In this document: piece after piece, positions 1 to 64,000 of the stretch
Layout of the letters: each line of letters begins with the position of its first letter
Numbering within the stretch: the first letter of the stretch is position 1
IMG/VR virus record: IMGVR_UViG_3300025834_000005
Length of the DNA: 64,000 nt
Strand: one strand, 5' to 3'
From: a virus
Made by a program: the position numbers and the translations under genes
The notes under the pieces: generated by a model
Seen by the model: the letters and a program-made list of their open reading frames with translations, nothing else
Databases searched by the model: none
Told to the model about the DNA's origin: nothing

Positions 1-98
1 AGACGTTAAATATCGAGACACAGTTCTACTTTATCGATCTTATTGAAAAGTATAATGCCGATCAAATTGGTAAACAATTGGAAATTAAATTCGTATAA
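1..98 (+). CDS. partial ORF, 3' end only (hypothetical)
   Basis: Frame 3 is open from the window edge to TAA at 96-98. Confidence 0.3.
   Translation, partial: TLNIETQFYFIDLIEKYNADQIGKQLEIKFV
69..98 (+). promoter_or_regulatory. variant promoter copy (GGTAAAC-N16-CGTATAA)
   Basis: AAC at 73-75, CGTATAA at 92-98, same 16-nt spacing; overlaps the end of the partial upstream ORF. Confidence 0.35.
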
Positions 99-101
99 TT
101 A

Positions 102-377
102 ATGATAAACGAAATAGCACAAATTGGTTCCTTTAGGACTTTACCTAAAGGAACTTTATGTTTCACTTTGGATGGGCATGTATCTGTCAACAATAATGTG
201 ATTGTAAAAATAGTAAGTAATAACATGCATACAGTTAAGGGAAGGGTTCAGCGTTTATTATTCGACATGAACACATATACGCCTTCATTAATTGACAACA
301 ATGAAGAACCTGACATTTGTTTCGATTACGAACATACATTACCATATTCCTTACCGACCTCAATTTTTGGACGATGA
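102..377 (+). CDS. hypothetical protein
   Basis: 91-aa ORF; stop overlaps the next start (ATGA at 374-377). Confidence 0.5.
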   Translation: MINEIAQIGSFRTLPKGTLCFTLDGHVSVNNNVIVKIVSNNMHTVKGRVQRLLFDMNTYTPSLIDNNEEPDICFDYEHTLPYSLPTSIFGR

Positions 378-814
378 TCAAATACGTAAAAGGTGACGCC
401 ACGAAACCGATTGGTCATGGCAACAAATTAATAATACACTGCTCCAACGATGAAAATAAATGGGGGGCAGGTTTTGTACTTGCCCTTAGCAAACGATGGA
501 AACAACCAGAAGCGATGTTTAGGCTTTTAAAAAACGCTAAACTTGGCGAAGTTCAATTCGTAAACGTTGAGAAAGATATTACTGTGGCAAATATGATTGG
601 ACAACATGGTATTAAAGCCATGCCAAATGATAAGCCAATCAGGTACGACGCAATCAATGAGGCACTGAAAAAGGTTAATGAGTATGCTATTCAAAATAAC
701 TTTACAGTACATTGTCCTAAATTCGGGGCAGGTCTCGCAGGTGGAGATTGGAATGTAATCGAAACATTGATCAAATCAAATATTACAGTCGATGTAACTG
801 TTTATGAGTTCTAA
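374..814 (+). CDS. macro domain protein (ADP-ribose binding/hydrolase fold)
   Basis: MIKYVKGDATKP..LIIHCSNDENKWGAGFVLAL and HCPKFGAGLAGGDW match the macro-domain N..GxG and G-G-G loops. Start moved to ATG 374, in frame with the track ORF at 317. Confidence 0.7.
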   Translation: MIKYVKGDATKPIGHGNKLIIHCSNDENKWGAGFVLALSKRWKQPEAMFRLLKNAKLGEVQFVNVEKDITVANMIGQHGIKAMPNDKPIRYDAINEALKKVNEYAIQNNFTVHCPKFGAGLAGGDWNVIETLIKSNITVDVTVYEF

Positions 815-1208
815 ATTAAAAGCGACAATGTCTGTCCGATATGGTATATACGGCGGAGATATAATGTATCTATCAATACCCATTTTCACTGGTAAGGATA
901 GTAACAAAGCATATGATAAACATGTAATCGAATCATTTGACTCTGGCGATTTTATAAGGGACTGGTATAATGCCGTTCAGTATGTCGCAAAATATATGAT
1001 CGGTTATGAAATGAAATATTCAGATGGAATCAAAGACTTCATAAATTTATCAGACCTTTATGAAGAGGCTTATTTAAAAAACGTTAACAAACAATGGTTA
1101 TTAAGCCATGATAAGCCTAACGATTCTGAAAGATCATTTCAGTTATATGTAAATAAGGGAGAATGCCCATCATGGGAAGAATTTAAAAACTATTGTTCAA
1201 CTATATAA
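804..1208 (+). CDS. hypothetical protein
   Basis: ORF track; tiles with same-strand neighbours; no motif recognised. Confidence 0.5.
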   Translation: MSSKLKATMSVRYGIYGGDIMYLSIPIFTGKDSNKAYDKHVIESFDSGDFIRDWYNAVQYVAKYMIGYEMKYSDGIKDFINLSDLYEEAYLKNVNKQWLLSHDKPNDSERSFQLYVNKGECPSWEEFKNYCSTI

Positions 1209-1215
1209 ACCTAAT

Positions 1216-1632
1216 ATGAGTAAACCAGAATTGTTTTTACATATCGAATTGGAATTACCTGATCACACCGCTAAATTAACCGATGCGGAAGCTAAGATTG
1301 AAAATCTAAGAACAAGATTTGTCGAAATACAGAATAGCGGCAAAATTAATAACTACACACATGAGCCACTGTATGATGAAACAGTGCTTATGCTTGATTA
1401 TCTGGGAAGACTTTCAAGACCAATATTTGGTATCGAAAGCACGATTGAAGAGAAATACTGTAAAGAATATGTTTCAGAACCTGTTAAAGTGAAAAAATTA
1501 TGGTACGAGCATTATGAATACATTCATCGCCCATATACTATCTTAAAAAATAGGTGCTACAGGGTTCTCGAAGACCTTGATGACGAATTTTTCAGAGTTA
1601 ATCACTGTTTTCCGAGTAATTATAATTTATGA
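1216..1632 (+). CDS. hypothetical protein
   Basis: ORF track; ATGA overlap with the next gene. Confidence 0.55.
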   Translation: MSKPELFLHIELELPDHTAKLTDAEAKIENLRTRFVEIQNSGKINNYTHEPLYDETVLMLDYLGRLSRPIFGIESTIEEKYCKEYVSEPVKVKKLWYEHYEYIHRPYTILKNRCYRVLEDLDDEFFRVNHCFPSNYNL

Positions 1633-1910
1633 AAAAGCTCATAAGGGATAAAATAGTTAAATACTATAAAGAAAGTGAATTCGAGCACATAACCAATCAG
1701 GAAGAATTGAATGAGTTTTATGCTTTAAAGGTTTATGAGGAACTTGATGAAATACAGCGATCTGGTCATAAGGATGTTACTGAATTCGCTGATCTTATTC
1801 AAGTGGCTATATCGTTTGCAAATGCAAATGGATTCACACTACCTATAGTAATGACGGCGGTGCAAAAAAAAGCAGACGAAAAGGCGAATTTAGTGATATT
1901 GCTTTGCTAA
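1629..1910 (+). CDS. MazG-like nucleoside triphosphate pyrophosphohydrolase (C-terminus possibly frameshifted at an A8 run)
   Basis: KLIRDKIVKYY...EELNEFYALKVYEELDEIQRS...EFADLIQV resembles all-alpha MazG/PRA-PH-like proteins. The -1 frame after A8 (1864-1871) reads KSRRKGEFSDIALLNL to TAA 1949-1951. Confidence 0.6.
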   Translation: MKKLIRDKIVKYYKESEFEHITNQEELNEFYALKVYEELDEIQRSGHKDVTEFADLIQVAISFANANGFTLPIVMTAVQKKADEKANLVILLC

Positions 1911-1952
1911 ATCTAAATCCTAATAATCCAAGCAACAAGATTTATCTATAAT

Positions 1953-1998
1953 AAATGTTGCCAGAAAGTGGTATATAATGCACTTTCTGGCAACATTT
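1953..1998 (+). terminator. hairpin terminator candidate
   Basis: Perfect 16-18 bp inverted repeat ATGTTGCCAGAAAGTG / CACTTTCTGGCAACAT with a 10-nt loop, followed by TTT. Confidence 0.6.
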
Positions 1999-2207
1999 GC
2001 TGTTTATAGCCAACATTGTTATATGAAAGTGCTATTTAATGCACAAATTATTTCCCATATAATTCGATATAGTAGCCAAAAACACTATTTTTGTCGCAGA
2101 TATCATGCATTAGCATCACAAATCGGGGTTTTCGCATGATTTTTCAGTCATGCAAATTAACATAAATAGCCATATTTAGCATTTTTTGTAAAAATAAGTA
2201 TGTATAA

Positions 2208-2237
2208 TTGTAACAAAAACAATTTTTGTACGTATAA
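2208..2237 (+). promoter_or_regulatory. ECF-type promoter copy TTGTAAC-N16-CGTATAA
   Basis: -35 at 2208-2214, -10 at 2231-2237; 14 nt upstream of ATG 2251. Confidence 0.6.
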
Positions 2238-2250
2238 ACAAGAAAAAGAT

Positions 2251-2709
2251 ATGGTAAAAAGAATATTAATGTTAACCTTATTTTTTATGACGATTCTACC
2301 TTTCAGTGGATTTGTCGTAGCAAATAAATCATCGGCGGATGAAAAGAATACTCTAACTCTGGAGAACGTCTACAACGAATTGTGCAGGCTGGGCGTAAGA
2401 GATAAGAATATCGTAATGGCGCAAGTTAGACTTGAAACAGGTCATCTAAATAAAATACAGCATAAAAACAACCTATTTGGCTTCAAGAAGCCTAACGGTA
2501 AATATAACACATATGACACATGGCAAACGAGTGTGGCTGATTTTAAAAGATGGCAAGATAAGTATTTCGTTAATGGCACATATTTAGAATTTATAAAAAA
2601 AAGAGGCTATGCTGCTAACATGCAGAATTATATTATGAATCTAAAAAAATTAATGTCTAAGTATAATAAAGTAAACGCAAGTTATGAACAAACTGATACA
2701 ATTGATTAA
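2251..2709 (+). CDS. secreted or membrane-anchored peptidoglycan hydrolase, glucosaminidase (FlgJ/LytD-like) domain
   Basis: N-terminal hydrophobic segment ILMLTLFFMTILPFSGFVVA, then MAQVRLETGHLN...NNLFGFKK (glucosaminidase AQ..E.G / NNLFG.K pattern). Start set at ATG 2251 because a promoter copy lies inside the longer track ORF. Confidence 0.6.
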   Translation: MVKRILMLTLFFMTILPFSGFVVANKSSADEKNTLTLENVYNELCRLGVRDKNIVMAQVRLETGHLNKIQHKNNLFGFKKPNGKYNTYDTWQTSVADFKRWQDKYFVNGTYLEFIKKRGYAANMQNYIMNLKKLMSKYNKVNASYEQTDTID

Positions 2710-3193
2710 CGAAATGATTGATGTTTTTCACGGAAGTACTAACAAATTTGATGTCTTCGATACAAGTAAAATAGGCACAGGCGACGGCAAAAGTATTGGT
2801 GGCTGGGGTTTAAATTTTTCAGACACAAGGGAAGTTGCTCAACAGTATTTTCTAAAAAGCGGATTTGTTGGTAGCTATAAAATTCCCAATGGAGATTATT
2901 TTAGCTTAGATGATAGGTTTGACCCAAGTGTGGGCGAGCTTATAAAAAGGGCACTCGATAAAATCGGAACTATAAAAGATGATGATATCGAAGAATTTCA
3001 AAACGATTTTATCGATAATGCCGATGAAGTTACCAATAAACAAGTGTATGAGTGGTTGTCATATGTTGTAGGATCTGAAAAGAATGCTTCTCTGCTTTTA
3101 GATCGGATAGGTTTTGTCGGCAATAAGTTCAGCGACAGGTGGAACAGAGAAGCAACAAATTATGTTATTTTCGATTCTAAAAATATTAGATAA
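2684..3193 (+). CDS. hypothetical protein, possible ADP-ribosyltransferase (H-Y-E/PARP-like) fold
   Basis: VFHGSTNKFDVFD...GGWGLNFSDTREVAQQY resembles the PARP-type HGS ... GxGxYFxxxxxxxxxY layout, read by eye only. Confidence 0.4.
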   Translation: MNKLIQLINEMIDVFHGSTNKFDVFDTSKIGTGDGKSIGGWGLNFSDTREVAQQYFLKSGFVGSYKIPNGDYFSLDDRFDPSVGELIKRALDKIGTIKDDDIEEFQNDFIDNADEVTNKQVYEWLSYVVGSEKNASLLLDRIGFVGNKFSDRWNREATNYVIFDSKNIR

Positions 3194-3194
3194 A

Positions 3195-3440
3195 ATGAAA
3201 GATACGCACTCCAAAATTATTCAGATAGTGTCTGAATTCTTAGATCAAAATCCAAATCAACGATTTGGTGAAGCACTTTTTAATTTAAACATCACACAGT
3301 TTAAATACGACCTGAAAGATATCGTAAAGCCGACAGACGTAAGTTATCAAATGCGAGACATTTACAACGATAACGATACATGCATGCTTAACAGAGTAAT
3401 AGAGTCAGGCAAGATTTTTAATTTAAAATCGGCAGAATAA
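3195..3440 (+). CDS. hypothetical protein
   Basis: In-frame ATG 3195 directly after the previous stop; the longer track ORF would overlap the upstream gene. Confidence 0.5.
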   Translation: MKDTHSKIIQIVSEFLDQNPNQRFGEALFNLNITQFKYDLKDIVKPTDVSYQMRDIYNDNDTCMLNRVIESGKIFNLKSAE

Positions 3441-3441
3441 A

Positions 3442-3717
3442 ATGGCAACTCCAATTATTTTCGCTATAGAATACGTTATTCTGAACTCTGACGGTAGGGT
3501 TATAAAAGAAGGCGAAATAAACGTAAAGAATAAAACCACCAAATTTGAAGCTCAATGCTCATTAGAAGTGTTTTTAAAGAAAAAGCATCCTGATTTCAAG
3601 TCGATGATCATAAAAAAATGTAACGAAAAAAGTGACATTTTAAATATGTTTGACGAGATATTTGGGAAAAATAATAAATCGAACCCATTTGGAGGGTCAA
3701 ATCCATTTAAATTTTAA
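3442..3717 (+). CDS. hypothetical protein
   Basis: ORF track; tight tiling. Confidence 0.5.
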   Translation: MATPIIFAIEYVILNSDGRVIKEGEINVKNKTTKFEAQCSLEVFLKKKHPDFKSMIIKKCNEKSDILNMFDEIFGKNNKSNPFGGSNPFKF

Positions 3718-3722
3718 TTATC

Positions 3723-4112
3723 ATGATTCTAAAACTTGACACAGTAGCAAAAACCATCCAAATTGATGGTAGCGTAAATGCTTTTGATTTATTCGAAGCA
3801 TTAGTGGTAATGCTTCCTAATGATCTCTGGAAAGAATTCTCATTATTCCAGAAACCAACTGAATACATTTTTAATCCTGTTTATCCAGCATATCCGACGA
3901 TTCCATATACATCACCGTATATTTGGAATCCGTTCAGTCCAGTTGTAACATTGCCTTGGATTAACTATACAGCCAATGGTAATAATTTTACAGTATCGGC
4001 GGATGCTGGTAATACAGGCGGTAATTTTACTGTTATGCAGCAATATAAAGGCATTTTAAATGAAGGCATTTTTGACGTAGTTTTAATGTCGAAAGACGAT
4101 ATTAAAGAATAA
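3723..4112 (+). CDS. hypothetical protein
   Basis: ORF track; tight tiling. Confidence 0.5.
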   Translation: MILKLDTVAKTIQIDGSVNAFDLFEALVVMLPNDLWKEFSLFQKPTEYIFNPVYPAYPTIPYTSPYIWNPFSPVVTLPWINYTANGNNFTVSADAGNTGGNFTVMQQYKGILNEGIFDVVLMSKDDIKE

Positions 4113-4115
4113 TTT

Positions 4116-4976
4116 ATGATTTGTGTATACCATAAAAAAGATAATGATGGTTTCTGTAGTGCCGCAATTATACAGAGAAAATATCCAGATGCTGAATTTA
4201 TTGGCTATGATCATGGCGATGATCATATCAAATTTCTTGACTTTATCGACGAAGAAATCATAGTTGTTGATATTAGTTTCCCTATGAATATCATGTATAA
4301 CATTGCCAGTCGTAATAAGCTAACATGGATAGATCATCACGCATCGAGCATTGATAGTTATAATGTTTTTGATCATTCTACTGATAATAATATTAATGCT
4401 ATTCTTGAGGTGGGTAGAGCCGCTTGCGAATTAACATGGGAATATATTTTTCCTAATGAATTCATGCCTATAGGTATTGAATGCTTGGGAAAATATGATA
4501 CTTGGCGTGGATATGGCTCTGATGAATGGAATCATTACATTCTACCATTTGAATATGGAATGAGATCAATTTGTTCAAGCTTTGAGACATTTCCAAAGTT
4601 TGTCATAGATTACAATGAAGGCGAAGCTATTGATAGCATAATTAATAGTGGTAGAATCATAATTGGCTACCAAAATGTGGTTGACTCAAAACTATGTGTT
4701 TCAAATTCATTTGTTCGTCGTTTTAAAGGTTATAGAGCACTTTGTTTGAATGTTCCTTACATTGACTCGAATACAATGCAAAGTGTTTTCAACGCATCTG
4801 AACACGATTTAATGCTATCATTTACTTTTAAAGGCACACATTGGAGTTGCAGCCTTAGAAGTCAAGGTGATTTAGATGTCAGTGCTATTGCCAAATCAAT
4901 GGGCGGTGGTGGGCACAAAAACGCATCGGGCATGGAATTAACAACAGCCCAATTAGTAGAATTATTTAAATTGTGA
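4116..4976 (+). CDS. DHH/DHHA1 family phosphoesterase (NrnA/RecJ-like)
   Basis: Motifs HKKDNDG (DxD), VVDISF, WIDHHASS (DHH) and GGGGHKNASG (DHHA1 GGGH). Confidence 0.75.
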   Translation: MICVYHKKDNDGFCSAAIIQRKYPDAEFIGYDHGDDHIKFLDFIDEEIIVVDISFPMNIMYNIASRNKLTWIDHHASSIDSYNVFDHSTDNNINAILEVGRAACELTWEYIFPNEFMPIGIECLGKYDTWRGYGSDEWNHYILPFEYGMRSICSSFETFPKFVIDYNEGEAIDSIINSGRIIIGYQNVVDSKLCVSNSFVRRFKGYRALCLNVPYIDSNTMQSVFNASEHDLMLSFTFKGTHWSCSLRSQGDLDVSAIAKSMGGGGHKNASGMELTTAQLVELFKL

Positions 4977-5659
4977 AAGGAATTTATAAAATAGTATGTA
5001 CTGCTAATGATGTAACTTATATTGGCAGTACATGTGTAGATTTTAAGAAGCGTTTTAAAAAGCATAAACAAAGATTGAGACATAATTATCATGAGAATAG
5101 TTACCTCCAAAATGCATGGAATAAATATGGAGAGGAAACATTTAATTTTATAGTCATAGAAGAATTATTAGACGATATTGAAATAAAGACCAGAGAAAAA
5201 TACTGAATTGATCTATATATCCCATTAGGTAGAGATAGCTGCTTTAATTTAACTGATAATGTTGGTGGTGGTAACACAATTAAAACTGCTGAGATAAAAG
5301 CAAAGCACTCAAATAATTTAAAAAAATCTTATACGCCAGAACTTAGAGAAAAAAGGCGTATAGACCTTACACAAAGAAGCGATCTCTTTAAGATAAATGG
5401 CGATAAAGCAAGATATACTAAAGAATGGAGAGTGGCGCATTCAGCGGCAATGTCTAAATTATCCGATAATAAAATATGGCTTGAAAAGACCAGAGCAAAT
5501 AATAAGTCAAAAGGAAAGCCAGTGAAGACAGATCGAAATGAAATCTTTGAATCCGTATCAGAAGCTGCACGTCAAACAGGAGCATTAAATCCAAATATTA
5601 GACTTTGTATTAGAGGTAAAATAAAATCATGTATGGGTAGAAAGTGGTTTTATTGTTAA
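4973..5659 (+). pseudogene. GIY-YIG homing endonuclease (Seg/I-TevI-like) interrupted by a single in-frame TGA at 5204-5206
   Basis: KGIYKIV..VTYIGST (GIY-YIG), then REKY-TGA-IDLY. The frame stays open to 5659, with NUMOD3-like KHSNNLKK/AHSAAMSK repeats and a C-terminal FESVSEAARQTG..GRKWFY DNA-binding motif. Confidence 0.7.
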
Positions 5660-5733
5660 TAAAAATGCATCTGGGTTCGAAGTCAAAAGCTTTGATGATA
5701 ATTTTGACTAACTAAATACACAGCTTTTAATTA

Positions 5734-5770
5734 AAAATTGCCAATCGGATATAATCTGATTGGCAATTTT
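5734..5770. terminator. bidirectional hairpin between convergent genes
   Basis: AAAATTGCCAATC..GATTGGCAATTTT inverted repeat flanked by A and T runs. Confidence 0.65.
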
Positions 5771-5771
5771 A

Positions 5772-6755
5772 TTATCCCCTAAAATAGCTATCCCCTGCAA
5801 TTTGTTTTGCCTTGTCTTCGCTGCTGGTCTTAATATATCTAAAAAAGCTTTTCTCCGTTGTGTGTCCCGTTAGTGCCATAATCTCATATGTTCCCATCCT
5901 TGCGGTCTGGTACATGTTCGTGGCTGCACTACGTCGAGCTGTATGACTTGAAATAAGTTCCCATGCCTGCTTAGTCTCATAAATCAATTTACCGCCTTTC
6001 GTATAATTAAATTTCACATCCTCGTTAAATCCAATTAGTTTACAAATCTTTTTTATGCTTCTATTAAAGTATTGGATTGAAACTCCCGAATACAAATTTC
6101 CATTATATTTATTAAGAATTTCACGCACATAATCATGGATCGGAATAGTAATCCTTGTTTTTGTTTTCTTGACTATTTTTATGATAAAATCCTTTGTGAA
6201 ATTGTCCGTAGTCAAGGTGGAATAATCAGAAAAGCGTAATGCTGTCAAACATCCAACCACAAACAAATCTCTTATTTTCTCCTGCTTTTTAGTCAATCCC
6301 ATATAGTAATAAATTCTCGTGATTTTATTCATGCTCAGAAAAATCGAGAAAGTGTTTTCAAGCTTAATGCTAACGTCATCATAAGATGGATCAACTGCAT
6401 AGCCGTATTTTGCCGCTTTAGCCGCCATCGATTTAACAAGCGACAGCAAATTTGAGATGTAGTTTTGACGAAGATCATTCCCCTCAAGGTAAGTCACAAA
6501 ATCTTCAAGAAACTCCTCTCCAACAGAGTTCGTATAGATGTTGGCGTTGTATTGTTTCGAAAATGCGTTGAGATGTAGGATAAGGGTATTGTAGTTCTTC
6601 ACATACATTTCACTCATTCTATTTGATTTCCGCAGTGCAGTCACTGCAACAAAATCCGCAAAAAGTACGCCAGTTTTGGGTTCATTTTGTATTAAACGGT
6701 TAATGTAGTCCCGTTTGCCCGATAGGTCTTTTTCCACTTTTAAAGCTACGCTCAT
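5772..6755 (-). CDS. int: tyrosine recombinase / phage integrase
   Basis: LTALRFSD (Arg), HTARRSAATNMY (HxxR), LTGHTTEKSFFRYI (His..Tyr); N-terminal SAM-like region typical of Bacteroidetes-type integrases. Confidence 0.85.
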   Translation of the reverse strand: MSVALKVEKDLSGKRDYINRLIQNEPKTGVLFADFVAVTALRKSNRMSEMYVKNYNTLILHLNAFSKQYNANIYTNSVGEEFLEDFVTYLEGNDLRQNYISNLLSLVKSMAAKAAKYGYAVDPSYDDVSIKLENTFSIFLSMNKITRIYYYMGLTKKQEKIRDLFVVGCLTALRFSDYSTLTTDNFTKDFIIKIVKKTKTRITIPIHDYVREILNKYNGNLYSGVSIQYFNRSIKKICKLIGFNEDVKFNYTKGGKLIYETKQAWELISSHTARRSAATNMYQTARMGTYEIMALTGHTTEKSFFRYIKTSSEDKAKQIAGDSYFRG

Positions 6756-6883
6756 TTCGTAATTTCATTTATAATAATAAAGCCATAATAAGTGTAGAGC
6801 GGCTTACGAAAACCGTTAGTAATGTATCTAAAGCACTTATGGCTTCATTATATATTAATATATAACTCCGTAATTTCTCGCTG

Positions 6884-6891
6884 CAAAGTTA
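6884..6891 (-). promoter_or_regulatory. TAnnTTTG (Bacteroidetes -7-like) motif upstream of the integrase
   Basis: Minus strand reads TAACTTTG, about 128 nt upstream of the int start. Confidence 0.25.
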
Positions 6892-7063
6892 CGGATTTAA
6901 TTTGAAATGATAATAAAAACATATTTTTTTTTCAAACGCACCTCGTTGTTCTCCAATATAAGCTATTAGCATTGGGTTAACTCAACATTTATCAAGAATT
7001 CGTGATAGATCCTGACCCGTCACAAATTAATGTAACAAAGTTCATGTAGTCTCTAAATGTGAA

Positions 7064-8779
7064 CTAAAGTGACTTTGTATATGCCACCCAAGAAAGCACA
7101 TCATAAGCAAGTGAATAAAGCCCCAATAAATCGGGATGATCCGCATCTGCTGCATTTACCCGAACATTATTTCCCGTCATTAGATCAATCGTTGGATATG
7201 ATGTACTGCCGCCGACTGGCAAAGTAAAAAACGATGAAAGTAAAGAAACTCTATCGGTTACTTCAACGTTGTAAACTGCAAGCAAAGCCGCAATAAGAGC
7301 ATGATAATACGCTATTCTTGCATTGCCGGCCTGTAATTTATAGCCAACCAAATTGTCATAATCAAATAGTGTTCCTAACGCTCTCTGTGGCAAAATAGCA
7401 ATGTAAGAGGTTGGTAAATCAGCCTTAGCCTTAGCGACTAATTGCTGAATATCTGCCAGTACTTTAGTGACATTATCGGCAACACTCGTTTGTCCGAAAG
7501 CATTCAAATCATTTCCGCTTACCTCAATTACAAAGTTTGTCGGAGTATTCACATCATAGGCTGCAACGTCAGTAACTTTTGTCCCCACTGTCGGACTTTG
7601 CAGCGTTAATCTTACGCCTGAATCATCAAGCGTACGATAACGTGATATATACTTTGTAATTGAAAAGGCGTAAGTACCCGTTGACCTTGCTACGGCAACA
7701 TCAAAGAAAGGGTTTAATGGATTGACTTCGATTAAATCCTTCATTGCGGCCATGACAGCTACATTCTCACCTATCGAATATGAAGAACCTAAAACATAGC
7801 CCATGTTATTGTATTTCAAGGCATTCCAAAGTTCTTGCGTTAAGTCTGGAAGATAATAGCCATGAGGTGTTGACCGGATTAATTCAAGTTGTGAAACCGA
7901 TCCGGTATAGGTTGTATAAGCAGTTCCTGTGTATGAATCATAGCCATTTGCTTCACTCGTAGTATTCCACACTATTTTTTTACCTAATCCCAAAGAATCC
8001 CATGCCTGTGCACCTTTAGTAAACCATCCTGTCACATAAGATGTTGATGTAGGACGTATATTAGTGCAATGTCTTAAATATGATGCAGCCGTATAACCGC
8101 CACGTCCTTCACAACCGGCATTAAATGTTTTCGTTTGCCCCCTCCATGTTGCTTTTCTGGTAGCAGGTAGAACAGTACCGAGTATATTGTAACCTATCTT
8201 AGGGTCATTGACGCTGTAAGCGGTCATATCCAAATTGATCATCTCGATCATCTTTCCAATCAGAGCAGGGTAATGATAACCCTTTCCCCATGCCGTAGGG
8301 TCAATATTGAACCAATAACCAAAGTCCTGATAGCTCTGACCACTCCAACTATCCCCCATTGCAAGCACCGATAGATATTTATTACGCATATTGGCGGTTG
8401 TGGACTTTACAAGTTTGAAAGTTACATTTTTAGCGATATAACCAGGTGCTGATAATTCAACTGTAATGTTTTCAGATACAACTTTTTGAACATCAGTAAC
8501 CCTTGTATTCGATTCAAGCAAAAAAGTGTCATTTTTATTAATCATCAATTTAATGAGTGAATAAATAAATGATTCCCTGTATAACCTTTGAACAAAGCCA
8601 GAATTATTAAAGTCTGTCCAATTACTAAATTTGTTATCTAAAGCAAAAATTATAGTAGGGTTAAGCGTCATAGGTATTTCAGAATCCCCATCAATGACTG
8701 TTTCATAATGATTTAAATCACTATTCAATGAATTTACAAACTGATCACCTGTCATTCCTATTGTTACATTATTTCTCAT
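7064..8779 (-). CDS. tail fibre/tailspike-like protein with SGNH/GDSL esterase domain
   Basis: Block I VLAMGDSWSG, block III EVSGNDLNAF, block V ADADHPD (DxxH); sits in an operon with other fibre-like ORFs. Confidence 0.55.
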   Translation of the reverse strand: MRNNVTIGMTGDQFVNSLNSDLNHYETVIDGDSEIPMTLNPTIIFALDNKFSNWTDFNNSGFVQRLYRESFIYSLIKLMINKNDTFLLESNTRVTDVQKVVSENITVELSAPGYIAKNVTFKLVKSTTANMRNKYLSVLAMGDSWSGQSYQDFGYWFNIDPTAWGKGYHYPALIGKMIEMINLDMTAYSVNDPKIGYNILGTVLPATRKATWRGQTKTFNAGCEGRGGYTAASYLRHCTNIRPTSTSYVTGWFTKGAQAWDSLGLGKKIVWNTTSEANGYDSYTGTAYTTYTGSVSQLELIRSTPHGYYLPDLTQELWNALKYNNMGYVLGSSYSIGENVAVMAAMKDLIEVNPLNPFFDVAVARSTGTYAFSITKYISRYRTLDDSGVRLTLQSPTVGTKVTDVAAYDVNTPTNFVIEVSGNDLNAFGQTSVADNVTKVLADIQQLVAKAKADLPTSYIAILPQRALGTLFDYDNLVGYKLQAGNARIAYYHALIAALLAVYNVEVTDRVSLLSSFFTLPVGGSTSYPTIDLMTGNNVRVNAADADHPDLLGLYSLAYDVLSWVAYTKSL

Positions 8780-9918
8780 AGTCCATTGATTGATTTAAGA
8801 TAGTTATAAATTAATTGGTGATTTCCATCAGTATCCTTTATTTTTCTTATAATGATTCCTTTAACTTTTATATTACTAAACCTATCATCACCCAGGTAGC
8901 GTGAACCTAACCTGAATCCCGTCATATTAGAACCACCATATATTGCCGTTTCTTTAATATTATTATTGATAATAGAAAATCCATCCCATCCATTCAGGCA
9001 CAATCTCAAAATGCTCCATGTATTTAATCCAAATTGCGTACTAACTAAATGCTGAGCGTTTGTGTAAAAACAAGTTTGAGGCGCTGTATCTCTTAGTTCA
9101 AATGTTCCTTGTCCATGTGGATTTTGATATACATCAAATATTACATCTAATGATGACCATGTGATTACTTTTCCGACAAAATATATCATTTCTGCTGGTT
9201 GTGTTATTCCTAATACCCCAAACAGAGAATCATTTAATCCGTCAAATAAAACCCCATCTGAGTCTAATACTGGCTTTAACGAATCTGCGCCTGTCTGTAA
9301 TAAGTGATTATTATTACCTGATTTATCTGGCCACGATGAAATTGATGTGCCGCTTAAATCTTTATAGCTATACCATCCAACCGTATTGCCATCTGATAAA
9401 ATTGCAGGAGCGTCAATAGGAAATATGCTTTGGCCAATTCTATTTCCTTTTACATGACCATTTGCATTCAAAGAGTTATTCCAAAAAATAGATAGTTGAA
9501 ACCATTTAAAAAGGTCATTTAACTGAGGTTGTGTAAATGTTTCTCCCGACTTGATGATAGCAATCATTCTTATCTGATACGGAGTTGTATCGTCATACTT
9601 AACGGGCGTTCGTTGCAAGTCATATCCAATTAATTCGGCTGTTGTAACTGTCCGATTTGTGGCACTCGTATTAAACCAAATAAAATCAGTATCAGCGGCA
9701 ATGTAGGGTGCAGTATTGGGACATTGAAAAGTTTCTAATCCTGCACTTCCCGAAACGGTGAGCCAATCTGATCCCACCTTATTTGGCATCTTTCCCCCCG
9801 AAATAGCAGAGTAGTCCCCTAAGAACAGAAACTTATCTTTCAGCCATTGCGGAAGTTTCAACAATGCCCCTTGTTGAAATATCTGTCTTATACCTATTCC
9901 TGTTTTTATTCTTGGCAT
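8776..9918 (-). CDS. virion/tail-fibre-associated protein, possible LamG/concanavalin-like domain
   Basis: VLFDGLNDSLFG resembles the LamG FDGxxD pattern; 4-nt overlap with the downstream gene. Confidence 0.4.
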   Translation of the reverse strand: MPRIKTGIGIRQIFQQGALLKLPQWLKDKFLFLGDYSAISGGKMPNKVGSDWLTVSGSAGLETFQCPNTAPYIAADTDFIWFNTSATNRTVTTAELIGYDLQRTPVKYDDTTPYQIRMIAIIKSGETFTQPQLNDLFKWFQLSIFWNNSLNANGHVKGNRIGQSIFPIDAPAILSDGNTVGWYSYKDLSGTSISSWPDKSGNNNHLLQTGADSLKPVLDSDGVLFDGLNDSLFGVLGITQPAEMIYFVGKVITWSSLDVIFDVYQNPHGQGTFELRDTAPQTCFYTNAQHLVSTQFGLNTWSILRLCLNGWDGFSIINNNIKETAIYGGSNMTGFRLGSRYLGDDRFSNIKVKGIIIRKIKDTDGNHQLIYNYLKSINGL

Positions 9919-9988
9919 GTCACGAGTTTTTTTTTACCGTCCGAGTTTTCATGAAAATAAACAAACGGTGAATTATGTAATATTTTCA

Positions 9989-10429
9989 TTATATTGGTTT
10001 TAACCAAGCTGTAATCGAGTCAGCTGCGCCTGTAAGCCGAATACTTGTAATTTTATTTGCGAATGGTTGCCATTCGGTATTTGTTAAAACAAGAGGAACG
10101 GTCTTAAGAACCTCTTCTCCGCCAACTGCGCCAGCGACAATAGGCGTTAAAGCGACATTCTTTTTCAATGCTGCAATGATCACGCCGTCTGTTCGACAAG
10201 TAAATGAGCCAAAACAAAATCCATTAGGCGCAAATGCTTCGGCTATTCCGACAATAATTTTATTTCCGTAATAGCCCTGACTCATTTTTGCATATATATC
10301 GGAAGCATTATTCAAGTCCAAAAGAATTGCGACGCCACTATTAATCAGGATTAAACCTGTTGTATCATCCACATCTACAGATTTTCCAGAAGCTACATCG
10401 TTCCAAGATTGAGTTAATTGTATCAGCAT
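9989..10429 (-). CDS. hypothetical protein (structural context)
   Basis: ORF track; preceded by a GTATTTAT motif copy. Confidence 0.5.
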   Translation of the reverse strand: MLIQLTQSWNDVASGKSVDVDDTTGLILINSGVAILLDLNNASDIYAKMSQGYYGNKIIVGIAEAFAPNGFCFGSFTCRTDGVIIAALKKNVALTPIVAGAVGGEEVLKTVPLVLTNTEWQPFANKITSIRLTGAADSITAWLKPI

Positions 10430-10457
10430 ATCATTTTAAATTAATTACGTATTAAAA

Positions 10458-10465
10458 ATAAATAC
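10458..10465 (-). promoter_or_regulatory. GTATTTAT motif copy (candidate late promoter/initiation element)
   Basis: Minus strand AATATAGTATTTATTTTTAA, 28 nt upstream of ATG 10429. Confidence 0.4.
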
Positions 10466-10574
10466 TATATTAATCAGAAAAAAATATTATTTTACACATT
10501 AAATAGAAAATAATATTAACTCTAAAATGTTGATAGTTTACGGATTTGTTTTTTATCAAATTAGTCGCACACTT

Positions 10575-10604
10575 TTGTAACAAAATAGAAAGTAGTTCGT
10601 ATAA
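10575..10604 (+). promoter_or_regulatory. ECF-type promoter copy TTGTAAC-N16-CGTATAA
   Basis: -35 at 10575-10581, -10 at 10598-10604; upstream of 10627. Confidence 0.6.
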
Positions 10605-10626
10605 GTAAGAAAAATAATACGAGCGA

Positions 10627-11514
10627 ATGACAGATATTGAAATTATTAATAAGCTTCTTGCATCGAAAAAATCGTCAGATATTTTCACAGGTAGTGAATG
10701 GAAGAAAGCATACATCACGTATTCAAAAATGATTCATCCAGATTTTTGTAAGCATCCTAAGTCGGGTGAGGCAATGTCTATAATGAATATATATAAGGAT
10801 ATTATTGAGAATGGCGTTGAGTATGAAGATGAGGCTGGTAAGTTTCGTGTGTTTGATGATAAGATTGTTTACCCGATAAATGCGGCGAATAAATCTCTAA
10901 TCACCGCATCGTTCAGCAATTATCGCATCCTTAAACAAAAAACTGATGCAGCTTCAATTAATTTTCAGAAATACATGCCATTAAGCATGGACATAACAGC
11001 AGATAAATTAACGATAAATCTATTGAATCGTGCTGTTCCGCTTACCAATCAAAAATTACCACAGGAACATGTTAACTGGATATTCAGCCGTTTGTTCGAA
11101 CTTTCAATGTATATTCAAGATCAGGGTTACGCTCATTTAGGCTTTAATCCCACTTCGATCTTTGTAGTCCCTGTAAATCATGGTATAATTTGCACAACAT
11201 TTTATCACATGGCTAAACTGAATAATAAGGCAAAAACAGTTTCGGCAAAGTATAAGATGTGGTATCCAGCGTCATTATTCACGAACAAAATCGCAACTGG
11301 CGATATTGATCTCGAATTAGCTAAAAAGATTGCTTTATATTTGCTCGGCGATAAATCAGCTGCTGGCATGAAATTGAAAACGGACAAATCTGTTAATAAA
11401 GATATCCTGAATTTCTTCATCATTAAACATGATTGCTCCGTTGATCTTTATCAGAAATATAGAGACTTATTAAAGAAGCATTTTCCACCCAAATTTTTTG
11501 ACTTAGATTTATAA
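10627..11514 (+). CDS. J-domain (DnaJ-like) protein
   Basis: KKAYITYSKMIHPDFCKHPKSGEAMSIMNIYKDI: helix II, HPD tripeptide, helix III layout. Confidence 0.55.
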   Translation: MTDIEIINKLLASKKSSDIFTGSEWKKAYITYSKMIHPDFCKHPKSGEAMSIMNIYKDIIENGVEYEDEAGKFRVFDDKIVYPINAANKSLITASFSNYRILKQKTDAASINFQKYMPLSMDITADKLTINLLNRAVPLTNQKLPQEHVNWIFSRLFELSMYIQDQGYAHLGFNPTSIFVVPVNHGIICTTFYHMAKLNNKAKTVSAKYKMWYPASLFTNKIATGDIDLELAKKIALYLLGDKSAAGMKLKTDKSVNKDILNFFIIKHDCSVDLYQKYRDLLKKHFPPKFFDLDL

Positions 11515-11517
11515 GCT

Positions 11518-11784
11518 ATGATTGCAAGAATAAACGATAAAGTAAAAATAGTGAGCATTGGTGATTTATGTGAGGATGGCAGTTGCACACTAATTATTAA
11601 CAGAGGTAAGATCATCGTTAATAATATTACGGAAATATTTAACTCAGGTAGATTATATATGCTGATTGTTTGTAACTTCGAACTTGAATTAACAGAGTCA
11701 GAAGCGGATATGATTAATAAAACAGATGCTCACGATTCATTGGACGATATTTATCCTGATATTTATAAAAAGAATGAAAAATAA
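11518..11784 (+). CDS. hypothetical protein
   Basis: ORF track. Confidence 0.5.
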   Translation: MIARINDKVKIVSIGDLCEDGSCTLIINRGKIIVNNITEIFNSGRLYMLIVCNFELELTESEADMINKTDAHDSLDDIYPDIYKKNEK

Positions 11785-11794
11785 TCACTGAAAG

Positions 11795-11824
11795 TTGTAA
11801 CCTTTTACATTCTTTTACGTATAA
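11795..11824 (+). promoter_or_regulatory. ECF-type promoter copy TTGTAAC-N16-CGTATAA
   Basis: -35 at 11795-11801, -10 at 11818-11824. Confidence 0.6.
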
Positions 11825-11867
11825 CATAGAAACAACATTTTAATATTTACATTTAATAATTTTTATC

Positions 11868-12005
11868 ATGGGAAATCCAAATCATTCAACATTTAAGTCT
11901 TTCGAAGAGGAAGCCGATGCAGCAGAAGCTGTTCTCGTAGAAAAAACATTAGACGAAGCAGTAGCTGGCGAAGTTTCAGACGTAACTCCTGAACCAGTAG
12001 CATAA
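11868..12005 (+). CDS. small acidic protein (45 aa), hypothetical
   Basis: ATG 11868 to TAA 12003-12005; TAATG overlap with the vWA gene; below the ORF-track size cutoff. Confidence 0.4.
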   Translation: MGNPNHSTFKSFEEEADAAEAVLVEKTLDEAVAGEVSDVTPEPVA

Positions 12006-12928
12006 TGGGAGGCGGAAGTTGGTCAGATGATGCTTTCAGAAGCATTAGTTCATCGAAAAAGTATAAGTCAGCAACTGAGATTTTTTCAAGCAAAGAATCA
12101 GTTGATATGACTCCGAAGGTTCTCATTGACAAAAACAGAGAATCAAGGGATAGTGACGAGCATCCCGAATCTTTAGCGGTAATGGTCTTTCTTGACGTTA
12201 CTGGTAGCATGGGAATGGTTCCCGAAAATATCGTGAAAAACAATCTTGGTGGATTAATGAACACCATTATCGACAACGGTATTAAAGACCCACAAGTTCT
12301 ATTCGGAGCAATTGGCGATCATATCAGCGACAATTCACCGCTTCAATTAGGTCAATTTGAGTCCGATACAGTTTTAATTGATAGCTGGCTCACAAAAATG
12401 TACCTTGAAGGTAGAGGCGGAGGTGGTAATCATGAGAGTTACCTATTAGCTTGGCTTGCTGCTGGAAGGCACACATCAATCGATTGCTTTGAGAAAAGAA
12501 GCGTAAAAGGTTTCTTATTCACAATCGGTGACGAACGTAGTCACACTTCGATTGACACCGCTGGTTTGAAAAAGGTCATGGGTTATCCACAAGCTGACGA
12601 TGTTACAGACGAGCAGTTGCTTGCAGAAGCACAGCGTATGTATAACGTTTACCATATTCATGTGAATGAAACCAGTTACAAAGACGATACTCTCGTATTC
12701 AATTACTGGAAAAAGATGATCGGACAGAATTTTATCGTTCTTGAAGACTATACCACGATTTGCGAAACTATTGCAACCATCATTGCTATGCAGAATGGTA
12801 TTGACATGGAAAAAGTAACAAGTAAATTCGATGCAGCGACTTCAAAAAGTGTAACGAATGCTTTGATGGTATTGTCTAAATCAGGCGATTCTATTTCAAA
12901 GACCGATACAGGCGTTATTGAACTTTAA
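12005..12928 (+). CDS. von Willebrand factor A (vWA) domain protein
   Basis: MIDAS-like VFLDVTGSMG and later FTIGDERS. Confidence 0.6.
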   Translation: MGGGSWSDDAFRSISSSKKYKSATEIFSSKESVDMTPKVLIDKNRESRDSDEHPESLAVMVFLDVTGSMGMVPENIVKNNLGGLMNTIIDNGIKDPQVLFGAIGDHISDNSPLQLGQFESDTVLIDSWLTKMYLEGRGGGGNHESYLLAWLAAGRHTSIDCFEKRSVKGFLFTIGDERSHTSIDTAGLKKVMGYPQADDVTDEQLLAEAQRMYNVYHIHVNETSYKDDTLVFNYWKKMIGQNFIVLEDYTTICETIATIIAMQNGIDMEKVTSKFDAATSKSVTNALMVLSKSGDSISKTDTGVIEL

Positions 12929-12944
12929 TTAAAAGGTAATAAAT

Positions 12945-12980
12945 AAAAAGGCGATAATATTCATTTATTATCGCCTTTTT
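12945..12980 (+). terminator. rho-independent terminator
   Basis: AAAAAGGCGATAAT / ATTATCGCCTTTTT, 14-bp stem plus T run. Confidence 0.75.
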
Positions 12981-13009
12981 TGTAACCTTTTATATTTCTT
13001 TACGTATAA
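12980..13009 (+). promoter_or_regulatory. ECF-type promoter copy TTGTAAC-N16-CGTATAA
   Basis: -35 at 12980-12986, -10 at 13003-13009. Confidence 0.6.
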
Positions 13010-13026
13010 ATAAGAAAACATTTCAC

Positions 13027-13524
13027 ATGGATAATATCTTTTGGGTTGACACCGATGGCTGCACTGATTTTCACATTAGCTACAACATTAATTATGGTAA
13101 CGAAATTCGTCTCGATGACGATGACGATAATAATATTGAGGCATACGTTGATGAAATGCTTTGCTTCGATTCACTCATTCAATTTGATAAAGAACAGAAT
13201 GAGATAAATCAAATTGAACTCAACTATGTTAAAGATCATATAAACTATTCCATAGATAATATGAATCTTGATGAATTGTATTGGCAACATGTAGGCTATG
13301 TTGAGGTTGTGGAAACCAGCAATGTTAATACTGGATATCCGAGTTATAAATTCTATCTCGAAAAAGACAACCCCAAATCATTAAGGTATATGCGTCAGGA
13401 TGATGACGGCGAATATCACAACATGGTATGGCAAACAGTGGGTTGCTGTGAGGATGATTATTCAGGATTTCTACTATTTCCATTAAATGATGGAAGATAC
13501 TGGAAAATATCCTATTCTTGTTAA
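13027..13524 (+). CDS. hypothetical acidic protein
   Basis: ORF track. Confidence 0.5.
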   Translation: MDNIFWVDTDGCTDFHISYNINYGNEIRLDDDDDNNIEAYVDEMLCFDSLIQFDKEQNEINQIELNYVKDHINYSIDNMNLDELYWQHVGYVEVVETSNVNTGYPSYKFYLEKDNPKSLRYMRQDDDGEYHNMVWQTVGCCEDDYSGFLLFPLNDGRYWKISYSC

Positions 13525-13545
13525 TTAACTGTAAAATAATATAAT

Positions 13546-14709
13546 ATGAGAACAAGTGTCGTACTCGGATTAGGATTCGGGGATGAAGGTAAGGGAAGTA
13601 TGGTAAACTTTCTATGTAAGGTACATAAAAATGAACGTCCATTGGTGGTTAGATTTAGTTCTGGACACCAAGTAGGTCATACCGTTGTCGAGGGTGATCT
13701 TAGACATGTTTTTTCAAATTTTGGGTCAGGGACTCTTAGTGATGTGCCAACATACTGGTCAGAGTATTGCACGATGAATCCATCAGCCATACGGTCAGAG
13801 GGCGAAGCATTAAAGAAGATGGGTGTATTTCCGACACTATATATTAACGATAATGCGATGGTTACAACACCATACGACATATTAAAGAATCGTATGTCAG
13901 AGACTAAGAATCGTCATGGCAGTGTTGGTGTTGGGTTTGGCTCGACTATTCAGCGTAATGAGGATCATTTCAAGCTATATGCCAGAGATTTGAAATTTCC
14001 TAAAATTCTTGATATTAAATTGAAACATATTGCCGAGATATATCATAAAAGCACTTTTGTCGAATATCCTGATGGTTATGTTGAGAAACTGATAAATAAT
14101 TTTAAGCTTGATTGCAAATATGTTGTAAATGAGCATATGTTTGTTTCTCGCATTAATGATGTTATATATGATAAGCAATTTGGACATTTAATATTCGAAG
14201 GAAACCAAGGTATCATGCTTGATCAGGATTATGGTTTCTTTCCAAATGTAACCAGATGCAATACAACGTCGAAAAATGCTTTTGAGATCATGAAAAAATA
14301 TGGTGTTCATACTGGCGAAACAAACGTTTACTATATGACACGTGCATATCAAACTCGTCATGGTAATGGTGAAATGATTAATGAGGGAATGGATGTGCAA
14401 TACATTGCTGAGAATCCTCTTGAAACCAACGTACAAGGCGAATTTCAAGGTAGTTTTAGGAAAGCACCTCTGGATTTACAGACAATTAAATATGCTTTAT
14501 CATGCGATAAAGTATATAATGACTATAGCATATCGAATCTTGTTATAACATGCATGGATCAAGTTCCTGAACGCATACCTATTATGAACGGCGATAAATT
14601 AGCTCACATGTATCCGTCACTAATAGGTTCTATTCTGAATATAAGACCCTTAAATATATTCATAAGTAAATCGGATAAAGGTGATTTTGAAAATGCAATG
14701 GATTTATGA
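13546..14709 (+). CDS. adenylosuccinate synthetase family protein (PurA/PurZ-like)
   Basis: GFGDEGKGSMV (GDEGKG P-loop), SGHQVGHT, FEGNQG, TRCNTT, QTRHGNG align by eye to the PurA motifs GDEGKGK, GHNAGHT, EGAQG, TSSNT, STRVGxGP. The TKLD position reads TCMD. Confidence 0.8.
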   Translation: MRTSVVLGLGFGDEGKGSMVNFLCKVHKNERPLVVRFSSGHQVGHTVVEGDLRHVFSNFGSGTLSDVPTYWSEYCTMNPSAIRSEGEALKKMGVFPTLYINDNAMVTTPYDILKNRMSETKNRHGSVGVGFGSTIQRNEDHFKLYARDLKFPKILDIKLKHIAEIYHKSTFVEYPDGYVEKLINNFKLDCKYVVNEHMFVSRINDVIYDKQFGHLIFEGNQGIMLDQDYGFFPNVTRCNTTSKNAFEIMKKYGVHTGETNVYYMTRAYQTRHGNGEMINEGMDVQYIAENPLETNVQGEFQGSFRKAPLDLQTIKYALSCDKVYNDYSISNLVITCMDQVPERIPIMNGDKLAHMYPSLIGSILNIRPLNIFISKSDKGDFENAMDL

Positions 14710-15056
14710 TAGACGTAGCATATAAAATAGTTGAGAAGCAATCAGACGGCTCGTATAAATTTTTATTTCACGATAGGAAAAAATCTTTCCGTTCTGGCGA
14801 CATGCTGGTAGCCAATAAAAAATCAGGCTATGAGGATTACAACAAAGATGGCTCAAAAAAGTTATACCTGACAGGTATTCATGCGATTGAAACTCTTGAA
14901 TTGTGCCGAAAGTATCTAAAATATTTTAAAAGAAAGGATAATAAAGCCATAATTTTTTGCGATGTTTTTCATACACGTAAAAAGCCAAATTCACGTAAGG
15001 GTGTCATGCTTGCTGATACAATTATCGTTAGGTCGGAAGTATCCATCGATTTGTAA
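14706..15056 (+). CDS. hypothetical protein
   Basis: ATGA overlap with the purA-like gene. Confidence 0.5.
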   Translation: MIDVAYKIVEKQSDGSYKFLFHDRKKSFRSGDMLVANKKSGYEDYNKDGSKKLYLTGIHAIETLELCRKYLKYFKRKDNKAIIFCDVFHTRKKPNSRKGVMLADTIIVRSEVSIDL

Positions 15057-15198
15057 TCACTGTAAATACTATTTTTTTTGACATTCATCAGAGTTATTTA
15101 TACATATATGTTAATATCTTTAATGTTTGTCAAAAAATAACATAGCTTAGGGAAGTTTTCAGGTATTTTCCGTATTTATAGTAAACGGAATTATTATC

Positions 15199-15471
15199 AT
15201 GGTAGACAGACTTAACAGAAATGTGCAAGTACCGATTTGGGCAATTGGTATAATTATGACAATTTTAATTGCACTGTTTTCATTTACATATAGTTTTAGT
15301 AAAGAATTCAGCAAGGTTGCAACACAAATTGAATTAAACACGGTGGATATTAGATATCTACAGCAAACAAAAACAGATAAAGAAACGATCTTTACCATTG
15401 TCAATACATTGGAACGTATTGAGACCAAGTTAGATAATCACATTGCCAGAGGCTCAGGTAACGGAAATTAA
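15199..15471 (+). CDS. small membrane protein, hypothetical
   Basis: One hydrophobic segment, PIWAIGIIMTILIALFSF. Confidence 0.5.
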   Translation: MVDRLNRNVQVPIWAIGIIMTILIALFSFTYSFSKEFSKVATQIELNTVDIRYLQQTKTDKETIFTIVNTLERIETKLDNHIARGSGNGN

Positions 15472-15502
15472 TTAGAACACCCTTTCTCCCTTTCATAGTA
15501 TG

Positions 15503-15533
15503 GCTGGATATCTAAAAAATATCCAGCTTTTTT
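15503..15533 (+). terminator. rho-independent terminator
   Basis: GCTGGATAT / ATATCCAGC stem, 7-nt loop, T7 run. Confidence 0.75.
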
Positions 15534-15562
15534 TGTAACAAAAAATAATGTGTTACGTATAA
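15533..15562 (+). promoter_or_regulatory. ECF-type promoter copy TTGTAAC-N16-CGTATAA
   Basis: -35 at 15533-15539, -10 at 15556-15562. Confidence 0.6.
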
Positions 15563-15581
15563 TAGATAAAAAATAAACACT

Positions 15582-15947
15582 ATGGGATATTTAACCACAA
15601 TTACAATTTATAATGACGGCTGCGATCAGATCACAAAATTTCCAAAAGAATTTGCAGAAAAAGTACATAATGCATGCTCTGGCGTGTATTCCAGACAAGA
15701 CTGGAATGAGGGTTCATTTGGCTTAGGGTATCATGCAAATCTTGTTACGGTTCAAGCACCGAGACATATGGATGATAGCACTATATATGTTCATATGGGT
15801 AATACTGTGTGCGAAATGAATGCATACTCTGAAAGAACACGAAATCAAATGTATTCATCACCTAAATTCTTCGATGAAATGCTTAAAGAAATGGAGAGAC
15901 AAGTAAAAATGCTAAAAAAACTAAAAATAGAACGTGATGCCGATTAA
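15582..15947 (+). CDS. hypothetical protein
   Basis: ORF track. Confidence 0.5.
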   Translation: MGYLTTITIYNDGCDQITKFPKEFAEKVHNACSGVYSRQDWNEGSFGLGYHANLVTVQAPRHMDDSTIYVHMGNTVCEMNAYSERTRNQMYSSPKFFDEMLKEMERQVKMLKKLKIERDAD

Positions 15948-16167
15948 AATCTATGATGATAAGAAAGAAAAGTGGCAATCATTCGAAGCTACTATCGATA
16001 TTGTTAGAGAAGATATACCCACAGCTGGGTACGGTTCTGATATTAATGAGGCAATCCAAAGTCTTAAAGCCGAAGTGCTTATAGAAATACTCAGACTAAA
16101 GAGGCAAATAGAGGCACTCGAATCTATTGATTATAATGATTTTAGAATCGTAAATACACGAAATTAA
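15934..16167 (+). CDS. hypothetical protein
   Basis: ORF track. Confidence 0.45.
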   Translation: MMPIKIYDDKKEKWQSFEATIDIVREDIPTAGYGSDINEAIQSLKAEVLIEILRLKRQIEALESIDYNDFRIVNTRN

Positions 16168-16168
16168 A

Positions 16169-16381
16169 ATGGCAGATAAATTAATGTGTCCTGTTGTGAC
16201 AATCAGAGCATGTAAAGTAGGTGGTGTTTATAGTGAAGAGTATCCAGACGGATGTGACAATTGTGAAATGCTTAACTGGTGGTCGGCTTTCAAATCTGAA
16301 ATCGAGTGTAATGCAGCATACTTCGCTCAAAATTCTGATGACTTAGAAATAAAGGCTGAATTCATAAAAAAATACTCATAA
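16169..16381 (+). CDS. hypothetical Cys-rich protein
   Basis: ORF track. Confidence 0.45.
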   Translation: MADKLMCPVVTIRACKVGGVYSEEYPDGCDNCEMLNWWSAFKSEIECNAAYFAQNSDDLEIKAEFIKKYS

Positions 16382-16451
16382 TGACAAAGACAAAAAAGAA
16401 AAAATACGAATTTGATCAATTTGCATGTAGCACTCATTTTATTTAAAAACC

Positions 16452-16766
16452 ATGACAGAAAAGGATATAATCAATGCGTACTGTAGGATCAGGGAGATTG
16501 ATCAGACAATACCAGACGAAGTATTAGACTTCATGAAAGAAGCGGCTATCGAAAAGCTTGTTAAAGCTAACCAAGATGATGCAAACTGGATTCCATATGA
16601 TTTTTTTATAAAAGAATCACGACCAAAAGTTTCTGGCAAATATTTCATCTGCCGCAAAGATGGTAAAACACATTGGGAAACATGGAACGGTAATGGATGG
16701 GCTTATAATGAGTCAGTCATTAAATATTGGAAAGATATAAAAGCACCTGCAAAATTAAAGCAATAA
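16452..16766 (+). CDS. hypothetical protein, DUF551-like C-terminus
   Basis: WIPYDFF...GKYFICRKDGKTHWETWNGNGW. Confidence 0.45.
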   Translation: MTEKDIINAYCRIREIDQTIPDEVLDFMKEAAIEKLVKANQDDANWIPYDFFIKESRPKVSGKYFICRKDGKTHWETWNGNGWAYNESVIKYWKDIKAPAKLKQ

Positions 16767-16778
16767 AGTCATTTTATT

Positions 16779-16808
16779 TTGTAACCTTTTAATCTTCTTT
16801 ACGTATAA
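16779..16808 (+). promoter_or_regulatory. ECF-type promoter copy TTGTAAC-N16-CGTATAA
   Basis: -35 at 16779-16785, -10 at 16802-16808; upstream of rtcB. Confidence 0.6.
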
Positions 16809-16833
16809 TTAAGAAACAATTAAAAATTACAAG

Positions 16834-18159
16834 ATGTTTGATTTAAAAGGAAAGCACACAGATGCTATTTTATATTTAGATAATTATGAGGACGGTTTAT
16901 TCGAGCAAATCTACCCAATCATTAACTCATATGTATCCAAAGGCTTAAAGGTTCGTATTATGCCAGATGCCCATATTGGTAAAGGTATCTGTATCGGTTT
17001 CACTATGGAATTGGGTCAGTATTTGAATCCGAACTGGTGTGGCGTTGATATTGGCTGCGGAATGCTGTCAGGCAGATTTAAAGCAAATGGCGTATTAGAC
17101 TTAGCCATGATCGATGAAAAGATCAAGAAATTAGTTCCTATGGGATTTAATGTTCATGAGGGTGCTAAGTCGAAAAAGATTCCATATGCCGAAGTACAGG
17201 AATTAGCGAACAAATTTGCTGAAAAGTATAATGAAAAGTTTGGTACTTCTTATGTTGCGCCTTCTTACAATGAGAAATGGCTGAAAACTAAGCTAAAGAC
17301 TATTGGTATGGATGCTGAGAAGTTATTCAAGTCAATCGGAACTTTAGGTGGTGGTAATCACTTCATTGAACTTGGGTATGACGAAGAGTCAAAGGATAAC
17401 TGGATTACAGTTCACTGTGGTTCAAGAAACTTAGGTGTTAAGGTATGTGAGTACTGGCTGAACCAAGCTAAAACACAGTCAAATGATACCTCACCTGAAT
17501 ATCTTGCGGAATTCGATGCTTTGGTTAAGAATACTGTGGATAGATCAACAATACCTCAGTTGATGAAGGAATTAAGAGAGAAATATAAAAAGGGTATTGA
17601 TCGTGATTACCTTTCAGATGAATTGTCCGTAGGATATTTGTTTGATATGATCTTTGCTCAAAAATATGCTGAATGGAATCGTCAGACTATACTTGATATA
17701 ATCCAAAAGATTTTGAAAGTGAAGGCTTTTGACGAAGTTATTTCATCAGTGCATAACTATGTCGACTTTCATGACTTCATCATCAGAAAAGGCTCTATTT
17801 CATCATATGTGGGTCAAAAAATGATTATTCCTTTTAATCAAAAGGATGGTATGCTTATCTGCGAAGGTAAATCAAATCCTGACTGGAATAACTCTGCGCC
17901 ACACGGAGCAGGTAGACTCTATTCAAGATCGAAAGCTAAGGAATTGATCACTCTTGAAATGGTTGAAGAATCAATGAAAGGAATCTATTCAACATCAGTA
18001 TGTAATTCGACTATTGATGAATCGGTTTTTGCCTACAAAGATTCTAAAATGATCGAAGAAGCGATTCAAGATACCGCAACAATTCTTCATAGGGTAAAAC
18101 CTATTTTGAATATTAAGGATTCAACAGCCGCTCCAAGACGTTCGAAGAAAAATCAGTAA
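16834..18159 (+). CDS. rtcB: RtcB RNA 3'-phosphate/2',3'-cyclic phosphate ligase
   Basis: IMPDAHIGKGICIGF, CGVDIGCGM, GGGNHFIELG, HCGSRNLG, SAPHGAGR: the full set of RtcB metal/GMP-histidine motifs. Confidence 0.93.
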   Translation: MFDLKGKHTDAILYLDNYEDGLFEQIYPIINSYVSKGLKVRIMPDAHIGKGICIGFTMELGQYLNPNWCGVDIGCGMLSGRFKANGVLDLAMIDEKIKKLVPMGFNVHEGAKSKKIPYAEVQELANKFAEKYNEKFGTSYVAPSYNEKWLKTKLKTIGMDAEKLFKSIGTLGGGNHFIELGYDEESKDNWITVHCGSRNLGVKVCEYWLNQAKTQSNDTSPEYLAEFDALVKNTVDRSTIPQLMKELREKYKKGIDRDYLSDELSVGYLFDMIFAQKYAEWNRQTILDIIQKILKVKAFDEVISSVHNYVDFHDFIIRKGSISSYVGQKMIIPFNQKDGMLICEGKSNPDWNNSAPHGAGRLYSRSKAKELITLEMVEESMKGIYSTSVCNSTIDESVFAYKDSKMIEEAIQDTATILHRVKPILNIKDSTAAPRRSKKNQ

Positions 18160-18163
18160 AAAT

Positions 18164-18197
18164 AAAGCCACGTAATTGTAACCTTTTACGTGGCTTT
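18164..18197 (+). terminator. terminator hairpin whose loop contains the next promoter's -35 element
   Basis: AAAGCCACGTAA / TTACGTGGCTTT 12-bp stem; loop TTGTAACCTT. Confidence 0.6.
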
Positions 18198-18205
18198 ACG
18201 TATAA
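18176..18205 (+). promoter_or_regulatory. ECF-type promoter copy TTGTAAC-N16-CGTATAA
   Basis: -35 at 18176-18182, -10 at 18199-18205. Confidence 0.6.
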
Positions 18206-18222
18206 CTAAGAAAATTAAATAA

Positions 18223-18690
18223 ATGGAGAACGCATTGAATAATCAGAAATTAAGCATTTTTAGCGAAATAAGCGATTTCACAAAAGATATGGCGATTTTA
18301 ACAGGCTCACTCGCATTAATAATGCATAATCAGCTTATAGAAAGAGACGCAGGTGATCTTGACATTATTCTTCCGTATTATATTGACTTATCATCATTTG
18401 GTAAGATTGAAAGATTTAACAATCCATATAGTACGGTTTGTTTTGGTCTTAGATACAGAGGATGTGAAATTCATGCAATTATAGACCCTGAATGTCATTA
18501 CACCTCAATGTCACACAACGAAAGAACGTTTAAACTCTCAAATATTCATGATATATGGATTGAGAAATTCAAATCATTTATGTTCTTTAATACGCAAAAG
18601 AATTGTAAAGACTTGAACGAATTGATTCAAAGGAATCTTGTAACAAGGGCTGATAATTCAATAGACTTTAATGACTTAATAAAATCATGA
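18223..18690 (+). CDS. minimal nucleotidyltransferase (Pol beta superfamily)-like protein
   Basis: LTGSLALIMHNQLIERDAGDLDIIL fits G-S-x(9-13)-D-h-D-h. Confidence 0.4.
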   Translation: MENALNNQKLSIFSEISDFTKDMAILTGSLALIMHNQLIERDAGDLDIILPYYIDLSSFGKIERFNNPYSTVCFGLRYRGCEIHAIIDPECHYTSMSHNERTFKLSNIHDIWIEKFKSFMFFNTQKNCKDLNELIQRNLVTRADNSIDFNDLIKS

Positions 18691-19136
18691 GAACGCCTAT
18701 TATTAATGAGAGGATTAAGCCTGAAACAGCTATAATCGCTAAAGACCTTGGGTTTGACGAATATTGTGATCAGTGGTATGAAATAGCTAAGAAAGATATC
18801 ATTGAGTATGATTCAACAAAAATTCAATTTGAAAAGGGCGAAGTTATAGATGCTGCTATGCGCAATTATAATAGTCAGAATACCGATAATAATAACTGGC
18901 GTATATGTTCAGCACCAAATCAAAGTTTATTACAACGATGGTTGAGAGAGAAATATAATTTACACGTTCGAGTTGATATTTCTTTAAATGTATTCGAAGA
19001 AAACTGGTATTTCGAGGTGCAAAAAATACCAGTCGGTGTAACATATATGGTATCTGAATCTACGCCGTTTTTCAATTCATATGAAGAAGCAATGGAAGCA
19101 GGTTTATTAACAGCATTAAAACAAATTAAATTATGA
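18687..19136 (+). CDS. hypothetical protein
   Basis: ATGA overlap. Confidence 0.5.
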   Translation: MRTPIINERIKPETAIIAKDLGFDEYCDQWYEIAKKDIIEYDSTKIQFEKGEVIDAAMRNYNSQNTDNNNWRICSAPNQSLLQRWLREKYNLHVRVDISLNVFEENWYFEVQKIPVGVTYMVSESTPFFNSYEEAMEAGLLTALKQIKL

Positions 19137-19378
19137 AATACATCATCTACGAACTTACCCAGCCAAACATTTTACAAAAAATGGTTCCAGATGGCTATTA
19201 TGTTAAAGAATTGGTGCGCAATGTACTTGAAGAACTCGATGAACCGATGATTTCGTCGAATCACGATACATACGATCTTGCGATGCGAGAAATCATCGAG
19301 AATAAGGATAAATTAAAATACAAAAATCTTACCATACTGCCGATCATATCAATCAAATGGAATGGGGATATATATTAA
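19133..19378 (+). CDS. hypothetical protein
   Basis: ATGA overlap. Confidence 0.5.
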   Translation: MKYIIYELTQPNILQKMVPDGYYVKELVRNVLEELDEPMISSNHDTYDLAMREIIENKDKLKYKNLTILPIISIKWNGDIY

Positions 19379-19754
19379 GAACATGAGAGTAGAATATATT
19401 ATAATCATCATTATCTTCATACATTGGGTTGGGGATTTCCTTTGTCAGACTTTCGAAATGGCTACGAAGAAAAGTACAAGCAATTTTCATCTTTTTACAC
19501 ATGTTTGCATATATTCGCTTGTGTGGCTGTTCGCAGGTATATTCTTTTTTAGACTTGAGCAAGTAATGGTATTTGTCTGCATCACATTTCAAACGCATTT
19601 CATGGTGGATTATATTACAAGTAGATGGACTTCGAAGCTTCATAAGAAAGAAAAATTTTATGGCTTTCCAGCATTTTTTAGCGTAATTGGCTTAGATCAG
19701 TTTATACATTACGCACAATTAATATTGACTTATATGCTAATAAACACATTTTAA
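19362..19754 (+). CDS. membrane protein, DUF3307-like
   Basis: HWVGDFLCQT (HxxxDFxxQ) plus several hydrophobic segments. Confidence 0.45.
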   Translation: MGIYIKNMRVEYIIIIIIFIHWVGDFLCQTFEMATKKSTSNFHLFTHVCIYSLVWLFAGIFFFRLEQVMVFVCITFQTHFMVDYITSRWTSKLHKKEKFYGFPAFFSVIGLDQFIHYAQLILTYMLINTF

Positions 19755-19784
19755 TTGTAACCTTATATAATTATTTACGTATAA
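19755..19784 (+). promoter_or_regulatory. ECF-type promoter copy TTGTAAC-N16-CGTATAA
   Basis: -35 at 19755-19761, -10 at 19778-19784. Confidence 0.6.
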
Positions 19785-19794
19785 CTAAGAAAAT

Positions 19795-20124
19795 ATGAGT
19801 ATGATGAGAATAAATAATATGAGTTATAGTGGCAACAACATAGTTATTTCCAAAGGAAAGGTTATAATTGATGGCGTTGACGTAACACCTGATTCAAAAA
19901 AAATCAACATTGTTGTTGACGGTAACATCGATAAATTGAATGTGGATACTTGCGATACACTACAAATAACTGGTGATGTGGACACAGTGTCTACTATGTC
20001 TGGCGACGTTGATATAACTGGTAATGTTACTGGCAGTGTTAAAACTATGTCTGGCGATGTTAAATGCGAAAATATCGGCGGTGGCGTATCTACTATGTCT
20101 GGCGATATCAAATACAGAAAATAA
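19795..20124 (+). CDS. beta-helix repeat protein, bactofilin-like (polymer-forming)
   Basis: Repeated (S/K)TMSGD(V/I) units and G-x-V/I periodicity; the DNA repeat actatgtctggcga occurs three times. Confidence 0.4.
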   Translation: MSMMRINNMSYSGNNIVISKGKVIIDGVDVTPDSKKINIVVDGNIDKLNVDTCDTLQITGDVDTVSTMSGDVDITGNVTGSVKTMSGDVKCENIGGGVSTMSGDIKYRK

Positions 20125-20813
20125 TGAAATTTTTAATTCAAATAGATAAAGGCAGAGTAATACATGATTTTGCCTTCACATTGCTTGAGAGTATTGAGTA
20201 TCTAAACTGGATTTCAGACGAAAAAATAGTGACGTACAGGCTCACTGAAAACTCAATGCCAGCTGGTTTTGTGCCGATAGGTACTGTTGAGTTTGTTAGC
20301 GACTACATTGAGAAATATTCAGGTAGTAGACCTAAGCCTATAAATATACCAGCTGAATTAATGTCACATGAATTTACCCATAGGCATGTGAAGAACGGTA
20401 CTGAACTGGACATTGTTCAGAAGTCATTTGTAAAATCGAGTGACCACATCAAGTCATTCGCAGAGATTTGCGATCATGCACCAATGGGTAACTACCAAAT
20501 ATCTGATATTATCGAGATTGAGAGCGAATGGAGAGCATTTGTATACAATGGTAAGTTAGTTGGGCTTCAAAATTATTCTGGAAGTTTTACCGAGTTTCCC
20601 AACGTGTACTCAATTCAATGTATGATTAATGCTTATAAGTCAGCACCCATAGCATACACATTAGATGTTGCAATTACAAAAGGCGGATGGACTTCGGTAA
20701 TTGAGGTTCATGACTTTTTTAGCTGTGGATTATACGGATTTGCTGATCACAAAATACTACCATTCATGTTTTCAAGATGGTATGGCGAATATATACGTAA
20801 TTTAGCTTACTAA
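20124..20813 (+). CDS. ATP-grasp fold protein (phage DUF4343-like)
   Basis: SEWRAFVYNGKLVGLQNYSG and a C-terminal ..VIEVHDFFSCGLYG pattern; start at ATG 20124 (TAATG overlap). Confidence 0.45.
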   Translation: MKFLIQIDKGRVIHDFAFTLLESIEYLNWISDEKIVTYRLTENSMPAGFVPIGTVEFVSDYIEKYSGSRPKPINIPAELMSHEFTHRHVKNGTELDIVQKSFVKSSDHIKSFAEICDHAPMGNYQISDIIEIESEWRAFVYNGKLVGLQNYSGSFTEFPNVYSIQCMINAYKSAPIAYTLDVAITKGGWTSVIEVHDFFSCGLYGFADHKILPFMFSRWYGEYIRNLAY

Positions 20814-21013
20814 TGGCGGAAATAAGAAATACAGGCGCAAAATTCAAAATATACGACGTCACAGAAATACAAAAAGTTTATGCTCAACATGCTTATCATT
20901 GCGGAACAGTTTTATATTCTACTGATGGGGGCTATGTCTGGCAATCAGTTGGGATGGACTCTGGAAAATGGGATTATCATAATTGGCTATTCGCATTCAT
21001 TAGTTTTAAATAA
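20813..21013 (+). CDS. hypothetical protein
   Basis: TAATG overlap. Confidence 0.45.
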   Translation: MAEIRNTGAKFKIYDVTEIQKVYAQHAYHCGTVLYSTDGGYVWQSVGMDSGKWDYHNWLFAFISFK

Positions 21014-21022
21014 AAATACAAT

Positions 21023-22081
21023 ATGAAAGATTTATTAATAACAGCATTCAGGGATATTCAGGCTAAAGGTATTATTCCGCTTCAAAAAGACGGATTATAT
21101 CACACAGGCGATATATGCGCAGCGAATAATAATTGGTATAAGGCTGAATCCTTTTTATTTGACACTGACAATTACGAAATTTTTAGTGTAAAAAGACTCA
21201 CTGATAACGTTGAATTCCATATAGGCGACAGCTTTATCTGGTGTGAAGAGAAAATTTTAACGATAGATAAAATCAGTTATGAGGGTGGGTCAATTCTATT
21301 GAAAAATTCGGCTCGTGATAAAATAGCATATGGCGGTAACGTGCTATTCGCAAAAAAAGCGAATATTAAAAATATGCGTAGATTTGAATTAATAAAGAGA
21401 TACCCAAATAGTCCTGAATTAGGTGTAGTTGGATATGTCGGATATAAAGGTTTAAAACTTGAAGATTTTATAATGTTTACAGACAATTGGAAAGAGATTG
21501 AGAAATCTTTCAAGGTTTTACGATATGCTGACGGTTTCAGCGAATATTATTTAAAAAAGAATGGTATGTATACCGTTAACGGTAAAGACGAATACAGCTA
21601 TGCCGATTTAGCTCATTTCGTTAATAAAAATCTCCATATAAAAACTGTTCGCAGAGAATCTGATGGTGTTAATTTTACTCTTGGGGATAAAATAGTTAGC
21701 AGTAATAACAGTGTTTGTGCTATTGAGAGATTTATGATATCTGCTAATTTTTCCGACATAAAAATATACTCAAAAGACTCTGTATTAACATATATATCTC
21801 TTGAAAAAGCTGTATTGGTCGATATGCTATTCACAACAGCCGATGGCGTTATAATTACTGAGAAAAATTTTAATAATTACGACTACTTTTATGTGGGTGA
21901 AAATTACGGTATCTCACTTATTTGTTTTCCTATGGATTATGATTACAGCAGGTATCTAAACACTCTATTCACATCAAAAAAAGCTGCTGATAAATATATT
22001 TACGACCATAAGCCAGTATACACTGAAAAGGAATATCAACAAGCCTTAGCACCGAAAGGTGGTGACGGTATGTTTAACTAA
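21023..22081 (+). CDS. hypothetical protein with an internal duplicated module
   Basis: SVKRLTDNVEFHIGDSF and KTVRRESDGVNFTLGDKIV look like two copies of one module. Confidence 0.5.
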   Translation: MKDLLITAFRDIQAKGIIPLQKDGLYHTGDICAANNNWYKAESFLFDTDNYEIFSVKRLTDNVEFHIGDSFIWCEEKILTIDKISYEGGSILLKNSARDKIAYGGNVLFAKKANIKNMRRFELIKRYPNSPELGVVGYVGYKGLKLEDFIMFTDNWKEIEKSFKVLRYADGFSEYYLKKNGMYTVNGKDEYSYADLAHFVNKNLHIKTVRRESDGVNFTLGDKIVSSNNSVCAIERFMISANFSDIKIYSKDSVLTYISLEKAVLVDMLFTTADGVIITEKNFNNYDYFYVGENYGISLICFPMDYDYSRYLNTLFTSKKAADKYIYDHKPVYTEKEYQQALAPKGGDGMFN

Positions 22082-22085
22082 TATA

Positions 22086-22601
22086 ATGGCAGAACTAATA
22101 TTTAATCGTGTGTGGGAAATGCCTAATAGTCGAACATTCGACATTAGATGCATTAAGAAACTGATCGGTAAGTATCATGCTGACGGTGTTGTAAGTATTG
22201 ACCCTTTCGCTAATTTGAATAAAATTGCAAGCATTACCAATGACTTAGACCCTGACATGGGAACTACGTATAATTTAGATGCTATGGACTTTTTGAAATT
22301 ATTTAAGGATAATAGCGTCGATTTTGTCTTATACGACCCACCATATTCAACACGTCAGGTATCTGAATGCTATAAGAAATTTGGTAGGACTGTGAATATG
22401 CAGACAACCCAAGCAAGCTTCTGGGGTAATTTAAAAAAAGAAATTGCTCGAATAGTTAAGCCTAATGGATTAGTGATCTCATTCGGTTGGAACTCAAACG
22501 GCATCGGTAAAACATTAAATTTTGAACAGCTTGAAATATTGATGGTTGCACATGGCGGAATACATAACGACACAATTTGCACCGTAGAACGTAAAAAATA
22601 A
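22086..22601 (+). CDS. DNA methyltransferase (DPPY motif; N6-adenine or N4-cytosine)
   Basis: VDFVLYDPPYS catalytic motif; start at ATG 22086. Confidence 0.65.
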   Translation: MAELIFNRVWEMPNSRTFDIRCIKKLIGKYHADGVVSIDPFANLNKIASITNDLDPDMGTTYNLDAMDFLKLFKDNSVDFVLYDPPYSTRQVSECYKKFGRTVNMQTTQASFWGNLKKEIARIVKPNGLVISFGWNSNGIGKTLNFEQLEILMVAHGGIHNDTICTVERKK

Positions 22602-22606
22602 ATATT

Positions 22607-22762
22607 ATGGACTTTGTATTATATGATAAAGAAATTTCAGAAAAGATTACATCACACGCAACTGTACGTCTCGACGAATTAGTGCAAGTACTAAAGGAAA
22701 ACCAAAGCAGCGGAATTCACCCAACATTCGAATTAACATATATAAGAAAAAATCATGCATAA
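22607..22762 (+). CDS. small hypothetical protein (51 aa)
   Basis: ATG 22607 to TAA 22760-22762; overlaps the next start; below the track cutoff. Confidence 0.35.
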   Translation: MDFVLYDKEISEKITSHATVRLDELVQVLKENQSSGIHPTFELTYIRKNHA

Positions 22763-23522
22763 AAATATTACAACAATAGAATTTAAGGATATCATATCCT
22801 TTCCATGCTTATCATGCGATTTGGGTGACGGCGACTGGTGCGTGACAACCTCTCTGTTTACAGTGCCTCGACATTACTTCCAGTTAGCATTACTATCGGA
22901 TGAAAGTTTCGTACCAAGGAACTCGCCCATATATTATGATGGTGAGATACATCAATCAAAAACAAATGAACCTAACGTGATGATAGTCGCTATATTTCCA
23001 AAAATGTATGAACTGCCAACATTTACGGATGAATTTATAGCTGAATGGCTTATAACACGACCAACTGGTGTTGATGTGGCATATTTGGAAGAAATGGGAC
23101 AAGATTATCATAAAGCTAAACTGTTCGTATTCAATGATTTGGTTCATTGTAAAATAATCGAACCGTTATTTAATGCCGAAGAAATAATCGAATTACATAA
23201 GAGAAATGATATTTCCACCAATATAACTACAGAGGTTTTAGCTGAAATGGAAACAAAACTTGATAAAGCTCTTGAAGATGAAAGCGAGGAAACCCTAACA
23301 GCTTGGGTTGAAGAACAGCGTGAAAAAGACAAAATTCTATGTAAGCTTATCCCTAAAACGATGGCATTTGAATTTGCTGAATATTGTGGAGAAGGCTATA
23401 TTAAATGTGGCGGTGGCTGGATGTCTAAATATGCATCGCAAATAAAATCAAGCATTTATACAACAGCCGATTTATTCGAATCATATAAAACGTTTAAATA
23501 TTTTTTTACAAATGGAAGATAA
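22755..23522 (+). CDS. hypothetical protein
   Basis: ORF track. Confidence 0.5.
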   Translation: MHKNITTIEFKDIISFPCLSCDLGDGDWCVTTSLFTVPRHYFQLALLSDESFVPRNSPIYYDGEIHQSKTNEPNVMIVAIFPKMYELPTFTDEFIAEWLITRPTGVDVAYLEEMGQDYHKAKLFVFNDLVHCKIIEPLFNAEEIIELHKRNDISTNITTEVLAEMETKLDKALEDESEETLTAWVEEQREKDKILCKLIPKTMAFEFAEYCGEGYIKCGGGWMSKYASQIKSSIYTTADLFESYKTFKYFFTNGR

Positions 23523-23616
23523 AAGAGTTAAATGCCTAAGTTGTGGTATTATACATTATAGCGTTATTTGTCCAAATTGTAATTCTGTGGTTTGTGCTGA
23601 TGTTATCGATAAATAA
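23512..23616 (+). CDS. small zinc-ribbon protein (34 aa)
   Basis: MEDKRVKCLSCG...CPNCNSVVC: two CxxC pairs. Confidence 0.35.
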   Translation: MEDKRVKCLSCGIIHYSVICPNCNSVVCADVIDK

Positions 23617-23628
23617 AATTCACCAAAT

Positions 23629-23658
23629 TTGTAACAAATACATATTTTTCACGTATAA
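23629..23658 (+). promoter_or_regulatory. ECF-type promoter copy TTGTAAC-N16-CGTATAA
   Basis: -35 at 23629-23635, -10 at 23652-23658. Confidence 0.6.
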
Positions 23659-23676
23659 TAAATAAAATTCACGATA

Positions 23677-23958
23677 ATGGAAATAGATGAACTGAAATTA
23701 GGAAATGATCTTCACGAAAAAATCAAAAAATCTGATGACCTTTTGGATTGCTTTGATTGGATTGCCGAAGATGAAAATGGTAACGTAACAAACTGCGGAA
23801 GTAGAAACCCAAGGCTAATCATCGAATTTGACGGTAATGACGATGATCGGGAAACCATGAAAGTCCCTTTCGTATTAAATCCTGTCTTAATCGAAATGAT
23901 TAAAGATTTCATTAGACATGAGAGATTTAAATTAGCCAAAGAATTTAAGGAATTGTGA
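23677..23958 (+). CDS. hypothetical protein
   Basis: ORF track. Confidence 0.5.
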   Translation: MEIDELKLGNDLHEKIKKSDDLLDCFDWIAEDENGNVTNCGSRNPRLIIEFDGNDDDRETMKVPFVLNPVLIEMIKDFIRHERFKLAKEFKEL

Positions 23959-24114
23959 AAATACCCAACCCAAAAACAGAAATTGCTTATTGGGAAGAGG
24001 GACAGAAAAATCCATACCCTTGGTATAAGAAAGGGTTTTTCAAAAAGTATCTAAGAAAGAAATTTCTACGAAAAATATTCGCACAGGATAATAACAATCA
24101 TAAATAATAAAAAC

Positions 24115-24483
24115 ATGTATAAAGAGAACGAAGTAGAAGGAACTGTCTTAGAATTTGACGGCGAGGTAATTGCAACAGCTGAACAATGTAACGGCGAAAT
24201 AATTCCGACAAAGGAATTATCAAATAATAATGGTTCATTCAAAGGATTTAGTCCTGCTGAATATTATCTGTTAACAGTTAAGTCATTATTGCTATCGCAA
24301 TTATCATTAATGCGTAATGTATTCCCAGATAGTGACGCATGGTATTGCGGTTCAGCTATTATCGGCGATCTTAGCAATTGTAGAAATTTGAGTTTTGTAT
24401 TTGGCTCAGAAGAAGATGCCGAATCCATTAAAGAAGGCTCAGATGTTTACGTTGAATTACCTTATCCTGTAGTAAATGAATAA
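24115..24483 (+). CDS. hypothetical protein
   Basis: ORF track. Confidence 0.5.
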   Translation: MYKENEVEGTVLEFDGEVIATAEQCNGEIIPTKELSNNNGSFKGFSPAEYYLLTVKSLLLSQLSLMRNVFPDSDAWYCGSAIIGDLSNCRNLSFVFGSEEDAESIKEGSDVYVELPYPVVNE

Positions 24484-24694
24484 TTGGATTAAATTAGAAG
24501 CACAATTTCCAGCAAATGGTCGAGAGGTTATTTGCTGGAATGGCACATCTGCTGTAATGGCTATCTATTTCGATGGTATCGGAGGTGGCTTTCAGGCTCA
24601 ACGCTATGCGACAATTGGTGATAGAATATCAGTATTATACTGGAATAATGTAACTCATTGGATGCCAAAACCCTTAAAACCAGAGGAATTGTGA
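24476..24694 (+). CDS. DUF551-like protein
   Basis: WIKLEAQFPANGREVICWNG...NVTHWMPKPLKPE. Confidence 0.5.
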   Translation: MNNWIKLEAQFPANGREVICWNGTSAVMAIYFDGIGGGFQAQRYATIGDRISVLYWNNVTHWMPKPLKPEEL

Positions 24695-24963
24695 GCATAC
24701 TTCAAGATATCATCGAATCATATGATGACGAAACATTTTTAAAAGCCGATGGCTTCGACGAAGCAATTATAGGCGTTGATGAAGCCACTATGAGACTAAT
24801 CTATTCAGTATCCAAATGTTTGGATATATTAATCAAACGTGATGGACTGTTATGGGAAGAAGCTGTTGAGCATTTCAACTTCAATGTAAGCGGAGCATAT
24901 ATGGGTGTGAAAACGCCAATCTGGTGTGAAGATCAATTTGAATCCTTTCGTGATGAAAAATAA
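24658..24963 (+). CDS. hypothetical protein (conserved phage family; start may be GTG 24691)
   Basis: GFDEAIIGVD...AVEHFNFNVSGAYMG; GTGA overlap at 24691-24694. Confidence 0.5.
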   Translation: MDAKTLKTRGIVSILQDIIESYDDETFLKADGFDEAIIGVDEATMRLIYSVSKCLDILIKRDGLLWEEAVEHFNFNVSGAYMGVKTPIWCEDQFESFRDEK

Positions 24964-25007
24964 TCTACAATCACCCCGAAAAATATTTCGAAAATAATTA
25001 AAGATTT

Positions 25008-25037
25008 TTGTAACATTTGAAAAGTTCTTACGTATAA
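25008..25037 (+). promoter_or_regulatory. ECF-type promoter copy TTGTAAC-N16-CGTATAA
   Basis: -35 at 25008-25014, -10 at 25031-25037; heads the TROVE/RNA unit. Confidence 0.6.
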
Positions 25038-25067
25038 CGAAGAAACAATAATTAAAACAATAAAAAT

Positions 25068-26501
25068 ATGAGTAAATTGAACCCTATTTTAAAAAGTGGC
25101 GTTTCTGATTTAAAATCAGATGAAAGACTTGCTGGTGGATTTGGAACCAGAGCAGCTAAACAAGACGAATTAGCTCTATTACGTAGAGTTGTTTTAGCGA
25201 ACCTATTATGGGAAAACATTGCGTATGCTAACGGTGAAGATGTTTCAACACAGATCAGCCAGTTGATTCCGCAATGTAATCCTCAAGATGTTGCTGATCT
25301 TGCTGTTGAGGCGAGACTTGAGCAGAAATTGCGTCATACTCCTTTGTTTATTTGTGTTGAAATGCTGAAACACGTTGGATATTCTGCGTTGGTTGCCGAT
25401 ATCTTACCAAAGATTATCACAAGAGCAGACATGATTACAGACTTTCTTGCTATCTACAAGAAACAGAATGGCGGTAAGCTAAAGCCTTTGGCTGCTGCTG
25501 CTAAGAAAGGTTTGGCGAAAGCATTCGATAACTTTAACGAATACCAATTCGCTAAATATGACAGGGATGCCGAGATCAAGTTAAGGGATGCTATGTTTTT
25601 AGCTCACCCAAAACCATCTTCACAGGAAAAGATTGAACTTTACAAGAAAGTTGCTGATCGTACTTTGAAAACTCCTGATACATGGGAAGTTGCTTTATCG
25701 ACAGGTAAAGATAAGAAAGCCACATGGGAGAGATTGATCGATGAAAAGAAAATCGGTGGTTTGGCAATGTTGCGCAATGTACGTAATATGGTTCAGTCGG
25801 GTGTTAACTCGAATAGCATTAGAAAGGGATTGAAAAATCTAAATAGTTCGATGTTATTGCCTTTCAATTTCTTAACAGCCTCAAGGTTTGCACCTGAGTA
25901 TTCGAGAGATATTGAGGATGCTATGGTTGAGTCTTATAAGAATCTTCCTAAATTATCTGGAAAGACATTATTCATTGTCGATATTTCAGGCTCAATGGGT
26001 GCTAAATTATCTGACAAGTCGGGAATGTCCAGAATGGATGCTGCTTGTGCAATGGCTATGCTTGCGATTAATCAATGTGAAAACTATGAAATCGTAGCAA
26101 CTGCTGGGAATGATGGTTCGCATAAAGGTGCTCATAAGCATATTCTAAATCCAAAAAAGGGATTCGATGTGTTCAAGCAAATTCAAAGTGCTGGAAGTGA
26201 AATCGGCTGTGGTGGTATTTTCACCAGACAGTGTATCGAATGGTGTAAAGCCAACGTATCTGATACATTCGACAGAATTATCATATTCTCTGACTCACAG
26301 GATTGCGATCTTATGAATGCGAGAATTCCAGCACCTTACGGCAAATATAACTATATTTGCGACGTATCGTCAAATGAGAGAGGCGTTAACTTTAGGAATG
26401 TATGGGATGCCGAAATTACAGGTATGTCTGAAAACTTCCTAACATATATCGCTGCAAACGAAGGTCTAACAAATAAATTTGACGACCAGAGTGAAAATTA
26501 A
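25068..26501 (+). CDS. rsr: Ro60-like TROVE domain + vWA domain protein (Rsr-like)
   Basis: LLRRVVLANLLWENIAYANGED...RLEQKLRHTPLFICVEM and GGLAMLRNVRNM fit the TROVE pattern (compare Ro60 ..LLRNLGKM). C-terminal MIDAS FIVDISGSMG ... IIIFSDSQD. Confidence 0.8.
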   Translation: MSKLNPILKSGVSDLKSDERLAGGFGTRAAKQDELALLRRVVLANLLWENIAYANGEDVSTQISQLIPQCNPQDVADLAVEARLEQKLRHTPLFICVEMLKHVGYSALVADILPKIITRADMITDFLAIYKKQNGGKLKPLAAAAKKGLAKAFDNFNEYQFAKYDRDAEIKLRDAMFLAHPKPSSQEKIELYKKVADRTLKTPDTWEVALSTGKDKKATWERLIDEKKIGGLAMLRNVRNMVQSGVNSNSIRKGLKNLNSSMLLPFNFLTASRFAPEYSRDIEDAMVESYKNLPKLSGKTLFIVDISGSMGAKLSDKSGMSRMDAACAMAMLAINQCENYEIVATAGNDGSHKGAHKHILNPKKGFDVFKQIQSAGSEIGCGGIFTRQCIEWCKANVSDTFDRIIIFSDSQDCDLMNARIPAPYGKYNYICDVSSNERGVNFRNVWDAEITGMSENFLTYIAANEGLTNKFDDQSEN

Positions 26502-26504
26502 TCA

Positions 26505-26554
26505 ACAAAGGTACTATTTATACTTGCAAATTAAATATTAAATAGTACCTTTGT
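26505..26554 (+). other. long perfect hairpin after the TROVE stop (attenuator or processing site; no T run)
   Basis: ACAAAGGTACTATTTA / TAAATAGTACCTTTGT 16-bp stem, 18-nt loop. Confidence 0.5.
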
Positions 26555-26562
26555 AAAAATAT

Positions 26563-26634
26563 TAAGTAATAGCGTTCGGTAAGGGTTACTTCCTCCATAA
26601 ATGAAATCACACCCTACCATCAGTTCTTTGCTTA
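26563..26634 (+). ncRNA. Y-RNA-like stem-loop RNA 1 (conserved module + anticodon-arm-like apex)
   Basis: Ends pair TAAGTAA-t-AG / CT-TTGCTTA; internal loop cgttc/atcagtt; helix GGTAaGGGT/ACCCTACC; apex ACTTC-10nt-GAAAT. Confidence 0.6.
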
Positions 26635-26642
26635 CAAAAATT

Positions 26643-26712
26643 TAGATAATGGCGTTCGATACGGTTACTTCCTTTTACGAAATATTCACCGTATTATCTT
26701 TTTCCTTATCTA
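26643..26712 (+). ncRNA. Y-RNA-like stem-loop RNA 2 (conserved module + tRNA-Lys(UUU)-like anticodon arm)
   Basis: TAGATAA-t-GG / CC-TTATCTA; loop cgttc/atcttttt; helix GATACGG/CCGTATT; apex ACTTC-CTTTTAC-GAAAT. Confidence 0.65.
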
Positions 26713-26719
26713 TTTATAT

Positions 26720-26785
26720 CGGAGTGTGTCTTGGCTTGTAATGCAGTATACGGTATTATATGAGGATCGTCCCCTCGCACACCGA
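26720..26785 (+). ncRNA. degenerate tRNA-like element (acceptor-like pairing + T-arm-like hairpin, no canonical D/anticodon arms)
   Basis: CGGAGTG/CACACCG (one A-A mismatch); TGAGG-ATCGTCC-CCTCG keeps G53, T55, C56, C61 equivalents; only 34 nt between. Confidence 0.3.
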
Positions 26786-26788
26786 CAA

Positions 26789-26900
26789 ATGAATAATGGC
26801 GTTAGAAACAGTTTCATCAACTCAATCTCAATAATTAAGATCAACTCAATCTCAATAATTAAGTAAATACAAAACTCTGTCTCTCATTTTCCTTATTCAT
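26789..26900 (+). ncRNA. Y-RNA-like stem-loop RNA 3 (conserved module, long apex with 24-bp tandem duplication)
   Basis: ATGAATAA-t-GG / CC-TTATTCAT; loop cgtta/tcatttt; helix GAAACAG/CTGTCTC (one A-C mismatch). Confidence 0.6.
26816..26863 (+). repeat. perfect 24-bp tandem duplication
   Basis: atcaactcaatctcaataattaag occurs twice, inside the apex of RNA 3. Confidence 0.9.
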
Positions 26901-26909
26901 CTATATTAT

Positions 26910-27033
26910 AGGGCGTTAGCTCAGTTGGTAGAGCGCGAAATTCTCTTTTACACCTTTTCCCTTTATTGTGGCGTTCGTAAAAGTTACTTCATTCTTAATG
27001 ACGAGGTCGGTGGTTCGAGTCCATCATGCCCTA
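26910..27033 (+). tRNA. tRNA-Lys(CUU)-like gene with a 51-nt insertion between D arm and anticodon arm
   Basis: Acceptor AGGGCGT/ATGCCCT; U8; D arm GCTC-AGTTGGTA-GAGC; insertion 26936-26986; anticodon arm CTTCA-TTCTTAA-TGACG (one U-C mismatch); AGGTC; T arm GGTGG-TTCGAGT-CCATC. Confidence 0.6.
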
Positions 27034-27035
27034 CG

Positions 27036-27120
27036 AAAAACAATAGTGTTCGAGACAGTTTCATCAAAAAAATCGAAATTTTTATACAAAAAACTCTGTC
27101 TTAACTGTTCTTTGTTTTTT
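27036..27120 (+). ncRNA. Y-RNA-like stem-loop RNA 4 (conserved module; apex related to RNA 3)
   Basis: AAACAA-t-AG / CT-TTGTTT; loop tgttc/aactgtt; helix GAGACAG/CTGTCTT; apex TTTCATCAA...ATACAAAAAACT. Confidence 0.6.
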
Positions 27121-27128
27121 TTGAATAT

Positions 27129-27165
27129 AAAAGGTCAACATACTCAAAATATGTTGACCTTTTTT
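27129..27165 (+). terminator. rho-independent terminator closing the TROVE/RNA unit
   Basis: AAAAGGTCAACATA / TATGTTGACCTTTT 14-bp stem, 7-nt loop, T run. Confidence 0.8.
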
Positions 27166-27193
27166 GTAACCTTTTTTATCGAGTTACGTATAA
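27164..27193 (+). promoter_or_regulatory. ECF-type promoter copy TTGTAAC-N16-CGTATAA
   Basis: -35 at 27164-27170, -10 at 27187-27193. Confidence 0.6.
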
Positions 27194-27219
27194 TATAGAA
27201 ACAATTTAAATTTATTGAA

Positions 27220-27777
27220 ATGTTAAAAAATACTGAAATTAAGATCATCGACTTTAGAACGTCGTTAAACAAAGAAAACGAAAATGAATACGTTATTCAG
27301 CCTAATTATAAGGTTCAATACGAGAACGTTATAATTGAATTAAAAGGTAAAACATTTCTCGTTAATATTGGCTGTCAGAGTGTGACAATCAATAAGGATA
27401 ATGTATTACCAATCGCTCAAGAGTTTGAGGGTATCGATAAAAAACCAGTGCTTTACAAACTAATTTTGCCAAATGATGATAAACGTGAATTAAAATCAAT
27501 GAGAAATCTCCCAATATATAAAGAGTCTTCGCCATCCTTACACATATCGTCAAATGGTAAAGTTTATGACAGAGAGAAATTTAGCATCGTTGAAAAAACG
27601 ATAACGCCATCTAATGAGTATTTTAAGAAAAGTGATACGTTGAGCACTGTGCAATATTTAAAAAAAGACCGTAGATTGTACAGGGACGACATACAAAATA
27701 TAAGAAAAATTTTAAATACAATGTGCGATCATTTTAACATTGAATACCCTGACGTTAAAGACTCTAAAAATGAGTAG
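27220..27777 (+). CDS. hypothetical protein
   Basis: ORF track. Confidence 0.5.
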   Translation: MLKNTEIKIIDFRTSLNKENENEYVIQPNYKVQYENVIIELKGKTFLVNIGCQSVTINKDNVLPIAQEFEGIDKKPVLYKLILPNDDKRELKSMRNLPIYKESSPSLHISSNGKVYDREKFSIVEKTITPSNEYFKKSDTLSTVQYLKKDRRLYRDDIQNIRKILNTMCDHFNIEYPDVKDSKNE

Positions 27778-27907
27778 TTCCGAGGTTAAAATAGAGTTTC
27801 CATCGCCAAAATTAATCGCATGGCTGGTTGCGGAACGAAAGCGTCAAAAAGAGAAAATGGATATGTTAAAGATCACCGAAACAGATACAAATATAATAAG
27901 AAAATGA
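27770..27907 (+). CDS. small hypothetical protein (45 aa)
   Basis: ATG 27770 to TGA 27905-27907; ATGA overlap with ATG 27904. Confidence 0.3.
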   Translation: MSSSEVKIEFPSPKLIAWLVAERKRQKEKMDMLKITETDTNIIRK

Positions 27908-28188
27908 AAAAAGCTAAAGAAGTTAATTTAAAAAAAATACTGGCACAAGTATTTGCCATTGCGGCTAATTCTGAATCGTTTTTATCACTCGGTTTGAAAG
28001 ATGAACAGTTATTACAGACAGTTGTATTAACCGCAATGAAAGAAGCCTGTGAGCAGACAATCAAGCTTTGTGTCGATAACGCTGCCGTCACAACAAAAAA
28101 AGTGCCTACTGGTAGTTTTGGTATATTCTATCCTTTAAAAATTGTCGATAAAAAATCAATAAAAAACACTTTAAAACAAATAGTATAA
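27904..28188 (+). CDS. hypothetical protein (the track ORF starts at 27820; ATG 27904 preferred)
   Basis: In-frame MKKAKEV start coupled to the upstream small ORF. Confidence 0.45.
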   Translation: MKKAKEVNLKKILAQVFAIAANSESFLSLGLKDEQLLQTVVLTAMKEACEQTIKLCVDNAAVTTKKVPTGSFGIFYPLKIVDKKSIKNTLKQIV

Positions 28189-28189
28189 T

Positions 28190-28459
28190 ATGGAATTGAA
28201 AATGAATAGTAACTTCTCAGTGCTTTACGATGGTAAGCCAATGATGAAAGCAATTACAACCCAGAAAAGGGATATGACCGAAGATGAAAAAAGAAATTTC
28301 ATCGAAAAGTTGAATCTGGCGTATAAAACCGTCAACGAGCTTACTGATCAATTAGCCGAAATTTACAAGCTACACTCAAACAGAAATCTGAGCGATGCTA
28401 TGGTCTCTGCGGCTGAATGCCAACGATCTATAAATGTTTTTAACAGCTCCCTACAGTAA
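28190..28459 (+). CDS. hypothetical protein
   Basis: ORF track. Confidence 0.5.
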   Translation: MELKMNSNFSVLYDGKPMMKAITTQKRDMTEDEKRNFIEKLNLAYKTVNELTDQLAEIYKLHSNRNLSDAMVSAAECQRSINVFNSSLQ

Positions 28460-28650
28460 TGCCGATATTTAAAAGTGTTAAGGTGGAATTAGAAAATGGC
28501 GATATAGTTGATATCACTGATCTACCGCAAGATAAATATGAGTATTTCTTAAATATGATTGTTATGATAAACAATGCATACAGATTAATGATACTTAAAG
28601 GCGAAATAATTAATTCAAATAATTATGAATCACAACCCTTACAATCTTGA
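28459..28650 (+). CDS. hypothetical protein
   Basis: TAATG overlap. Confidence 0.45.
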   Translation: MPIFKSVKVELENGDIVDITDLPQDKYEYFLNMIVMINNAYRLMILKGEIINSNNYESQPLQS

Positions 28651-28816
28651 AGTTGGCGACGAAGTCGTTTTAGACGCCGACTTTGCTAATCATGGTCTTG
28701 TTACTATTGAGTCATTCACGCCACTCAAACTATATGCTATGGTGCGATCAGGCACTACTTGCTGGGAAACTATGACAGGTAGATTAACTCCAAAAACAGA
28801 AAAAGATGTTAAATAA
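28625..28816 (+). CDS. hypothetical protein
   Basis: ORF track. Confidence 0.45.
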   Translation: MNHNPYNLEVGDEVVLDADFANHGLVTIESFTPLKLYAMVRSGTTCWETMTGRLTPKTEKDVK

Positions 28817-29186
28817 TGAGAAAATAAGTCTCTATGAGAAAATAGAAAGCCATCTTATTAATAAATTTAAGGATGATATGATCTCAGAATTAAAGAAAAA
28901 TAGGAATAAAGGCACTATTTTAGACATGACAGACTTTAACGCCATAATAGCTGAAATGGAGTATCATAAAGCCAAACTATTTTTAGCTATACGAGTAAAA
29001 AATGAAGGTGCTATACGTGAATATATTGCAGACACAGCTAATTATTTGTTCGCTATAGGTAATTTGTTCGGACTTTACGATGAAGAGGCTAATAATCCAG
29101 AAACATGCTTCGAAATTAATAAAGAAGCCGAATTATTCATAGAGATTCCAATTAACAAGAAATCATTAGGGCAAACTCTTATTTAA
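28806..29186 (+). CDS. hypothetical protein, possible second MazG-like all-alpha NTP pyrophosphohydrolase
   Basis: AEMEYHKAKL...IREYIADTANYLFAIGNLFG resembles the MazG E..E / E..D..N helix pair; weak. Confidence 0.3.
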   Translation: MLNNEKISLYEKIESHLINKFKDDMISELKKNRNKGTILDMTDFNAIIAEMEYHKAKLFLAIRVKNEGAIREYIADTANYLFAIGNLFGLYDEEANNPETCFEINKEAELFIEIPINKKSLGQTLI

Positions 29187-29187
29187 A

Positions 29188-29430
29188 ATGGCATTATTAA
29201 CTGATAACTCTGATTTTAGTACCGTCTATTTCCGAATTATAACTGGAAACGATGGTGATTACTATCCGCAGATCATTTCTGAGGACGAAAATGGTAATCT
29301 GAATACGGCTGGTATAAGGGTTTGTATGAGCGGAGGAAATGCTCCTACTGATGTTAAATTGGCTATTGCTAATTTATACCGAGCATTGGAGAAACATCAT
29401 CTGAATGAATATCCAAATGATGCTCCATAA
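29188..29430 (+). CDS. hypothetical protein
   Basis: ORF track. Confidence 0.5.
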   Translation: MALLTDNSDFSTVYFRIITGNDGDYYPQIISEDENGNLNTAGIRVCMSGGNAPTDVKLAIANLYRALEKHHLNEYPNDAP

Positions 29431-29676
29431 TTACCAAGTCTTTTTATTAAAAAGATAAACAGGCATATACATCCATCCTGTAGGCCATTGACGATTATCC
29501 GTAACATTTGTATTTGGCGTAATCGGTGTAGATGCTATAATATTTCTGGGGTTCTTTGGATTAGAACGACCATTTCTCTCTTTAGTCTCAACCCCAACCG
29601 TTAATTTTATCATAAAGTATTTACATATAAATACGAAAATATGGATAATAGTTACTAATTTCTGTAACAAAAACAA
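29431..29676 (-). CDS. possible antisense-oriented small gene (hypothetical)
   Basis: Only long ORF in an otherwise 276-nt gap; its 5' end overlaps the promoter copy, so the true start may be internal. Confidence 0.3.
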   Translation of the reverse strand: MFLLQKLVTIIHIFVFICKYFMIKLTVGVETKERNGRSNPKNPRNIIASTPITPNTNVTDNRQWPTGWMYMPVYLFNKKTW

Positions 29677-29691
29677 TTTAATTACGTATAA
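29662..29691 (+). promoter_or_regulatory. ECF-type promoter copy (CTGTAAC-N16-CGTATAA)
   Basis: -35 at 29662-29668, -10 at 29685-29691. Confidence 0.55.
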
Positions 29692-29706
29692 AAAGAAAAA
29701 AGAACT

Positions 29707-29952
29707 ATGATTTTTAAAAAAATTACAGATACATGTAAACCACCGTTTAATCAGCCAATACTTTTACTTGAAAGTAGAAATAAAGTAAATACAGTATCAA
29801 CAGGGCATTTAACGTCTATAGATGCAAAAGGCTTTAATTTCTCAACGTCAAATATGGGTGACATATTCGGCATATTCGGTTCGAATTTGAATCCATTTAA
29901 GCCGACGCATTGGTGTGAAATTATTATAGAATTGGAGGACTCATGTCAATAA
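29707..29952 (+). CDS. hypothetical protein
   Basis: ORF track. Confidence 0.5.
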   Translation: MIFKKITDTCKPPFNQPILLLESRNKVNTVSTGHLTSIDAKGFNFSTSNMGDIFGIFGSNLNPFKPTHWCEIIIELEDSCQ

Positions 29953-30200
29953 AACTAAATGACAGATGTGCCAATTTTAAAGTAGCCATGAATATCGCAG
30001 AAATGCCTGTTGATGACGTTGGTATCGAATTTATAGTAGGGGTGTTCGATCTCTTAAATCAAAAAAGAGGCGAAGCTACTATTAGAGAAATTTTAAAACT
30101 AAAAAATAAAATTATCAGTAAATATGTTGTAGACGCTCAACAACAGCAACTTAATAGCATGAATGATATAAATGACGAAAATATAAACGAAAATGAATAG
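29943..30200 (+). CDS. hypothetical protein
   Basis: ORF track. Confidence 0.45.
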   Translation: MSIKLNDRCANFKVAMNIAEMPVDDVGIEFIVGVFDLLNQKRGEATIREILKLKNKIISKYVVDAQQQQLNSMNDINDENINENE

Positions 30201-30663
30201 AACAAATTTAGAATATAGAATGTATTTTCTTGTGTTAGGCTCACTACAAGGTATTAATAAAGGAATTCAGTGTGGGCATGCCGCATTAGAGTATGTGGAC
30301 GAATATGGCAGTAATGACGATTACCGAGACTTTTTCGAGAATGATAAAACATTCATTATGCTGAATGGCGGAACGTCTAATAATGGCTTCGATGAAGATG
30401 GTAAATTCTTAGGTTCTTTGAATATGATTGCTGATGAATTAAATTCAAATAATATCAACTTTGCCATGTTTTATGAGCCAGATATTAACAATGCCTTAAC
30501 AGCTGTATGTTTTCTTGCTGATGAAAGAGTTTATAATAAGTTTATTTATCCTGACTATGATTCAGATAATTTCACGTCCTATGAGCAATGGCTTTCAGAT
30601 ATTGGCGGAACTAAGAACTTCATCCTACGAGAAATTCTCGACGGAAAAAAATTAGCGTCATGA
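30193..30663 (+). CDS. peptidyl-tRNA hydrolase PTH2-like protein
   Basis: YRMYFLVLGSLQGINKGIQCGHAALEY parallels PTH2 ..VVRxDLxMGKGKxAAQCxHAA..; later FIMLNG and ALTAVCF segments fit the fold order. Confidence 0.45.
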   Translation: MNRTNLEYRMYFLVLGSLQGINKGIQCGHAALEYVDEYGSNDDYRDFFENDKTFIMLNGGTSNNGFDEDGKFLGSLNMIADELNSNNINFAMFYEPDINNALTAVCFLADERVYNKFIYPDYDSDNFTSYEQWLSDIGGTKNFILREILDGKKLAS

Positions 30664-31187
30664 CAACAGAGCCAACATTCATAATTATAGCGGCTGTTAG
30701 CCTTGACGGAAAAATTGGACATGATAATGATCTATTATGGCATATACCCGAAGACCTTAAGCATTTCAAAGAAAACACCATAAATCAGGTATTACTTATG
30801 GGCTTAAATACCTTTAAGTTTTTGCCAGAGGTTGCAAAAAAGAACCGTAAGTTTATCATTCTTAATGGTAGCGAAGAAGATTTAAAACATGAGTCTATCT
30901 TATTTCAATGTGCTTCAATAACTGAATTATTCGAAGAATTAAAATTTGATCAATATCAGGATATAAAAAGCATTTATGTTGCTGGTGGTGCAATGGTTTA
31001 CAATTCAATGATACCATTCTGCGATAAGGCTTTATTAACTCTTGTTGAAGAATGTTTCCCCGATGCTAATAAAGGCTTTCCATCGGAACTATTTCTAAAA
31101 ATGTTTGAATTAGATGATGATGATTTCGTATACAATAGAAGCAAATCAAATATAATATATTCATTTCGTCGATATACTCGCAAATGA
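30660..31187 (+). CDS. folA: dihydrofolate reductase
   Basis: IIAAVSLDGKIGHDNDLLWHIPEDLKHFKENTINQVLLMGLNTF and VAGGAMVY. Confidence 0.8.
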   Translation: MTTEPTFIIIAAVSLDGKIGHDNDLLWHIPEDLKHFKENTINQVLLMGLNTFKFLPEVAKKNRKFIILNGSEEDLKHESILFQCASITELFEELKFDQYQDIKSIYVAGGAMVYNSMIPFCDKALLTLVEECFPDANKGFPSELFLKMFELDDDDFVYNRSKSNIIYSFRRYTRK

Positions 31188-31220
31188 TGTAACAAAAAAA
31201 AATAACTTAGTATGAATAAT
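31187..31220 (+). promoter_or_regulatory. variant promoter copy (ATGTAAC-N16-GTATGAATAAT)
   Basis: Same -35 and spacing, diverged -10; upstream of the helicase gene. Confidence 0.35.
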
Positions 31221-31262
31221 GTGTATGAGTCAAACCATGCACATTATTTTTAATATATACAT

Positions 31263-32678
31263 ATGAACGACAAAGAACTAATATTACCAAATAATAAGTT
31301 GATCACATTTAATGATCAGCAATATGATGGCATTAATTTAATGCGTCAATGGCTTAAAACCGATAATAAGTTCTTCACTTTAGCTGGCTATGCTGGAACA
31401 GGTAAAACTACCATAGTAAAGAAAATACTTGATGAATCCAGCAGAAAAATAGCCGTATCAGCACCTACACATAAAGCTAAGAAAGTTGTTGCACGATCAA
31501 CATCACAAGAAGCTTTAACATTACAAGCTATATGTGGATTAAGACCAGATGTAGACCTTGATAATTTCAATCCAAATAGTCCCGAATTCGGAGTAATCGC
31601 AATACCTAAGATCAGCAATTTTGATATTTTAGCTATTGATGAAGCATCTATGATCAACGCTGATTTATTCGCTTTAATTAAAAGGTTATCCGAAAAAGCA
31701 GCTACTCAGATATTATTCATGGGTGACCCTGCACAGATACCGCCCATAAATGAGAAAGAAAGTGTTGTTTTCAACGATTCGTCAATCTTAATGCATTGGC
31801 TTACAAAGATAGAACGTCAAACTGACGGCAATGCATTGTGTGTTATTTACGATGCATTAAGAAACAACCTAAACAGATCGGACGGCGGATTCAACAGAAT
31901 CACAGATATTAACAGCGATGGTGAAGGCGTTATCTTTACAAAGAGTAAAAGATTTTTTAGAGATCGCTTACTAAAGGAATTTTCATCAGAAGAGTTTAAA
32001 AGAGATACTGATCACGTTAAATTAATAGCTTGGAAGAACGAGACTGTGATGTATTCTAATAAAATGATACGTGACAGTTTATTTGGTGCTAATAGCGATA
32101 TAGTTGAGATTAACGACCTTTTAATGGGCTATCGAAGTATTGGCGATAAAAGTCGGTTATATAATATTATTGAGAATTCGGCGGATTACAGAATTGTAAC
32201 CAAATCTGATCTGGAACAAAGCGAATTGGATATATTCGGCTATTATGTCAAGCTACGTGAAAATACAGGCTTTGGAAGTTACACATTCCGAGACGTTTTC
32301 ATTGTAGATACCAATGACGTGAGTAACATGCATTTATATGCTGAATATCATGACTTTTTCAGAGATATGGCAAGTAAAAATAAAAAACTATGGACTAAAT
32401 ATTACGATTTTAGACGTAATAATATGATTCTACGCAACATCACTGAATTCAGAAATGGTACTTTACGTGGACGTAAGGATATTATTGTAAAAGATTTGGA
32501 TTATGGATTTGCTATCACAGGTCATAAATCACAAGGTAGTACCTATAAGAATGTTTTCATTCTTGAGGATGATATTGACGAAAACTGGTCTATTAAAGAA
32601 CGAAATCAGATAAAATACGTTGCTATGACACGACCATCGAAGTCTGCAACCATTTTAACATCAAATGCGATGGATTAA
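31263..32678 (+). CDS. SF1 RecD/Dda-like DNA helicase
   Basis: Walker A AGYAGTGKTT, Walker B ILAIDEASMI, GDPAQIPPI, GHKSQGSTYKNVFI. Confidence 0.8.
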   Translation: MNDKELILPNNKLITFNDQQYDGINLMRQWLKTDNKFFTLAGYAGTGKTTIVKKILDESSRKIAVSAPTHKAKKVVARSTSQEALTLQAICGLRPDVDLDNFNPNSPEFGVIAIPKISNFDILAIDEASMINADLFALIKRLSEKAATQILFMGDPAQIPPINEKESVVFNDSSILMHWLTKIERQTDGNALCVIYDALRNNLNRSDGGFNRITDINSDGEGVIFTKSKRFFRDRLLKEFSSEEFKRDTDHVKLIAWKNETVMYSNKMIRDSLFGANSDIVEINDLLMGYRSIGDKSRLYNIIENSADYRIVTKSDLEQSELDIFGYYVKLRENTGFGSYTFRDVFIVDTNDVSNMHLYAEYHDFFRDMASKNKKLWTKYYDFRRNNMILRNITEFRNGTLRGRKDIIVKDLDYGFAITGHKSQGSTYKNVFILEDDIDENWSIKERNQIKYVAMTRPSKSATILTSNAMD

Positions 32679-32698
32679 TATGAAATACTTCAATATTT

Positions 32699-32728
32699 TT
32701 GTAACCTTTTGTATTAAATTACGTATAA
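32699..32728 (+). promoter_or_regulatory. ECF-type promoter copy TTGTAAC-N16-CGTATAA
   Basis: -35 at 32699-32705, -10 at 32722-32728. Confidence 0.6.
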
Positions 32729-32752
32729 CATAGAAAATATAAAAATTTAAAC

Positions 32753-33520
32753 ATGGATTCACTAAAATATTGCGTGATTTGCGACAGATATCCTATTGAG
32801 ATTGATTTGTGTAAAGAAGAGGCTGATATTAGGTGTTATGAACATCAAAACAAAACAGACTGTTTCACGCATTCATATGTCTCAATTCAGAACATAAGTT
32901 CTCTCGGAGAATGTTTAATGAGTGAGATATATAAGATTAAAGCACGTTTAATCTTAAAACCTGAAAACATCGCAGAAGACCGAATTATAGCTGATTACGA
33001 TTTTTATTCACATATATTTGATGGTGAAGCAAGGCGTGGACACCCAGAGGGAGCTATTATTAATCATATTGTTGAAGTTTTTGATAATATTAACCTGTAC
33101 TCAGTCGGAAATGATGAAAGAAGATTATTGAGACTGATCGCACTAATTCATGATAGTTTCAAGTATAAAGTAGATCGAAGCAAACCGAGAGTCGATGAAA
33201 ACCATCATGGTGCTATCGCAAAAAACTTCGCTCTTAAGTATATCACTGGCTTAAGGACTTTGTTCGTAATTGAAGAACATGATGTAGCGTACAATGTGTG
33301 GCGTAGTGGCTCTAAAGGCGGCTGGGAACAAGCAACAAAAAGAGCAGTGGCGTTAATTAAAAAGCTTGACGCACTCGATGTGCTTGATCTGTATGTTAAA
33401 TTCTACCAATGTGATAATGAAACTGGTGATAAAACTCATGAATGTTTCGCATGGTTCTTAAATTTAGTTAATGAATATAAAAAAAGAAATAAAAATGAAA
33501 AAACAAATTTGTTCTATTAA
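32753..33520 (+). CDS. HD-domain metal-dependent phosphohydrolase
   Basis: GHPEGAIINHIVEV ... LRLIALIHDSFKYK (H...HD). Confidence 0.6.
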   Translation: MDSLKYCVICDRYPIEIDLCKEEADIRCYEHQNKTDCFTHSYVSIQNISSLGECLMSEIYKIKARLILKPENIAEDRIIADYDFYSHIFDGEARRGHPEGAIINHIVEVFDNINLYSVGNDERRLLRLIALIHDSFKYKVDRSKPRVDENHHGAIAKNFALKYITGLRTLFVIEEHDVAYNVWRSGSKGGWEQATKRAVALIKKLDALDVLDLYVKFYQCDNETGDKTHECFAWFLNLVNEYKKRNKNEKTNLFY

Positions 33521-33929
33521 GCATTTCGAAAGAATGCTTAAACAATTCGGGAAAAAAGCATGCACACAAATAATCAATAAGATTTTATTTGTTGATAAAA
33601 AATATCCTGATTCTGAATTTTTATCAATAAGTAATTTTCTCGGAGGATACACTGATTTTTGTGCCAACGATTTGGAATCACTATTTTTAAAATTACTAAA
33701 CGACCAATTCAAATCAAACACGTTTAAAACCAAATCAGGCGTTTCTATAGCGTATATTGATTCAGTGGTTGAGGTGAACTATACAGTTGAAGACGAGAAT
33801 CACAACAGATTAAAATCAATCGATAGTGAGGTATGGCCAGACAAAAAGTACATCACTTTTAGAATATATCGTAAAAAGACAAGAAAGAAACTATTGGTTA
33901 GATGGTCTGTCCCAATGACATGGATTTAA
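33471..33929 (+). CDS. hypothetical protein (start may be ATG 33495)
   Basis: ORF track; overlaps the end of the HD gene. Confidence 0.45.
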   Translation: MNIKKEIKMKKQICSIKHFERMLKQFGKKACTQIINKILFVDKKYPDSEFLSISNFLGGYTDFCANDLESLFLKLLNDQFKSNTFKTKSGVSIAYIDSVVEVNYTVEDENHNRLKSIDSEVWPDKKYITFRIYRKKTRKKLLVRWSVPMTWI

Positions 33930-33977
33930 GTATAATGTCCAAAATAAAGTTTTAAGTGTAAATTAAAAATAAAAAAA

Positions 33978-35345
33978 ATGAATGTTGATTTAAGTGTAAA
34001 CAAACTCGTGGTATATCAGTCAGCCACAAAAGAGTTTAAAGGGTTTCTAATAAAAACCGATGGCTTGTATAGTATTAAGGTGATCGAGTCAACAAAAGGC
34101 AAGATTAAGGTTGATAGCACATATAAGCTTAATAGTAATGAACTGGATTATCTGAACCAGTCCGAATACCCTAAACTGATGGCTGTAAGCATGAGGTCAT
34201 GGCATTATCATCTGGTAAAATATGTTCTGGGTAGCGGAGCACCAACGCCAGAAACAATGCGTAATGGCTGTCCATATTTCTGGCTGTTTATATTTTCACT
34301 ATTTGTATGCACATTTGTTTTCATCGGTAGCATGATCAAAAAGGTCGCAATGTTATTTGATAGCGGAATACAGAAATTTTTCGACGTATTGATCGACCAT
34401 TGGCTTTTAAATGTGGGTGAAAGTGAAATGTATGATTATGCACAGAATGATGGCGATTATTACAAGCCAAATTATTTTACGAAAGCCATTTCAGGTAATA
34501 AATATAATGTTTTTGATAAATTTGTGTTACTTAAATATGGTATAGATAAAAATACGGATTCAGCCTTATACATGCAAAAGAATAATGAGTTATTTGAAAA
34601 ATGGAAAGCATGGCGTAAAGAGGAGAATGAATATGCTGAAAAAAATAGAGCCGAATATCAGAAAAATCTTGCTAAAAAGAAGATTAAGGATGCCAAATGG
34701 GAAGCAAGAATGAAACCTATAAACAACGCATTTGCAAATGCCTCAAATAGCATGTCAAATTTCTTTAACAAAATTCACGATGCTTTCACTGTCAATGCTA
34801 ATATCATAAAAAATACCAAAAAGATTGTAGGATTTCTTGTAACTGTTTTCCTATTAGCAACTTCATTTATAGTCGCATCGATTATATCATATCTATTAGT
34901 CATGCTCTTTGAGGGTGCAGCAAATAATATCGGCACTATTTTAATGGTATTAGGTTATTCAGGTGTTTTTATAGCTTTAGTTCTCGTGTTACTATTCATT
35001 TATTTTGTTCTCGATGCTTTCGCTAAAGACTGTATGAAAAATAAAAATACATGGTATTCTAAATTCCTACGTTCAGCTATCTTTAGTCCTATCGCAATTG
35101 CTGGGATATTCATATTAAGAGTTATATACTATATTATAATACTACCTTTGAAATTCGTTGTATATGATTTTCTCTGGAAAATAGTATGTGTAGCGATCAT
35201 AGCTGGCTCAGCAGTGGGAATATTCAATCTGATATTAAACTCTGGAGGTATCTTCTCAGATTACTTTAAAGCAAGTTATAGTGATTACTGCCCTGGAATT
35301 GAGTGGATTGACACGGAAGACGAAGTAAAAAATAATAAAAAATAA
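33978..35345 (+). CDS. large polytopic membrane protein, hypothetical
   Basis: Several long hydrophobic segments (e.g. FWLFIFSLFVCTFVFIGS, VGFLVTVFLLATSFIVASIISYLLVMLF) around a Lys/Glu-rich coil. Confidence 0.55.
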   Translation: MNVDLSVNKLVVYQSATKEFKGFLIKTDGLYSIKVIESTKGKIKVDSTYKLNSNELDYLNQSEYPKLMAVSMRSWHYHLVKYVLGSGAPTPETMRNGCPYFWLFIFSLFVCTFVFIGSMIKKVAMLFDSGIQKFFDVLIDHWLLNVGESEMYDYAQNDGDYYKPNYFTKAISGNKYNVFDKFVLLKYGIDKNTDSALYMQKNNELFEKWKAWRKEENEYAEKNRAEYQKNLAKKKIKDAKWEARMKPINNAFANASNSMSNFFNKIHDAFTVNANIIKNTKKIVGFLVTVFLLATSFIVASIISYLLVMLFEGAANNIGTILMVLGYSGVFIALVLVLLFIYFVLDAFAKDCMKNKNTWYSKFLRSAIFSPIAIAGIFILRVIYYIIILPLKFVVYDFLWKIVCVAIIAGSAVGIFNLILNSGGIFSDYFKASYSDYCPGIEWIDTEDEVKNNKK

Positions 35346-35349
35346 AAAC

Positions 35350-35928
35350 ATGTATACATTTCTATTAGTATCATTAGTAACAATCATAGTCTCGGCATGC
35401 TTCTTCAAAGGAAGTATGTCATGGGACAAAAAATTTCTAATCATAGGTATAATTGCCTTCGTAACTATGGTATCATTCGTTGTGACAGATTTATCCACAA
35501 GGGATAAAAAGAAAACTGTAATTTCTTACAATTCTATTCACGAGTTATTTAGTATTAAATGCAAAACAGATAGTATAGACACTGTTAAGAATTTTGTTTT
35601 ATATACCAATTTAAATTCGGATTCGATTATATATAAAACGGCTGTAAACACACACATTGTTTTTGCACAGATAGGTAGCGATACAATGGTCTATTACATG
35701 AAAAACGATGGTAAGATCACATCTAAATATCTGAAGGATATTTATTTTAGAAAAGACACCACGAATAAAGCATATCACATGATAAAAACAGCGTTATATG
35801 ATCGTGAGTTGAATAACTGGTATAATCCATTCACATTGAACGCATACTTATCAGAGATCGTACTGGTATTACCATCAAATGAATTCGATATGATTCCAAA
35901 AAGTCTTATTAAACCAGAAAAATTTTAA
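35350..35928 (+). CDS. membrane protein, hypothetical
   Basis: Two N-terminal hydrophobic segments. Confidence 0.5.
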   Translation: MYTFLLVSLVTIIVSACFFKGSMSWDKKFLIIGIIAFVTMVSFVVTDLSTRDKKKTVISYNSIHELFSIKCKTDSIDTVKNFVLYTNLNSDSIIYKTAVNTHIVFAQIGSDTMVYYMKNDGKITSKYLKDIYFRKDTTNKAYHMIKTALYDRELNNWYNPFTLNAYLSEIVLVLPSNEFDMIPKSLIKPEKF

Positions 35929-35930
35929 AT

Positions 35931-36185
35931 ATGAAAACAAGTTTACTAAAAGTTGTTCTCTGCAAAGAGAGACTACATTGGAATAGGGTTATTGAGATAT
36001 ATGGTAAATTTGACAATATTCTCTCCAAAATGATAGCTGGTACGATTGTATCATTATTATTCACTGTAGGGCATTATTTTCATGTTGTGATGCATGTTTT
36101 ATACGAATTAGTTCTATATGTATTTTATCGTGATGCATTCAAGGGCAATTTGATCAAACTTGCCAATACCTGTAATACAAAATAA
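35931..36185 (+). CDS. small membrane protein, hypothetical
   Basis: ORF track. Confidence 0.45.
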   Translation: MKTSLLKVVLCKERLHWNRVIEIYGKFDNILSKMIAGTIVSLLFTVGHYFHVVMHVLYELVLYVFYRDAFKGNLIKLANTCNTK

Positions 36186-36208
36186 AATTGTCCATAATTA
36201 AAAATAAC

Positions 36209-36243
36209 GAAACGCTAATAGCTATAAAGGTTGTTAGCGTTTC
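36209..36243 (+). terminator. hairpin terminator candidate
   Basis: GAAACGCTAA / TTAGCGTTTC 10-bp stem. Confidence 0.5.
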
Positions 36244-36263
36244 TCATAATACATAAATAAGCC

Positions 36264-36482
36264 ATGATTAAATCATTATTAACATATTTGTTTCTACTAT
36301 TCATTGAGTCGATAGTTATAGCCGCAATTATTTTTGTTATATCTTACTATCCATTACAAAATGAATTTGCTATTCACGTTAAATATATTAACTTTGTATA
36401 TTTAACGTTTGGATTTAAAATAATGTCAACAAATTTTATCGCTTTAATGAGTGCGATAGATGCACAAGAAAAACAAGAATAA
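36264..36482 (+). CDS. small membrane protein, hypothetical
   Basis: ORF track. Confidence 0.45.
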   Translation: MIKSLLTYLFLLFIESIVIAAIIFVISYYPLQNEFAIHVKYINFVYLTFGFKIMSTNFIALMSAIDAQEKQE

Positions 36483-36484
36483 TT

Positions 36485-36700
36485 ATGAGATACAGTAAAG
36501 ACAGTTCAAGAATCACCGTCAAATATATTGACGCAAATACAGAGGATACGATATTCGAAATTCCTAATAGGAATCATACGAATATCGGTGAGCTATTTTC
36601 AGATTTCTATGCCAGTTCAATCATGGAAAACGAAATTAAGGATGGTAAATTTCCTAAAAAAATAATAATTTTAGCGGCAATCGAATTAACGCTCAACTAA
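36485..36700 (+). CDS. hypothetical protein
   Basis: ORF track. Confidence 0.45.
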   Translation: MRYSKDSSRITVKYIDANTEDTIFEIPNRNHTNIGELFSDFYASSIMENEIKDGKFPKKIIILAAIELTLN

Positions 36701-36701
36701 G

Positions 36702-37016
36702 ATGATAAATAAGCTAAATCGGTGTAGATTTAAGTCCTTTATGTCAGAGCACACTAAGGACGGAGGTAAAATTCCTCAAAAGTATGCTTTAACAGAGTTG
36801 GTCAAAGAATGTATAATATCCAAAGACTATAAGATATATTTTGGTGGCGGTTATGAATATGGGACGAAAAATGCCATAAATAAATATGATGTTGTTTGTT
36901 ACATCAACATGACTGGTGACCCATTCTTCATGGTATGTATGGATAATGAGGATGGCGATTTTTGCACATTGTTCTGCTGCAACTCAGATTGCGAATTTGA
37001 AAAAATAGAAATTTAA
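36702..37016 (+). CDS. hypothetical protein
   Basis: ORF track. Confidence 0.45.
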   Translation: MINKLNRCRFKSFMSEHTKDGGKIPQKYALTELVKECIISKDYKIYFGGGYEYGTKNAINKYDVVCYINMTGDPFFMVCMDNEDGDFCTLFCCNSDCEFEKIEI

Positions 37017-37020
37017 ATAT

Positions 37021-37326
37021 ATGAGAACAAGATTAATAACAGGTCATGTTGAGCATTACTCACCTGACGAACCAAGCAAAGAACTTGGAATAATGATGAA
37101 TTATAATATCGACGGAAAATCAATCAGATTCGAATCGACGTTACCGTATATTTTCAAAAACGGTAATTATATCTTTTTTGAAACATTGTTAACAATGTTC
37201 GATTACTACTTAAACGGTAATGTTTATCTTAAACGTGCATATCTACCAGAAGCTGAATTTGACGCATATTTCGATGCGGAATTCATAGATGGATTATTTA
37301 AAGATAAACTCGAATGGATGGAATAA
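37021..37326 (+). CDS. hypothetical protein
   Basis: ORF track; last gene of the + block. Confidence 0.5.
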   Translation: MRTRLITGHVEHYSPDEPSKELGIMMNYNIDGKSIRFESTLPYIFKNGNYIFFETLLTMFDYYLNGNVYLKRAYLPEAEFDAYFDAEFIDGLFKDKLEWME

Positions 37327-37360
37327 AAAAAGGGAGCAAATTAATTTGCTCCCTTTTTTT
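37325..37360. terminator. bidirectional terminator at the + / - block junction
   Basis: Perfect palindrome AAAAAAAGGGAGCAAATT / AATTTGCTCCCTTTTTTT. Confidence 0.85.
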
Positions 37361-37376
37361 GTACAATGTCCTTTCA

Positions 37377-38126
37377 TTATATCATCCTGAGATCATTCAT
37401 TAATTGCATAGCAAGATTAACCTTTGTCATAGACTGCATAGAAGCCCAACTAATAACCTTATCATTATCAGCCTCAATATTTGCCCAATAAAACATAGAA
37501 GCGTCAACCTCATTAAAAATTTCAACAGTCTTCTTTAATCCTAAGAATTCGGATATTATCATTAAATTAGCGGATACAGCACCCCCAAATTTCCACACTT
37601 CCTCAACATCAACAATATTATCACCCTCCCAAGGTTTTGATGATAAAGACTCCTTCAAGATTGCTGGCAACTCAACAGGCTTACTAAATTTACTTCGGTT
37701 AACCATATACCTTTTAATTAAAAATGGTATTCTCATCTTTGATAAATTAAAGCCGCAAATTGCTGGAAACTTTGTGCCAGCTTCACCACATGAATTTAAG
37801 TAGTCAAAAAATGCTTCGATAACGATATCCTCATTAGGACTTGCAACCTTTTTAAAATTTCTTTTTACCTCACCGTTCACCATCGTCATAGTGCCATACG
37901 AAATCGACACTATTTTACACAACTCAGGGCATCTAACAGCGGCTCTCTCATAAGGCAGATTATAATCATCCCTATAATTAGTCCTGATCTCCATCCACTG
38001 GTCATACAAGCCTTTATTACCCTTCTCAAGTGCATCTAATGTCGGGTATTCCAATACACTATCTATCGATACAAATAGCATATTATAAATGCTTGCACGA
38101 TTAAAAACTGTCTTAAATAAGTCCAT
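37377..38126 (-). CDS. RNase H-fold protein resembling the PolB-type 3'-5' exonuclease domain (catalytic residues appear diverged)
   Basis: LFVSIDSV..., PELCKIVSISYG, ICGFNLSKMRIPFLIKRY follow the order of the DIET / IvaIs / gfN..FD.P.L motifs, but the first acidic motif is SIDS. Confidence 0.3.
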   Translation of the reverse strand: MDLFKTVFNRASIYNMLFVSIDSVLEYPTLDALEKGNKGLYDQWMEIRTNYRDDYNLPYERAAVRCPELCKIVSISYGTMTMVNGEVKRNFKKVASPNEDIVIEAFFDYLNSCGEAGTKFPAICGFNLSKMRIPFLIKRYMVNRSKFSKPVELPAILKESLSSKPWEGDNIVDVEEVWKFGGAVSANLMIISEFLGLKKTVEIFNEVDASMFYWANIEADNDKVISWASMQSMTKVNLAMQLMNDLRMI

Positions 38127-38174
38127 ATTTATAATTAATTTTTTATTTTTACAAAGATAAGGTATTTATATGAA

Positions 38175-38639
38175 ATGGACAAGAAAATTACACCCACATC
38201 TACAAATATTTCCAAAGGTTTTTGGAGTGATATTTTAACTGATAATAACTCATACAGATTTAGTATGACTAAAGTCGGCTCTCTTATTGGTCTGCTTATG
38301 ATGTTTATCGTAATCATGGCTTCCACAGTTATTATGGTTGATAAAAAGGAAATAGACCATGTGTTAATCGTAGAAATAATCGGTTTCACCTTAACAGCCA
38401 TTGGGTATAAAAATGGTTTCGGCTTTAATGTTAGTAACAAGATTGGGAGTATGGATGCTGAGACTATTAACTCCATAAACGCCATAAATAACAATAATAA
38501 TGGCGTCGCAGGTGTTAATAATGCTATGCCTAAAATGCCATCAATGCCAAATGTGACAGCAATGGCAAATATTCCGATTGTTATGAGTGATATGCCACCA
38601 GATGGCTCAAAAATAGAGGAATCTCAAACTAACCAATAA
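38175..38639 (+). CDS. membrane protein, hypothetical; lone + strand gene inside the - block
   Basis: Two hydrophobic segments and an Asn-rich tail; the overlapping - strand ORF 38135..38494 looks like an antisense artefact. Confidence 0.4.
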   Translation: MDKKITPTSTNISKGFWSDILTDNNSYRFSMTKVGSLIGLLMMFIVIMASTVIMVDKKEIDHVLIVEIIGFTLTAIGYKNGFGFNVSNKIGSMDAETINSINAINNNNNGVAGVNNAMPKMPSMPNVTAMANIPIVMSDMPPDGSKIEESQTNQ

Positions 38640-39042
38640 TAAATTTGATTAGTTTGAGGATAAATGATTTGTTTTTCTCTTTCACACTCACATATATCTC
38701 ACTAATTTCAGCAAGATCATAGTTTAATAGACTATACTCCTGATAATCCTTCGAATGCTTTAATATATATTGAATACATTCAAGTCTTTTATCCTCTGAT
38801 AATTTTCTCTTTATTTCCATATTTTTCACATATGTGTCGCCAAAGCCTTCAATATCATTAGCAAACATTTTCATCGAGCGTTGATTCTCGCCCTTAATCT
38901 GCTTAATTTCGGCGGCATACATGCTCTTTGAGACTGGCTTATCAGCACCAATCTCAATAACTTCTTCTAATAATTCACGATCTTCATCGCTTAAATTTGA
39001 TTTAGGCTTTGGTATTTGATTTGGGTTCTGATTTTGTGTCAT
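38629..39042 (-). CDS. hypothetical protein
   Basis: ORF track. Confidence 0.5.
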   Translation of the reverse strand: MTQNQNPNQIPKPKSNLSDEDRELLEEVIEIGADKPVSKSMYAAEIKQIKGENQRSMKMFANDIEGFGDTYVKNMEIKRKLSEDKRLECIQYILKHSKDYQEYSLLNYDLAEISEIYVSVKEKNKSFILKLIKFIIG

Positions 39043-39427
39043 CTACAATAGGTTTAAATGATGTTTCACGCATGTCATCGAGTTCCTTATAAAACTGATT
39101 AGCTTTATTCTCGAAGGTGCTTTTAAAGTTTTCCATTTTCTTTGCGAATAAGGCTTCCTTTTCAGCTATTTTTTTATTAGTGTTTATTAATAACTTCATA
39201 AAATCAACCAAAGTTCCAAGACCAACATCTGATTTCGCTGGTGCTAAGATCACAATCTTACCGTTTTCATCGTCGCTAACAATTTCACACGCCACAAACT
39301 GATTACCAGCAATAGCCCATTTAGCTGGTATACCAACTTCTAACTCATACCATCCGACTTCAGTATTACGTGTTATCGAGATTAAATAGCCATCTAATGG
39401 CTCTAACATTTTTTCTATTCTGTCCAT
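39002..39427 (-). CDS. hypothetical protein
   Basis: ORF track. Confidence 0.5.
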   Translation of the reverse strand: MDRIEKMLEPLDGYLISITRNTEVGWYELEVGIPAKWAIAGNQFVACEIVSDDENGKIVILAPAKSDVGLGTLVDFMKLLINTNKKIAEKEALFAKKMENFKSTFENKANQFYKELDDMRETSFKPIVDDTKSEPKSNTKA

Positions 39428-39429
39428 AA

Positions 39430-39630
39430 TTATAATATAAAGCTAATAAATACGCCGATTGATATCCATAAAATCATTTTTTCAACACCAGTCATAACAA
39501 ACTTGGTATCGTTTCCGAAATATATTTTACTGTAAGCTTTAATTAAGATGTCGATAATAATATGTATAATATATATTATCGACATTATAAACATAAACTG
39601 GTAAATTTCTGCGAGAATTCCTATAATCAT
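39430..39630 (-). CDS. small membrane protein, hypothetical
   Basis: ORF track. Confidence 0.45.
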   Translation of the reverse strand: MIIGILAEIYQFMFIMSIIYIIHIIIDILIKAYSKIYFGNDTKFVMTGVEKMILWISIGVFISFIL

Positions 39631-39642
39631 TTTTATTTGTTT

Positions 39643-39861
39643 TTATTTTTCTAAATCATTAGATACAACATCCTTAAAATAATGATCAACCATATCTATT
39701 TTTGAATTTATTAGTATAATTTCACCAAGAATTTCACTAATTTTATCGATTTTAGCACGATAGCCATGAGCCGATGAATTTATATAATCATGCAGTTCAA
39801 CCTCAGCCAGATATTTATCTGTTGATAGCTTACTCAATATATCATACTTAATATTAATCAT
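39643..39861 (-). CDS. hypothetical protein
   Basis: ORF track. Confidence 0.45.
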   Translation of the reverse strand: MINIKYDILSKLSTDKYLAEVELHDYINSSAHGYRAKIDKISEILGEIILINSKIDMVDHYFKDVVSNDLEK

Positions 39862-39906
39862 TTTTTTTGTAAAAGTATATAATATTTATCAATTATACAA
39901 GTACTT

Positions 39907-40338
39907 TCACACTTTTTCGAGTAATTTTTTTTTCAAAACCAATGACTTATCAAACTTAACATATACTTCGACAAGTAAATTCATATCATAACCCACTTTA
40001 TTAAACTTATAGTTGAAAATACTTCTCCAAAACTTATCAAGCTTATTAATATCTATTGAAGACTTATCTGTACAGGTATTAGAATTATAGATATGTAACT
40101 CATAAAACGAATAGAAATAAGTTCTAAGATCATCGTTATCGGCAAACATCATATTTTCCTTAGCGAATGACTTACACACCTCATTATAACACCAATTATA
40201 ATGATTGTATTTATCATTCTTATCATTTAACGTTTTAGAGTCTAAATAATAATCATAAATCTTATGCAATAAATTTATCGTAAAATCACGATAAAGTTCT
40301 ACTCTCATGATAACAATTTTTACTTTCTGTTCAGCCAT
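39907..40338 (-). CDS. hypothetical protein
   Basis: ORF track. Confidence 0.5.
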   Translation of the reverse strand: MAEQKVKIVIMRVELYRDFTINLLHKIYDYYLDSKTLNDKNDKYNHYNWCYNEVCKSFAKENMMFADNDDLRTYFYSFYELHIYNSNTCTDKSSIDINKLDKFWRSIFNYKFNKVGYDMNLLVEVYVKFDKSLVLKKKLLEKV

Positions 40339-40372
40339 TATATATTTTTTTACTTTTGTCTTTTATTCGTGG

Positions 40373-40380
40373 CAAATATA
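40373..40380 (-). promoter_or_regulatory. TAnnTTTG (Bacteroidetes -7-like) motif
   Basis: Minus strand TATATTTG, 34 nt upstream of ATG 40338. Confidence 0.3.
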
Positions 40381-40437
40381 ATACAAAATATCCGAAATAC
40401 AACCATTACGAGTTAAAATATTTATAAACAAAAAAAA

Positions 40438-40473
40438 GGATATTTAATTATAAATAGTTATAATTAAATATCC
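40438..40473 (-). terminator. rho-independent terminator (minus strand)
   Basis: GGATATTTAATTATAA / TTATAATTAAATATCC 16-bp stem, 4-nt loop; A8 on + gives a T run on -. Confidence 0.75.
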
Positions 40474-40510
40474 CTGATAATTTGTTAGAATTATAGTCTG
40501 TATTCTGTTA

Positions 40511-42328
40511 TCAGATTCTTGTGTTATTTCTCATGTCCACAAAATCAGATGATTGATACTCAAATAAGTGTTTCATCTTATCTAAAGATTCGTTAACAAC
40601 TGCTTTTTCGGTGGTATTCTCGCTCAACATTTTACTTTTCTCAACAACGAAAATGTTTTTGGTAGCATCAACATAATAATCATATGATACGATTAGATCA
40701 GCAACGCCTTCATTAACGCCAATTTTACGAGTAGTTGAATCCAATTTATTTGTATACGTATTGCCTAATCCATTAAGATTTAATGCAAACCAATTAGATT
40801 CAGCCTTTTTTGCTTCATTGGCTTCATTTAACGTGAAGTCAATGATGTGTGACTTACCAAAGTCATCAAAATATTTACCGCTCATAAAAGACTCATTTAC
40901 TTTAGCCGTATTCGTAGGCTGTGAATCTTTGTTATACATAGGCTGATTATGACGCATGTCCAATTTCTTCAATCTCATTTCATAATTTTTATCGCCCATA
41001 TCCGTTTTCATACGGTCTTCGAACTTCTTATCAGGTTTAATCGAATAGTCCAAATCGCCAAGACCTAATCTATAGCTATCAACCTCTTCTTGTTCATCAG
41101 TGCTAAGATTTCGTTTTGGAATTTCGTTACCCTTTTCGTTAGCCGAATTACCAACATTTTCAAGAGCATTTCCCTTAGTTTTCTTAATAACATCCTTTTC
41201 AATATCGGAACTAAGTTTTTTAGGGTCTTTAATATCAGTTTGTTGATCTTTCCACTGTAATTCTTTCTCCACATTGATGATTTCTTTAGTACCACTATGC
41301 TGCATATCCTGTTTAAAGTTTTTAGCGTTGTCAGTACCCATTCTATCAACATTCACCAGCGATGGTGTTCTCTTATCTTCTGATATATTTTTTAAACCTG
41401 TTTGTTGTTCGCTTAACTGAGTTAGCTCTGCGTCTAATTCATTTAAAATATCGTTTTCGCTCATATCTTGTTTTGTTTTTTTATTTTCACTCATTGGTGC
41501 AGAAGCTCCGCCGCCATTCATACCTCTCTCAATACCGCCACCCTCTGTTCCGATAGGCTGTTTAGTTGCCATACTATCAGGATTGGTGTCGAGCATGGAA
41601 ACCTCACTAACTTTTTCTTTCTCGTCAACATTACCACCAATATTAGCAGTATCCCATTTATGTGTTTTCATTTGTTTGTTAATCACATTAAGGTCTGAAT
41701 TGCTCATATTTTTTGTCTCATTACCGTAAGCATCAGAATTGTTACCAATGCTCGCCAATGTACTTTCTCTGTTGAATTGCTCATCTAAAATATTGATATA
41801 ATCAGCAAATACAGACGCATTTATTAGATAATTCTCCTGTATAACAGTACCATTAGGAAAAATGGGTTTACGAACTGGTGATAATGACGAATTACCTAAT
41901 AAGTCGCCATTTGGTGACCAAGCCGAAGGGCTTGAGTATGCGCCAGAACTACTTGAGTCTGTTTCATCGATCTCTGTCGCTGTTTTACCAGCTTTATCAG
42001 CTATCTTTTCAATCGCATCGTTTTTTAGTTTATTAATTCCTGATTTATCACGTCTTTTCTTTTCTTTTGGAATAGCCATCTTATATTTCTGAAGAAATTT
42101 AGGACTATTTAGAATATAATCATTGAATATAATATTCATAATAGTTTCGTTATAATGATATCCGTACTTTTCTTCACCGTTTACAGACATATCGTCATAT
42201 ATGGAAGTCAACTTAGGATCAGAGAACACAAGTGTCTCCATTTTTCCAAGCGAAAATATCTTCTTTTTTAACGATTGTTCCTTTTCGTTTAATAAGTTGT
42301 CAATCTCATTTATGTTCATTTTGTTCAT
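40511..42328 (-). CDS. large hypothetical protein (605 aa, low-complexity central region)
   Basis: ORF track. Confidence 0.55.
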   Translation of the reverse strand: MNKMNINEIDNLLNEKEQSLKKKIFSLGKMETLVFSDPKLTSIYDDMSVNGEEKYGYHYNETIMNIIFNDYILNSPKFLQKYKMAIPKEKKRRDKSGINKLKNDAIEKIADKAGKTATEIDETDSSSSGAYSSPSAWSPNGDLLGNSSLSPVRKPIFPNGTVIQENYLINASVFADYINILDEQFNRESTLASIGNNSDAYGNETKNMSNSDLNVINKQMKTHKWDTANIGGNVDEKEKVSEVSMLDTNPDSMATKQPIGTEGGGIERGMNGGGASAPMSENKKTKQDMSENDILNELDAELTQLSEQQTGLKNISEDKRTPSLVNVDRMGTDNAKNFKQDMQHSGTKEIINVEKELQWKDQQTDIKDPKKLSSDIEKDVIKKTKGNALENVGNSANEKGNEIPKRNLSTDEQEEVDSYRLGLGDLDYSIKPDKKFEDRMKTDMGDKNYEMRLKKLDMRHNQPMYNKDSQPTNTAKVNESFMSGKYFDDFGKSHIIDFTLNEANEAKKAESNWFALNLNGLGNTYTNKLDSTTRKIGVNEGVADLIVSYDYYVDATKNIFVVEKSKMLSENTTEKAVVNESLDKMKHLFEYQSSDFVDMRNNTRI

Positions 42329-42343
42329 ATTAGTTTAATATAA

Positions 42344-42556
42344 TTATTTAATGTCTGTCTTCCAAAAATCTTTTTTCTGCCATAATACTTTGAATATGGA
42401 TTCCATAGAATTTTTTATAGTTCTAATCATTTCGTCTCTGGCTGGGTTATTTTTCTTATTAAGTGCTTTACCAACCTCTTTATTCAGAGATTCATCAGAG
42501 AATTTACGCAATTCATCTTTTATAATTCTTTTTATGTCTTCCTCAGTAATTGCCAT
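42344..42556 (-). CDS. hypothetical protein (start moved to MAITEED)
   Basis: A GTATTTAT motif copy lies 20 nt upstream of ATG 42556 and inside the longer track ORF. Confidence 0.45.
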   Translation of the reverse strand: MAITEEDIKRIIKDELRKFSDESLNKEVGKALNKKNNPARDEMIRTIKNSMESIFKVLWQKKDFWKTDIK

Positions 42557-42576
42557 AATTTGTACGTATTCAATAT

Positions 42577-42584
42577 ATAAATAC
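42577..42584 (-). promoter_or_regulatory. GTATTTAT motif copy
   Basis: Minus strand GTTAATGTATTTATATATTG. Confidence 0.35.
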
Positions 42585-42635
42585 ATTAACTTTGAATAAA
42601 CGTATTTATATATCGCATTTAAATGCTTAATGCCT

Positions 42636-43427
42636 TTACTTTAATGCTCTGCCTATAAAATATCCACCTACAAGTGCTGTTGGGGTTATAATTAGCATCT
42701 TATTCTTACCAATCGATATACCTGCTCGCTGTATGAAGTTCGGTTTAACGGTTTTCTTATCTAATTGAGGTATCGCATAACTAACAATATCAAATGTCTT
42801 AAAATACTTATTACTGTTCGATACGCTAAATGCCACAGGATTACCTTCCCTCACATTATCTTTCCATAGGAAGTCAATGTATTGAGTATTGATCAAATCG
42901 AACTGATTAAACCTAATTGCTGGCTTATTCGAGGCGTTTAAAGCCTTTACGTTCATAACATCAATGTTGTACTTGATATAGCTTGTACTATCCTTAAAAC
43001 CCACTCTATTATTCAATGAATCCACTGTTACCACTGGATTGCTAAGAGAATCAATTATCACATGTGTCTCGATCAACGCTGCTGCTATTACGGTGTAATC
43101 TTTCTCGGCTTTCTTCACTCTCGCAAGCAAATTCTTTTCATTTGATGTGAGATTATTGTTTTTATCTGTAAGCCCCTTAATTGTACCTTGTAGCGTTAAT
43201 TTTTCGGCAACAATCTCTTTATAAGAGTTTACATGAAATTGAATCGTATCGACCAAAGCATTCTTTAATTTTGTCTCTGTATCAAGCTTTTCCTTTAAAT
43301 TACCAACTCTATTTGAATAGAGCATCCATCCGCCGCCTATTAATACTATAAGAGCTATGACAATTATAATTATCTGCCCTACGTTAATCGTGACTACACG
43401 AGTTGTCTCTGTTGTTGATACTGCCAT
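42636..43427 (-). CDS. membrane-anchored coiled-coil protein, hypothetical
   Basis: N-terminal IIIIVIALIVLIGGGWML segment. Confidence 0.5.
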   Translation of the reverse strand: MAVSTTETTRVVTINVGQIIIIVIALIVLIGGGWMLYSNRVGNLKEKLDTETKLKNALVDTIQFHVNSYKEIVAEKLTLQGTIKGLTDKNNNLTSNEKNLLARVKKAEKDYTVIAAALIETHVIIDSLSNPVVTVDSLNNRVGFKDSTSYIKYNIDVMNVKALNASNKPAIRFNQFDLINTQYIDFLWKDNVREGNPVAFSVSNSNKYFKTFDIVSYAIPQLDKKTVKPNFIQRAGISIGKNKMLIITPTALVGGYFIGRALK

Positions 43428-43438
43428 AATATTACGTT

Positions 43439-43903
43439 TTATTGATTATTATTTGTGTCTCCTAAATTTTCAATCCAGTATTTATTAAACTTATCGTAAT
43501 TCGATTCAAGTCTACTGGTTATATCGGTATTAGCCTCATTGTCCTTGTTAAAGGCATCGGAATATTTAAATTCGACGCCAGTGGTATTTTCCACAGGCGG
43601 AACAGTGTACGTAAATTCGATCTCATTATTGATTACGCCACCCCAGAATACGAAATCGTCATAAACTTCAAGCTCATAATAATCAATTGAAACGTTAATA
43701 TCTTGGAATAATCCGTCGATAATATTCTGCTCTCTCTCCTGATCGCCCTGAGTAGCTTTATTCACTCTTTCAGCGTCAGCATTATCAATGGTGACATCCT
43801 CATTAAGTTTTCTGGTGATCTTTAACATGTCACGCATTGTCATGTCAATCTTTTCGCCTTTATTGAAGTGCTCCATTATCTTGGAAATTCTATTGATATT
43901 CAT
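43439..43903 (-). CDS. hypothetical protein
   Basis: ORF track; preceded by a GTATTTAT copy. Confidence 0.5.
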   Translation of the reverse strand: MNINRISKIMEHFNKGEKIDMTMRDMLKITRKLNEDVTIDNADAERVNKATQGDQEREQNIIDGLFQDINVSIDYYELEVYDDFVFWGGVINNEIEFTYTVPPVENTTGVEFKYSDAFNKDNEANTDITSRLESNYDKFNKYWIENLGDTNNNQ

Positions 43904-43918
43904 AGTTAATAATTTATT

Positions 43919-43926
43919 ATAAATAC
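43919..43926 (-). promoter_or_regulatory. GTATTTAT motif copy
   Basis: Minus strand AATAAGTATTTATAATAAA, 15 nt upstream of ATG 43903. Confidence 0.4.
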
Positions 43927-44526
43927 TTATTTTCTTAATAGTTTAGTAAATTTAGGAATATCAAAATGCGGAATGCAATATGCATCAATATCAAAATAAT
44001 TACTTTTAAAAACAATACCTTTAGACTTATTAATATCCTTATGATAAAAGTCAAAAGAAATACACACAGGCTCGATGTTAAACTTATCGCATAAGTATAA
44101 TGATAATTCGGCTGTTGACTCCATTTGCTCTATGGTGATCTCTTCCCAATAATAATATCCATAATACTTCATTTCAACAATATTACCACCACAAATCTCA
44201 TTCAGATGATTATGCAACCCAAATTCATCCTTTATAAGAGCACCCATGTTTTCCATAACAATACTAATATTATTCTTATTACTGGATTCAATACCCAAGA
44301 ACTTGCTATAATACTTAGGATTATAATGCTCGTAAATCGTACCGTCTCGACCTACAGTATAGGTGTTCCATTCTTTACATACACCATTATCTTTATTAGC
44401 TAATCTAACCAATTGATTATGATCATTTCTATTAGATATGTCTAATATAATCTGATCCTTAGCCGTTTCGCTACTGATATAATTTTTACAAGTAGCTGGA
44501 AAATCTTCAATATTAATGTTAATCAT
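43927..44526 (-). CDS. possible N-acetylmuramoyl-L-alanine amidase (PGRP/amidase_2-like)
   Basis: YTVGRDGTIYEHYNP...NNISIVMENMG resembles the amidase_2 core; metal ligands not verified. Confidence 0.4.
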   Translation of the reverse strand: MININIEDFPATCKNYISSETAKDQIILDISNRNDHNQLVRLANKDNGVCKEWNTYTVGRDGTIYEHYNPKYYSKFLGIESSNKNNISIVMENMGALIKDEFGLHNHLNEICGGNIVEMKYYGYYYWEEITIEQMESTAELSLYLCDKFNIEPVCISFDFYHKDINKSKGIVFKSNYFDIDAYCIPHFDIPKFTKLLRK

Positions 44527-44792
44527 ATTTTATATTTTTGTAAAATTTTTTCATACATTTCAAGAGTATCCCAGCCACCAGCAATCCATACAATATCCTC
44601 ATATTTAACCGAGTATTTTGTATGATCTGGTCTCTCTTTAACATCTAAAAGCATTCTTGCGCTTCCTGACATTAAATAGCTGGGTCTTTTTCTGCCTATT
44701 ACATACGTATCATCATCTATACTCTGAATATGTTTATCATGTAAGATTTCTATACCATCTATAACACCCAACCTCGGCTTATTTTTTACCAT
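44523..44792 (-). CDS. hypothetical protein
   Basis: 4-nt overlap on both sides. Confidence 0.5.
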   Translation of the reverse strand: MVKNKPRLGVIDGIEILHDKHIQSIDDDTYVIGRKRPSYLMSGSARMLLDVKERPDHTKYSVKYEDIVWIAGGWDTLEMYEKILQKYKI

Positions 44793-47700
44793 TATAATGT
44801 GTTTATTGTTAATGTTGATATTTCATTCTCATCTAATTGAACATTGATTACATAATCAGGGTTAATCTCGTGATTATGCTCAATAACCAATACTTTTTGC
44901 ATGTTATCCTTAATTAATTGAAGGATTTCGTTAAATTCCTCGATACTATCGGCACTCAGTTTACCCATAACCTCATCAAGCATGAATATAGTTGGCTTTA
45001 CCTTAGCATTAATTTGATTTAAAGCGAATTTTAAAACAATAGCAGAAAATGTACGTTCCTTACCTGATGCGCTAATGCAGTCAATCACAGCTAACGGACG
45101 GCTATTATAAGCCAATTTAGGTCTAAGATCATCTAAGTCCAGCCATACTTTGAACGCCGACACAGATAAAATACTTGCAAGTGTGTTGTTAATTTTAGGT
45201 ATAATATAATTAACAAGCATCTGTCTTGGGATTCCGTCTCTATGAACACATTTAATGTATAAAGCATAAACATTATCAACATGTTCTTGTGCTTTGAATA
45301 ATTTTACAAGAGACTCTGTTTGAACTATCTTACTATTCGAATCGTTAATAGCTAAACGTTTATTATATATATTAGACTGTACAACCTTTAAATCGTCAGC
45401 ATATTTCTGTATTTTTGCGTCAGCCTGTTTAATACGTTCGCTTAGTTTCTTATTTTCATCAATCTGAATAATATTCTCACCATATCTTATGATTTTCTGA
45501 CCGATAATGTCAAGCTCAAGTTCATTAGTTCTGATATACAGCGGTATCCTTTCAAGCTCGTCAGCCAATTTCAAACGAAGCATATAATCATTCTTGTCGT
45601 TATTTAAAACACCTATCTCAGCAAGAACTCCAACCATTGTAAGACTAATAACTTCGATTTGTTCTTTAACAATATTGATTTCAGCATTTAGTCCGACTAT
45701 ACTATCTTTAAGAGCTATAATGTCTACACTCTCATAGTTTTTAATCGTGTCGGCAATTGAGAACATTTCTGTTTTTAGATCACTTATTTTTTGTTTTATA
45801 TGTTCATTATCCTGAGCAACACTCTGATGACATGTTGGACATGTGTGCTCCGTTGTTCCCTGTTTAAAGCCAATAAGTTCATTTTTAATCTTTAAACCGT
45901 CTCTCTTAAGATTTACAATTTTGCCGTTGATTATCTCAATTTCATGATCTTTTCTACTTATAGTACTTTCAAAATCCTTAATCTTTAATTTAAGGGCATA
46001 TTCTGAATTTCTATGTGTATCTTTTTGAGCAACTAATTCATTGTATCGTGCCTCATCATAAGTATTTTTCAACTCGGACATGCTTTTTTCGATAATTTCA
46101 ATACGCTTATAATAATCGCTAATAGTTATCTTGTATTTCTCAGCACTTCTATTAGCCTGTTCAATATCCATATTATAGATTTCATCATCTATTTTATGCA
46201 TATCTTTATGTAAGGTATCGACATATTTCCTACCGTTACTCATTGAGTTCTCAATTTCGACAACTGTAACCGATTCTAACTCCGTTAATTGTAACTCCAA
46301 TTCGGATATAGAATTTTTAAGTCTTAGAATTTCGTTATCAGAGTTCTCAACATTGCAGTTTATACGCCCCTTTTCGGCTAATCTTTTCTGATTCTTTTTA
46401 CATGCATCGAGTTTTTTATCAAATATGTCAAGTCCACTATCGAATAATAGCGAATCGATGAATGTTGACATATCGTTCGACAATATCTTATTAAGAGTAT
46501 CGGCAGTTGTAACAACAATACGCATAAAATTATCATAACTACCAATCAAAGACTCTATAATTTTCTGAGTCTTTATTCTCTGGTCACCGCTCATATTATC
46601 CAATGAGTTCTGATCATTCATTTCGTCATCAGGTGACGCCATCAGATAATAATTCAATGTTGTTGGAGCACCGTTTATAGCACCGTCCTTAGACCTTGTA
46701 ATGGTTGTCCTCTTTTTTATTCCATAATATTCAGAATTATAATCAAATACCATGTAAGCATCGCAAAAAGTAGCACCGTTTCTATTGTTAACATATCGTG
46801 AATCGCCGAATTTAACACGACCCTCAGTTTCGAGTGATTTGTTATATAGAATGTATGAGATTAATTTAATAAGAGTTGTCTTCCCAGCTGTATTCTTACC
46901 GACAATCTGAAATAAGCCGTTAAGTTCTCTCCAATCAATATCAATAGTCTCATAAGAGGCAAAGTTTCTGCCACCGAATTTAATGATATTGAAATTTCCG
47001 CCCACATCATCAGTATGATCGATTTCGCCTGAAATAATATCATCAAGATCAATAACATCTTTAATTGTTGCAGCCTCAATACCCATAGCATCTAAATGCT
47101 CTGTGAATATCGCTTGTTGGACTGTGGTTTCGTTAATACTTACAAGCGTAACGTCTTCGCTTACAACAATTTTATTATCAATAATGAAGTCGCTTTTATT
47201 AGATACAGACGTAATATTGGGGTATTTGCCTTTAATATAAGCCACCAGCTTATTCTCATTGATCGAAGTTCTAACATATGGTAATGTTTTCCATATAAAT
47301 CTGACCTTCATAAAGGTTGTAGGCTCGTCAATTTCAATGTCAATATCATCAAAATCAACATATGATGATATGATAATGTTTTTAAATGAATAATCGTTAG
47401 CTATAGGCTTTTCAATTACGGTAGATTTTTCTACATTCCATAATAAATAGCCATGAAAATTATCGTCACCCTCACCAAAATCCTGTGCAATAAGCGATGA
47501 CGGATATGACCCGAATAATGCGTTATTTTTATAAAAATATTGCTTTTTGTGAATATCACCAAGAAATAATAGGTCACCATTAAAATCGCCCAAGTTCCTT
47601 AATGTCTTTTTTGTCATTTCAAAACCTGTTACTGTTTGACAGCCGTTTATAGGGTCATGAAATAAGTCAATATACACTCTATTAGGGTCTTTATTGGCGA

Positions 47701-48142
47701 CAAGTTCTATACCAGTTTTAGTAGTCCAAGGTGAGTTTGAAGATGAACCATGATGCCATACGCACCATGTAATATTTTCATCGTCAATAAAGCCTGTTGT
47801 ATCGTAATAAATAATGTTCTTATTATGTAATGTGTCTACGATGGCTTTAACAGAATCCACTCTTTGAGGATTAATTCTTTTAAAGTCGTGATTACCACGC
47901 ACAATTCGAACTGGTGCAATTAATGCTAACTGATCTAAAAGATCAGATGCAAGTATAAGCTGTTCGCCCTCAAGATGTAGATAATCGTGAACAAGGTCAC
48001 CGTTTATCATGATACGAGAAGGTTTATCCTTTCTTAATGATTTATATAAATTTGCAAAAACAGATGCATACTCTACGTTTCTCGTTGGTATGTTCCTAAG
48101 ATGTATATCAGCTATTTGCGCTACCGTTATTATTTGTCCCAT
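44792..48142 (-). CDS. fused SbcD/Mre11-like nuclease + SbcC/Rad50-like ATPase
   Basis: N-terminal ADIHL, NGDLVHD, RGNHD, LGDIH phosphoesterase motifs. Then Walker A GKNTAGKTT, long coiled coil with a CPTC zinc hook, SASGKERT signature and Walker B IFMLDEV. Confidence 0.8.
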   Translation of the reverse strand: MGQIITVAQIADIHLRNIPTRNVEYASVFANLYKSLRKDKPSRIMINGDLVHDYLHLEGEQLILASDLLDQLALIAPVRIVRGNHDFKRINPQRVDSVKAIVDTLHNKNIIYYDTTGFIDDENITWCVWHHGSSSNSPWTTKTGIELVANKDPNRVYIDLFHDPINGCQTVTGFEMTKKTLRNLGDFNGDLLFLGDIHKKQYFYKNNALFGSYPSSLIAQDFGEGDDNFHGYLLWNVEKSTVIEKPIANDYSFKNIIISSYVDFDDIDIEIDEPTTFMKVRFIWKTLPYVRTSINENKLVAYIKGKYPNITSVSNKSDFIIDNKIVVSEDVTLVSINETTVQQAIFTEHLDAMGIEAATIKDVIDLDDIISGEIDHTDDVGGNFNIIKFGGRNFASYETIDIDWRELNGLFQIVGKNTAGKTTLIKLISYILYNKSLETEGRVKFGDSRYVNNRNGATFCDAYMVFDYNSEYYGIKKRTTITRSKDGAINGAPTTLNYYLMASPDDEMNDQNSLDNMSGDQRIKTQKIIESLIGSYDNFMRIVVTTADTLNKILSNDMSTFIDSLLFDSGLDIFDKKLDACKKNQKRLAEKGRINCNVENSDNEILRLKNSISELELQLTELESVTVVEIENSMSNGRKYVDTLHKDMHKIDDEIYNMDIEQANRSAEKYKITISDYYKRIEIIEKSMSELKNTYDEARYNELVAQKDTHRNSEYALKLKIKDFESTISRKDHEIEIINGKIVNLKRDGLKIKNELIGFKQGTTEHTCPTCHQSVAQDNEHIKQKISDLKTEMFSIADTIKNYESVDIIALKDSIVGLNAEINIVKEQIEVISLTMVGVLAEIGVLNNDKNDYMLRLKLADELERIPLYIRTNELELDIIGQKIIRYGENIIQIDENKKLSERIKQADAKIQKYADDLKVVQSNIYNKRLAINDSNSKIVQTESLVKLFKAQEHVDNVYALYIKCVHRDGIPRQMLVNYIIPKINNTLASILSVSAFKVWLDLDDLRPKLAYNSRPLAVIDCISASGKERTFSAIVLKFALNQINAKVKPTIFMLDEVMGKLSADSIEEFNEILQLIKDNMQKVLVIEHNHEINPDYVINVQLDENEISTLTINTL

Positions 48143-48160
48143 TATTAATTATATATTTTG

Positions 48161-48168
48161 CAAATGTA
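48161..48168 (-). promoter_or_regulatory. TAnnTTTG (Bacteroidetes -7-like) motif
   Basis: Minus strand TACATTTG, 18 nt upstream of ATG 48142. Confidence 0.35.
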
Positions 48169-48203
48169 TGTATTATTTATGATACCCACAACAATATTTC
48201 GTG

Positions 48204-48755
48204 TTAATCGAGAATCAAATGCTTATTAGCCTTATGATTTTTCAACACGGTCTTAATATAGTTAATTTTATTAGCTATACACGTGCTTGTTGTGTTAAAT
48301 TCTTTGCCTATCTCATGGTAATTATATCCGTCAAGATATTTCATACTTAACATAGTGTAATCATCATTTGAGATTTGCTTCGAAATGAAATCTAAGCTAT
48401 TATTTGTCTCATATTCAATATAATCATTAGTACTTGTTGTTGTTCTTAAATTCCTACAAATTGCTCTTCGAACATTATTATCTCTAACGATATTTCTCAT
48501 ATGATTATTAGTTATAGTAAAAACCCATGTTCTAAAATCAGATTTCTTCTCGTCGTATTTAGCTAAATTTGAGAAAATTTTAATCATAATATCCGCAACA
48601 TAATCATCGATACAATCTTCCATTTGATTGTACTTATCATATTTAGCGTGAATAAACTGTTTTATCTGTTTTTTATATTTGAAGTAAATGAGTTGTTCGG
48701 AATTTTTATTCCCTTTTAAAATATTTTGTATATGGATCGTATCTTTCTGATTCAT
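48204..48755 (-). CDS. sigma-70 family sigma factor, ECF-like (regions 2 and 4 only)
   Basis: FRTWVFTITNNHMRNIVRD (region 2) and MLSMKYLDGYNYHEIGKEFNTTSTCIANKINYIKTVLK (region 4 HTH); 183 aa. Confidence 0.7.
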   Translation of the reverse strand: MNQKDTIHIQNILKGNKNSEQLIYFKYKKQIKQFIHAKYDKYNQMEDCIDDYVADIMIKIFSNLAKYDEKKSDFRTWVFTITNNHMRNIVRDNNVRRAICRNLRTTTSTNDYIEYETNNSLDFISKQISNDDYTMLSMKYLDGYNYHEIGKEFNTTSTCIANKINYIKTVLKNHKANKHLILD

Positions 48756-49749
48756 GCATTTTTGTTATAAAATAATCATTTATTGTCAGCGACCTCAAAC
48801 TATACAAAGCTTCGGCAACCCTCTCGTCGCCCTGAAAACGTCTCATTTCATCTAAGTCGTCATTATTTGGCAATGCGATTAATTTTACTTTATCCTCACA
48901 ATCAATATATATTGTATGAAGTTTGTAAAATAATTCAACACTGTTTTTATAAGCATCAGGGTCTAATAATATTACAATATTGGGTTTCAGTTCTTTAATT
49001 TTCATAAATAATGCATCGGATATGGTTTTACCGAGCATTGGTGTTGTATTAATTGGGAGTGTAAGCATTTCAAAAGCACCTTCAACAACATATAATGTCA
49101 TATCCCAATTTATCATACCCTCATTGAATATGATTCTTGATTTGTCGGACTTGGGATTATCATACGGTTTGATCTTGAATTTGCCATTACCTTTATCGTA
49201 ATTTCTGGCTACAAAATAGTTGACGATACCATTTTTATCATAAGATGGAATTATGATTCGTTTTTTATATTTACCCTCAATACAAAATCCGATGCCAAAT
49301 TTAATTAAAAGACTTCTATCGATTTTACGCTCATTAATCATATAATTATACGCTTCAAAATGAGCAACATTCGAGGCATCCATTTTTGAAAATGGAATCA
49401 TTTCCTCTGGAAGTTCCACAGGAACATATTCAACTTCTTCTTCCTCATAATCATCATACCCAGCATATGAAGCATTATATATTTTATATAGGTCATAATC
49501 GATTTTAGAGCCATATAAATGAACAAGTTTTCCTAAGCTACCGCTGAACTTAGGGTCGTCACACTTCCAGCATCTAAACATTCGCCTTGCGGTGTTTATT
49601 TCGAGATTTGTTTTACCATCGGAAAATGCTAAGCCTTCATTCTCCTGACATCTTGGGCAATTGACCTGAACCTGTTCAGATACATTTAAGCCCTTGGCGT
49701 CTGGAAACATGCCTTGTATTATACTATGAAATTCTTGCCCTCTAATCAT
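48706..49749 (-). CDS. DNA primase (zinc finger + Toprim)
   Basis: CPRCQ...CWKCD zinc finger; Toprim VVEGAFEMLTL and VILLDPDA. Confidence 0.7.
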   Translation of the reverse strand: MIRGQEFHSIIQGMFPDAKGLNVSEQVQVNCPRCQENEGLAFSDGKTNLEINTARRMFRCWKCDDPKFSGSLGKLVHLYGSKIDYDLYKIYNASYAGYDDYEEEEVEYVPVELPEEMIPFSKMDASNVAHFEAYNYMINERKIDRSLLIKFGIGFCIEGKYKKRIIIPSYDKNGIVNYFVARNYDKGNGKFKIKPYDNPKSDKSRIIFNEGMINWDMTLYVVEGAFEMLTLPINTTPMLGKTISDALFMKIKELKPNIVILLDPDAYKNSVELFYKLHTIYIDCEDKVKLIALPNNDDLDEMRRFQGDERVAEALYSLRSLTINDYFITKMHESERYDPYTKYFKRE

Positions 49750-49764
49750 GCAACAAAAATAAGT

Positions 49765-49806
49765 AAAAAATACCTGAAATCAAAATCATTTCAGGTATTT
49801 TTTTTA
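49765..49806. terminator. hairpin with A and T runs on both sides
   Basis: AAAAAATACCTGAAAT / ATTTCAGGTATTTTTT. Confidence 0.6.
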
Positions 49807-49808
49807 CA

Positions 49809-50408
49809 CTAATATTGTTCGTCAGTAAAAGTCTTATAGTCTTTAAGGTATGGAAACATTTCGATCAACCTATTCATAAAGCCTCTGGGATTAATGATAA
49901 AATTCGTACCCCATTTATGATGCATATCCTGTAATTCGGTAAATAGATCAACAGTTTTCTGTTTCAAAATATCCTCATCACCCAACGAATCATAATTATT
50001 ATAAGTAACTCCGTCATCTGTTGGCTGAACATAAACGCCGTTAGTTGCCTTTGCTAATTGAATTCTAAGCTGTTCAGACTCTTCGGTAAGCCTTTCAACC
50101 TGTTCCTCAAGCCACAATCTATTATCATCATTCTTATTAATATATTTTGTAGCATCTGTTTGTATTGTGACAGGTTCAACCTTTTTTGTGCTCAGATCAA
50201 CATCCAAACATAAGCTATTAACCAATTCTTTAGCTTTTCTTGCACGTTCAGCCTCAGCATCAACTGGTTTTACAATTTCAGCTGGTTTAACTTCGGGGTT
50301 TTTAACTGCTTTTTGAACTGGTTTTGGTGTTGGCTTGCTCTCAGCTTTGGGTTTACTTGTTCCTTTTGCTAATTTAAGTAAGCCTTTATTAGAAGTAATA
50401 TCTTTCAT
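49809..50408 (-). CDS. hypothetical protein with Lys/Pro-rich N-terminus
   Basis: ORF track; preceded by a GTATTTAT copy. Confidence 0.5.
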   Translation of the reverse strand: MKDITSNKGLLKLAKGTSKPKAESKPTPKPVQKAVKNPEVKPAEIVKPVDAEAERARKAKELVNSLCLDVDLSTKKVEPVTIQTDATKYINKNDDNRLWLEEQVERLTEESEQLRIQLAKATNGVYVQPTDDGVTYNNYDSLGDEDILKQKTVDLFTELQDMHHKWGTNFIINPRGFMNRLIEMFPYLKDYKTFTDEQY

Positions 50409-50426
50409 TTTTTATATAATTTTATA

Positions 50427-50434
50427 ATAAATAC
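50427..50434 (-). promoter_or_regulatory. GTATTTAT motif copy
   Basis: Minus strand TTTATAGTATTTATTATAAAA, 18 nt upstream of ATG 50408. Confidence 0.4.
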
Positions 50435-50470
50435 TATAAAAGTATAAATAAGTATACTAAGTAATAAAAA

Positions 50471-50502
50471 AAACCCATTAAATATTTCTACTTAATGGGT
50501 TT
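50471..50502 (-). terminator. rho-independent terminator (minus strand)
   Basis: AAACCCATTAA / TTAATGGGTTT; A run on +. Confidence 0.65.
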
Positions 50503-50531
50503 TAGATCATAAACAACTCTATGTTAAGAAT

Positions 50532-52070
50532 TTATTCAGGTATATTTGAATTTAAATGCGCAACTAATCCGAGTTTATCATTCCATATGAAAGCATCGGC
50601 GGCTTTAACTGCTCCAATGAAACCTTTCTTATGATGCCATTCCTCAGTACCTGTTAATGATGATAAGTAACGTATAATAACGCCTTGTTCCTCATTAATA
50701 ACAGTGTCTCTGTTGAAATCAACGCCATGTCTGTAAGTTTTCTTTCTATGTTGGTGACCTAAATGCCATTCATGAAATCTTGTCTCACTCCACATTTTCT
50801 TAGATTCAATATCATTTGCCATAATTAATGGTAATGATGCTTCTTTTTCTTCGCTACCATGAGTAAAACCAAGTAATACTTCATGATATTTATAATATTT
50901 ACGTGGCGATGCACCGTTATCAATTGTCACCTGTGTGTCGTTATTAAACCATGCTTTTAGAACCGAGCCAAGATAAAAACTTCTTTCAAAGTCGTGATTT
51001 CCAGGGATTACAAGGACATCAATCGGAACTCCTTGTTCTTTCAACAAATAAATTGCGTCAGCTAATAAGGTAACTCCAACCTCAAATGTTTTCTGCCAGC
51101 GTAAATCTTCGTCCTGTTGTGTACCATGAGTTGTTGTATTGTTCATGTTATCACTATTGAAAAAGTCATTGCCGATAGGAAATAGAATACGTTCGTATTT
51201 GAATGTAGAGGCGTGTTTAAGCAACTTATTAATAGCATACATAAAACGTTCACGTGCTATCTTTGTATCGTAATTTTCACCTGTTTCGCCGTTCCAACCT
51301 AATTTTCCAATGTGAAGGTCGAATAAAGATATTTCCAACAAGTTGTGATCCTCATTAGGGTCGTTTGATATTGTTTTTACGTCTACTTGGGGTACGGTGT
51401 ATTTGCTAATTACGCCTTCAATTATTTCACCGACATTAATGGCTTTGAAAAGAGGCATGTTTCTTTCAAGTCTTGCTTTAACTTGAAAATTCTGAGCAGT
51501 AACTGGCGTCATTGTTTTAAATGATGTTACATCCCATTTATTAACAGTATAATCTTTAACAGCCCACATTTCCATATCAACCTCTGCGGCTTTCAATAGT
51601 TCGTCAAGTGTTTTAATATGTCCATTGGGATAGTTACTGCCATTTTTCCAGTCAATATCAGCGACATTCCCCTGTACTTCGAATTTAAGCTGTTCATTAG
51701 TGGCGACAGGTAAATCTGTTGGTTTAGATTGCTTCACATCCTTGTTAAGCGTAATTACTGGACTATATTGTCCAGATGGAACGCCATTAGGACAATATGA
51801 ATTATCTCCATATACAGGCATATTATTCGTAGTAATAGTGGCTTCGATTTTACAGACCTTTTCTAAATATTCATCATACTTATCCATGAATAGTTTATAA
51901 TCTTGCAGTGCTATTGTTTTTTTATTGAATTTATCGATAACCTTACGTTTCACATTTTTAACATATGTATCAGCGTATCCTGATTTGATCGATGCTGTGG
52001 TAAGTGATATGTTATTATTGATTGCGGAATCAATAACCTCAATTCCTTTTAATATTCTATCTCTAATCAT
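50532..52070 (-). CDS. calcineurin-like metallophosphoesterase with an N-terminal HTH-like region
   Basis: LFDLHIGK, PIGNDFF, VIPGNHDFE, GFTHGSE, WHLGHQH. Confidence 0.5.
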   Translation of the reverse strand: MIRDRILKGIEVIDSAINNNISLTTASIKSGYADTYVKNVKRKVIDKFNKKTIALQDYKLFMDKYDEYLEKVCKIEATITTNNMPVYGDNSYCPNGVPSGQYSPVITLNKDVKQSKPTDLPVATNEQLKFEVQGNVADIDWKNGSNYPNGHIKTLDELLKAAEVDMEMWAVKDYTVNKWDVTSFKTMTPVTAQNFQVKARLERNMPLFKAINVGEIIEGVISKYTVPQVDVKTISNDPNEDHNLLEISLFDLHIGKLGWNGETGENYDTKIARERFMYAINKLLKHASTFKYERILFPIGNDFFNSDNMNNTTTHGTQQDEDLRWQKTFEVGVTLLADAIYLLKEQGVPIDVLVIPGNHDFERSFYLGSVLKAWFNNDTQVTIDNGASPRKYYKYHEVLLGFTHGSEEKEASLPLIMANDIESKKMWSETRFHEWHLGHQHRKKTYRHGVDFNRDTVINEEQGVIIRYLSSLTGTEEWHHKKGFIGAVKAADAFIWNDKLGLVAHLNSNIPE

Positions 52071-52087
52071 TATTTATTAATTTTGTG

Positions 52088-52095
52088 CAAAAATA
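52088..52095 (-). promoter_or_regulatory. TAnnTTTG (Bacteroidetes -7-like) motif
   Basis: Minus strand TATTTTTG, 17 nt upstream of ATG 52070. Confidence 0.35.
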
Positions 52096-52132
52096 ATTTA
52101 TTTATTCGTATAAAACAAGTAAAATTATAAAT

Positions 52133-52438
52133 CTATATGAATGTATTACCCATTAAGCGTAAATTTTTTATAGATTCATCGATAATTTTACAGTTCTTTA
52201 TGAAGTCAACTTCCTCAGATATAGATAAATCAAACCACTCGCCATTTTGCCGAGCATGCATATATTTATTATGCAACCCAGCTTCTATTAATGATGCGTT
52301 TGATGACTCATATGATTCAATCATCCTTAGTTTCTCTGGGTTGCCAGTGTTTAGTTGATCAATTCTTTTATTAGGGTTAATAGATATTCCTATCTTATAC
52401 TTTCCGTCATTAGACCTAATCAAATATACTTTTTTCAT
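52133..52438 (-). CDS. T5orf172/MUG113-type GIY-YIG superfamily protein
   Basis: VYLIRSNDGKYKIGISINPNKRIDQLNTGNP...LHNKYMHARQNGEWFDL. Confidence 0.65.
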   Translation of the reverse strand: MKKVYLIRSNDGKYKIGISINPNKRIDQLNTGNPEKLRMIESYESSNASLIEAGLHNKYMHARQNGEWFDLSISEEVDFIKNCKIIDESIKNLRLMGNTFI

Positions 52439-53047
52439 TTATTTTATTATTCCAATTATTTTCAATCCAGCATATCCAACACAATATGAGTCACTCATAT
52501 CATAATTAATATCCTTTATTTTACCGTTCTTATCAAGTATCCACTCGATATGAGGCTCTAATCTCGCAACTTTTTGACGAATATATTCTTTTTTCTGATC
52601 CTTCCAAGCAGCTGGGAACGATAATACTTCGACAATAATACCTTTTTTCTTCTCAGAGTGTACGAATTCAGATAAGAAAAGTTTCCTACTATCAGCAACG
52701 GATATCTTCATGGCATACACATCAAATACTTCATGTAGAATATAACGACACATACCATTGAAACTGTGTAGCAAAGCAACTGTAAAAGCGTTATTACTTC
52801 CGCCGATAGGTTCTTCGATCACAATATTGACAATAGTTCCATTTAATTCAGTCTCAATCCTTTTTTTATAGGCTATACAATAATTTTTGAAATTATTAGC
52901 CTTGTGAATATCTCTGGTTTCTTTCGGGACGGACTTTTCGACATTCAATATTAAATGCTTCATTTCGATCAGCTTACCTTCCGAATTCCATAATGCAGAC
53001 CCAACATTAGTTGTTGATAAATCTAACGACCATATATATTTTTCCAT
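52439..53047 (-). CDS. RuvC-like Holliday junction resolvase
   Basis: IWSLDLSTTNVG (Asp), VIEEPIGG (Glu), YDMSDSYCVGYAG (C-terminal Asp). Confidence 0.5.
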   Translation of the reverse strand: MEKYIWSLDLSTTNVGSALWNSEGKLIEMKHLILNVEKSVPKETRDIHKANNFKNYCIAYKKRIETELNGTIVNIVIEEPIGGSNNAFTVALLHSFNGMCRYILHEVFDVYAMKISVADSRKLFLSEFVHSEKKKGIIVEVLSFPAAWKDQKKEYIRQKVARLEPHIEWILDKNGKIKDINYDMSDSYCVGYAGLKIIGIIK

Positions 53048-53049
53048 TT

Positions 53050-53250
53050 TTAGATTTTTTTAGATTTATCAAGTTCTTCAGTTAATTCATTACATTGCTT
53101 AGGATTATAAAGGTATAAAGCGATTAAATCACTCACTACCGATCCGATTTTCAAACCCCTACCCATACAATAAAGCTTCAATTTACCATGAAGTTTTCCA
53201 TCAATTATAATTGATTTTTGTTTATTTTTATCATCTTTTATAGTATTCAT
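53050..53250 (-). CDS. small protein, possible ribbon-helix-helix DNA binder
   Basis: SIIIDGKLHGKLKLYC..GLKIGSVVSDLIALYL; weak. Confidence 0.35.
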   Translation of the reverse strand: MNTIKDDKNKQKSIIIDGKLHGKLKLYCMGRGLKIGSVVSDLIALYLYNPKQCNELTEELDKSKKI

Positions 53251-53265
53251 TATATATATTTAAAA

Positions 53266-53273
53266 ATAAATAC
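53266..53273 (-). promoter_or_regulatory. GTATTTAT motif copy
   Basis: Minus strand ATTACAAGTATTTATTTTTAA, 15 nt upstream of ATG 53250. Confidence 0.4.
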
Positions 53274-53306
53274 TTGTAATTTATAAAAAAATATAAAAAT
53301 TTACAC

Positions 53307-53855
53307 TTATTTATGAAATAGTATGTTTTTTAATTCACTCTCAATGCTATTCGCTCTTTTAAACGCATCCATTTCATATTCACGGTTTTCATAAGGAACT
53401 TCGAATAAATGTATAGTATCGTTCATCCATATGTTATACTTATCTGATACTGATGGCGATGGCACTATTAAAAAGCCTTTTTCCATCTGGTCAAAATGAA
53501 CCAACTCATGTGATAGTAACGAGTATATATTATATTCTTTATATTTTGATGATATGTATATGTTGTAAGTATGGTTAACATACTCAACTTTGGTGATGAA
53601 GCCATATATTTGAATATTGTCACCGTTAAATACCTTTGGCATGTAAAATACATTAAAAGTAGCTGTATCATACTTCAATATCTTATTAACGATGGTCATG
53701 ATAATAGTATCGGCTAACTTAGCATCAGTATAATTATTTATAACGATTGCCGTTGGGAATTGAAGAACTGCTCTCTTTTTAGGCTTGCTTGTGAAGATTA
53801 TAATAGCGATTATTATTAAGATTATCGCTATTATTAAGTACCAAATTTTTTTCAT
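53307..53855 (-). CDS. membrane-anchored zinc metallopeptidase-like protein (HExxH)
   Basis: N-terminal IWYLIIAIILIIIAIIIF; LLSHELVHFDQ. Confidence 0.45.
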   Translation of the reverse strand: MKKIWYLIIAIILIIIAIIIFTSKPKKRAVLQFPTAIVINNYTDAKLADTIIMTIVNKILKYDTATFNVFYMPKVFNGDNIQIYGFITKVEYVNHTYNIYISSKYKEYNIYSLLSHELVHFDQMEKGFLIVPSPSVSDKYNIWMNDTIHLFEVPYENREYEMDAFKRANSIESELKNILFHK

Positions 53856-53866
53856 ATGTAATTTAA

Positions 53867-54589
53867 TTAAAAGTCTATTCCAAATACAAGTGTTCTTGCT
53901 ATTGATGAATCTTTAGAAACTGGATAATTTAACTTAGCTATTGCTACAAGCTCTTTGTCAGAATTATATATGCCCACTTCGGATATCATTAACGTAGATA
54001 ATCCATCCCATGTTTTATTAGTTGTTATATTAAATTCATTCAAAGGCAAATGTATATCTATCTCAGTGCAATGTGCAATCGCTTCAATATGCGTCTTAAC
54101 ATTACCAAAGAAAATTTCCTCGTCGCCAAAATTCAAAGTGCTACCATTAATAAAAGGTGTTGAATAGTCAATATAGCCTAAATCATAGTAGTCAGCCTCA
54201 GTGTATCTATTTAAAGATATTTTAAAAATGGTTTGAATTAAATTAACAGCTAAAATATCGTCCCCAGCGGTATAAAATTTAATCTGATCTGTAACAGGAT
54301 ATATTCTCCACTCTTTTGAGTCGGCGATAACATCATTCAAGCTATTGAATGATGAATTATCAACAACCTGAATAAGAATCTCCATTTGTTTAGCTCTATA
54401 GCCTATAACGCCACTACTATCGGTTAGAAATTTAAAGTCATTAATATCCTCGAAATACAAACTAACATCCTTATTAAAAGGAGTGTCAATCTGCATTTTA
54501 TTTATATAGTTACAGTGAATCGCATCACCGTAACCATATTTAACGTCTGTTAAGAATCTATAAGAAAAAAATACTGTATGTCCTGTCAT
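53867..54589 (-). CDS. hypothetical protein (virion-module context)
   Basis: ORF track. Confidence 0.5.
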   Translation of the reverse strand: MTGHTVFFSYRFLTDVKYGYGDAIHCNYINKMQIDTPFNKDVSLYFEDINDFKFLTDSSGVIGYRAKQMEILIQVVDNSSFNSLNDVIADSKEWRIYPVTDQIKFYTAGDDILAVNLIQTIFKISLNRYTEADYYDLGYIDYSTPFINGSTLNFGDEEIFFGNVKTHIEAIAHCTEIDIHLPLNEFNITTNKTWDGLSTLMISEVGIYNSDKELVAIAKLNYPVSKDSSIARTLVFGIDF

Positions 54590-54605
54590 TTTATATTTGT
54601 TTTAT

Positions 54606-57029
54606 TTATGCTGGTGGGCAACTAAATGGATCGCCAGAAACTCTTGTAACGCTTATGTTTGTACCCAACATTGGGTCGAAGAGATATCCGCTTGTTACAA
54701 CGTAAAATACGCCTGTCGCTCCCTCAACCCTCATACCATCGCTTAGATCATTCGTTGGTCGAGGCCCTGTGTAATAGGTAGTACCGTTTGGAATACATTT
54801 TGATAACGCATGCCAATATTGCCGAGGCGCAGCCGTAGTTGTGGGTGCTAATGTTGTTGTAGTTATCGGCGTTGTTGTACAATCAACATAAGCACCATCA
54901 ATACAATTTTTACCCCAGATATCACTACATATAATAGATGTTGCACCAAAATCAACTATGGCTGAGACTATTGTTACAATTGCTGAGCCTGATTTTGCAT
55001 TTAAACCGCCAACACAATCAATCTGAGCATCAACTTTAATCATGCTGATGTTCGTAATACCTGTGATAACAATACTTCCAGATGATGTTTGCACATCAGA
55101 CTGTTCAGTAGGAAAATTACCGCCGCTTACAGTTGCTGTAACAGTGTCTCGTTCAATCCAATTAACGCCATTATCGATGCTATATAACATTCTTGTGGTC
55201 GCCTGATTAGCGTCAGCACCGCTTGTGCCCACATTATCACACGATGCATCAATCACGTAATCCAACGTCACTGTAAATGTTTGACCAAGCGAATTTAACT
55301 CTTCGATAACACCGCCAGAATTAAAGAAATGTATTCGACTTACTGGTGCTACCGTTGTAGGTGCTAACGTGGTTGTAGGTGCTACAGTTGTGGTTGCAGG
55401 TGACAATGTTGTGGTTGCAGGTGGCAATGTTGTCGTTGTGGTTGTTGTGGTTGGCGGCAATGTTGTCGTTGTGGTAACTGGTTGAATTATTGTAACAGTG
55501 TTACCAGTTACTTTACAATCATGTACGCCAAGATCATATAAATATGACGAATATACACCACCTGTCAAATTTGTTAAAGTAATACCAGAAGCTAAAATAG
55601 GCTGGAAGTAAATTCTATTAGAACCCTCATAAACTTCAAGTAATAAGGTTGAATCCGATACATTCTGTATATTATATACACTTAACGTACCGTCACCGTA
55701 TATAGTTGGTGTATTGCCGCTAACCTCGAAAGATGCTTGACATGATGGACAGTTACTTATAACGCTGTTAAGTCCAACACGATAATCAGGTAGAGTCCAT
55801 GATCTATTTGCCTTGTAAGACATTGCAAATAATAATTCCTGATCTTCAATTACGAATAGTTTTAAATTATTCAATATTTTGCCAACGATATTATTATTAT
55901 CATCGGCTAAGTCATAATATGCTGTATTTAAGCCATCAAGTTTTTTTGACGCTCCAAATGCTTTTAAATTAACACCAAGGGTTGTACCACTGGCTTTATG
56001 CCACATTATTGTTGGAATATATAATTCAGGTGTGTTTCTGTAAAAACCCTCACCATATTGATTTGACGGCGAAGAATTTGTATAATGAATAACACCCATT
56101 TTTCTTATAATAGCACTCTGATTCTGAATATATGAGACAAAACCAGCATATTCAGAGGTTTTAAATTCTGGATATTTAGTAGTTCCAGTTATAGCACCAG
56201 CAATATTTTCAGTGTATAAGATAGACATTTTCCAATAAGGAAATGCAGGCATATCGCACTGAGCATTACTATAAAAAGACAAAACAGCATCTGATAGGTA
56301 ATCAACAGAGTCGTAAATCGTTGAGCCGCTATATGAATTATAGAATACTATTACACCTGCATAGCTGCCAACGCCATCATTAATATAACTCGGTAACGAT
56401 CTATCGACAGTAACCTCCAAATCATCACCACTCAATGTACCACTTATTACATCTTCAATTTTATAGAATAGATACGGCTTAGGATTTGTTATTTCGACAG
56501 TATTATTTAAAGTGTCACCATTATGGTTATTCATTTTTATCATAACCATATCACCAATGGATGGTTCAGGAGAACCCACTACATAGTTTACAGATTTATA
56601 TAGCTTTAATGTATTACTACCTATTAATTCGCTTAATAATACTTTAGCATTAGGCTGTTTAACATATTCAGTGCTCGTTTTAATGGTTACTGTCCCACCG
56701 CTATCAATATTAAAAAATCCCACTGAATCAATAGTATTCTCAACGATCATCGGATATGACGGTACACTTGTTATAGCATTGAATTCAGTGCTTCCACTTG
56801 TATTTGTGATAAATGATATTAAATCAGGATTCTTATCGGCTGGTCTTAAAATAGAAGGCGAATATGTCGGGTCAAATACCGTCGAAGCTTTAATTAGATT
56901 ATAATCAATCTCACTATCGCCAACAGCAAAATAATCAAAAGTTAACTTACCTTTTGATAGTAATTCTCTCCCTTTTGTTGTTAATTTTATACTTAATACT
57001 GTGGGATCATTTTTTTCAATAAATGCCAT
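54606..57029 (-). CDS. tail fibre / receptor-binding-like protein with Thr/Pro-rich linkers
   Basis: 807 aa; TTTTTLPPTTTTTTTTLPPATTTLSPATTTVAPTTTLAPTTVAP and TTTPITTTTLAPTTTAAP linkers between beta-rich segments. Confidence 0.55.
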   Translation of the reverse strand: MAFIEKNDPTVLSIKLTTKGRELLSKGKLTFDYFAVGDSEIDYNLIKASTVFDPTYSPSILRPADKNPDLISFITNTSGSTEFNAITSVPSYPMIVENTIDSVGFFNIDSGGTVTIKTSTEYVKQPNAKVLLSELIGSNTLKLYKSVNYVVGSPEPSIGDMVMIKMNNHNGDTLNNTVEITNPKPYLFYKIEDVISGTLSGDDLEVTVDRSLPSYINDGVGSYAGVIVFYNSYSGSTIYDSVDYLSDAVLSFYSNAQCDMPAFPYWKMSILYTENIAGAITGTTKYPEFKTSEYAGFVSYIQNQSAIIRKMGVIHYTNSSPSNQYGEGFYRNTPELYIPTIMWHKASGTTLGVNLKAFGASKKLDGLNTAYYDLADDNNNIVGKILNNLKLFVIEDQELLFAMSYKANRSWTLPDYRVGLNSVISNCPSCQASFEVSGNTPTIYGDGTLSVYNIQNVSDSTLLLEVYEGSNRIYFQPILASGITLTNLTGGVYSSYLYDLGVHDCKVTGNTVTIIQPVTTTTTLPPTTTTTTTTLPPATTTLSPATTTVAPTTTLAPTTVAPVSRIHFFNSGGVIEELNSLGQTFTVTLDYVIDASCDNVGTSGADANQATTRMLYSIDNGVNWIERDTVTATVSGGNFPTEQSDVQTSSGSIVITGITNISMIKVDAQIDCVGGLNAKSGSAIVTIVSAIVDFGATSIICSDIWGKNCIDGAYVDCTTTPITTTTLAPTTTAAPRQYWHALSKCIPNGTTYYTGPRPTNDLSDGMRVEGATGVFYVVTSGYLFDPMLGTNISVTRVSGDPFSCPPA
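55344..55482 (-). repeat. imperfect tandem repeats encoding the Thr/Pro/Ala linker
   Basis: Repeated caatgttgtggttgcaggtg and ggcaatgttgtcgttgtggt units on the + strand. Confidence 0.7.
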
Positions 57030-57044
57030 ATATTCTATTTTTTA

Positions 57045-57052
57045 ATAAATAC
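57045..57052 (-). promoter_or_regulatory. GTATTTAT motif copy
   Basis: Minus strand TTTATAGTATTTATTAAAAAATAG, 15 nt upstream of ATG 57029. Confidence 0.45.
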
Positions 57053-57067
57053 TATAAACTTTAATAG

Positions 57068-57322
57068 TTATGTGATTGAATCTGCCAAAAGACTATCAAT
57101 ATCCTTTTTTGATTCAACTCCAACGTAATTTAAAAAATTAAGTACACGAAATTCATAGTCTGCATCTGAAAGAGCAGCCGCACTATCCATTGTTAATGCT
57201 ATAAACGTTACATTATCAAATACAAAAGCACCCATTAAATCATACGAGCTGGAAGTATACTTTCCGCCAATACAATGACTTCTCAAATCTGTTAACGTTA
57301 ATAAATATTTTCGATTACCCAT
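57068..57322 (-). CDS. hypothetical protein
   Basis: ORF track. Confidence 0.45.
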   Translation of the reverse strand: MGNRKYLLTLTDLRSHCIGGKYTSSSYDLMGAFVFDNVTFIALTMDSAAALSDADYEFRVLNFLNYVGVESKKDIDSLLADSIT

Positions 57323-57327
57323 ATAGT

Positions 57328-58248
57328 TTAAAATATTAAATTTTTAAAGTTTATCTCAGTTTCTTTAATCTCTTTCACGTAATTGTATGAACAGTGTTTC
57401 TCGCTACAGCTAATACTCTTATTAAAAGGAGATAATTGGTGAGCTGTTTTCATAAATAGCACACCATTATTCTCGGTAACGCCAGCATTATGAAATATCT
57501 GGCATTCATACCATCTATGAATACCGTCAGTAGCCCATGCAAAATCAAGACCTTTATCAATTTTAACCTCGTGATTAAAATATATTGCATTCCATAAAAC
57601 AGCCCACATATCAGCAGTCCAAGCCTGTATAGGATAATTTGGTGAATATATTTTAGACGTTGACACCATATATTCGTACAATGTCTCGGAATCTCTTTCA
57701 CATTTTCTCCAAAATTCAGCATCAACATTTTTTATCATATATTGTGCACCGCCAGCATTTTTATCATTACTCTCAATAACAGATGGCGATACGCCAACAA
57801 TATCACACATACCCTTAAATAACTCAACGCTTTTACTTTTTATATAATTACTATCAATGTATGAACGTGTATCACTAAGATACCATATATTATCATGATC
57901 ATACTTACTTAAGTCCATTTTCTCAGTAAATATAACATCAGGGTCTGTAAAGAAAAATGTCTCTTTATTTAAAAATGGAAACATTTCAAAGAATTGAGCT
58001 AATATATTATGCCTAAATGATACACCGTATTTAGTATTTTTACGCTGATCTTCATAGAAATGAAAGTTACATTTGATTGAACTATCAGCAGCTATTTTCA
58101 ACATATTGTTGTTATACTTAGCTCCCTTGTGCTTTCCTACAACGTATATAACATCTTGCTCAATCCCTAATTTTCTAAAATTATTTATCTGAACCAAAAT
58201 CTGCCATACATAGTAATTATTATCTGGTAATGCTATTAATATCTTCAT
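57328..58248 (-). CDS. possible GT-A-type glycosyltransferase
   Basis: N-terminal MKILIALPDNNYY.. Rossmann-like start and FFFTDPDVIF (DxD-like); weak. Confidence 0.3.
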   Translation of the reverse strand: MKILIALPDNNYYVWQILVQINNFRKLGIEQDVIYVVGKHKGAKYNNNMLKIAADSSIKCNFHFYEDQRKNTKYGVSFRHNILAQFFEMFPFLNKETFFFTDPDVIFTEKMDLSKYDHDNIWYLSDTRSYIDSNYIKSKSVELFKGMCDIVGVSPSVIESNDKNAGGAQYMIKNVDAEFWRKCERDSETLYEYMVSTSKIYSPNYPIQAWTADMWAVLWNAIYFNHEVKIDKGLDFAWATDGIHRWYECQIFHNAGVTENNGVLFMKTAHQLSPFNKSISCSEKHCSYNYVKEIKETEINFKNLIF

Positions 58249-58258
58249 AAATTAATTT

Positions 58259-61200
58259 TTATACTGATGGTGTTAATGTGTCATTGCCGTTTATGTATCC
58301 TAAACCTGTTGAAATCGTGTATGTTAATGTTGCAACACGATCACCACTACTAAGTGCTTTAACAGGATAACCTGTAGAAAGCACAACTGTTGAGGTTGAA
58401 TCGATATTATACGTACTTGTATATCCAGTATTTATAAAATTATATCCAGTACCCGTATCAGCCTGTCTAATCATTGTACCGCCTTTATATAAGGATGCTG
58501 CGACATTTACGGCTGTAGTGCCACTCACGCCATACCAAAATGCTCTCGCATCGACTACAATTGTATCTTCTAACGGATACAATGTTTTAAAATTTATTAA
58601 ATCGATTTTTACAGCCTCAAAACCAATACCCATATTATCGCCACCCCATGTTAGAATTGGAATTCCTGTTGAGGGATAAATAGTCCTTCCTGACCCAGAT
58701 GACCCAGATGGAACGCCCCATCCAAGATAATCTTGCTGAGTTGATTGTCCAATATTAGGACTAACAATTCGAGTCCTTGTATCTAAATCACTACCATCGG
58801 TAAATTGATAGGTTAATACCATATAATCAGCATCAAATACAAATGCGCCAACTATTGTTGAACCTGTTACTGAGCATCCCATACTATCAGTAACCATAAT
58901 CATAATTTCTGATCCACCTGATAAGCCTGTAGATGTGTTAGTTGCCGATGAACTATTTAAAGTATACTGACCAACACTCCAAACATAATCATATGGAGAT
59001 GATCCTCCAACAACTGCTACGGTTGCCGTTCCGTCAGAAGCACCAACAGTGGTTGGGTTTGTTGATGTGAACGATATAGTCATAGGATTACTCACACATG
59101 GCGATACTGTTGTGGTGGTTGTGGTGGTTGTGGTGGTTACAACATCGTCAAGCCATTCGTATAACGGCATAGGCTGTAATTTTTTTATAATACTGCCATC
59201 ATCGCCAAGATATTTGAAATTGTAATCAGTATTAAAAACCGTAGCATTTTCAGTATCGCCAGATAATGCGATCATGCCCATATAAGCACCTCTACGATAA
59301 GCGAATTTCTGTTTCGTAAACATACTGTTTCGAACAATCATGCCACTTTTTCTTAATATAATTGTCGGTGATAATAATTTGTCAACGAATTTATGAAAGA
59401 AAGCATTATATTTGTTAAGGAATGCATATAGATTTGAAAAAGTATAGCCATTGGAGTGATTCAGATCATCAACCTGCGATAGTCCATTTTTTAAATAATC
59501 CAAATAAACTTTCAGCAAAGATGGATACCATCCGCCTTTGCCGTCTGTAATTGTTTTACGATTCTTAGCATTAATTAAATTTTTCTGAGTCTGATCAATA
59601 AAATCCATGAATGATAATTGTGTTATATTATCAATACCGTATACCTTATAGGTATTTAAATAATAAACACTAAAAACGGTATAATGTGCGATTGGTTGTG
59701 TTAACACAATCTTATAAGGATTAGATATATCCATATAATAATCACTATTAACGGCAAGACCAATACCGTTCATCAATATTTTTATATCACTTGGCTTATT
59801 TACCCTGTAATTAATCATTAAAACATACTTACCAATGGTGGTATCGAAGAATACTTTACTATTATCACTTGAGTTATAGTAAAGTATTTCATTATCCATA
59901 TTGACTGTATTATTTGAAACTATCACAAATGTAACCTGAACAATAGGGTCTATAATAAGGTAATCAGTAAAGAATGAATTCAGTATCAGTATCTGCGTAG
60001 GGTCACTCGGATTAATCTTATAATCACCATCAATTCCTGTTCCAGTTCCAGCATTTATCAATTCAATACCGTTAATTGTTAGCTGAACCTTTCCATTAGG
60101 TTCTGATGGTAGTTGTAGAATTGTTCCCACAGCATTTGCAGATACTCTTGTTGAAATATATCTAACAAGTGTATCATTGGCTACCAAACTATTTTTATAG
60201 ATGTATGTTATCTCAACAACATCATCACTTCCAGATACAGGATTGTTTAAAGTAACGACATTTCCAGATAATGAATAGTCAATGTCATATGATGTAGTGC
60301 CAGTATTTCCACTTCTATTGGTACTTAATAGAATACCGTTAAATCTAACCTCAACATCACCCTCTGGCATATAAGGCAACGTAAATACAGTGTCGCTATT
60401 ACTATGATCTAATGATAAATTTATAAAAAAATTAGAATCTGGAATAGCATTTGTTTTAGCATATGAAAACATATCATACTCAATACCTCTGGCAACGTCT
60501 AATCCGACATCGACTTCTTTGGTATTTAAAACAAGTCTACTATCTTCCTGATAATATTGAGGAGTTGACTGATGTGAACGAATTGTCTCGCCAGACTGTA
60601 CCCATGATTTTTTATTATCAATTGTCTGATAAAGATCAAAGCCAGCTTTTCTAAAAACATTCATATAATCCTGTCCACTATCCGTATTACCAGACACCTG
60701 AAAATAGAAGTCATTAGTTTCCAAAGGCGCAACAGGATATCCGTTAACATCAAATGGTAATGAATTCGTAGGATAATTCTGTTTTATTCTTAATGGTGAA
60801 TTTTCTGCGGGGTTAATTTTACCATCAACAGTATAAACATATTCAGTTATATTAATAAATGGCTCAGGAATACCTATAAGTAAAAATATAGACTTGATAG
60901 CATCCCTTGTGCCTTTTGATTTCCAATAATAGTTGGTGTTAATTAAAATTCGTCTCCAAACCTCGATATCTATTTCAAGAGGCAATAAATCGGAATTTAA
61001 ATTTCTTTCCTTATCATCAACAGATAATAAGCTATTCATTAAATCAACCTCATTGGTAATTGGGAAATAATCCCAGCCAAATGTTTGAGCTAAATTTGAA
61101 ACGAATGCATCAGGAACATTGTCCTTCTTATCATATGACACACGATTAACATACTGTAACGAATCCACAAATATTCTGAGTTGATCAAACTCATAGCCAT

Positions 61201-62257
61201 AAGTCCTTAATAATTTAGTGATTTTATTATTATCAGTTAAATCATAAGCTTTTAGTGATGATGTTGTCAAAAATCTGGCAATTAAGTCAGTTTTTATAGC
61301 ATCAAATTTACCGCCAATATTTAATAATGCCTCTAAAAATTGCTTATAAGGCATATTATTTATGTCTATATTATAGCCATCAATGGTAGGCCATATCAAG
61401 TTACTGTTAATATATTCAATCTCGCCATCATCATTTATTGATGGATTATTTACAGTGAATGAAAAACCTTTATCAACCCTCTCTGATAACATATATCTCT
61501 CATAATCCTTCAAGCCAAGTCTATATTCATCGAATACATTAACATTTGGCTTTATATGGAAGTCAAACTTACCATAAGCTGAATTATTTGTAAACTCAAA
61601 AGGATTGCCTTCTGCTGTGATAATTATAAAATCGTTTACAGAATCGTATCCTGTAAAACTTGTTATCTTATATGAATTTTCGGAATTGAATGTAGACCAT
61701 ATTGCGTATTTCTCAAATGATATGCAAACATTACTTAATTCAGTACCTGTATAGTGTGTGCTAAAGTCACTGTTATATGTTAAATTAAATTTACTATCTA
61801 TAACAGATACAGGCACTTTGAAGGTTGAGGTATTGCTTATTGGGTCGAATAAATAATCATAATATGTTACGATTTGACTCCTATCCTTCTGTGAATTAGA
61901 GAACAAGCTACCTGGGAAATTACTGATTATGTTTTGCACAGCAAATCTAAAATACTCATAAGCAGAGCCAAATCTAATATATTTATTTATGTCAGATTTT
62001 TCTAAATTTAATTTTATCTCATTGGTGTTAGAGAAAATTAAATCGGATTGTGTTTTGGTAACGCCGAGGGTCTCCAATGTGATAGGCTTTACGAATCCGC
62101 TCAGCTTATTACTATGATTGACAGTTCTTTTGTTATCGAAATTTGAAGTAACTCTAAACTTACCGAATGAAAAAATGGTTTCAGATGTAATGTTATTAAA
62201 GTTTCCACCATTGACATTCTGATCCTGATTATATGTTAAAACTCTTTTTATAGCCAC
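58259..62257 (-). CDS. giant tail fibre/adhesin-like protein with poly-Thr linker and SprB-type repeat (GTG start)
   Basis: 1332 aa; TTTTTTTTTVSP linker followed by TTVGASDGTATVAVVGGSSPYDYVWS, which resembles the SprB repeat G.sDGs..v.v.GG..PY.Y.W. Confidence 0.55.
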   Translation of the reverse strand: MAIKRVLTYNQDQNVNGGNFNNITSETIFSFGKFRVTSNFDNKRTVNHSNKLSGFVKPITLETLGVTKTQSDLIFSNTNEIKLNLEKSDINKYIRFGSAYEYFRFAVQNIISNFPGSLFSNSQKDRSQIVTYYDYLFDPISNTSTFKVPVSVIDSKFNLTYNSDFSTHYTGTELSNVCISFEKYAIWSTFNSENSYKITSFTGYDSVNDFIIITAEGNPFEFTNNSAYGKFDFHIKPNVNVFDEYRLGLKDYERYMLSERVDKGFSFTVNNPSINDDGEIEYINSNLIWPTIDGYNIDINNMPYKQFLEALLNIGGKFDAIKTDLIARFLTTSSLKAYDLTDNNKITKLLRTYGYEFDQLRIFVDSLQYVNRVSYDKKDNVPDAFVSNLAQTFGWDYFPITNEVDLMNSLLSVDDKERNLNSDLLPLEIDIEVWRRILINTNYYWKSKGTRDAIKSIFLLIGIPEPFINITEYVYTVDGKINPAENSPLRIKQNYPTNSLPFDVNGYPVAPLETNDFYFQVSGNTDSGQDYMNVFRKAGFDLYQTIDNKKSWVQSGETIRSHQSTPQYYQEDSRLVLNTKEVDVGLDVARGIEYDMFSYAKTNAIPDSNFFINLSLDHSNSDTVFTLPYMPEGDVEVRFNGILLSTNRSGNTGTTSYDIDYSLSGNVVTLNNPVSGSDDVVEITYIYKNSLVANDTLVRYISTRVSANAVGTILQLPSEPNGKVQLTINGIELINAGTGTGIDGDYKINPSDPTQILILNSFFTDYLIIDPIVQVTFVIVSNNTVNMDNEILYYNSSDNSKVFFDTTIGKYVLMINYRVNKPSDIKILMNGIGLAVNSDYYMDISNPYKIVLTQPIAHYTVFSVYYLNTYKVYGIDNITQLSFMDFIDQTQKNLINAKNRKTITDGKGGWYPSLLKVYLDYLKNGLSQVDDLNHSNGYTFSNLYAFLNKYNAFFHKFVDKLLSPTIILRKSGMIVRNSMFTKQKFAYRRGAYMGMIALSGDTENATVFNTDYNFKYLGDDGSIIKKLQPMPLYEWLDDVVTTTTTTTTTTVSPCVSNPMTISFTSTNPTTVGASDGTATVAVVGGSSPYDYVWSVGQYTLNSSSATNTSTGLSGGSEIMIMVTDSMGCSVTGSTIVGAFVFDADYMVLTYQFTDGSDLDTRTRIVSPNIGQSTQQDYLGWGVPSGSSGSGRTIYPSTGIPILTWGGDNMGIGFEAVKIDLINFKTLYPLEDTIVVDARAFWYGVSGTTAVNVAASLYKGGTMIRQADTGTGYNFINTGYTSTYNIDSTSTVVLSTGYPVKALSSGDRVATLTYTISTGLGYINGNDTLTPSV
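59109..59138 (-). repeat. 9-bp tandem repeat (about 3.3 copies) encoding poly-Thr
   Basis: gttgtggtg occurs three times on the + strand. Confidence 0.8.
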
Positions 62258-62258
62258 A

Positions 62259-62295
62259 GTTTTGCTTTTTTAATAAATACATAAAAAAGCAAAAC
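62259..62295 (-). terminator. intergenic hairpin whose loop carries the GTATTTAT motif
   Basis: GTTTTGCTTTTTTA / TAAAAAAGCAAAAC 14-bp stem, 9-nt loop. Confidence 0.55.
62273..62280 (-). promoter_or_regulatory. GTATTTAT motif copy
   Basis: Minus strand TTTTATGTATTTATTAAAAAAG, 15 nt upstream of GTG 62257. Confidence 0.4.
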
Positions 62296-62310
62296 TTAAT
62301 GGCGTGAAAA

Positions 62311-63213
62311 TTATATACCTTCAGGTATTATCTGGGTGGCATCAATGTTATCAACTCGTTTTCTTTTTGCTTCTAACGATACAGATTTTGTAATATCATC
62401 CTCATAGGTTAATAAGTCATACTGAGTCCTAATAATACCCTCACCATCGTATAACGTTAATATACCATTATCAACATCCTTTAGTTGATTTCCAAGTAAC
62501 ACATCCGATAAGGTCTGGACTGTATTTTCAACAAATTCAACCTCAATTGACACTGGCGTAAAATTTGTATTAGATAGGATTATATATTGCGATGGTATGC
62601 CTATAAATGGTAATACATTAGGCTTGATCTCTGAAGGACTACTTGGCGTCAACTGAAGAAATATAAGTGTACCAGAGTCGTCTAATCGATATCTGATAGC
62701 TTTTTGTGATGTTGAGCCTACATTCTCCTGAACAGGCACAACCTTATTTGAGGTTACAACAGTTCTTGTGACGTTTCTAAGTTTTGTGAGGTCTTGATTG
62801 ATATACTCAATTCTATAACCCTGTAAAGCATTATTCGATTTTAAAGCCGATGATGTTAATAATGTTGAATCAATTATAATACCTTTAGTTGTTGGCATTG
62901 CTGATAATACACCGCAATCCAATATAGGTATAATGTAAGATTTAGGCTTTAAATATATTGTATATATCCCCTTTTGATTAAAAATAGATGCTGGTAATTT
63001 TAGATTATACATTCCCTCTATAAGATTTTCCATACCAGATACATATTCGCTATCAGTGGTTGAGATCGTACAGTACTCTAAAACAGATGCTGAGGGAACG
63101 GATACCATTAAAGTATTGCTTGTTTCTCTATTTGATACGAAATTATAATAAACGCTAATATCATCAATACTAACATCGGATGATCTTATTGCGCCAGTTA
63201 CACCTATACTCAT
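62311..63213 (-). CDS. hypothetical protein (virion-module context)
   Basis: ORF track; preceded by a GTATTTAT copy. Confidence 0.5.
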   Translation of the reverse strand: MSIGVTGAIRSSDVSIDDISVYYNFVSNRETSNTLMVSVPSASVLEYCTISTTDSEYVSGMENLIEGMYNLKLPASIFNQKGIYTIYLKPKSYIIPILDCGVLSAMPTTKGIIIDSTLLTSSALKSNNALQGYRIEYINQDLTKLRNVTRTVVTSNKVVPVQENVGSTSQKAIRYRLDDSGTLIFLQLTPSSPSEIKPNVLPFIGIPSQYIILSNTNFTPVSIEVEFVENTVQTLSDVLLGNQLKDVDNGILTLYDGEGIIRTQYDLLTYEDDITKSVSLEAKRKRVDNIDATQIIPEGI

Positions 63214-63229
63214 AAACTATTATTTGTTA

Positions 63230-63237
63230 ATAAATAC
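63230..63237 (-). promoter_or_regulatory. GTATTTAT motif copy
   Basis: Minus strand TTGTCGTATTTATTAACAAA, 16 nt upstream of ATG 63213. Confidence 0.4.
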
Positions 63238-63245
63238 GACAATTA

Positions 63246-63917
63246 TTATATATTATTAATGATATTAAAAAATCCACCACCCACATATGTCTCAAGCTGT
63301 AATATGCTATCAATATGCTCAAGTCTATAGACAGAGTCGAAAACGCTAATATTTTGACGATCAATAAACACATCACTAATAATATTGGGTTCTGTAGCCA
63401 AACCAACAATTAAATCATCGGTATAAATAATCTCATCGTTAACAACCATTATTCCCATCGTTAATCGCTGATTCATAGCATTACTAAGAGACTCAGCGAA
63501 ATCAGGCGATGTATATCCCATACCCTGAAAATTAGCCACCGTAACATTATTAAGTTTGTTATCGATATATTGGATATTATCAATATAATAAACGATATGA
63601 GTGCCGTCATCTGATACCACGCCAGTACCACCTGTTATCGGTCTGATAATGTAATAGTCACTTAATGTAGCCGCTGTTGCTGGAGCATATTTAGTTAATT
63701 CTGAAAGTCTTGACTGAACAGTAGCTCCCGATATAAAGCATGTTGTACCAGAAAATGATGTTGTGGCTGATAAGGGCGGCTCATTATAAACCAAATCTGT
63801 TGTTAAGCATATATTAAAGCTATAAACAGCATCTAAATCATCAACAAATTTAAAAGTACCGTCGTTATTAAACTCCTGTTTTACTTTCCACAATATTTTC
63901 TTCTTAATCAATTCCAT
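63246..63917 (-). CDS. hypothetical protein (virion-module context)
   Basis: ORF track. Confidence 0.5.
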   Translation of the reverse strand: MELIKKKILWKVKQEFNNDGTFKFVDDLDAVYSFNICLTTDLVYNEPPLSATTSFSGTTCFISGATVQSRLSELTKYAPATAATLSDYYIIRPITGGTGVVSDDGTHIVYYIDNIQYIDNKLNNVTVANFQGMGYTSPDFAESLSNAMNQRLTMGIMVVNDEIIYTDDLIVGLATEPNIISDVFIDRQNISVFDSVYRLEHIDSILQLETYVGGGFFNIINNI

Positions 63918-64000
63918 TAAATATCAGTTCTTTTTCTTAAATACACTCTAATATCCTTTTCAGGGTATTTTATTTCGAACATTGAGTCAGGGTCAGAATA

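What the first reader, a model, noticed from the sequence alone, without database searches (positions are those of the whole stretch)
26643..26712. Y-like RNAs 1 and 2 present a tRNA-Lys anticodon-arm look-alike at their apex
In RNA2 the apex is ACTTC-CTTTTAC-GAAAT. That is a 5-bp stem with one C-A mismatch at the second pair and a 7-nt loop. The loop reads C32-U33-UUU-A37-C38, which is the loop layout of tRNA-Lys(UUU). RNA1 (26563-26634) has the same ACTTC/GAAAT stem with a 10-nt loop. Both share the junction G-TTACTTC with the anticodon arm of the neighbouring tRNA-Lys(CUU)-like gene (GTAAAAG-TTA-CTTCA-TTCTTAA-TGACG). They therefore look like module plus anticodon arm mini-versions of it. 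Established knowledge: tRNA-Lys anticodon loops are a recurrent target of bacterial anti-phage nucleases (PrrC, and the PARIS effector). Phages respond with repair enzymes or replacement tRNAs. Inference (speculative): these RNAs could act as decoys or competitive substrates for an anticodon nuclease. Alternatively they could tether a Lys-anticodon mimic to the Ro-like protein.
Basis: inference. Interest (0 to 1): 0.7.

Follow-up and report, generated by a model that had tools for sequence, protein, structure and literature searches.

The report
Phage Y RNAs with anticodon-arm-like tips
Two small RNAs encoded just after a crAss-like phage's Ro60 gene belong to a previously undescribed phage Y-RNA family derived from tRNA; one does end in an anticodon-arm-sized hairpin, but its "lysine" loop is not conserved, so the anti-nuclease decoy idea remains untested.

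Summary
RNA2 (26642-26713) has ACUUC-CUUUUAC-GAAAU at 26667-26683, and RNA1 (26562-26636) has the same two strands around a 10-nt loop.

Both RNAs are real members of a Y-RNA-like family. The family is encoded next to Ro60 (TROVE plus vWA) genes of crAss-like phages. A covariance model built only from other phages finds exactly four hits in the 64-kb window, all in 26562-27120 on the + strand.

ACUUC is not specific to a lysine mimic. It is part of a junction motif, UUAC(U/A)UC, shared by the whole family. In tRNA-like relatives this motif leads into a true anticodon arm. The neighbouring gene (26910-27033) is one of these: a complete tRNA cloverleaf with the Ro module inserted between nucleotides 26 and 27.

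Anticodon-arm-like hairpins are significantly enriched across the family, so "module plus anticodon arm" is a fair description of RNA2. It does not fit RNA1.

The hairpin in RNA2 has no stability on its own, shows no covariation and is absent from the consensus fold. Its loop differs in the closest relatives (CACUUAA, CUUGAAA, AAAUCUG). The neighbouring cloverleaf reads Lys(CUU) here but Arg(CCU) in the 86% relative. Lysine identity is therefore not conserved, and the decoy function is untested.

The parts
25068..26501 (+). Ro60 orthologue gene (TROVE plus Ro60-type vWA), 477 aa
   Evidence: Pfam TROVE E 1.6e-16; vWA_Ro60 22.9 bits, below its 27.7-bit cut-off. About 65% nucleotide identity to the TROVE genes of crAss001-type phages.
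26505..26554 (+). Long conserved hairpin between the Ro60 stop codon and RNA1. A Bacteroides -7-box-like TAcCTTTG lies at 26542-26549.
   Evidence: Read directly. The same hairpin is in L005 and a covarying version is in L084. Function not tested.
26562..26636 (+). Y-like RNA1: outer stem, UAGCGUUCG, inner stem GGUAAGGG/ACCCUACC, UUACUUC, then an unstructured apex of about 24 nt
   Evidence: Model R1 hit, 32.5 bits, E 9e-5. The inner stem covaries with L005 and L084. The MFE leaves the apex open.
26642..26713 (+). Y-like RNA2 (the finding): outer stem 26643-49/26706-12, GG/CC 26651-52/26704-05, CGUUC 26653-57, inner stem 26658-64/26689-95
   Evidence: Model R1 hit, 30.9 bits, E 2e-4. MFE -12.3 kcal/mol, z -2.1. 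Consensus fold of 4 relatives.
26665..26671 (+). Family junction motif UUACUUC.
   Evidence: T26, T27, C29, T31 and C32 are invariant and A28 nearly invariant in alignment A2 of 24 RNAs from other phages. The motif is clustered after the TROVE gene in most loci.
26672..26683 (+). 7-nt loop CUUUUAC plus 3' strand GAAAU
   Evidence: Not conserved: L005 has ACACUUAAUG-GAAAA, L084 ACUU-GAAAU (or CUUGAAA in the other register), L121 AAAUCUG-GAAAA.
26724..26790 (+). Extra small structured RNA with an acceptor-like stem and a T-arm-like hairpin. Not a member of the R1 family.
   Evidence: Consensus fold with L005 has 17 pairs, 2 of them compensatory. No Rfam, ARAGORN or R1 hit.
26789..26901 (+). Y-like RNA3, with a perfect 24-nt tandem duplication in its apex (26816-26863)
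   Evidence: R1 hit, 23.5 bits, E 0.009. TRF period 24, 2.0 copies, 100% matches.
26910..27033 (+). tRNA/Y chimera: a complete cloverleaf (anticodon arm CUUCA-UUCUUAA-UGACG at 26987-27003) with a capped Ro module (26936-26986) inserted between nucleotides 26 and 27
   Evidence: Rfam tRNA 42.6 bits with a 64-nt insertion. ARAGORN finds nothing until the module is excised, then calls tRNA-Lys(CUU). The 5' half of the module matches RNA2 at 20 of 27 positions.
27036..27120 (+). Y-like RNA5
   Evidence: R1 hit, 62.2 bits, E 1.9e-11.
27126..27166 (+). GC-containing hairpin followed by a T run; probable terminator of the RNA array
   Evidence: Read directly. The simple terminator scan did not list it.

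Best explanation
RNA2, and RNA1 beside it, are short Ro60-binding Y RNAs of a crAss-phage family. They compare to Salmonella YrlB as their tRNA-like neighbours compare to YrlA.

Shown: each RNA has two covarying helices. These flank a bulged site (5' U-R-G-Y-G..., 3' ...UUC-Y) that resembles the bacterial Rsr-binding motif GNCG(AA). After them comes the junction motif UUAC(U/A)UC.

Shown: in the family this junction opens onto a tRNA-derived effector domain. That domain ranges from a whole cloverleaf, through a single hairpin the size of an anticodon arm, to an open loop. In the window, 26910-27033 has the whole cloverleaf, RNA2 has the hairpin, and RNA1 has the open loop.

Inferred: the phage Ro60 is an early gene in crAss001. 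It binds the bulged helix, and the set of Y RNAs presents different tRNA-like pieces to host tRNA-binding or RNA-decay factors, acting as tethers or gates as in known Ro-Y RNPs.

Inferred: the Lys(UUU)-like reading of the RNA2 loop is one state of a fast-changing loop, not a conserved specificity.
For: - The gene upstream is TROVE plus Ro60-type vWA.
- Model R1 was built without the window or its close relatives. It finds only RNA5, RNA1, RNA2 and RNA3 in 64 kb, all on the + strand. It finds 98 hits in 77 related loci, all on the TROVE strand.
- Helix covariation in A2: 87% of cells paired against 56% in shuffles; covariation score 0.78 against 0.23; 14 of 15 pairs have compensatory changes; slid controls give 37-52% paired.
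- A relative, L074 2262-2370, matches Rfam YrlA at 35.7 bits, E 1e-5.
- The GNCGAA Rsr motif, YrlB, and the tether and gate roles are described in PMC4201824 and 10.1101/312249. Phage Ro60 binding phage Yrl RNAs and host PNPase is in PMC12135203.
- The crAss001 TROVE gene is expressed 0-10 min after infection (PMC8375218).
- Anticodon-arm geometry is enriched in tRNA-like members and in short members.
- Excising the Ro module turns 26910-27033 into a callable tRNA.
Against: - No expression or Ro-binding data exist for these RNAs.
- The window RNAs do not hit Rfam YrlA or Y_RNA even at E up to 10.
- The 5' motif is GGCGUUCG or UAGUG, not the canonical GNCGAA.
- The apical helix of RNA2 is unsupported by thermodynamics, covariation or consensus folding. 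The claim that the apex is an effector element, rather than a spacer, therefore rests on family-level statistics only.
- An alternative homology exists. RNA2's CGAAAU(A)UUC matches the linker after G26 of the cloverleaf gene, not the 3' strand of its anticodon arm.
Confidence: 0.6

Rival explanations
1. The apices of RNA1 and RNA2 mimic the tRNA-Lys anticodon arm. They act as decoys or competitive substrates for host anticodon nucleases (PrrC or PARIS type), or they tether a Lys-anticodon mimic to Ro.
For: - The RNA2 loop is C-U-UUU-A-C and the neighbouring cloverleaf reads CUU.
- Anticodon-arm-like hairpins are enriched in the family.
- In the crAss001-lineage RNA 'Y-b', the loop CU-NNN-AA is invariant except for the central triplet, which is the main variable spot of the RNA: UUU, UCU, CCU, UCC and CCA; UUC in L076.
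- A UUU/UCU and CUU/CCU (Lys/Arg) polymorphism recurs in three RNA types.
- tRNA-Lys is an established nuclease target (PMC2610378, PMC11455837).
Against: - The loop sequence is not conserved in the closest relatives.
- RNA1 has 8-10-nt loops.
- The stem is 4 bp plus a C.A mismatch with about zero stability.
- Family triplets are diverse, with no Lys preference: 1 UUU among 20.
- No nuclease, modification or cleavage data exist.
- Transitions at structurally free loop positions could explain the triplet variation.
Confidence: 0.12
2. The apex is only a spacer left by descent. The array grew by duplication and deletion of a tRNA/Y chimera. RNA2's hairpin-sized loop and its Lys-like reading are neutral remnants, and only the Ro module is functional.
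For: - The RNA2 apex changes length and sequence between 80-86% relatives.
- The isolated apex folds at about 0 kcal/mol.
- The pairing test is not significant.
- RNA3 carries a fresh 24-nt duplication in its apex.
- The arm is replaced by a 3-nt-loop hairpin in crAss001 but by a 7-nt loop in cr112_1.
Against: - Canonical 7-nt YU...A loops are strongly enriched in short members from many lineages.
- The Y-b hairpin stem covaries while C32, U33, A37 and A38 stay invariant.
- The loop CUUGAAA/U recurs in L084, L094, L024 and L023.
Confidence: 0.25
3. These are not RNAs at all. The repeated modules are DNA-level signals, such as repeated protein-binding sites or promoters.
For: The conserved motif is repeated 5 times in 0.5 kb, and there is no expression evidence.
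Against: - Compensatory changes in two helices.
- Strict strand specificity: 98 of 98 hits on the TROVE strand.
- tRNA-like D and T arms in sibling elements.
Confidence: 0.03

Closest known systems
YrlA, the bacterial and phage tRNA-like Y RNA (Rfam RF02553; PMC4201824; 10.1101/312249)
   Same: - Encoded beside a Ro60/TROVE gene on the same strand.
- The terminal stem carries a GNCG-type Ro site.
- Sibling RNAs have D, T and acceptor arms.
- A relative, L074, hits RF02553 at 35.7 bits.
   Different: - The window RNAs give no RF02553 hit.
- RNA1 and RNA2 lack the tRNA body.
- The family has its own junction motif, UUACUUC.
- Its tRNA-like members keep a full anticodon arm. In the 26910-27033 type they are not circularly permuted: the acceptor stem is open and the Ro module is an extra capped arm between nucleotides 26 and 27. 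In YrlA the Ro stem replaces the anticodon loop.
YrlB of Salmonella and Yrl1/Yrl2 of Thermus phage phiLo: short Y RNAs without a tRNA domain (PMC4201824, PMC12135203)
   Same: Short (about 70 nt), with a terminal stem, a bulged Ro site and a small apex. Several are encoded per Ro locus, and there are phage-encoded examples.
   Different: No detectable sequence relation. The 'CGAA' motif is replaced by GGCGUUCG or UAGUG. The apex carries the UUACUUC junction and, in RNA2, a hairpin the size of an anticodon arm.
Deinococcus radiodurans Yrn1, modelled with a potential 'anticodon arm' (PMC4201824)
   Same: A Y RNA for which a 5-bp stem-loop in anticodon-arm position has been proposed.
   Different: Yrn1's loop is 6 nt and the RNA is unrelated in sequence. 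No anticodon-like U33/A37 signature was reported there.
tRNA-Lys anticodon stem-loop as a substrate of PrrC, RloC and PARIS (PMC2610378, PMC11455837)
   Same: A 7-nt loop C-U-U-U-U-A-N on a 5-position stem.
   Different: The stem has a C.A mismatch and three A-U pairs. There is no tRNA body. The modifications mnm5s2U34 and t6A37 cannot be assumed. The loop is not conserved among relatives.

Membership tests
Y RNA / Y RNA-like (Ro60-associated ncRNA) | Encoded adjacent to a Ro60 (TROVE) gene | tested here: met
   The TROVE plus vWA_Ro60 gene ends at 26501 and RNA1 and RNA2 start 61 and 141 nt downstream on the same strand. The same arrangement is seen in 77 related loci.
Y RNA / Y RNA-like (Ro60-associated ncRNA) | The 5' and 3' ends pair into a long stem interrupted by a bulged or internal-loop region | tested here: met
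   Two helices with 14 of 15 pairs showing compensatory changes; 87% paired against 56% in shuffles. The MFE and consensus folds agree.
Y RNA / Y RNA-like (Ro60-associated ncRNA) | Conserved Ro-binding motif on the 5' strand (GGUCCGA in animals, GNCGAA(N)G in bacteria) | tested here: inconclusive
   The window RNAs have U(G/A)G(C/U)GUU(C/A)G. The family consensus is UAGUG with invariant G-U-G. It shares GNCG or RGYG with the bacterial motif, but not the AA.
Y RNA / Y RNA-like (Ro60-associated ncRNA) | Bound by Ro60 in vivo or in vitro | not testable with these tools
   Needs RIP or EMSA.
Rfam YrlA (RF02553) | Score at or above the family's gathering threshold (69 bits) | tested here: not met
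   No hit in the window at E up to 10. The best relative, L074, reaches 35.7 bits.
tRNA anticodon-arm mimic | 5-bp stem closing a 7-nt loop with U33 and purine 37 | tested here: inconclusive
   RNA2 has 4 pairs plus a C.A mismatch and the loop CUUUUAC, and its apex alone folds at 0 kcal/mol. RNA1 has a 10-nt loop, so the feature is not met there.
tRNA anticodon-arm mimic | Geometry and loop signature conserved in orthologues | tested here: inconclusive
   A 7-nt loop is possible in L005 (CACUUAA, with A33) and L084 (CUUGAAA), but not in L121 (AAAUCUG, no U33 or A37). RNAalifold predicts no apical helix. Family-level enrichment is significant.
tRNA-Lys-specific mimic or anticodon-nuclease decoy | Lys triplet (UUU or CUU) conserved | tested here: not met
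   The RNA2 group has UUU, CUU, UGA and none. The cloverleaf gene is CUU here and CCU in L005. Family triplets are diverse.
tRNA-Lys-specific mimic or anticodon-nuclease decoy | Cleaved or bound by an anticodon nuclease | not testable with these tools
   Needs cleavage assays or cyclic-phosphate RNA-seq.

The most novel reading that the evidence does not exclude
crAss-like phages use an early-expressed Ro60 RNP to display exchangeable anticodon stem-loops. In crAss001-type phages one Y RNA has an invariant CU-NNN-AA loop whose triplet is the RNA's main variable spot. The neighbouring Y RNAs are whole tRNAs carrying a Ro-binding arm. These RNAs would serve as baits or decoys for host anticodon nucleases or other tRNA-directed defence factors, with Ro (plus a host exonuclease) sequestering or disposing of them. 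That would be a Ro-based anti-defence system in the most abundant gut phages.
Probability: 0.12. Interest if true: 0.85.

Novelty: new variant of a known kind. Interest (0 to 1): 0.45.

Why it matters
What the tRNA-like domain of bacterial and phage Y RNAs is for remains an open question. I found no paper describing Y RNAs in crAss-like phages; their TROVE gene is only annotated as a possible RNP component.

This locus shows a graded series in one array: a full tRNA carrying a Ro-binding arm, an RNA with only an anticodon-arm-sized hairpin, and an RNA with the bare Ro module. crAss001 can be cultured on Bacteroides intestinalis, so the partner of the tRNA-like part can be sought by experiment. 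If the anticodon-like loops are functional, they link Ro RNPs to the conflict between phages and tRNA-targeting defences.

Tried and rejected
- Rfam at gathering and at E up to 10 gave no Y-RNA family hit in the window, only tRNA with a 64-nt insertion.
- ARAGORN on the window found 0 genes.
- I first read ACUUC/GAAA as a family-wide helix, with ACAUC/GAUA as covariation. The raw counts looked suggestive, but the controlled shuffle test was not significant: 12 of 36 against 8.6 +/- 2.4. I dropped it as an established helix.
- I first concluded that loop length was unconstrained at 4, 7 and 10 nt. That was revised after finding 7-nt loops in an adjacent register in L005 and L084.
- RNAalifold on the RNA1 and RNA2 orthologues predicted no apical helix.
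- Pattern scans of IMG/VR for more close relatives added only L121.
- The genome-contig scan returned only MAG contigs, which I judged phage-like without testing them, so it gave no bacterial Rsr context.
- Pfam on nine neighbouring ORFs found no RNA-repair enzyme next to the locus. The rest of the window was not scanned.
- The sigma-70 promoter and terminator scan was uninformative for a Bacteroides phage.

Full report
**1. What is at the coordinates**

The window is from a crAss-like phage. The ORF at 25068-26501 is about 65% identical in DNA to the TROVE genes of crAss001, cr112_1, cr106_1 and the PhiCrAssBcn phages. It carries Pfam TROVE (E 1.6e-16) and a sub-threshold Ro60-type vWA domain.

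The 0.7 kb downstream (26502-27219) has no credible ORF. It contains five copies of a module, 5'-U(G/A)G(C/U)GUU(C/A)G - stem - UU(A/U)C(U/A)UC.

- RNA2: ACTTC 26667-71, CTTTTAC 26672-78, GAAAT 26679-83.
- RNA1: ACTTC 26588-92, a 10-nt loop, GAAAT 26603-07.
- The tRNA-like gene: GTAAAAG-TTA-CTTCA-TTCTTAA-TGACG at 26977-27003.

**2. RNA1 and RNA2 are members of an RNA family tied to phage Ro60 genes**

- crAss001, cr112_1, cr106_1 and PhiCrAssBcn4 all have an unannotated gap of 0.5-0.9 kb after the TROVE gene, and it holds the same kind of modules.
- I collected 78 IMG/VR loci and 36 metagenome loci.
- I aligned 24 short RNAs from phages other than the window and its close relatives (A2). G13, T14, G15 (of UAGUG), T26, T27, C29, T31 and C32 (of UUACUUC) and T78 are invariant; A28 is nearly invariant.
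- The two helices I annotated covary strongly. 87.3% of cells are paired against 55.8% in shuffles. The covariation score is 0.784 against 0.231 (0 of 500 shuffles reach it). 14 of 15 pairs have double changes. Slid controls give 37-52% paired.
- The covariance model R1 built from A2 finds exactly four hits in the 64-kb window, all on the + strand: 27036-27120 (62.2 bits), 26562-26636 (32.5), 26642-26713 (30.9) and 26789-26901 (23.5).
- In 77 related loci R1 gives 98 hits, all on the strand of the TROVE gene and next to it.
- Rfam has no match for the window RNAs. A more distant relative, L074 2262-2370, matches Rfam YrlA at 35.7 bits, E 1e-5, below the 69-bit threshold.
- The 5' motif RGYG resembles the first half of the bacterial Rsr-binding motif GNCGAA (PMC4201824).

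These are therefore Y-RNA-like genes. RNA1 and RNA2 are the short kind, comparable to YrlB.

**3. What ACUUC really is**

UUAC(U/A)UC follows the inner stem in essentially every member. Five of the ten GTTWCWTC sites on the + strand of the window are in this array.

What follows the motif differs by type:
- YrlA-like topology (L115, L114, L057, L098, L121). The order is UUAC, then a 5-bp/7-nt hairpin, AGGUC, T arm, closed acceptor, D arm, G26, a linker, and the inner stem 3' strand.
- Native-order cloverleaf with a capped Ro module inserted between nucleotides 26 and 27. This is window 26910-27033 and its relatives.
- A whole cloverleaf joined through its acceptor stem (the L024 type).
- Short apices (RNA1, RNA2, and the crAss001 'Y-b' RNA).

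For the window gene, removing 26936-26986 in silico turns an ARAGORN-negative sequence into tRNA-Lys(CUU). The L005 orthologue becomes tRNA-Arg(CCU), and crAss001's becomes tRNA-Cys(GCA).

Among 45 non-redundant tRNA-like members, 20 have a 5-bp stem (at most 1 mismatch), a 7-nt loop and a 4-6-nt variable loop immediately before the T arm (shuffles 8.9 +/- 2.6). Of these, 18 also have U33 and R37 (shuffles 1.6 +/- 1.2, maximum 6).

So in this family the hairpin after UUAC is a genuine anticodon arm. This differs from canonical YrlA, where the Ro stem replaces the anticodon loop (10.1101/312249).

**4. Is the apex of RNA1 and RNA2 an anticodon-arm look-alike?**

At family level, partly yes. In 67 non-redundant short members, hairpins of at least 4 bp with a 7-nt YU...A loop occur in 11 (shuffles 1.4 +/- 1.2, maximum 6). 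Loop length 7 is over-represented, 33 against 14.4 expected.

For RNA2 itself the evidence is thin:
- RNAalifold leaves the apex open.
- There is no covariation, because both strands are invariant.
- A family-wide test of CWUC/GAW pairing is not significant.
- Loosely defined anticodon-like hairpins occur 5.5-6 times per kb in this AT-rich window. Against that, shuffles of this particular apex give one in only 1.8% of trials, and a Lys-type one in 0.17%.

Comparison with the closest relatives:

| Relative | Relatedness | RNA2 apex |
|---|---|---|
| Window | - | UUACUUC-CUUUUAC-GAAAU |
| L005 = L006 = L083 | 86% Ro60 identity | UUA-CUUCA-CACUUAA-UGGAA |
| L084 | 80% | AUA-CUUCA-CUUGAAA-UGAAA, plus an extra hairpin |
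| L121 | Ro60 not compared | ACUUC-AAAUCUG-GAAAA |

A 7-nt loop with C at its first position and A at its sixth can be drawn in three of the four. The triplet varies (UUU, CUU, UGA), U33 is not kept in L005, and the register shifts.

RNA1 has 10-, 10- and 8-nt loops, and no anticodon-like alternative.

There is also a competing homology. RNA2's CGAAAU(A)UUC matches the linker after G26 of the cloverleaf gene (CGAAAUUCU). In L005 both are GAAAAACA. On that reading, GAAAU may be the junction's 3' strand rather than the 3' strand of an anticodon arm.

**5. Lysine identity and the decoy idea**

Lysine is not conserved at any level:
- in the RNA2 group (section 4);
- in the cloverleaf gene, Lys CUU against Arg CCU;
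- across the family, where the triplets include GGU, UGU, GUU, UGG, GUA, CCU, UUU, AUU, GAU and others.

Two observations keep a generic anticodon-loop function alive:
- In crAss001-type phages the short RNA 'Y-b' has AUAAU-CU[NNN]AA-AUUAU. Among 14 distinct sequences of one length class, almost all variation inside the RNA falls on the three central loop positions (UUU, UCU, CCU, UCC, CCA). C32, U33, A37 and A38 are invariant. The stem covaries in other classes.
- A UUU/UCU or CUU/CCU polymorphism recurs in three RNA types.

This could reflect selection on the triplet, or simply transitions at the only structurally free positions of a U-turn loop. I cannot tell which.

PrrC (tRNA-Lys) and PARIS are established anticodon-targeting defences (PMC2610378, PMC11455837). 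Nothing here connects them to Bacteroides or to these RNAs.

**6. Most likely mechanism**

- Shown: RNA1 and RNA2 are structured RNAs of a Ro60-linked family. They have two covarying helices, a conserved bulged site and a conserved junction.
- Inferred from established Ro biology (PMC4201824, 10.1101/312249, PMC12135203): the phage Ro60 binds the bulged helix, and the apical module contacts a second factor or gates Ro. The crAss001 orthologue of this gene is expressed 0-10 min after infection (PMC8375218).
- Inferred from the graded series in this array: the apical modules are tRNA-derived, and the partner is probably a tRNA-recognising or RNA-decay factor.
- RNA2 presents at most a weak hairpin the size of an anticodon arm. 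RNA1 presents an open loop.
- I put 0.6 on this, 0.25 on the apex being a neutral spacer, 0.12 on the anticodon-nuclease decoy, and 0.03 on these being DNA-level signals rather than RNAs.

**7. Novelty**

Y RNAs next to Ro60 are known in bacteria and some phages: mycobacteriophages, CcrColossus, phage G and phiLo (PMC4201824, PMC12135203). I found no description of them in Crassvirales, where the TROVE gene is only noted as a possible RNP component.

Three features make this a new variant of a known kind:
- the UUACUUC junction;
- retention of a complete anticodon arm;
- the native-order tRNA carrying a Ro-binding arm at position 26/27.

The specific claim of the finding, a Lys look-alike in RNA1 and RNA2, is the weakest part of the picture.

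Noticed in passing
window 26910-27033 (Ro module 26936-26986): This is a complete tRNA cloverleaf with a capped Ro-binding module inserted between nucleotides 26 and 27. ARAGORN calls tRNA-Lys(CUU) only after the module is excised in silico. The L005 orthologue becomes tRNA-Arg(CCU) and crAss001's becomes tRNA-Cys(GCA). None of these genes is annotated in the public records I looked at.
   Followed up: partly
L001 4386-4466 (crAss001) and its orthologues in about 35 loci: The short Y-like RNA 'Y-b' has the hairpin AUAAU-CU[NNN]AA-AUUAU. The central triplet (UUU, UCU, CCU, UCC, CCA, UUC) is the main variable spot of an otherwise nearly invariant RNA. The stem covaries in other length classes.
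   Followed up: partly
L024 4442, L026 4442, L046 4446, L023 4443, L034 4443: In this Y-RNA type a whole cloverleaf is joined to the Ro module through its acceptor stem (ACUUCAU/AUGAGAU, again with a C.A mismatch). Its anticodon loop is CUUUUAA in some phages and CUUCUAA in others.
   Followed up: no
window 26724-26790: An additional small structured RNA lies between RNA2 and RNA3. It has an acceptor-like stem UCGGAGUGUG/CGCACACCGA and a T-arm-like hairpin GAGG-AUCGUCC-CCUC. It is conserved in L005 with 2 compensatory pairs and gets no Rfam, ARAGORN or R1 hit.
   Followed up: partly
window 26816-26863: There is a perfect 24-nt tandem duplication (ATCAACTCAATCTCAATAATTAAG, two copies) inside the apex of RNA3. 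It is absent from L005, so it looks like a recent event in a labile apex.
   Followed up: partly
window 26505-26554: A long hairpin sits between the Ro60 stop codon and RNA1. It is conserved in L005 and covaries in L084. Its 3' arm contains TAcCTTTG (26542-26549), which resembles a Bacteroides -7 promoter box just upstream of RNA1.
   Followed up: no
window 26678-26688 versus 26935-26944; L005 4621-4632 versus 4857-4866 (approximate): The 3' part of the RNA2 apex (CGAAAUAUUCA) matches the linker after G26 of the cloverleaf gene (CGAAAUUCU). In L005 both are GAAAAACA. The two junction strands therefore change together between phages.
   Followed up: partly
L084 2364, L094 1339, L024 4721, L023 4724: The 7-nt loop CUUGAAA/U, closed by the motif's own UCAA or UUCA strand, recurs in short Y-like RNAs of four lineages with 60-80% Ro60 identity. 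This loop is conserved, unlike the variable triplet of Y-b.
   Followed up: no
L122-L130 (GTDB MAG contigs): Ro60 genes 56-64% identical to the window's occur on contigs binned into MAGs labelled Nitrososphaerota, Bacilli, Clostridia, Melainabacteria and Spirochaetia. These are probably crAss-like phage contigs mis-binned into the MAGs; I did not test this.
   Followed up: no

What the first reader, a model, noticed from the sequence alone, without database searches (positions are those of the whole stretch)
26910..27033. Lys-type tRNA-like gene interrupted between D arm and anticodon arm by a circularly permuted copy of the module
Canonical tRNA parts are present. These are a 7-bp acceptor stem (AGGGCGT/ATGCCCT, one G-U), U8, D arm GCTC-AGTTGGTA-GAGC, variable AGGTC and T arm GGTGG-TTCGAGT-CCATC. 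A plausible anticodon arm is CTTCA-TTCTTAA-TGACG, with U33, anticodon CUU and A37. The D arm and anticodon arm are separated by 51 extra nt (26936-26986), so the gene is 124 nt long. The insertion is not at the canonical 37/38 intron site. It is too short for a group I intron. It contains the conserved module in permuted order. The 7-bp helix (26945-26951 / 26977-26983) opens toward the tRNA body. The CC/GG step is capped by a 9-nt loop instead of the RNA termini. Topologically this is a Ro-module plus tRNA-like chimera, as described for YrlA-type Y RNAs. Here, however, the ends are in the acceptor stem, so it could in principle still be processed by RNase P/Z and perhaps charged.
Basis: partly seen in the sequence, partly recalled or inferred. 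Interest (0 to 1): 0.85.

Follow-up and report, generated by a model that had tools for sequence, protein, structure and literature searches.

The report
tRNA-shaped Y RNA beside phage Ro60
Next to the Ro60-like (TROVE) gene of a crAss-like gut phage lies a conserved 124-nt RNA gene that is a complete tRNA shape carrying an extra arm with the probable Ro-binding motif; it is the known bacterial Y RNA "YrlA" with its strand order rotated back to that of a normal tRNA, a form not found described in the papers that could be searched here.

Summary
Window 26910-27033 (+) has a 7-bp acceptor stem, D arm, variable loop and T arm (Rfam tRNA 42.6 bits against a cut-off of 29), with 51 extra nt; ARAGORN calls nothing. 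It lies 412 nt downstream of a TROVE/Ro60-like ORF in a crAss-like phage, inside a non-coding array with four simpler stem-loops that carry the same internal-loop module.

The element is a family. 51 distinct full-length phage copies were found, including crAss001, plus Chryseobacterium and other bacterial copies. In a census chosen by the TROVE protein, 46 of 80 viral loci have one. Covariation supports the acceptor, T, 27-28/42-43, helix A and CC/GG pairs.

A covariance model built from rotated copies (cut in the cap loop, joined at the acceptor) finds genuine YrlA Y RNAs full length, at 66.9-109 bits. So this is YrlA in tRNA strand order.

The arm branches inside the anticodon stem (between 28 and 29), not between the D and anticodon arms. 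"Lys" is not a conserved identity: the closest relative has CCU.

Expression, TROVE binding, RNase P/CCA processing and charging are inferred, not shown. Verdict: a new variant of a known kind.

The parts
25068..26501 (+). TROVE / Ro60-like protein gene (477 aa), the presumed protein partner
   Evidence: Pfam TROVE E 1.6e-16; Ro60 vWA domain 22.9 bits, below its cut-off. 60-61% identical to crAss001 gp96 'TROVE domain-containing protein'. Matches PDB 9l5y/9kop 'TROVE domain-containing protein' at 5e-18.
26566..26631 (+). Free-standing Y-like stem-loop 1. Terminal stem GUAA-U-AG / CU-UUGC; internal loop CGUUC / AUCAGUU; helix GGUA(A)GGG / CCCUACC; then UUACUUCC in the apical loop.
   Evidence: Repeat family D1; the MFE fold recovers the stems; the rotated model R2 aligns it end to end at 18.7 bits, E 1e-3; compensatory changes in the L001 ortholog.
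26645..26710 (+). Free-standing Y-like stem-loop 2. GAUAA-U-GG / CC-UUAUC; internal loop CGUUC (5 nt) / AUCUUUUU (8 nt); helix GAUACGG / CCGUAUU; UUACUUCC in the loop.
   Evidence: R2 aligns 26645-26709 end to end with the tRNA body deleted, 28.9 bits, E 3.8e-6.
26791..26898 (+). Free-standing Y-like stem-loop 3. GAAUAA-U-GG / CC-UUAUUC; CGUUA / UCAUUUU; helix GAAACAG / CUGUCUC with one A-C mismatch. The long apical loop holds a 24-nt repeat twice.
   Evidence: the L001 ortholog keeps the helix with changes. It ends 11 nt before the tRNA-shaped gene.
26910..27033 (+). The finding: a tRNA-shaped Y RNA of 124 nt. Acceptor stem, D arm, split anticodon stem, extra arm, variable loop, T arm and discriminator A.
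   Evidence: Rfam tRNA 42.6 bits. Family model R1 113 bits, the only hit in the 64-kb window. Covariation.
26936..26937 (+). Nucleotides 27-28 (CG) of the anticodon stem; they pair with 27002-27003 (CG, nt 42-43).
   Evidence: Paired in 35 of 37 relatives, with both sides changed in 19 of 37 at each pair.
26938..26988 (+). The 51-nt extra arm. Linker AAAUUCU; helix A 26945-26951 / 26977-26983; internal loop ACCUUUU (26952-26958) / CGUUC (26972-26976); CC 26959-26960 / GG 26970-26971; 9-nt cap 26961-26969; conserved linker UUACU 26984-26988.
   Evidence: Helix A 84.6% paired and CC/GG 90% paired on a structure-blind MAFFT alignment, with compensatory changes. AG(U/A)UACUUC was fixed by the search pattern in 36 of the 37 aligned rows (L005 was not pattern-selected); it also occurs in YrlA-order RNAs found without that pattern.
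26989..27001 (+). Distal mini-hairpin UCA-UUCUUAA-UGA. With 27-28/42-43 it completes a 5-bp anticodon-like stem with a 7-nt loop (U33-like, CUU, A37-like).
   Evidence: A composite 5-bp stem is possible in 52 of 58 distinct relatives, against a mean of 7.4 in a permutation control. The triplet varies among close relatives.
27039..27122 (+). Free-standing Y-like stem-loop 5. AACAA-U-AG / CU-UUGUU; UGUUC / AACUGUU; helix GAGACAG / CUGUCUU; followed by a U run. It starts 5 nt after the tRNA-shaped gene.
27129..27170 (+). Terminator-like hairpin (14-bp perfect inverted repeat) followed by T's; it closes the non-coding array before the next ORF at 27220.
   Evidence: Inverted repeat I2 and the sequence. 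The simple terminator scan did not call it.

Best explanation
This is a Y RNA, the non-coding RNA partner of a Ro60/TROVE ring protein. It is homologous to the bacterial YrlA family but built in the strand order of an ordinary tRNA.

Structure. The 5' and 3' ends meet in a normal 7-bp acceptor stem. The D arm, variable loop and T arm are canonical. The anticodon stem is split: two outer pairs (27-28 with 42-43) plus a 3-bp mini-hairpin with a 7-nt anticodon-like loop. From its 5' strand, between nt 28 and 29, a capped arm branches off. That arm carries the conserved asymmetric internal loop flanked by helix A and a GG/CC step. The same loop sits in the terminal stem of YrlA-type RNAs and of the four simple Y-like RNAs beside it.

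Most likely mechanism (inferred):
- The roughly 700-nt array is transcribed with or just after the TROVE gene, which is an early gene in crAss001.
- The tRNA shape lets host RNase P and 3'-end enzymes cut the RNA out. The same cuts would trim the neighbouring Y-like RNAs.
- The arm docks on the phage TROVE ring.
- The tRNA-like body serves as the stable effector-binding or gating domain, as proposed for YrlA.

Shown here: the anatomy, conservation, covariation, linkage to TROVE, and homology to YrlA under rotation. Inferred: transcription, processing, protein binding and function.
For: Linkage to TROVE:
- The element lies 412 nt downstream of a TROVE ORF on the same strand.
- 45 of 72 phage loci found by an RNA pattern have TROVE on the same strand, mostly within 170-800 nt.
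- In a census chosen by the TROVE protein alone, 46 of 80 viral loci carry a tRNA-order element within 1.5 kb (R1 at least 66 bits) and 12 carry a YrlA-order one.
- 24 of 120 bacterial pattern hits have TROVE in the DNA held for the locus (at most 8 kb).

Covariation on a structure-blind alignment of 37 sequences:
- 88% of cells are paired, against 62% in shuffles.
- The covariation score is 0.68, against 0.18 in shuffles (0 of 500 reach it) and 0.13-0.15 when partners are slid.
- All 7 acceptor pairs, 4 of 5 T-stem pairs, both 27-28/42-43 pairs, 5 of 7 helix A pairs and both CC/GG pairs show changes on both sides.

Homology to YrlA:
- The rotated model R2 gives full-length matches at Rfam YrlA sites. 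Examples are the Xanthomonas phage locus L103 2207-2339 (89.6 bits, E 2e-18) and eight more at 66.9-81.8 bits in Rhizobium and Caulobacter phage loci and IMG/VR locus L009 (compared).
- It scores 90-109 bits in Sphingobacterium and other bacterial TROVE loci, where Rfam's YrlA model scores 36-45 bits.
- Those YrlA-order RNAs share GGUGUAG, AGUUACUUC and even a CGA-CUGUUAA-UCG mini-hairpin.
- The internal loop has the same 5 nt / 8 nt geometry as the Rfam YrlA consensus. It starts with GGCG, like the published GNCGAAN0-1G motif; L048 has an exact GGCGAAG (PMC4201824).

The tRNA order is unambiguous here. R1 scores 113 bits and R2 only 43.8 bits. There is a single copy, with no T arm upstream and no D arm downstream.
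Against: - No transcript, RNA ends or protein binding have been observed for any member.
- The internal loop differs from the published YrlA motif: GGCGUUCG here against GNCGAANG.
- The single-sequence fold is no more stable than shuffles (z = -0.45). RNAalifold on the MAFFT alignment recovers only the tRNA arms.
- 27 pattern-found phage loci show no TROVE gene in the DNA held. At least four of those contigs do encode TROVE elsewhere; for the others this is unknown.
- The 37-sequence alignment was collected with a pattern that fixes the D arm and AGWTACTTC. Conservation of those two stretches is therefore partly built in.
- E-values from R1 and R2 are rough because calibration was shortened.
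Confidence: 0.75

Rival explanations
1. It is a working decoder tRNA (tRNA-Lys, anticodon CUU). It either tolerates an extra arm or has the 51 nt removed as an intron before use.
For: All tRNA parts are present and score above Rfam's tRNA cut-off. A composite 5-bp anticodon stem with a 7-nt loop, a U33-like base and A37/A38-like bases can form. The window has no other tRNA gene.
Against: - The triplet is not conserved. It is CUU here but CCU in the closest relative, which has an identical acceptor 5' strand and differs by one base in the 3' strand. Three Chryseobacterium species have UUU, UUU and AUU. Other members have loops of 3-9 nt or no distal hairpin at all.
- The 'insert' is the most function-like part. 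It is conserved in sequence and pairing, and it is shared with free-standing RNAs and with YrlA, where it belongs to the mature RNA.
- 51 nt is far too short for a self-splicing group I intron, and Rfam finds no intron family.
- No bulge-helix-bulge splicing enzyme is known in bacteria (stated in bioRxiv 10.1101/312249).
- ARAGORN rejects it.
Confidence: 0.06
2. Its main job is punctuation. The tRNA shape is only a handle for RNase P and RNase Z, which cut the polycistronic precursor and release the flanking simple Y-like RNAs.
For: The packing is tight. Y-like 3 ends 11 nt before the acceptor 5' end, and Y-like 5 starts 5 nt after the discriminator. The acceptor stem is a full 7 bp. The literature names that length as a major RNase P determinant, and M. 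smegmatis YrlA with a 7-bp stem is cut by RNase P (PMC4201824).
Against: A mere handle would not need a conserved, covarying arm that carries the shared module. Many loci have the tRNA-shaped RNA in a different arrangement, for example two tandem copies in L010. This role is compatible with the main explanation as a second function.
Confidence: 0.1
3. It is a dead tRNA gene disrupted by chance insertion of a local repeat, with no function of its own.
For: The module is repeated five times within 500 nt. Single-sequence folding energy is unremarkable.
Against: 51 distinct phage sequences plus bacterial chromosomal copies keep the same architecture, with compensatory changes in every helix. TROVE proteins only 38-60% identical to this one keep it next to them.
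Confidence: 0.02

Closest known systems
YrlA (Rfam RF02553 'Y RNA-like'; Chen et al. 2014, PMC4201824; structure PDB 6CU1, Wang et al. 2018, bioRxiv 10.1101/312249)
   Same: - Encoded beside a Ro60/TROVE gene on the same strand.
- tRNA-like D arm (UAGCUCA..GGUAGAGC), T arm, variable region and a 6-7-bp acceptor-like stem.
- The Ro-type stem extends from the anticodon-stem position.
- A 5-nt/8-nt asymmetric internal loop that begins with GGCG.
- A conserved (C/U)UA-containing linker after the inner helix.
- The rotated model R2 matches YrlA-site RNAs full length at 66.9-109 bits.
   Different: - The strand order is rotated. In YrlA the RNA ends are in the Ro stem, the acceptor stem is a closed hairpin, and the T arm comes before the D arm. 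Here the ends are in an open 7-bp acceptor stem, the D arm comes before the T arm, and the Ro-type stem is capped.
- RF02553 gives no hit on the window element even at E up to 10.
- The motif is GGCGUUCG rather than GNCGAANG.
- An extra anticodon-like mini-hairpin is present. It is absent from the Rfam consensus but present in the YrlA-order RNA of Xanthomonas phage locus L103 shown.
Deinococcus radiodurans Yrn1 (Y RNA)
   Same: According to PMC4201824, Yrn1 also has its T- and D-like elements oriented differently from YrlA relative to the RNA 5' end. The stem-loop between them occupies the anticodon-arm position. It binds the Ro60 ortholog Rsr.
   Different: In Yrn1 the Ro-binding stem is formed by the RNA ends, so it takes the place of the acceptor stem. 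The D arm is doubtful and no true acceptor stem exists (PMC4201824). Here the acceptor stem is real and the Ro-type stem is an internal capped arm.
Canonical tRNA (Rfam RF00005), including class II tRNAs with a long extra arm
   Same: Acceptor stem, U8, D arm, variable loop, T arm with TTCGA, discriminator base, and a 5-bp composite anticodon stem with a 7-nt loop. It scores above the tRNA gathering cut-off.
   Different: A 51-nt arm leaves the 5' strand of the anticodon stem (28/29). The long arm of class II tRNAs is the variable arm (nt 44-48). The triplet is not conserved and ARAGORN does not accept it.
Circularly permuted tRNA genes of red algae and one archaeon; two-piece (permuted) tmRNA
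   Same: They are natural precedents for circular permutation of tRNA-shaped RNAs. Wang et al. already likened YrlA to permuted pre-tRNAs (bioRxiv 10.1101/312249).
   Different: Those are processed back into working tRNA or tmRNA. Here both orders seem to be end products of one Y RNA family, and the one in this window is the unpermuted order.

Membership tests
tRNA (RF00005) | Cloverleaf with acceptor, D, anticodon and T arms that scores above the curated cut-off | tested here: met
   42.6 bits against a gathering score of 29, covering model positions 1-71, but with 64 nt in place of 13 anticodon-arm positions.
tRNA (RF00005) | A continuous anticodon arm with an anticodon conserved among orthologs (a decoding identity) | tested here: not met
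   The stem is split by a 51-nt arm. The triplet is CUU here, CCU in L001, and UUU/UUU/AUU in three Chryseobacterium species. Loops of 3-9 nt occur and five members have no distal hairpin. ARAGORN finds 0 genes.
tRNA gene with an intron (group I, or archaeal bulge-helix-bulge) | An insert that is removable: a group I core of 200 nt or more in the anticodon loop, or a bulge-helix-bulge motif together with a splicing endonuclease | tested here: not met
   The insert is 51 nt and lies in the stem, not at 37/38. No intron family appears in Rfam at E up to 10. The insert is conserved and covaries as a hairpin of its own. A formal bulge-helix-bulge search was not run.
YrlA (RF02553) | Encoded within a few kb of a Ro60/TROVE gene on the same strand | tested here: met
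   412 nt downstream on the same strand. 46 of 80 TROVE-selected viral loci carry the same kind of element.
YrlA (RF02553) | tRNA-like domain with D arm, T arm and acceptor-like stem | tested here: met
   The D arm UAGCUCAGUUGGUAGAGC resembles the YrlA consensus UAGCUCAauuuGGUAGAGC.
YrlA (RF02553) | Ro-binding stem formed by the RNA's 5' and 3' ends; closed acceptor stem; T arm 5' of the D arm | tested here: not met
   The ends lie in the acceptor stem, the Ro-type stem is capped by a 9-nt loop, and the D arm is 5' of the T arm. Model R1 (tRNA order) scores 113 bits and R2 (YrlA order) 43.8 bits.
YrlA (RF02553) | Match to the family covariance model at its gathering score (69 bits) | tested here: not met
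   No YrlA hit in 26450-27250 at E up to 10. The YrlA-order RNAs examined in other phage and bacterial TROVE loci also score only 30-50 bits.
YrlA (RF02553) | 5'-strand motif GNCGAAN0-1G in the Ro-binding stem (PMC4201824) | tested here: inconclusive
   The window has GGCGUUCG, so GNCG and the final NG fit but AA is replaced by UU. Relatives have GGCGAAG (L048), GGCGAAUC (L026) and GGUGUAGA (crAss001).
YrlA (RF02553) | Homology of all parts once strand order is set aside | tested here: met
   The rotated model R2 matches YrlA sites full length (positions 1-132) at 66.9-109 bits in phage and bacterial TROVE loci. These coincide with RF02553 hits.
Y RNA (functional class) | Bound by a Ro60 ortholog in vivo | not testable with these tools
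   Needs immunoprecipitation or a gel shift with the phage TROVE protein.
Y RNA (functional class) | Expressed as a stable small RNA | not testable with these tools
   No RNA-seq data can be queried here. In crAss001 the TROVE gene itself is reported as an early gene (PMC8375218).

The most novel reading that the evidence does not exclude
The RNA is matured exactly like a tRNA: cut by RNase P, given a CCA tail and perhaps charged. Its anticodon-like loop keeps U33 and U36-A37-A38 in most copies that have a 7-nt loop, which is the loop signature of tRNAs that read ANN codons (Lys, Asn, Thr, Arg). It would therefore act as a tRNA look-alike that couples the phage Ro60 ring to tRNA-handling machinery. 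One possible role is bait or sensor for host anticodon-cutting defence nucleases, or for tRNA repair, early in crAss-like phage infection.

A linked evolutionary reading: this tRNA-order form is the ancestor from which YrlA arose by tandem duplication. That would replace the 'dimer of two ordinary tRNAs' model with a dimer of a tRNA that already carried a Ro-binding arm.
Probability: 0.12. Interest if true: 0.85.

Novelty: new variant of a known kind. Interest (0 to 1): 0.64.

Why it matters
Y RNAs and their Ro60 partners are known from animals and bacteria, and the bacterial YrlA type is famous as a circularly permuted tRNA mimic. How it arose is an open question. The published model derives it from a dimeric tRNA transcript (bioRxiv 10.1101/312249).

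This locus shows the same RNA in unpermuted tRNA order, with a real open acceptor stem. Both orders exist next to related TROVE genes and sometimes in tandem arrays. That gives a concrete route, permutation by duplication, that can be tested by phylogeny.

An open 7-bp acceptor stem also makes RNase P cleavage, CCA addition and even charging plausible for a Y RNA. The element is present in crAss001, a cultured member of the crAss-like phages, which the literature describes as ubiquitous and highly abundant in the human gut virome (PMC8375218). There the TROVE gene is expressed early, so the experiments are feasible.

Practically, Rfam-based annotation will call these genes tRNAs, while dedicated tRNA finders miss them.

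Tried and rejected
- ARAGORN on the window and 13 related loci never calls the element.
- Megablast of 24000-30000 against the phage collection found nothing. The protein search was needed to place the window among crAss-like phages.
- Single-sequence folding z-scores are uninformative for the element and for the four simple stem-loops: z from +0.08 to -1.77.
- RNAalifold on the MAFFT alignment recovers only the acceptor, D and T stems, because the arm is length-variable. The named-structure count was used instead.
- The distal mini-hairpin is misaligned by MAFFT (30.9% paired). It was tested separately with a register-free script and a permutation control.
- A fixed-spacing pattern for the module elsewhere in the window gave 6 hits against 2.0 expected. 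Only one was real, so the pattern was too rigid to be useful.
- The promoter/terminator scan found nothing convincing.
- An intron reading and a dead-gene reading were considered and rejected (see the rival explanations).
- For loci lacking TROVE in the held flank, Pfam on 10 neighbouring ORFs showed no common alternative partner.
- Possible ambiguity from tandem arrays was checked. A tRNA-order model can bridge two YrlA-order copies, as in L123 and L302. It was excluded for the window (single copy) and for L010 (different acceptor stems).
- Literature: the 2020 Annual Review on bacterial Ro60 and Y RNAs and the supplements of Chen 2014 are not held. Eight full-text searches found no description of a tRNA-order Y RNA or of Y RNAs in crAss-like phages.
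Full report
**1. What is in the sequence**

- a 7-bp acceptor stem, AGGGCGT/ATGCCCT, with one G-U pair;
- T8, and the D arm GCTC-AGTTGGTA-GAGC;
- the variable loop AGGTC and the T arm GGTGG-TTCGAGT-CCATC;
- the discriminator base A;
- 51 extra nt, which hold a perfect 7-bp helix (26945-26951 / 26977-26983) and a CC/GG step closed by a 9-nt loop.

Rfam's tRNA model matches exactly these 124 nt at 42.6 bits (cut-off 29). 64 nt stand in place of 13 anticodon-arm positions. It is the only gathering-level Rfam hit in the 64-kb window. ARAGORN finds no tRNA at all. On its own the sequence folds no better than shuffles (z = -0.45), although the MFE structure does contain the acceptor, D, T and 7-bp helices.

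**2. Context**

The ORF at 25068-26501 (+) is a TROVE/Ro60-like protein: Pfam TROVE E 1.6e-16, with a weak Ro60 vWA match. It is 60-61% identical to gp96 of Bacteroides phage crAss001 and its relatives, so the window comes from a crAss-like phage. In crAss001 this gene is reported as an early gene (PMC8375218).

Between its stop codon and the next ORF (27220) lie about 720 nt without genes. This stretch holds five copies of a motif, TRGYGTTMG-N5-GTTWCWTC. Four copies belong to simple stem-loops at 26566-26631, 26645-26710, 26791-26898 and 27039-27122. In each, the RNA ends form a terminal stem that finishes with GG/CC (or AG/CU). Next comes an asymmetric internal loop (5' CGUUC, 3' 7-8 nt such as AUCUUUUU). 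Then comes a 7-bp helix, and then a loop that begins UUACUUC or UUUCAUC. The fifth copy is the arm inside the tRNA-shaped gene. A terminator-like hairpin at 27129-27163 ends the array.

**3. It is a family**

- Long 'tRNA' hits of the same kind lie next to the TROVE gene in crAss001 (144 nt), PhiCrAssBcn17 and several IMG/VR contigs.
- A pattern search (D arm, 40-70 nt, AGWTACTTC) found 86 viral contigs. 51 distinct sequences have a complete acceptor stem and T arm.
- 45 of 72 such loci have TROVE on the same strand, mostly 170-800 nt away.
- To avoid the bias of that pattern, 80 viral loci were chosen by the TROVE protein alone; at least 508 viral contigs encode a relative. 46 of the 80 carry a tRNA-order element within 1.5 kb (R1 at least 66 bits). 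12 carry a YrlA-order element.
- In bacterial genomes most pattern hits are chance. Even so, 24 of 120 have TROVE in the DNA held for the locus (at most 8 kb). Full tRNA-order elements sit beside TROVE in three Chryseobacterium species, Bacteroidetes MAGs and a Spirochaetes MAG.

**4. Covariation and the corrected structure**

On a structure-blind MAFFT alignment of 37 sequences the named structure is 88% paired, against 62% in shuffles. The covariation score is 0.68, against 0.18 in shuffles (0 of 500 reach it) and 0.13-0.15 when the partners are slid.

| Helix | Cells paired |
|---|---|
| Acceptor | 98% |
| T stem | 99.5% |
| 27-28 / 42-43 | 94.6% |
| Helix A | 84.6% |
| CC/GG | 90% |

All of these helices show changes on both sides.

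That works in only 16-17 of 37 sequences. The two nucleotides just after the D arm pair with 42-43 in 35 of 37. The arm therefore leaves the 5' strand of the anticodon stem between nt 28 and 29, making a three-way junction.

A register-free test asked whether a composite 5-bp stem can form: k outer pairs (k at least 2) plus 5-k pairs of a distal mini-hairpin. It can in 52 of 58 distinct sequences, against a mean of 7.4 (maximum 14) in a permutation control. 34 of them have a 7-nt loop.

These loops look like anticodon loops (CUGUUAA, CUUUUAA, UUUGUAA, CUUCUAA; UUCUUAA here). The triplet, however, changes between close relatives. It is CUU here and CCU in L001, which has an identical acceptor 5' strand and one base changed in the 3' strand. 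Three Chryseobacterium species have UUU, UUU and AUU. Five members have a full 5-bp outer stem and no distal hairpin. 'Lys' is therefore not a conserved identity.

**5. The module and the link to YrlA**

Rfam's YrlA consensus was seen in Gordonia, Xanthomonas, Rhizobium and Caulobacter phage TROVE loci. It reads, from 5' to 3': terminal stem (cggCga), 5-nt loop, inner helix, CUA, short anticodon-like stem, T arm, closed acceptor hairpin, D arm (UAGCUCA..GGUAGAGC), the return strands, an 8-nt loop, and the terminal stem. That is the same list of parts as here, started at a different point.

To test this, 26 family members were rotated on the computer. Each was cut in the cap loop and joined at the acceptor ends with CCA. 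A covariance model, R2, was built from the rotated sequences.

- R2 gives full-length matches (model positions 1-132) at the Rfam YrlA sites. Nine score 66.9-89.6 bits in the Xanthomonas, Rhizobium and Caulobacter phage loci and in IMG/VR locus L009.
- It scores 90-109 bits in Sphingobacterium and other bacterial TROVE loci. There Rfam's YrlA model gives 36-45 bits at the same places.
- The aligned YrlA-order RNAs share GGUGUAG, AGUUACUUC and even a CGA-CUGUUAA-UCG mini-hairpin.
- R2 also aligns two of the window's simple stem-loops end to end with the whole tRNA body skipped: 26645-26709 at 28.9 bits and 26565-26632 at 18.7 bits. This confirms that the arm is the same module in permuted order.
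- The unrotated window element gets no YrlA hit even at E up to 10. It scores 113 bits with the tRNA-order model R1 and 43.8 bits with R2.

Tandem arrays can make the order ambiguous, as in L123 and L302. The window has a single copy, and the two tandem copies in L010 have different acceptor stems. For these the tRNA order is certain.

**6. How it most likely works**

Shown here:
- a conserved, covarying, tRNA-shaped RNA gene with an extra arm;
- its linkage to TROVE;
- its homology to YrlA-type Y RNAs under rotation.

Inferred, by analogy with YrlA/Rsr (PMC4201824; bioRxiv 10.1101/312249):
- The arm binds the phage TROVE ring.
- The tRNA body is the stable effector-binding or gating domain.
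- The open 7-bp acceptor stem lets RNase P and 3'-end enzymes excise the RNA. M. smegmatis YrlA, which has a 7-bp stem, is cut by RNase P and receives CCA.
- These cuts would also trim the neighbouring RNAs, which lie 11 nt upstream and 5 nt downstream.

Confidence in this overall reading is about 0.75. The rivals fit the variation and conservation less well: a decoding tRNA with an extra arm or an intron, a pure processing handle, or a dead gene.

**7. Novelty**

YrlA has been described as resembling a circularly permuted tRNA, and a 'dimeric tRNA' origin has been proposed for it (bioRxiv 10.1101/312249). Eight full-text searches found no description of a Y RNA in tRNA strand order, or of Y RNAs in crAss-like phages. 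The main review and the supplements of Chen 2014 could not be read, so prior mention cannot be excluded.

I rate it a new variant of a known kind. Both orders occur beside TROVE proteins 44-86% identical to this one, and tandem arrays exist. That makes permutation by duplication a testable route between the two orders.

**8. Limits**

- Nothing here shows transcription, RNA ends, protein binding or function.
- The first alignment was gathered with a pattern that fixes the D arm and AGWTACTTC.
- E-values from R1 and R2 are rough.
- 27 pattern-found loci have no TROVE gene in the DNA held. At least four of those contigs encode one elsewhere.

Noticed in passing
window 26505-26554: A perfect 16-bp inverted repeat with an 18-nt loop lies 4 nt after the TROVE stop codon, between the gene and the RNA array. 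It could be a processing site, an attenuator or a terminator; no T run follows it on the + strand.
   Followed up: no
window 26816-26863: A 24-nt unit (ATCAACTCAATCTCAATAATTAAG) occurs twice in tandem inside the apical loop of Y-like stem-loop 3. The L001 ortholog has a different loop.
   Followed up: no
window 26719-26785: A G+C-richer branched hairpin (CGGAGUGUG...CGCACACCG, MFE -18 kcal/mol, z = -0.6) lies between Y-like stem-loops 2 and 3. It has no module. It may be another small RNA or a promoter region; one weak sigma-70-like match lies at 26731-26759.
   Followed up: partly
window 1-64000: There is no canonical tRNA gene in 64 kb of this crAss-like phage (ARAGORN 0; the only Rfam hit is the finding). 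In contrast, the loci taken from crAss001 and cr106_1 carry annotated tRNA genes.
   Followed up: no
window 20064-20813 and 31263-32678: An ORF with an R2K-clade ATP-grasp domain (Pfam R2K_2, E 4e-18) lies 4.3 kb upstream of the TROVE gene. An SF1 helicase-like ORF lies downstream. Most small ORFs around the locus have no Pfam match.
   Followed up: no
L010 2439-2716 and 2818-2924: This IMG/VR phage has two tandem tRNA-order Y RNAs with different acceptor stems upstream of TROVE. It also has a further Y-like RNA whose loop contains only a T arm (GCGGGTTCGACTCCCGC), reminiscent of YrlB/Yrn1-type RNAs.
   Followed up: partly
L012 4948-5086, L013 4929-5067 and many of L227-L300: crAss001-like loci have one or two further, weaker tRNA-order matches (47-62 bits, 125-139 nt) 150-500 nt downstream of the main element. 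These may be diverged paralogs. The window has only one.
   Followed up: no
L014 431-735, L005 5522-5829, L003 1593-2117: tmRNA-like genes (Rfam 52-74 bits) lie within 1-3 kb of the TROVE gene in three crAss-like contigs. In cr106_1 the gene is annotated as tmRNA with the tag DNTYRVAA.
   Followed up: no
L003 3001-4401: The TROVE reading frame of this crAss-like contig contains one in-frame stop codon. This could reflect stop-codon recoding in that phage lineage, or a pseudogene. Its tRNA-order element is also weaker (66.6 bits).
   Followed up: no
L039 6553-8040: In one phage contig that carries the element but has no TROVE gene in the DNA held, a 495-aa class I aminoacyl-tRNA synthetase-like ORF (Pfam tRNA-synt_1, E 3e-42) lies about 700 nt from the element.
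   Followed up: no
family-wide: The 7-nt distal loops almost always read Y-U-N-N-U-A-A, that is U33, U36, A37 and A38. This is the loop signature of tRNAs that decode ANN codons, while the first two triplet positions vary freely. The reason is unknown.
   Followed up: partly
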